This document shows positions 1 through 19,820 of a stretch of 19,820 nt of DNA, piece after piece. The stretch covers positions 1-19,820 of the forward strand of contig JAYEOX010000035.1 of assembly GCA_034723415.1 (NCBI GenBank), given 5' to 3'. Source of the DNA: Fidelibacterota bacterium. GTDB lineage: Bacteria > Fidelibacterota > Fidelibacteria > Fidelibacterales > Fidelibacteraceae. Below the pieces are notes generated by a model. That model was given only the letters and a program-made list of their open reading frames with translations, searched no databases and was not told where the DNA came from. Position 1 is the stretch's first letter. Every line of letters starts with the position of its first letter. The position numbers were made by a program, and so were the translations under genes.

Positions 1-1
1 A

Positions 2-931
2 AAGATAATTGGAGAAAGGTATAAGAATGCAACTGTAAATTATTTGACTAAAAGTAAATTTCGGTCTCTTGTAGAATTCCATCCGACTGTCAGTAATATA
101 ATAAATCTTGAAGAGCATTCTTCATTAACTCAATTGAGAAATTCAATTAAAAAGTCAGAATATGATCTAATTATTGATCTTCATAATTCTATGAGAAGTA
201 AATTAATTACTTTTGGTTTGAAAAATGTAAAAAGATATAAAAAACATAAAATTCAGCGATATTTTTTAACAAAATTCAAAATACGAATTGGTGAATTTCT
301 CCATGTTACACAAAAATATTTAGAAGCGATCAATGTAAAAGAGAAGATTAATTCATTTAAAATATTTTTACCGCCGGATGAAAAAATCAGAGATAATTTA
401 AGAGATAAATTCCAGCAATTGAAAAAGAGTAAATCTATTTTGGGAATTTCAGTTGGTGCATCGAAGCCATCAAAAATGTTTCCAATCCATAAATTAATTG
501 ATATAATAAATTCTGTCGGTTCAAATTTTGATGAAATTGTATTTTTGGGAAATGGTGAATTGGAAAATGAATTAACAAAAACCATCGCAGATAGGATCAA
601 TTTTAAATCCATAAATTTATGTTCCCAACTTACAATTTCAGAATTGATGTTATTCGTAAATGAATTGACAGTTTTTATTGGGAATGATTCGGGGATTGCT
701 CACATTTCAGCCGGAACCGGAGTAAATACAATTGCATTTTTTGGTCAAACAGTTCCGGAATATGGATTTACACCAATCGGAAATGTTGAAATTATTGAAC
801 CGGAAGAAGAATTATCCTGTCGCCCATGTGGACATCTTGGACATGACAAGTGCCCCAAAAAACACCACTATTGTATGGAAACAATGTCATCAGAAAAAAT
901 TGTAAATAAAATTAAGAAGTTTAATTTATGA
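2..931 (+). CDS. Glycosyltransferase family 9 (LPS heptosyltransferase, WaaF-like), 5'-truncated by the window edge
   Basis: The frame is open from base 2 (KIIGERYKNATVNYLTK...), so the TTG at 44 is internal. GT9 motifs YDLIIDLH, FIGNDSGIAHIS and AFFGQT...GFTP are present, with the C-terminal CRPC-x6-C-x6-C cluster. It lies directly upstream of waaA. Confidence 0.88.
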   Translation, partial: KIIGERYKNATVNYLTKSKFRSLVEFHPTVSNIINLEEHSSLTQLRNSIKKSEYDLIIDLHNSMRSKLITFGLKNVKRYKKHKIQRYFLTKFKIRIGEFLHVTQKYLEAINVKEKINSFKIFLPPDEKIRDNLRDKFQQLKKSKSILGISVGASKPSKMFPIHKLIDIINSVGSNFDEIVFLGNGELENELTKTIADRINFKSINLCSQLTISELMLFVNELTVFIGNDSGIAHISAGTGVNTIAFFGQTVPEYGFTPIGNVEIIEPEEELSCRPCGHLGHDKCPKKHHYCMETMSSEKIVNKIKKFNL

Positions 932-2358
932 GTAAAAGTATCTCTCGCACATTTCGGCTACGCTCAATGCACAAAGATATTAAGTCGCAAAGAAATATAA
1001 AGAATGGTTCTCGCAAAGTCGCAAAGTCGCAAAGAAATATAAAAAATGATTCTCACCAAGTCGCAAAATCGCAAAGAATTAAGAATAACACATTTTGGGT
1101 TATATTTTATAATATTTTAGTAATATTAATTTATCCGATAATTATTTTAGTAAGTTTTTTTAATTCCAAAATTAGAGCAGGAGTGAGGGGAAGAAAAATA
1201 ACTCTTAAGAAATTGACAAATTGGAGAAAAAATATTGATGACAAAGATTCAATAATTATGGTAAATTGCTCATCACTCGGAGAATATGAACAGGCGAAAC
1301 CTGTAATTGAAAAAATAAAAGCAGAAAATCCTAAGATCAAAATAGCTCTCTCATTTTTTTCACCAAGCGGATATGAGAATTTCAAGTATAATAATTTAGT
1401 TGATATAGTATATTATTTACCTTTTGATCTCTATTGGAAAATGTCAAAGTTAATTAATATAATGAATCCTATAGCAATAATAGACACAAGCTATGATATT
1501 TGGCCAAATTTACTCTTTAATGCTAATAAGAAGGGAATTACACACTATTTAATTTCGGCACGATTAAAAGAGAATACTTCAAAATTGAAACCAATATTTA
1601 GAAACTTTTTCAGGGTTTTATTTAGTTATTATAAAAGAATATTTACTGTTTCCAAGAATGATTATGAATTGTTCGGTTCACTATTAAGATCTTTATCAAG
1701 AGTAACAAATATTGGCGACACTCGTTTTGATAATGTAGAAAAAAGATACCAGAAATATAAAGATACAGAACTTTTACCGACTCACTGGAAAAATGAACAG
1801 GTCTTTATTTTTGGTTCAACACATAGTGAAGATTATGATAAAATAATGCCGGCGATCAAATTATTACAAAATAAATATAAAAATTTACATTTCGTTGTTG
1901 CTCCACACGATCCTGAAGAAAATATTTATTTGATGTTCAAAGAAGAATTGAGTAGTTTGGAGAAATTGTCTAAAATATCAAGTGAATCAGAAGTAAAAAA
2001 TATTTATGTGGATACAATTGGCGATCTGGCGAAATTGTATTTTTCATCTGATTTTGCTTATGTCGGTGGTGGTTTTGGAAACGATGGACTGCATAATGTA
2101 ATGGAACCGGCTGTTTGCGGAATTCCAATTTTTATCGGTCCAAACAATTCCAATTCTATTGAGGCGTCAGAATTGATCAAAAAAGGAGTGATTTTTGAAT
2201 TTAATTCGTCAGCACAATTAGTAAATATAGTTAATTCATTAATAAACAATTCTGATAATTATAAAAACATTTCCAAAAAGGCGAGAGAATATATAATTCG
2301 ATCGGTTGGTGCATCAGAAAAAATAATAGAATATTTGAGAAATGATAAAATTATCTAA
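928..2358 (+). CDS. waaA: 3-deoxy-D-manno-octulosonic acid (Kdo) transferase with a repeat-derived N-terminal extension
   Basis: Motifs CSSLGE, SFFSPSG, YLPFD, IWPN, GDTRFD, GSTH, DTIGDL, YVGGGF and HNVMEPA...GP are present, plus an N-terminal TM anchor (FWVIFYNILVILIYPIIILVSFF). The start overlaps the upstream stop (ATGA). An alternative ATG lies at 967. Confidence 0.93.
   Translation: MSKSISRTFRLRSMHKDIKSQRNIKNGSRKVAKSQRNIKNDSHQVAKSQRIKNNTFWVIFYNILVILIYPIIILVSFFNSKIRAGVRGRKITLKKLTNWRKNIDDKDSIIMVNCSSLGEYEQAKPVIEKIKAENPKIKIALSFFSPSGYENFKYNNLVDIVYYLPFDLYWKMSKLINIMNPIAIIDTSYDIWPNLLFNANKKGITHYLISARLKENTSKLKPIFRNFFRVLFSYYKRIFTVSKNDYELFGSLLRSLSRVTNIGDTRFDNVEKRYQKYKDTELLPTHWKNEQVFIFGSTHSEDYDKIMPAIKLLQNKYKNLHFVVAPHDPEENIYLMFKEELSSLEKLSKISSESEVKNIYVDTIGDLAKLYFSSDFAYVGGGFGNDGLHNVMEPAVCGIPIFIGPNNSNSIEASELIKKGVIFEFNSSAQLVNIVNSLINNSDNYKNISKKAREYIIRSVGASEKIIEYLRNDKII
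947..972 (-). repeat. Small REP-like hairpin element flanked by a GCAC direct repeat
   Basis: The + strand reads gcac-atttcggctacgctcaat-gcac. The - strand CATT-GA-GC-GTA-GCC-GA-AATG can form a CATT/AATG stem with tandem G.A mismatches and a GNA triloop. It is a GC-rich patch in AT-rich context. Confidence 0.45.
982..1078 (+). repeat. 42-bp tandem repeat (about 2.3 copies) built from 8-nt GTCGCAAA units, inside the waaA 5' end
   Basis: 982-1023 aagtcgcaaagaaatataaagaatggttctcgcaaagtcgca; 1024-1065 aagtcgcaaagaaatataaaaaatgattctcaccaagtcgca; 1066-1078 aaatcgcaaagaa. It encodes KSQRNIKNGSRKVA / KSQRNIKNDSHQVA / KSQR. Confidence 0.92.
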
Positions 2359-3055
2359 TATAAAAGTGTCGAGAAAATATTTTGAACTGAATATTGAAAA
2401 ATTCTCAATTGAAGATGGTAAAAGCATATTACTTCTTGGGAGCTCAGGATGTGGCAAAACGACTTTATTAAAATTATTAGCCGGATTTGTTGAGAAATAT
2501 GAAGGGAATGTTCATTTTGAAGATGTGGCTCAAACTAGCCCCATAATGTTACAAAATCCTATTGATCAGATGATAACTCCGACAGTGGAAACAGAACTAA
2601 AATTTCCATTAGTGAATGAAAATATAGAAGATGAAAAAATTGAAGAAAAGGTCAAAGATATTGCAAATTATTTTGGAATTGAAAAATTATTTAAAAGTAA
2701 TTTAAGAGAATTATCGTTTGGCGAGCTGCAAAAAGTAATGTTAGCAGCAACTTTTTTAGTGAATGCAAATTATTATTTTTTAGATGAACCAACAAGTCAT
2801 TTGGATTTTAAATCGATAAAAATATTATATAATTATATTGATAAAATTGTAAATGAAGGGAAAACTGTAATAATTGCAAGTCAAAATTTTGATGAATATT
2901 CTTTTACAGATAAAACGATAATAATGAATGATGGAAAGATAGTTGAATATATGGACAGTTGCAATATTGATGATAATAAAGACAAGATTAGTGAATATGG
3001 ATTAAGGTCTGCAGATAATGGAATTGTTAAAATAATGTTAGAGGATAAAACATAA
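2342..3055 (+). CDS. ABC ATPase, energy-coupling-factor (EcfA/CbiO-like) type
   Basis: Walker A GSSGCGKT; EcfA-like Q-loop MLQNPIDQMITPTVETEL; signature LSFGELQK; Walker B YFLDEPT; the switch position reads IASQ. Confidence 0.8.
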   Translation: MIKLSNIKVSRKYFELNIEKFSIEDGKSILLLGSSGCGKTTLLKLLAGFVEKYEGNVHFEDVAQTSPIMLQNPIDQMITPTVETELKFPLVNENIEDEKIEEKVKDIANYFGIEKLFKSNLRELSFGELQKVMLAATFLVNANYYFLDEPTSHLDFKSIKILYNYIDKIVNEGKTVIIASQNFDEYSFTDKTIIMNDGKIVEYMDSCNIDDNKDKISEYGLRSADNGIVKIMLEDKT

Positions 3056-3103
3056 AAGACATATAATAGAATGCTTTGCATAACTAAACCAAATAATAAA
3101 AAT

Positions 3104-3167
3104 GTTTAGAAGTTTAGTGGTTTAGTGGTTTAGAAGGTTAGTGGTTTAGTAGTTTAGAAGGTTAGAA
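3104..3167 (+). repeat. 8 x 8-bp tandem repeat, consensus G(T/G)TTAG(AA/TG)
   Basis: gtttagaa gtttagtg gtttagtg gtttagaa ggttagtg gtttagta gtttagaa ggttagaa. A short reverse-complement copy (ctaaacc) lies at 3084-3090. Confidence 0.95.
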
Positions 3168-3298
3168 ATGATCATAATTAACAATAAATTATAAAATGAA
3201 AGTGTATTTGTTATGTTAATCAAAGGTTTCTAATAAAATATAAGAGGGATAAAACAAAAACTTAAATGAACTTATAATCCTTATATGGTTCAAAAATA

Positions 3299-4036
3299 AT
3301 GAAAATATTACCATTCAAATACGAAATAAATAAAAATAAAACATTCATAAATGAAAAGATCATTGATATTTCACCGTATTCTTGTATTGGAATTATTGGT
3401 AAAATCGGCAGTGGGAAAAGTACATTGATAAAATTATTTGTAGATTATGAATTGCAAAATGTAGGTGCTTATGATAATTATAATTTTTCTGCATACCTAT
3501 CACAAGATCTAACTCGTTTATTTGTTGGCAATACACTTGAAACGATAATAAATCTATATGAGAATAAGAGTCATGAAATTGGAAAACATTTTGATAAAGA
3601 ATTATTTTTAAAATATATTGATAAATTAGAATTAAAAATAGATGATAAGTATAATAGACGATTAATTGATTTTTCTGTGGGAGAGGCGCAGCGAATTGCG
3701 ATTGCGTTAACTTCCGCAACGGTTTCGAAAATAGTTGTTTTTGATGAACCGACAACTGCACTAAACAATCATTATTTAAATATTTTTTATTCTATAGTTG
3801 ATGAAATTAAAAAGAGATCAAAAGTATTTATAATCTCGCATAATTTTTTAGATATTATAAAAACCAGTGAATATATTTTATTTATTGATGAGTTACAGAT
3901 AAAAGATGACTTTTTTATTGAACAAATTATTGCAAAAGACAAAATAATGAGTTATTTTTCGTTCTATGAAAAATATAAAATGAAAATGAAAGGAACTGAA
4001 AAAAGTGGTAAAAAAAATAACAAAACAGAGCATTAA
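3299..4036 (+). CDS. ABC ATPase, divergent second ECF-type (EcfA'-like) subunit
   Basis: Walker A GKIGSGKS; Q-loop YLSQDLTRLFVGNT; signature FSVGEAQRIAIA; Walker B VVFDEPT; H-switch IISHN. Confidence 0.72.
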   Translation: MKILPFKYEINKNKTFINEKIIDISPYSCIGIIGKIGSGKSTLIKLFVDYELQNVGAYDNYNFSAYLSQDLTRLFVGNTLETIINLYENKSHEIGKHFDKELFLKYIDKLELKIDDKYNRRLIDFSVGEAQRIAIALTSATVSKIVVFDEPTTALNNHYLNIFYSIVDEIKKRSKVFIISHNFLDIIKTSEYILFIDELQIKDDFFIEQIIAKDKIMSYFSFYEKYKMKMKGTEKSGKKNNKTEH

Positions 4037-5582
4037 AAAAAGAAGAGACATAATAAAAGGGAAATTAGATCCCAAAAAAGTTGATTCGCACATATTTTTT
4101 ACTTTGGCAAATATTATCAGTTTGATCAGAGCATTTCTGACATTACCGATTGTCTATTATTTTTATCAAGACAATATAAAAGTGGCAGTAATATTACTGA
4201 GTATAGCAGTAATAACTGATTGGTTAGATGGTTATGCTGCCAGACACGCTGAATCTGTAACAACTTACGGAAAAGCGTTGGATCCGTTGGCTGATAAATT
4301 AGTAGGAATGGGTGTTTTGGCGATTATGGTAGTTAAAATGGATTTCCCAATTTGGTTTATTGGAACTTTGGCAGTTAGAGATTTTTCGATAATTATTTTA
4401 GCAATGATCTTACATAATTCAAGGGGAATTGTTAAAGGAGCGAATATCTTAGGAAAAATATTCCTATTTGTAAGTACAGTTATGGGATTCGCTTGGATCT
4501 ATAATTATGTTAAACCATTTCCATATCCATATCACATTTATTTACTTTTTACAGCAACCGGTATGATGTTAATTAGTTGGATATATTATTTTGTTGAATT
4601 GATTAACTTGATAAGAAAATTACCTTATCAGCCGGTAATTGAGCGAGAAAAAATAGATAAAAAAGATAAAGGAATAGAGAATAAATTTTATTCCGGATTG
4701 AAAAAAACAAGAGATAAATTTAAGAATGGTTTGTTTTCACTCTTTGGAGACGGTTTAAAAATTGACAATAAATTTTTAGATGAAATTGAAGCATTTTTGT
4801 ATCAATCCGATATCGGAGCGAATATTACAGAAAAGTTGTTAGATGATATAAAAACAGCATCAAAAAAAGATAAAATAAATGATTTTAAAGATATTAAAAC
4901 AATCTTTTATGATAAATTTAGCGAATTATTTAAAGAAGATGATATTAAAGTAAATATTGAAAAGAACAAACCTTTTGTAATTCTCGTAACCGGTGTAAAT
5001 GGTTCCGGCAAGACGACTTCAATTGGAAAGTTAGCGAATTATTATTCACAAAAAGGGAAGAAGGTATTGATAGTTGCAGGTGATACATATAGAGCTGCAG
5101 CCGTTGAACAATTAGATGAATGGGCAAAAAGATCAAAAGTTGATATTATAAAAAATTTGGAAGCCAATAATCCTTCAGGAATTATTTTTGATGGAATAAG
5201 TGCCGGTATTTCAAGGAAATCAGATGTTATTATTGTTGATACTGCAGGGCGATTACATAATAAAAAACATCTTATGGAAGAATTGATAAAGATTGAACGA
5301 GTGATAAAAAAGGTAATTCCTGATGCTCCACACGAGTCGTTGCTTGTAATTGATGGAACGATTGGACAAAATAGTTTAATTCAAGCAAAAGAGTTTATGA
5401 ACAGTATCCCAATAACCGGATTAATTATGACGAAATTAGATGGTACCGCTAAGGGAGGAATTTTAATAGCAATTAAAGATGAATTAAATATTCCGGTAAA
5501 ATTTATTGGGCTTGGTGAAAAGATTGAAGATCTGCTTCCATTTTCTTCCGAATATTATATTGAATCGCTGTTTGGAAAATAA
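4005..5582 (+). CDS. ftsY: Fusion protein: N-terminal CDP-alcohol phosphatidyltransferase (PgsA-like) plus C-terminal signal recognition particle receptor FtsY (NG domain)
   Basis: Residues about 30-200 carry TLANIISLIR, the CDP-alcohol phosphotransferase signature DWLDGYAAR...TTYGKALDPLADK, VRD, GANILGK and several TM helices. Residues 228-525 carry FYSGLKKTR, GVNGSGKTT, DTYRAAA, DTAGR, TKLDGTAKGG and GLGE. The reading frame is continuous. The GTG start has AGGA upstream. Confidence 0.93.
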   Translation: MVKKITKQSIKKRRDIIKGKLDPKKVDSHIFFTLANIISLIRAFLTLPIVYYFYQDNIKVAVILLSIAVITDWLDGYAARHAESVTTYGKALDPLADKLVGMGVLAIMVVKMDFPIWFIGTLAVRDFSIIILAMILHNSRGIVKGANILGKIFLFVSTVMGFAWIYNYVKPFPYPYHIYLLFTATGMMLISWIYYFVELINLIRKLPYQPVIEREKIDKKDKGIENKFYSGLKKTRDKFKNGLFSLFGDGLKIDNKFLDEIEAFLYQSDIGANITEKLLDDIKTASKKDKINDFKDIKTIFYDKFSELFKEDDIKVNIEKNKPFVILVTGVNGSGKTTSIGKLANYYSQKGKKVLIVAGDTYRAAAVEQLDEWAKRSKVDIIKNLEANNPSGIIFDGISAGISRKSDVIIVDTAGRLHNKKHLMEELIKIERVIKKVIPDAPHESLLVIDGTIGQNSLIQAKEFMNSIPITGLIMTKLDGTAKGGILIAIKDELNIPVKFIGLGEKIEDLLPFSSEYYIESLFGK

Positions 5583-5700
5583 TAACCACTAAATACACAA
5601 AGATGGCACAACGAACACAAAGAATAATTATTAATGTAGAAAGTGGATAAAAAAATGTAACTTGGAGATCTTTGTAAAAATTTAATGAATGTTGTGATAA
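5583..5700. repeat. Degenerate 40-bp inverted repeat pair built from 9-nt-period CACAAAG-type units
   Basis: The left arm 5583-5622 is taaccactaaatacacaaagatggcacaacgaacacaaag. The reverse complement of the right arm 5661-5700 is ttatcacaacattcattaaatttttacaaagatctccaag. They match at 24/40 positions without gaps, with a 38-bp spacer. Confidence 0.6.
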
Positions 5701-5713
5701 AAGAATTCAAAAT

Positions 5714-7012
5714 ATGAGAAAAATAAATATAATTAATTTAGGGTGTTCAAAAAATTTAGTTGATAGTGAAATTGTCAAAGGCGGATTGATAGACAACGAT
5801 TTTCAATATGTGAATGATATAGAAAAAGCTGAAATAGTAATTGTTAATACTTGTGGATTTATACTTTCGGCAAGAGAAGAATCAATCGATACGATTTTGG
5901 AAATTGTTAAAATGAAACAGGAAAATAAACTGAAAAAAGTAATTGTAATGGGTTGTTTGTCAGATAGGTTTGAACAGGAATTGAGTAAGGAAATTCCGGA
6001 AGTTGACAAATATTTTGGTGCAAATCAAATGTCTGAAGTAATAAATTATTTATCTTCAGATAATAAAAAATACGATCCAATTTATAACAGAAGTTTAATG
6101 ACGAAACCACATTATGCGTTTTTGAAAATATCTGAAGGTTGTAGTAATAATTGTTCTTTTTGTTCGATTCCGATAATGCGAGGAAAACAAATAAGTCGTC
6201 CACTTAATGAAATTATTGAAGAGGCAAACTATTTAGTCGAGAAAAAGCACATTAAAGAGCTGATAGTAATTGCACAAGATACAACTACTTATGGCTATGA
6301 CTTAAATGAAAATATTAGATTATTTGATGTATTAAAAGAGTTAGATAAGATCTCAAAAGTAAAATGGATACGACTTCATTATACTCATCCTGATCATTTT
6401 GATGAGAGAATAATTGAGCTGATTTCAAAAGCAAAACGGATTATTCCTTATATTGATATACCTTTTCAACATGTAAATGAAGAGATCTTAAGAAAGATGA
6501 ATCGCAGAGGAAATGCTAATAAATTTACAAAATTGGTAAATAAATTAAGAAATAGAATACCAAAACTTATTTTACGAACAACATTTATTGTAGGATTCCC
6601 GGGTGAGACAAAAGGACAATTTTCAGAATTATATAATTTTATAAATGATGTTAAATTTGAGAGATTGGGAGTTTTTAAATATAGCGAAGAACAAGATACA
6701 GCAGCAGAAAAATTTGAAGACGATATCTCGGAAAAGATCAAAGAAGAAAGGTTAAATAAAATAATGAAATTGCAACAGAAAATTTCGTTAGAATTGAATA
6801 AAAAATTAGTTGGAACAACACAAAATGTTTTAATTGATGAATATGATGAAAATTCAAAAGTCGCTTATGGTAGAACATATATGGATTCACCGGAAATTGA
6901 TAATTCAGTTATTATCGAAGAAAAATTAAACGAAGGTAAATTCTATAAAATAAAAATAAATGATTATATGGAATATGATCTGTTCGGTGAAAAGATTCTA
7001 AAAATTAAATAA
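5714..7012 (+). CDS. rimO: Ribosomal protein S12 methylthiotransferase RimO
   Basis: LGCSKNLVDSE, VNTCGFI...EESI and GCL (N-terminal cysteines); radical SAM motif CSNNCSFC; LRTTFIVGFPGET; GRT...SPEID TRAM domain. Confidence 0.96.
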   Translation: MRKINIINLGCSKNLVDSEIVKGGLIDNDFQYVNDIEKAEIVIVNTCGFILSAREESIDTILEIVKMKQENKLKKVIVMGCLSDRFEQELSKEIPEVDKYFGANQMSEVINYLSSDNKKYDPIYNRSLMTKPHYAFLKISEGCSNNCSFCSIPIMRGKQISRPLNEIIEEANYLVEKKHIKELIVIAQDTTTYGYDLNENIRLFDVLKELDKISKVKWIRLHYTHPDHFDERIIELISKAKRIIPYIDIPFQHVNEEILRKMNRRGNANKFTKLVNKLRNRIPKLILRTTFIVGFPGETKGQFSELYNFINDVKFERLGVFKYSEEQDTAAEKFEDDISEKIKEERLNKIMKLQQKISLELNKKLVGTTQNVLIDEYDENSKVAYGRTYMDSPEIDNSVIIEEKLNEGKFYKIKINDYMEYDLFGEKILKIK

Positions 7013-7013
7013 A

Positions 7014-8258
7014 TTATTTCAAACTATGAATAATCAAACCACTTCTTAACTTTGGTTCAAACCAAGTTGATTTTGGAGGCATTAATTTTTCTGCATCTGC
7101 AATTGACATTAACTGTTCGATTGAGGTAGGATAGAGCGCAAAGGCAACTTTCATTTTACCCGAATTTACATTTCTTTCCAATTCTTTTAATCCTCTAATT
7201 CCGCCAATAAAGTCAATTCTTTCATCTTTTCTAGGATCACCTATATTTAATATTGGTGTTAATAAATTATCAGATAAAATTGAAATGTCTAAATTCTTAA
7301 CTACATCATCTTTGTTAAAAGAATCAGGTTTCGCAATTAATTTATACCATTTTCCATTTAAATACATTCCAAAAGTATAAGGAGAATTTGGCTTTGCTTC
7401 TTTTATAGAAATTGGACCGTTAATTTTGAAATTGCTTTTAATTGAATTAATGAATTCTGATTCTGAAAGTCCATTTAAGTCTTTTACTACACGATTATAA
7501 TCCAATATTTTTAATTGATTGTGTGGAAATAATACAGTTAAAAACCAATTATATTCTTCCTTGCCGGTATGATTTTCATTTTCTTCTGCAAGTAATTCGC
7601 TTACCATTGCTGCAGATTTTGTTCTGTGATGTCCGTCAGCAACATAAGTATAATTCATTTTTTCAAATAATTTTATTAACTGATTTGTTGTATTATGATC
7701 ATCAATTTTCCAAAATGTGTGTTGAATTTTGTCTTCTGAAATAAAATCATATTCAGGTTTTGTTTTTGCAACATCTGCAACAATTTTATCAATTGCTTCG
7801 TTAGCTTTGTAAGTTAAAAATACCGGCCCTGTATTTGCATTTGTATATTTCACATGATTTATTCTATCTTTTTCTTTTAATTCGCGTGTCAGTTCGTGAA
7901 TTTTAATTTTTTTATTTAGATAATCATTTACATTTGACACAGTTACTAAACCGTATTGTTCATGTTCACCCATTTTTTGCTTATAAATGTATAAACATTC
8001 TTTCTCATCTTGAATTAACCAATTATTATTGATCATTTTTTCTAAATTGTCTGATGCTTTTTCATATACTTTAAGATCGTAAGGATCTGTATTTTTGGGA
8101 AGATCTATTTCTGATTTTACAACATGAAGGAATGAGTATTTATTGTTTTCTGCTAATTTTTCAGCTTCTTTTGAATTTAAAACATCATATGGAAATGAAG
8201 CTATTTTTTTTTCAAGCCCCAGCTTTGGACGAATGCCCTTAAACCTCTTTATTTGCAT
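7014..8258 (-). CDS. DUF1015-family protein (ADGHHR motif)
   Basis: Family-typical PYDV, IKIHELT...KEKDR, YVADGHHR, ILDYNRVVKDLNG and MPPKSTWFEPKLRSGL. RBS AAGGAG lies on the - strand at about 8266-8271. Confidence 0.88.
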   Translation of the reverse strand: MQIKRFKGIRPKLGLEKKIASFPYDVLNSKEAEKLAENNKYSFLHVVKSEIDLPKNTDPYDLKVYEKASDNLEKMINNNWLIQDEKECLYIYKQKMGEHEQYGLVTVSNVNDYLNKKIKIHELTRELKEKDRINHVKYTNANTGPVFLTYKANEAIDKIVADVAKTKPEYDFISEDKIQHTFWKIDDHNTTNQLIKLFEKMNYTYVADGHHRTKSAAMVSELLAEENENHTGKEEYNWFLTVLFPHNQLKILDYNRVVKDLNGLSESEFINSIKSNFKINGPISIKEAKPNSPYTFGMYLNGKWYKLIAKPDSFNKDDVVKNLDISILSDNLLTPILNIGDPRKDERIDFIGGIRGLKELERNVNSGKMKVAFALYPTSIEQLMSIADAEKLMPPKSTWFEPKLRSGLIIHSLK

Positions 8259-8363
8259 TATATGACTCCTTTATTTTATTTACTCTTATTATAAAGTTAA
8301 TCAATTATAATTTTATTTACAATGATATTTAGAATTATTTTACATAAAAATTATTTGTAATAA

Positions 8364-8397
8364 AAAAAAGGCAACCTATATATAAGTTGCCTTTTTT
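8364..8397. terminator. Intrinsic terminator, potentially bidirectional
   Basis: aaaaaaggcaac-ctatatataa-gttgcctttttt: a perfect 12-bp inverted repeat with A/T tracts on both sides, 20 bp downstream of the - strand gene ending at 8418. Confidence 0.88.
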
Positions 8398-8417
8398 ATC
8401 TAATTGGAAATGAATGA

Positions 8418-8762
8418 TTAGATAAATTTTACATTATTTCTGATGAATAGAGCATAGTTAACTTTTCTTTCGTCATAATCTCTTAATGCTTTCATCGAAA
8501 CAACTGCAGTATATTTTTCTCCTTCAAAATCAATGACAATATTACCATATCCACAATTTTTATAAGATTGATCTAAAAGTTGCAATCCGATTAAAAGTGC
8601 TTCATCAAATGTTTGATCTTTAGTATCTACATTTACTGTAATTACTTTGCGATCATTGACTTCAGGTTTTACATAGTTTGCATTTAGCATTGATACGTTT
8701 AAAATTACAGTTAACATTAGTGTTGCGAATAATTTGATTTTTTTACTTTTTCTTGTTCTCAT
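8418..8762 (-). CDS. Small secreted hypothetical protein (114 aa)
   Basis: The start is reassigned to ATG 8762, which has AGGAG 6 nt upstream. MRTRKSKKIKLFATLMLTVILNVSMLNA resembles a Sec signal peptide. The gene is followed by a terminator. No family recognised. Confidence 0.7.
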   Translation of the reverse strand: MRTRKSKKIKLFATLMLTVILNVSMLNANYVKPEVNDRKVITVNVDTKDQTFDEALLIGLQLLDQSYKNCGYGNIVIDFEGEKYTAVVSMKALRDYDERKVNYALFIRNNVKFI

Positions 8763-8988
8763 TTTTTTCTCCTTTTTTTGTTTCTGATTGTTAGACAGGT
8801 ATAAGTAAATAAAGTTGTCAAAAAAAGAAGAAATTTCTGATTTTCCAAATATCCCTTTTTGTATATCAAACAACAAATTTCAATAGGTTATCACCGGTCG
8901 ATTTTAAATTTTTATCAAAAATGGATTTAATTTTTTAACAATTTATAAAAAATAATATTTTATAAATACGAGAATCTTAAATTATTTT

Positions 8989-9699
8989 TTACACTTTCAA
9001 GTTATTTGTATTTACTTTCGGCAGTGTTTCAGTTTTTCGCTTAAAATCTTTATATCCCATTAGATTAATGAAAAATAAAAGTGTAGAATAATGAATATGT
9101 TTTTTAATTTTTCTAAGAAATTTATGTATTTTTGAACGCTTCTTTTTACGATTTCCAGTTTTGTTTCTATGAGGAAAGGGCTCTTCTGGTATATCTTTAT
9201 TTAAAAAATTGCATATTTTTTCCCAACCACCATCTTTGATGATATTAATTTCCAAAAAATCATTTGGTCTGTTTTTAAAATATTCTCTAACATCTTTAAT
9301 ATGCTTATTATACACGTTTATGGTATTGGCTTTTTCGGCAGCAATCTGTCCCATTCCTTTACCATAAATCCATTCGTGCATTGGTGATATTGGACGTGGT
9401 AATTTGAAATATTTTTCAACGCTAGAAAACCATGATTCTGGTTCGCGATATGTAAAAATGAATTTACAACCTGGTATTAAATGATCTATTTTTTTATAGA
9501 TAATTGTCCAAGGATTATCTTCTACAGCATCATATCGAGAAAGCATACGATTTACTTTTTCCCATTTATTTTGCAGGATTGGCAAAAGAAGAGAAGGTTT
9601 GTTTCCTCCGACTTTATATCCTAGTATTTCTAAAGCTTTTTTTAATGAAGTTGTACCGGTTTTTTGGAAACCGATACAAATGATTTTTTGCGTTTTCAT
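8989..9699 (-). CDS. PAPS-dependent sulfotransferase family protein
   Basis: 5'-PSB loop ICIGFQKTGTTSL; AVEDNP; 3'-PB FIFTYREPESWFSS; GWEKICNFL...PFPHRN C-terminal motif. Confidence 0.85.
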   Translation of the reverse strand: MKTQKIICIGFQKTGTTSLKKALEILGYKVGGNKPSLLLPILQNKWEKVNRMLSRYDAVEDNPWTIIYKKIDHLIPGCKFIFTYREPESWFSSVEKYFKLPRPISPMHEWIYGKGMGQIAAEKANTINVYNKHIKDVREYFKNRPNDFLEINIIKDGGWEKICNFLNKDIPEEPFPHRNKTGNRKKKRSKIHKFLRKIKKHIHYSTLLFFINLMGYKDFKRKTETLPKVNTNNLKV

Positions 9700-9759
9700 A
9701 TAATTATTTTTCTATTATGCAATAAGGTCTATTTCTTTAATATAATTATATTTATTTTT

Positions 9760-10809
9760 CTATTTTTCTAATGCCTTAGCTTGCCTAAAATATTTCATAC
9801 CTTCTTCATATTTTTGTTGTCCGTTGAGTGCATTAGCCAATCGTTTCAGATATTTTGGATTTGTTGGTTCCATTTCAATTAATTGCCTATAATAAACTTC
9901 GGCAGTTATATAATCTTTAAGTTGAAGATATGTATCACCAACTACTAATATTGTTTCTTTATCGTTTGGATCGAAAGCTAAAACATTTTCAAATTGTGAT
10001 TTGGCTTCTTCTAATTTACCAAGACGAATATATGAAAGGGCTAGGTTAAAATATAGATTTTTTTTGTCTGGATGAATAGTAATTAGGTTCTTATAAACAT
10101 CAGCAGATTTTTCATATTTTTCCTGTTTGAAAAGAATTTCAGCATAAGCTTGACCAATTTTAAGATTTTCAGGGTCTTTTTCAATAACATTTTTAAATAT
10201 TGCCAAAGATTCATCTGTTTTCCCAATATTATTTAGAAACAGACCTTTTTTAGTTAGCAGATCAATGTTATTGGGAATAATTTCTAAAGCATTATTTAAA
10301 ATTTCAATAGCTTTCTCATGATTTTCTTGAAATGAAAAAACAATAGTTGCCTCTTGTAAGTATGCTTTTGGATTATTTGGTTTAAATAATTGAGCTGTTT
10401 GAAATTTTTCAATTGAGTTAGCAATAGTTGTTTCTTTATCATCATATTTGTTTTTAACAAGAAAATTGTAATATTTTACACCTTCATTAAAAGCCATACT
10501 CCAATAATATTCGTTTAATTTTTCAATATTTGCTTTAAATGTTTTACCTCTTTTAAGTGACTCGTTAAAATACTTATTTACATTTTTGTAATCTTTTGCA
10601 GGTCCATATACATCTCTAGCTAATCTAAAAGGTATTTCAGGATTTGTCGGTTCAGATTTCATTGCTTTTAAAAAGAATTCTTCTGCTTTGTCCATTTGTT
10701 TTTGTTGAACATACATTTTTGCAGAAGTGAACTCGGGTGTATCACAAGCTGTAAATAAAAATGCAACAGCTATTAACATAATAATTAACATTAAACTTTT
10801 TGTTTTCAT
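9760..10809 (-). CDS. TPR-repeat lipoprotein
   Basis: Lipobox LFTA-C22 after a hydrophobic stretch; multiple TPR helical repeats (e.g. LYFNLALSYIRLGKLEEAKSQFENVLAFDPN); RBS AGGAG upstream. Confidence 0.85.
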   Translation of the reverse strand: MKTKSLMLIIMLIAVAFLFTACDTPEFTSAKMYVQQKQMDKAEEFFLKAMKSEPTNPEIPFRLARDVYGPAKDYKNVNKYFNESLKRGKTFKANIEKLNEYYWSMAFNEGVKYYNFLVKNKYDDKETTIANSIEKFQTAQLFKPNNPKAYLQEATIVFSFQENHEKAIEILNNALEIIPNNIDLLTKKGLFLNNIGKTDESLAIFKNVIEKDPENLKIGQAYAEILFKQEKYEKSADVYKNLITIHPDKKNLYFNLALSYIRLGKLEEAKSQFENVLAFDPNDKETILVVGDTYLQLKDYITAEVYYRQLIEMEPTNPKYLKRLANALNGQQKYEEGMKYFRQAKALEK

Positions 10810-11066
10810 TTTTTTTCTCCTTTATTTTTAGTAAAATATATTAAAAAAAAGTTATTTATCAAAATATTTAATAATTTTTATTTAATTTTATATAAATGAG
10901 AATAAATTTTGTAAAAAATATTAATAAATATGTTTAATTTTCATTTTTTTTATACTTTTAATTGTGTATCTTATTCCGTAAATGTATGGTCAAATACTGT
11001 TGACGAAATATTATAAAAATATGAAAAATCATAAAAATTATAACATAAAAAAAATCAAGGAAATAT

Positions 11067-12500
11067 ATGTGCGGAATTATTGGAATTAATGATAAGCAGA
11101 ATGTTACTTCAGAAATTATTCATGGATTAACTGCTTTACAGCATCGTGGTCAGGATTCAGCAGGTATAGTTACTTTTGATGGGAATTTTAAAATAAAGAA
11201 AGGTGCCGGTCAAGTCAGTTCTGTTTTCCAAAATGTAGATCTAAATAAAATGCAAGGTAATTGTGGGCTTGGTCATGTTCGTTATGCTACAGTTGGTTCG
11301 ACGGAAGAAATTGATGCTCAGCCATTTGCAGTAAATTATCCATTTGGTTTAGCTATGGTTCACAATGGTAATGTTATAAATTTCAATTCACTTCGAAAAG
11401 AGTTAAATGAAGAGCACAAAAGATTAATTGATACTTCAAATGATGTTGAATTGATTCTATACACTTTTGCTGCAAATTTAGAAAAAAAGGACTTGAAAAA
11501 TATTTCTGTTGAAAATATTTTTGATACTGTTGAAGCAGTTCAAAGATCTGTTAAAGGCGCATATTCAGTTTTGACTATTATTGCTAATCAGGGTTTTTTA
11601 GCTTTTACAGATCCCTATGGAATTAGACCGCTTATCATGGCAAAAAAACATACTAAAAATGGCGTAACTTACGCTTTTGCTTCAGAAACAAGTGTTTTTG
11701 ATTATCTTGGATATGAAGTGATAAGAGATCTGGAAGCTGGTGAAGCGGTGTTTATTGATAATGATAATAAAATTCATTCGCGTATATTGAAACAAATAAA
11801 ACCGGCGTTTTGTGTTTTTGAATATATTTATTTTGCTCGTGAAGATTCTATTTTTCATAATCGTTTAGTAGCATCAGAAAGAGTTAAAATGGGGAAAATG
11901 TTAGCGAAGAATTTGAAAAAAAGTGGGATAAAACCTGATATAATTATTGATGTTCCAAATTCTGCGTATTTTTTTGCTTCAGGTTTAGCGGAGAAAGCCG
12001 GTATTCCCTATAGACGTGGATTAGCAAAAAATAATTTTATTGGCAGAAGTTTTATTACACCTAATCAAAAGAAGAGAGAAAGTGTTGTAAAGCAGAAATT
12101 AAATCCTATAAAAGATATTATTAAAAGCCATAAAATAGCAGTTGTAGATGATTCCATTGTTAGAGGAACTACTTCTCGACATTTAGTAAATCTATTAAAA
12201 AAATATGGAGCAAAAGAGGTATATTTTATTTCGGCTTCTCCACCAATAAAATTTCCTTGTATTTATGGAATAGATATGTCTGTAAAAAAAGAGATGATAG
12301 CAGCAACAAAAAATAAGAAGCAAATAGCAGAATCTATAAATGCAGATGAAGTAATTTATCAATCATTGGAAGATTTGCAAGAGATGTATTCGGATCTTCC
12401 GATTTGTGATGCATGCTTTTCAGGAAATTATCCAACTGGAATAACAAAAGATTTATTAGAGCAAATTGAAGCAGAAAAATTAAAATCCGATCGTGTATAG
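11067..12500 (+). CDS. purF: Amidophosphoribosyltransferase
   Basis: N-terminal MCGIIG nucleophile, LQHRGQDSAG, GHVRYAT, HNGN, CVFEYIYFAR, PRPP site VVDDSIVRGTTS, YGIDM and CDACF. RBS AAGGA upstream. Confidence 0.97.
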   Translation: MCGIIGINDKQNVTSEIIHGLTALQHRGQDSAGIVTFDGNFKIKKGAGQVSSVFQNVDLNKMQGNCGLGHVRYATVGSTEEIDAQPFAVNYPFGLAMVHNGNVINFNSLRKELNEEHKRLIDTSNDVELILYTFAANLEKKDLKNISVENIFDTVEAVQRSVKGAYSVLTIIANQGFLAFTDPYGIRPLIMAKKHTKNGVTYAFASETSVFDYLGYEVIRDLEAGEAVFIDNDNKIHSRILKQIKPAFCVFEYIYFAREDSIFHNRLVASERVKMGKMLAKNLKKSGIKPDIIIDVPNSAYFFASGLAEKAGIPYRRGLAKNNFIGRSFITPNQKKRESVVKQKLNPIKDIIKSHKIAVVDDSIVRGTTSRHLVNLLKKYGAKEVYFISASPPIKFPCIYGIDMSVKKEMIAATKNKKQIAESINADEVIYQSLEDLQEMYSDLPICDACFSGNYPTGITKDLLEQIEAEKLKSDRV

Positions 12501-12504
12501 AGAG

Positions 12505-14009
<1,505 letters not shown>

Positions 14010-14021
14010 TTAAAAATAAAC

Positions 14022-15575
14022 ATGAATAATGAATTAGATAAAATATTAATATTGGATTTTGGTTCACAATACACGCAACTCATTGCTCGTAGAATTCGAG
14101 AAATGAATGTTTACTGTGAAATTCACGCTTACAATTTTTCAATTGATGAAATATTAAGATTTTCACCTAAAGGAATAATTTTATCCGGCAGTCCTTTTAG
14201 TGTTTTAAGTGAAAATGCACCAATTATGGATGAAAAAATATTTGATATGAATATCCCAATATTAGGAATATGTTATGGGTTGCAATTAATAGCTAAACAT
14301 TTTAATGGCAAAGTTGAGAAAACTACTAAAAAAGAATATGGGAAAGCGAAACTAATACTTAAACAAGAAAATGAATTGTTTAAGCATGTTTTTGAAGAGC
14401 ATAATTTTATCAATGTGTGGATGAGTCACGGTGACAAAGTTCTCGCACTGCCAGCTAATTTTGAAGTTATTGCAAAGACATCAAATTCTCCAATTGCAGT
14501 TATTAAACATCAAAACAAGTCAATTTATGCACTTCAATTTCATCCGGAAGTAATGCACACGGAAGATAATAATAAAATATTGAATAATTTTGTGATGAGT
14601 ATCTGTAAAGTAAATGCAAATTGGACAGCAAAGAATTTCATTAATAAAGAATTAAGTACAATTCAGAAGATGGTTGGAGGTAAACAAGTTATTTGTGGTC
14701 TATCAGGTGGAGTTGATTCTTCTGTTGTTGCATTATTACTTCACAGGGCAATAGGAAATAATTTAACTTGTATATTTGTTAATACCGGATTGCTACGGTT
14801 AAATGAAGCGGAAGAAGTAAGAAAAGTATTTAAAGAGAATTATAAGATAAATTTGATCTATGTTAATGCGAAAAAAAGATTTTTAAACGCTTTAAAAGGA
14901 GTGGTAAATCCTGAAGTAAAAAGAAAAATAATCGGGAAATTATTTATTGAAATATTTGAAGAAGAGGGAAAGAAAATCGGCGATATTAATTTTCTCGCAC
15001 AAGGAACTTTGTATCCCGATGTTATCGAATCAATTTCATTCAAAGGTCCCTCTGCGACAATAAAATCTCATCACAATGTTGGTGGTTTGCCTGAAAAAAT
15101 GAATTTAAAATTAATTGAACCGTTGCGTGAATTATTTAAAGATGAAGTTCGTGAAGTTGGTAAAGAATTGGGCTTGATAGATAAAATATTATATCGACAT
15201 CCGTTTCCTGGTCCGGGTTTAGCAATTAGAATTATTGGAAAAGTAACAGAAAAGATGTGTGATATGTTGCGAAAAGCAGACAACATTGCTATGACAGAAT
15301 TCAGGAATAATAATCTTTATGATAAAATATGGCAAGCATTTTGTGTACTGTTACCTGTAAAAACCGTGGGAGTTATGGGAGATGAAAGATCTTATGAGAA
15401 TGTTATTGCATTAAGAGCAGTTACAAGTACTGATGGAATGACAGCTGATTGGTCAAAAATCCCTTATAATATTTTGGGAATAATTTCCAACCGAATAATT
15501 AATGAAGTTGAAGGAATAAATAGAGTTGTTTATGATATAAGTTCAAAACCACCAGCTACAATAGAATGGGAATGA
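14022..15575 (+). CDS. guaA: GMP synthase (glutamine-hydrolysing)
   Basis: [57 protein letters not shown] and KPPATIEWE. Confidence 0.98.
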
Positions 15576-15619
15576 AGAATTAAGAATTAAGAATTAAGAA
15601 TGAGAGAATGAATAATGAA
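15570..15619 (+). repeat. Heptamer tandem repeat GAAT(T/G)AA overlapping the guaA stop
   Basis: gaatgaa gaattaa gaattaa gaattaa gaatgag a gaatgaa taatgaa. Confidence 0.9.
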
Positions 15620-15666
15620 AAACTACGAAATAGTTGGATGTTGAGAGAAAATAGAAACTTAGAGAT

Positions 15667-15687
15667 AATTACGAATTACGAATTATG
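15667..15687 (+). repeat. Heptamer tandem repeat AATTACG overlapping the tilS start
   Basis: aattacg aattacg aattATG; a related unit (aactacg) lies at 15621-15627. Confidence 0.85.
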
Positions 15688-17079
15688 AAAAAGAAATGGT
15701 CAAAATTAGCACAGAAAGTTCATCAGAATATAATTTTGAACAATTTATTATTTAAAGGTAAAAAAATATTAATTGCTTTTTCCGGTGGACGAGATTCTAT
15801 TGTTTTATTTAACATTTTATTAGAATTAAAGCCAACTTGGAAATGGAAATTTATTTTAGGACATATTAATCATAGTTTAAGAGTTGATGAAGATGAGAAA
15901 GAAACAAATTTCTGTAGAAATATCGCCCAAAAATATAATATTAAGTTGTTAGAAAAAAAAATTGATGTCAAGGAATATGCAAGGGAAAATAGTATTTCAA
16001 TAGAAGATGCAGCAAGAAAACTGCGTTATGATGTGTTTGATAAATGGATGAATAATAATTCAATCGATTTTTTGGTTACCGGTCACCATCAGAGCGATCA
16101 AGCAGAGACAATAATGTACCGTCTTTTAACTGGTTCCGGATTTAATGGATTAAGTGGAATACCTAATAAGCGTGGGAAAATAATCAGACCGATTTTGGAT
16201 GTTACGAGAGAAGAGATTAATGATTATATTAAGGAAAATAAATTAGATTTTATGGAAGATAGTTCAAATAGTGACAGTAATTTTCAGCGTAATCGGATTA
16301 GAAATAAAATTATTCCCTTTATTCAGAAAAATGGTTTTAAGCAAATAGAATCAAATTTAGCGAAGAGTGGTTCATCAATTGTATCTGCAAAAATTGCAAT
16401 AAATTATTTTATTGACAAGGAATTTGACGATTTAATTAGTAATAAAAATGGAAATTATAAATTCAAAATAAGTGAGATTGAGAGGTTACCAAGTTTTGCA
16501 ATTGATGAAATATTTAAATTGATATTTAAAAAATTACTAAATATCGAAAAACATATATCTCAAAAGGAAATATTACAGTTAAAATATTTTATTTTTAAAT
16601 CTGAAACGGGAAGTATTTATAAAGTTGAGAATAATTATCAGTTTATTATTAATAGAGGCAATATTTTAATTTCGAAAAGTGTAGAAGATTATAATAATAA
16701 ATTAGATATAAATGGGAAACCAATCAAAATAAATGATATAGGGACTATTAATATTAAAAAGGTGAAAAAAATTAAAAGGGAAAAAGATTTAAATTTAAAT
16801 TGTGAATATTTTAATGTAGATATTGCAGATAATAATTTGTATATTACAAATTGGCAAAATGGTGACAGAATGGTACCATTTGGAATGAAAAAGAGTAAAA
16901 AGGTGAGTGATATTTTGACAAATGCAAAGATAGATGTTAATAAAAGAATAAAATATCCTGTAATTTTTGCAGACAATGAAATAGTTTGGATTCCGGGAGT
17001 TAAAAGGGCAGAGAAATTTAGAATTAATAATTTCAACGATTTTGCATATGAGATTATTTTTAAGCAAGATAGTAAATAA
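15685..17079 (+). CDS. tilS: tRNA(Ile)-lysidine synthetase
   Basis: AFSGGRDS PP-loop, HINHSLR, AARKLRY, TGHHQSDQAET, IIRPIL, EDSSN and RNRIR, plus the TilS C-terminal domain (WQNGDRM.PFGM..SKKVSD). Confidence 0.95.
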   Translation: MKKKWSKLAQKVHQNIILNNLLFKGKKILIAFSGGRDSIVLFNILLELKPTWKWKFILGHINHSLRVDEDEKETNFCRNIAQKYNIKLLEKKIDVKEYARENSISIEDAARKLRYDVFDKWMNNNSIDFLVTGHHQSDQAETIMYRLLTGSGFNGLSGIPNKRGKIIRPILDVTREEINDYIKENKLDFMEDSSNSDSNFQRNRIRNKIIPFIQKNGFKQIESNLAKSGSSIVSAKIAINYFIDKEFDDLISNKNGNYKFKISEIERLPSFAIDEIFKLIFKKLLNIEKHISQKEILQLKYFIFKSETGSIYKVENNYQFIINRGNILISKSVEDYNNKLDINGKPIKINDIGTINIKKVKKIKREKDLNLNCEYFNVDIADNNLYITNWQNGDRMVPFGMKKSKKVSDILTNAKIDVNKRIKYPVIFADNEIVWIPGVKRAEKFRINNFNDFAYEIIFKQDSK

Positions 17080-17085
17080 ATATAA

Positions 17086-17703
17086 GTGTTAAATAAACCA
17101 ATAAGTGTAATGAAAGAAAAACAATTTATAGTATTTGATTCAGAAAAAAAGAGTAAAATTCCATTCAAATTATATATTAAAGAAAAAACAATTCAGAAAA
17201 GAATTAATGAAATAGGTAAAGTAATTTCAAAGGATTTTAAAAATAATAAATTGCCACCTATTTTAATAGGCGTATTAAATGGATGTCTATTTTTTATGTC
17301 AGATTTAATGAAAGCGACAACAATAGAAATGGAAATGGATTTTATTAAGGTATCATCATATCGTGGTACTTCATCAACCGGTAATGTACGATTAATAAAA
17401 GATATTAGTGCTCAAATAGTGAATAGAGATATTATTATAGTAGAAGATATAATTGATACGGGATTAACAATTAATTTTTTACGAAAACATTTTAATAGTA
17501 ATTCTCCAGCATCAATAAGTATTATTACATTGCTTTATAAAAAAGAAATAAGTGAGATGGAAATTGAACCAAATTATTATGGATTTATTATTCCGAATAA
17601 ATTTGTAATTGGTTATGGATTAGATTATAAACAAAAATATCGTAGATTAAGAGATATTTATGTAATAGATGAGGAATATAAAAAAGACAATAATATAAAA
17701 TAA
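17086..17703 (+). CDS. hpt: Hypoxanthine phosphoribosyltransferase
   Basis: LIGVLNG, VSSY, IVEDIIDTGLT and FVIGYGLDY, in the tilS-hpt-ftsH context. The start is uncertain (GTG 17086 or ATG 17110). Confidence 0.93.
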   Translation: MLNKPISVMKEKQFIVFDSEKKSKIPFKLYIKEKTIQKRINEIGKVISKDFKNNKLPPILIGVLNGCLFFMSDLMKATTIEMEMDFIKVSSYRGTSSTGNVRLIKDISAQIVNRDIIIVEDIIDTGLTINFLRKHFNSNSPASISIITLLYKKEISEMEIEPNYYGFIIPNKFVIGYGLDYKQKYRRLRDIYVIDEEYKKDNNIK

Positions 17704-17717
17704 GTAACAGGTATTAA

Positions 17718-19820
<2,103 letters not shown>

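Follow-up and report, generated by a model that had tools for sequence, protein, structure and literature searches.

A PgsA-like lipid synthase domain fused in frame to the SRP receptor FtsY in Marinimicrobia

We observed that a Marinimicrobia genome encodes a CDP-alcohol phosphatidyltransferase domain and the SRP receptor FtsY within one open reading frame. The product is probably an SRP receptor fixed in the membrane for good by what would be a still-active PgsA-like lipid synthase with a non-canonical acceptor pocket. One polypeptide would then act both as the cell's only SRP receptor and as a membrane lipid head-group transferase. How FtsY locates the membrane and is activated there is a long-studied question. 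Membrane activation of E. coli FtsY needs two lipid-binding helices and anionic lipids, and to our knowledge a permanent anchor replacing the first helix has previously been shown by engineered fusions alone. Evolution appears to have repeated this anchor-replacement experiment at least two times, with the same lipid head-group enzyme each time, which offers a natural system for asking if local lipid synthesis and SRP targeting are coupled to each other.

Domain organization of the fused gene

The window, by which we mean the whole 19,820-nucleotide stretch of DNA that was analysed, carries the fusion gene on the plus strand at 4005..5582 (525 aa; ORF, Pfam and NCBIfam). An earlier note on this DNA had described a single in-frame ORF joining an intact CDP-alcohol phosphotransferase signature to a complete FtsY NG domain, and Pfam, NCBIfam and the translation confirmed this description. 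The ORF initiates at a GTG (4005), and the orthologues of genomes G002 and G003 have an ATG at the same place. Directly upstream, also on the plus strand and in a synteny conserved in the family, lie two genes for ABC-type ATPases (2342-3055 and 3299-4036), the second of which overlaps the start of the fusion by 32 nt. The conserved downstream neighbour is a rimO-like radical-SAM methylthiotransferase gene on the same strand (5714..7012).

The encoded protein begins with a K/R-rich basic N-terminus (residues 1-31; 4005..4097) that contains an amphipathic helix at residues 7-20 of the AF2 model. The CDP-alcohol phosphatidyltransferase domain with its six predicted TM helices follows (residues 32-205; 4098..4619), delimited by PF01066, AF2 and the hydropathy profile; PF01066 (CDP-OH_P_transf) itself matches residues 32-183 with an E-value of 3e-28 and 99.6 bits, against a Pfam gathering score of 22. 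Within this domain, the catalytic signature D72-x2-D-G-x2-A-R-x8-G-x3-D-x3-D97 (4218..4295) was read from the translation and falls in invariant alignment columns, and an altered acceptor-pocket stretch was located at residues 133-154 (4401..4466) by alignment to S. aureus PgsA. A flexible linker (residues 206-218; 4620..4658), recognized by its low pLDDT and by the junction alignment, leads into the alphaN1 amphipathic helix of FtsY (residues 219-231, ...NKFYSGLKKTRDKF...; 4659..4697), which is retained according to AF2 and the junction alignment. The rest of the protein consists of the helical bundle of the FtsY N domain (4698..4970; Pfam SRP54_N at 241-304, E 3e-11, and AF2 helices) and the FtsY G domain, or GTPase (4971..5573; Pfam SRP54 at 323-523, E 3.9e-75, TIGR00064 and sequence motifs). 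All these features lie on the plus strand. The motif FYSGLKKTR starts at residue 228 (nt 4686) and the acidic A-domain is absent, both as claimed in the earlier note.

The AF2 model of the fusion protein has a mean pLDDT of 84.1. It contains six TM helices, at residues 34-54, 58-82, 87-112, 116-140, 148-169 and 176-205 (pLDDT mostly 80-97), then the linker with a pLDDT below 50, the alphaN1 helix and the NG domain. The relative placement of the enzyme half and the NG half is undefined in this model because its pTM is 0.57. Translation, AF2 and hydropathy agree that the TM segments precede a complete NG domain within one polypeptide; AF2 and hydropathy thereby support the earlier proposal that the in-frame fusion creates an integral-membrane SRP receptor. 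The linker is predicted to be cytoplasmic on the basis of the six TM helices and the strongly basic N-terminus, and with this orientation both termini of the enzyme domain would lie in the cytoplasm.

The FtsY half and its membrane anchor

The NG part of the fusion scored 343.2 bits with the NCBIfam FtsY model TIGR00064 (cut-off 260.7) over residues 252-523, and the GTPase motifs GVNGSGKTT, DTAGRLH and TKLDG are present and occupy conserved alignment columns. The GL-x-KTR-x-x-F motif of alphaN1 aligns with unfused FtsY; this helix is described, in the available part of PMC5533587, as sensing anionic lipid and switching FtsY on. A search with PF00448 for a second ftsY matched only Ffh and the fusion in this genome, which is 94% complete, and the fusion is the sole FtsY found there. 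We propose that the six-helix enzyme domain, through its short flexible linker, would be a permanent membrane tether for the NG domain of FtsY. It would take the place of the basic N-terminal lipid-binding motif of unfused FtsY, with alphaN1 kept.

Such an arrangement has several known counterparts. Membrane-tethered NG supports growth according to the available portions of PMC5533587 and PMC2780400, both of which cite Zelazny 1997. The engineered TM-NG constructs, including the 3L-Pf3 construct of Lam et al. 2017 (PMC5533587), resemble the Marinimicrobia protein in that NG and alphaN1 sit on a TM anchor replacing the alphaA1/A-domain contact, as far as the accessible text describes them. The Marinimicrobia fusion differs in being natural and conserved, and in being anchored by FtsY's own operon partner, an enzyme with six TM helices whose active site is intact. 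A group of FtsY proteins with an N-terminal TM anchor (PMC2780400, seen in part, citing Maeda et al. 2008) likewise have a membrane-integral or firmly anchored receptor without SR-beta, but theirs is one short, non-enzymatic hydrophobic segment, whereas here it is a complete CDP-alcohol phosphatidyltransferase. In eukaryotes, an integral membrane protein likewise ties the receptor GTPase SR-alpha to the membrane (available parts of PMC5533587 and PMC2780400); this protein, SR-beta, is in contrast a separate one-TM GTPase subunit, has no covalent link to the receptor and is no lipid enzyme.

Distribution and origin of the fusion

A search for the combined architecture found CDP-alcohol transferase-FtsY fusions beyond the genus, including a second fused clade in the phylum (P0125). 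Of the 401 Marinimicrobia genomes sampled, at least 26 gave matches that span both halves free of stops; these belong to families f9, f14 and f20. Six of the 26 read as single ORFs, and three more run from the catalytic motif to the P-loop without meeting a stop. Roughly 8% of the Marinimicrobia genomes sampled have the fusion, which is not unique to the source genome. PF01066 and PF00448 occur together in 46 protein clusters in a search with P0125, and public data contain at least 52 clusters with the fusion. Their annotation needs correcting, because the fusion proteins are now named only "FtsY". One candidate third fusion, in G019 (apparent open frame of 572), was rejected when direct reading revealed stops between the two genes. 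In the NG tree, the clade of the source genus (support 100) is nested in a clade (support 100) with 15 unfused rows, and the other fused group lies elsewhere. The tree forces at least two changes and, on this phylogeny, the fusion arose at least twice in the phylum.

The majority of genomes in the phylum hold the enzyme and ftsY as separate genes, and the fusion is therefore dispensable for function. Loci were read in 27 unfused genomes, and in each of them ftsY is immediately preceded, on its own strand, by a PgsA-like ORF. For 21 of these pairs the two genes are anything from 11 nt overlapping to 76 nt apart; two others are separated by 151 and 212 nt, and the remaining four show overlaps inflated by longest-ORF starts. 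The PgsA-like enzyme is FtsY's constant operon partner throughout a whole abundant marine phylum. Among 150 listed matches, 48 run through both genes in a single frame that exactly one stop interrupts, and stop-then-ATG junctions between the PgsA-like gene and ftsY were read directly. The junction alignment further showed that the first half of the linker shares its origin with the C-terminal tail found in unfused copies of the enzyme, and that the basic N-terminal motif M-[AI]-[LF]-F-K-[KR]-K... of unfused FtsY is missing from the fusion of the source genus. These data show that the fusion came about by loss of the stop codon and a short spacer in a tightly coupled gene pair, and that in the source genus the N-terminal motif of FtsY was lost as well. 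The earlier interpretation as a Rosetta-stone case was borne out by the adjacency of the two genes throughout the phylum; the route that it proposed, by way of shared rimO neighbours, is unnecessary, as the source was the pre-existing pgsA-like/ftsY pair. Outside the phylum, ftsY was found beside none of the nearest homologues at the six Chlorobiota loci that were placed in a search with one protein (P0139). The earlier note knew of no described example, and we likewise found no published description; Villanueva et al. 2020 (PMC7852524) mentions neither FtsY, phosphatidyltransferase, PgsA nor Marinimicrobia. Fusion of a CDP-alcohol phosphatidyltransferase with FtsY appears to be undescribed.

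The ease with which such a pair can be joined raises the possibility, in our view an unlikely one but to be taken seriously, of a neutral operon collapse: coupled neighbours fuse readily, cells tolerate a tethered NG domain, and neither activity bears on the other. The many pairs separated in frame by a single stop, the stop-then-ATG junctions and the functionality of engineered TM-NG fusions (PMC5533587 and PMC2780400, in their available parts) are consistent with this, as is the fact that the fusion is recurrent yet remains the minority state. However, the pairing of this paralogue with ftsY, which spans many families and is present in all the unfused genomes examined, exceeds usual housekeeping synteny, and in two clades the fused state, under strong purifying selection, has outlasted the saturation of synonymous sites. 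A single fused ORF is found in all five genomes of the genus, at 77-100% identity. Across these, dS is 0.4 to more than 2, and dN/dS is 0.05-0.15 for the enzyme half, 0.05-0.11 for NG and 0.09-0.40 for the linker.

Identity of the lipid enzyme

We next consider the lipid synthase that would anchor the receptor. The single domain matched only one solved structure, S. aureus PgsA (PDB 7DRJ/7DRK; E 8.4e-9), which is also the best structure match of the subfamily profile (E 4.5e-22). A protein atlas search matched nothing but generic CDP-alcohol transferase clusters. The earlier note had taken the fused enzyme to be PgsA, which catalyses committed PG synthesis. If the domain were a genuine PGP synthase, FtsY would be tethered to the maker of its activating PG or cardiolipin, coupling lipid supply to co-translational insertion. 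Several observations agree with this: PgsA is the best NCBIfam as well as PDB match of the domain, the catalytic motif is complete, the gene pair is kept throughout the phylum, and both FtsY and SecYEG favour PG and cardiolipin (PMC5533587, in the part available). The scores do not. With TIGR00560 (PgsA), the fusion reaches 78.8 bits as a whole protein and 81.6 bits as the domain alone, below the cut-off of 109.1. The listed ftsY-linked copies in 41 relatives score 67-101 bits, none of them over the cut-off, and the stand-alone copies score 98-139 bits. Moreover, the check for a second pgsA turned up a canonical copy elsewhere in the genome, which scores 126.5 bits against the cut-off of 109.1 and adjoins pgpA.

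The acceptor pocket differs as well. The accessible part of Yang et al. 2021 (PMC8640168) describes a basic 3'-phosphate pocket in S. aureus PgsA formed by K83, R110, R118 and K137, together with T138 and Y181, and reports that R118, K137 and T138 touch the glycerol-3-phosphate head group. The fusion shares with this enzyme the six-TM CAP fold, the signature and the equivalents of K83, R110 and Y181, which are retained in 35/38, 38/38 and 38/38 ftsY-linked or fused copies, respectively. In sequence alignment to this one solved PgsA, A133, F153 and L154 of the fusion occupy the positions of R118, K137 and T138. All 38 ftsY-linked or fused copies carry other residues at these three positions, and all 21 canonical copies of the phylum keep the equivalents. 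Given the sub-cut-off score, the separate canonical pgsA and the altered pocket residues, the identification as PgsA was not supported, and we consider a genuine PGP synthase improbable. By the criterion set in the earlier note, this weakens the lipid-coupling interpretation only.

Judged by its sequence, the enzyme half belongs to a paralogous PgsA-like subfamily, distinct from housekeeping PgsA. This subfamily is uncharacterised and is defined here by diagnostic pocket changes, and its product would be worth determining. The intact metal/CDP motif together with the changed acceptor pocket suggests that the phosphatidyl group is probably passed to an alcohol other than glycerol-3-phosphate. 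An assignment as CAP-type cardiolipin synthase (NF053678 ClsA) found no support, with 58.5-59.5 bits against a cut-off of 240 and a higher score, 90.4, for the canonical PgsA of the same genome. The genome also encodes a PLD-type two-domain candidate cardiolipin synthase. A more speculative and rather doubtful extension is that the PgsA-like paralogue might be FtsY's dedicated membrane partner throughout the phylum, a counterpart of SR-beta that is at the same time a lipid synthase. It would use CDP-diacylglycerol and some acceptor, not glycerol-3-phosphate, to make an anionic lipid (for example, cardiolipin from PG); a pocket in which two positive charges are gone and small or hydrophobic side chains have come in would suit such an acceptor. 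The lipid would build a local patch activating FtsY and SecYEG, and the fusions would make an existing interaction covalent.

Integrity of the fused protein

A receptor permanently anchored by its lipid synthase would be expressed as a single polypeptide with both halves active. A look-up of sequencing runs containing 4300-5000 listed no RNA run. Alternatively, the fused ORF could give rise to two proteins, through internal initiation or through cleavage of the linker, which is disordered in the AF2 model and evolves faster than the domains. We regard this as very unlikely: the earlier note had seen no in-frame ATG ahead of the NG domain, and indeed neither ATG nor GTG occurs in frame between residues 189 and 275, the TTG and ATA codons of this interval are not preceded by a Shine-Dalgarno-like site at a usable distance, and the N-terminal motif with which free FtsY begins in relatives is deleted. 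It is also conceivable that the enzyme half has lost catalysis and serves only as an anchoring scaffold, since its acceptor pocket is unlike that of PgsA. All eight residues of the signature D-x2-DG-x2-AR-x8-G-x3-D-x3-D are nevertheless unchanged in 33/33 aligned ftsY-linked or fused copies, the domain is under the purifying selection given above, and the same subfamily is free-standing in most of the phylum, which makes loss of activity still harder to credit.

Finally, the fusion is real and not an artefact: an assembly or sequencing error that joined two genes has next to no likelihood, given that Logan contigs of four runs (from one study, which may be the source of this DNA) span 3900-5700 with 0 differences and 0 gaps, and that five species-level genomes and the protein clusters, drawn from several archives, share the architecture.

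The window encodes a PgsA-like domain and FtsY in one reading frame

The fused gene (4005-5582, forward strand) is a single ORF of 525 amino acids, in which Pfam places CDP-OH_P_transf at residues 32-183, SRP54_N at residues 241-304 and the SRP54 GTPase at residues 323-523. The protein scores 343.2 bits on the NCBIfam equivalog model for FtsY (cut-off 260.7), and the CAP signature D72-x2-DG-x2-AR-x8-G-x3-D-x3-D97 is intact. Pfam, NCBIfam and direct translation agree on the architecture described in the earlier note, and FYSGLKKTR begins at nt 4686, as given there. The ORF lacks an acidic A-domain, and its stretch from residue 189 to residue 275 contains neither an ATG nor a GTG codon in frame.

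As a check on assembly error, we compared positions 3900-5700 with Logan contigs of four runs from one study, possibly the source of this DNA, and observed 0 differences and 0 gaps, the junction being intact. The same single ORF is present in five of five species-level genomes of the genus (G000-G004) at 77-100% identity, and starts with ATG in two of them. In pairwise comparisons of these genomes, dN/dS lies at 0.05-0.15 in the enzyme half, 0.05-0.11 in the NG domain and 0.09-0.40 in the linker; such low values at a dS of 0.4 to >2 indicate that the fused gene is held under purifying selection across a long divergence. In a collection of 5.8 billion proteins, five clusters of fusions of the window's type were found (P0001-P0005), one of which has 29 members from several archives.

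The fused protein resembles a permanently anchored SRP receptor

An AlphaFold2 model of the fused protein (mean pLDDT 84.1, pTM 0.57; input alignment of 39 rows) contains an amphipathic helix (residues 7-20), six TM helices (residues 34-205), a linker with pLDDT below 50 (residues 206-218) and a helix (residues 219-231) followed by the NG fold. The active site of this enzyme family is cytoplasmic according to passages of PMC8640168. Taken together with the six TM helices and a very basic N-terminus, this would put the linker and the NG domain on the cytoplasmic side.

In E. coli, FtsY first contacts the membrane through its N-terminal alphaA1 motif, and alphaN1 then gives stable engagement and activation, with PG and cardiolipin preferred, as stated in passages of Lam et al. 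2017 (PMC5533587) and Mircheva et al. 2009 (PMC2780400). The same passages describe FtsY as still functional when alphaA1 is swapped for a TM helix or an unrelated membrane protein; works cited in these papers are Zelazny 1997, Bibi 2001 and Maeda 2008. Like those constructs, the window's protein keeps alphaN1 and the NG domain and carries a polytopic anchor in place of the N-terminal motif. We therefore read it as a putative SRP receptor that would be permanently anchored in the membrane, its anchor being a lipid head-group transferase predicted to be still active.

The fusion corresponds to a conserved gene pair

With the whole fused protein as query against 41 related genomes, the two halves match two neighbouring same-strand genes beyond the genus. 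Of 32 loci that we read in families f1-f3 and f5-f10 of the phylum, 5 are fused; in 27 of the 27 unfused ones the gene immediately ahead of ftsY is a PgsA-like ORF, which bears out the Rosetta-stone origin proposed earlier. In 21 of these 27 loci the two genes overlap by up to 11 nt or are up to 76 nt apart; wider gaps of 151 and 212 nt occur in two, and apparent overlaps of 38-301 nt in four are a product of longest-ORF start calls. That the pair recurs throughout the phylum speaks for a possible functional link between the two genes. Alignment across the junction showed that RKLPYQPVIERE, which opens the linker and makes up half of it, matches the end of the free enzyme (its C-terminal tail) in a sister family. 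The second half, KGIENKFYSGLKKTR, matches FtsY immediately ahead of alphaN1. The stop codon, the spacer and the basic N-terminus of FtsY (MALFKRKKK / MIFFKKK) are absent from the fusion.

The family order is ABC-ATPase, ABC-ATPase, PgsA-like gene, ftsY, rimO. Directly upstream of the fusion, the window carries ABC-type ATPase genes at 2342-3055 and 3299-4036 (both forward strand), the second overlapping the fusion start by 32 nt. No permease gene lies alongside this pair, which precedes the PgsA-like gene in sister genera too. Further upstream are LPS-core genes (2-2358, forward strand) for a heptosyltransferase-like GT9 protein and a 476-aa Kdo transferase; the downstream row is purF-guaB-guaA-tilS-hpt-ftsH (11067-19715, forward strand).

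A second fused clade, larger than the first, exists within the phylum

The enzyme half was searched exhaustively against 1.84 billion representatives. This search found another fused protein, P0125 (500 aa), which has the same three Pfam domains and an enzyme half only 34% identical to that of the window's protein. Using P0125 as query against 401 genomes drawn evenly from the phylum, we observed 26 stop-free matches spanning both halves, in families f9, f14 and f20, besides one partial match at a contig end and the five genomes of the window's genus. Six of the 26 were read directly as single ORFs of 492-496 aa, three more were confirmed by reading to run from the catalytic motif to the P-loop without a stop, and the remainder were counted from spanning matches alone. 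The same stretch was read directly without a stop in the genome G102, listed with one stop inside its match. A search of the protein collection with P0125 returned at least 46 clusters with PF01066 and PF00448, and one more of the window's type; named clusters are all labelled "signal recognition particle-docking protein FtsY" and come from Marinimicrobia/Neomarinimicrobiota.

In a 39-row NG tree made by a quick method, the genus clade (support 100) is nested in a wider clade, also of support 100, that takes in 15 unfused rows, and the f9 fused rows fall in a separate clade alongside unfused f9 and f6 rows. Given the starred branches, the fused or unfused state must have changed at least twice; the best tree needs three changes, a count that does not distinguish gain from loss.

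In many families of the phylum the two genes share a reading frame and a single stop, mostly TAA, stands between them: this is so for 48 of the 150 matches listed in the P0125 search, and 14 others have two to four stops in frame; these rows are close kin, dominated by f19, and the counts are not independent. The junctions read in relatives, including loci L053-L055, L026 and L012, are of a stop-then-ATG type ("...KEIS*MAFMGKIF"). Changing one nucleotide of such a stop would be enough to join the two genes; the one-stop arrangement could simply be inherited translational coupling. Two loci of one f9 genus (L057 and L058, genomes G063 and G118) encode a separate FtsY, in frame behind the TGA stop of the enzyme gene, with a longer N-terminal extension of ~45 residues before the alphaN1 region. 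The genome G019 was rejected as a further fusion: an open frame of 572 aa was reported for both halves, yet direct reading (L015, 1438-1452) revealed stops between the genes, and reported open-frame length on its own is unreliable for calling fusions.

At E <= 1e-60, the fused query gave no match in 37 f11 genomes (~1 Mb each) or 16 f25 genomes, whose FtsY is either far more divergent or otherwise arranged. Six Chlorobiota loci are the nearest homologues placed outside the phylum, and ftsY follows none of them. The earlier note knew of no described example, and we likewise found neither the fusion nor the gene pair described in the full-text literature available outside subscription journals.

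The enzyme half differs from the housekeeping PgsA

The window's genome (94% complete) has PF00448 matches at two loci. Since the other is Ffh, the fused gene is the sole FtsY found. PF01066 matches occur at four loci: the fused gene; a 196-aa protein that passes the PgsA model's cut-off of 109.1 with 126.5 bits and lies between RecR, upstream, and a PgpA-like gene and CinA, downstream; PssA (126 bits vs 107), which adjoins Psd; and a 301-aa protein whose type is not clear. The genome also has a two-domain PLD-type candidate cardiolipin synthase. The PgsA model gives the fused domain only 78.8-81.6 bits, and a curated model for CAP-type cardiolipin synthase gave no support for that identity (59 bits, cut-off 240).

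Across the 41 genomes, the PgsA model detects two PgsA-like genes per fairly complete genome. Stand-alone copies score 98-139 bits, with one over the cut-off in 23 of 41 genomes; ftsY-linked copies score 67-101 bits, and no listed one exceeds the cut-off. The model detected no stand-alone copy in G003 (86% complete). The signature residues are unaltered in 33 of 33 aligned ftsY-linked or fused copies.

In S. aureus PgsA, the 3'-phosphate of PGP contacts K83, R110, R118, K137 and Y181, and T138 bonds the 2'-hydroxyl (passages of Yang et al. 2021, PMC8640168). To locate the equivalent positions we used HMMER alignments to chain 7drj_A, taking the chain index as native + 20, an inferred offset that agrees for N5, R65 and K83. 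We then compared them in an alignment of 38 ftsY-linked or fused and 21 stand-alone copies, all from the phylum. All six are kept in 21 of 21 stand-alone copies. The ftsY-linked or fused copies keep R110 and Y181 (38/38 each) and K83 (35/38). At the R118 position they carry G/A/T/K/S (17/11/4/4/2) and at K137 F/S/A/M (21/13/3/1), a systematic loss of two positive charges from the acceptor pocket; T138 is replaced by I/V/L/M/A (28/5/3/1/1). We conclude that the ftsY-linked copies form a distinct PgsA-like subfamily, with an acceptor that is probably other than glycerol-3-phosphate. Of the earlier reading, the Rosetta-stone origin and the membrane-anchored receptor hold up, but the enzyme is not the housekeeping PgsA, given its low score, its pocket residues and the canonical copy, with a PgpA-like gene, elsewhere in the genome.

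Distant relatives of the enzyme half (P0124, P0126, P0131, P0159, P0183, P0233, P0199 and P0176) have other architectures, among them several proteins of 341-390 aa with two tandem CDP-OH_P_transf domains, one transglutaminase-like core fusion and one weak Vps62-like match.
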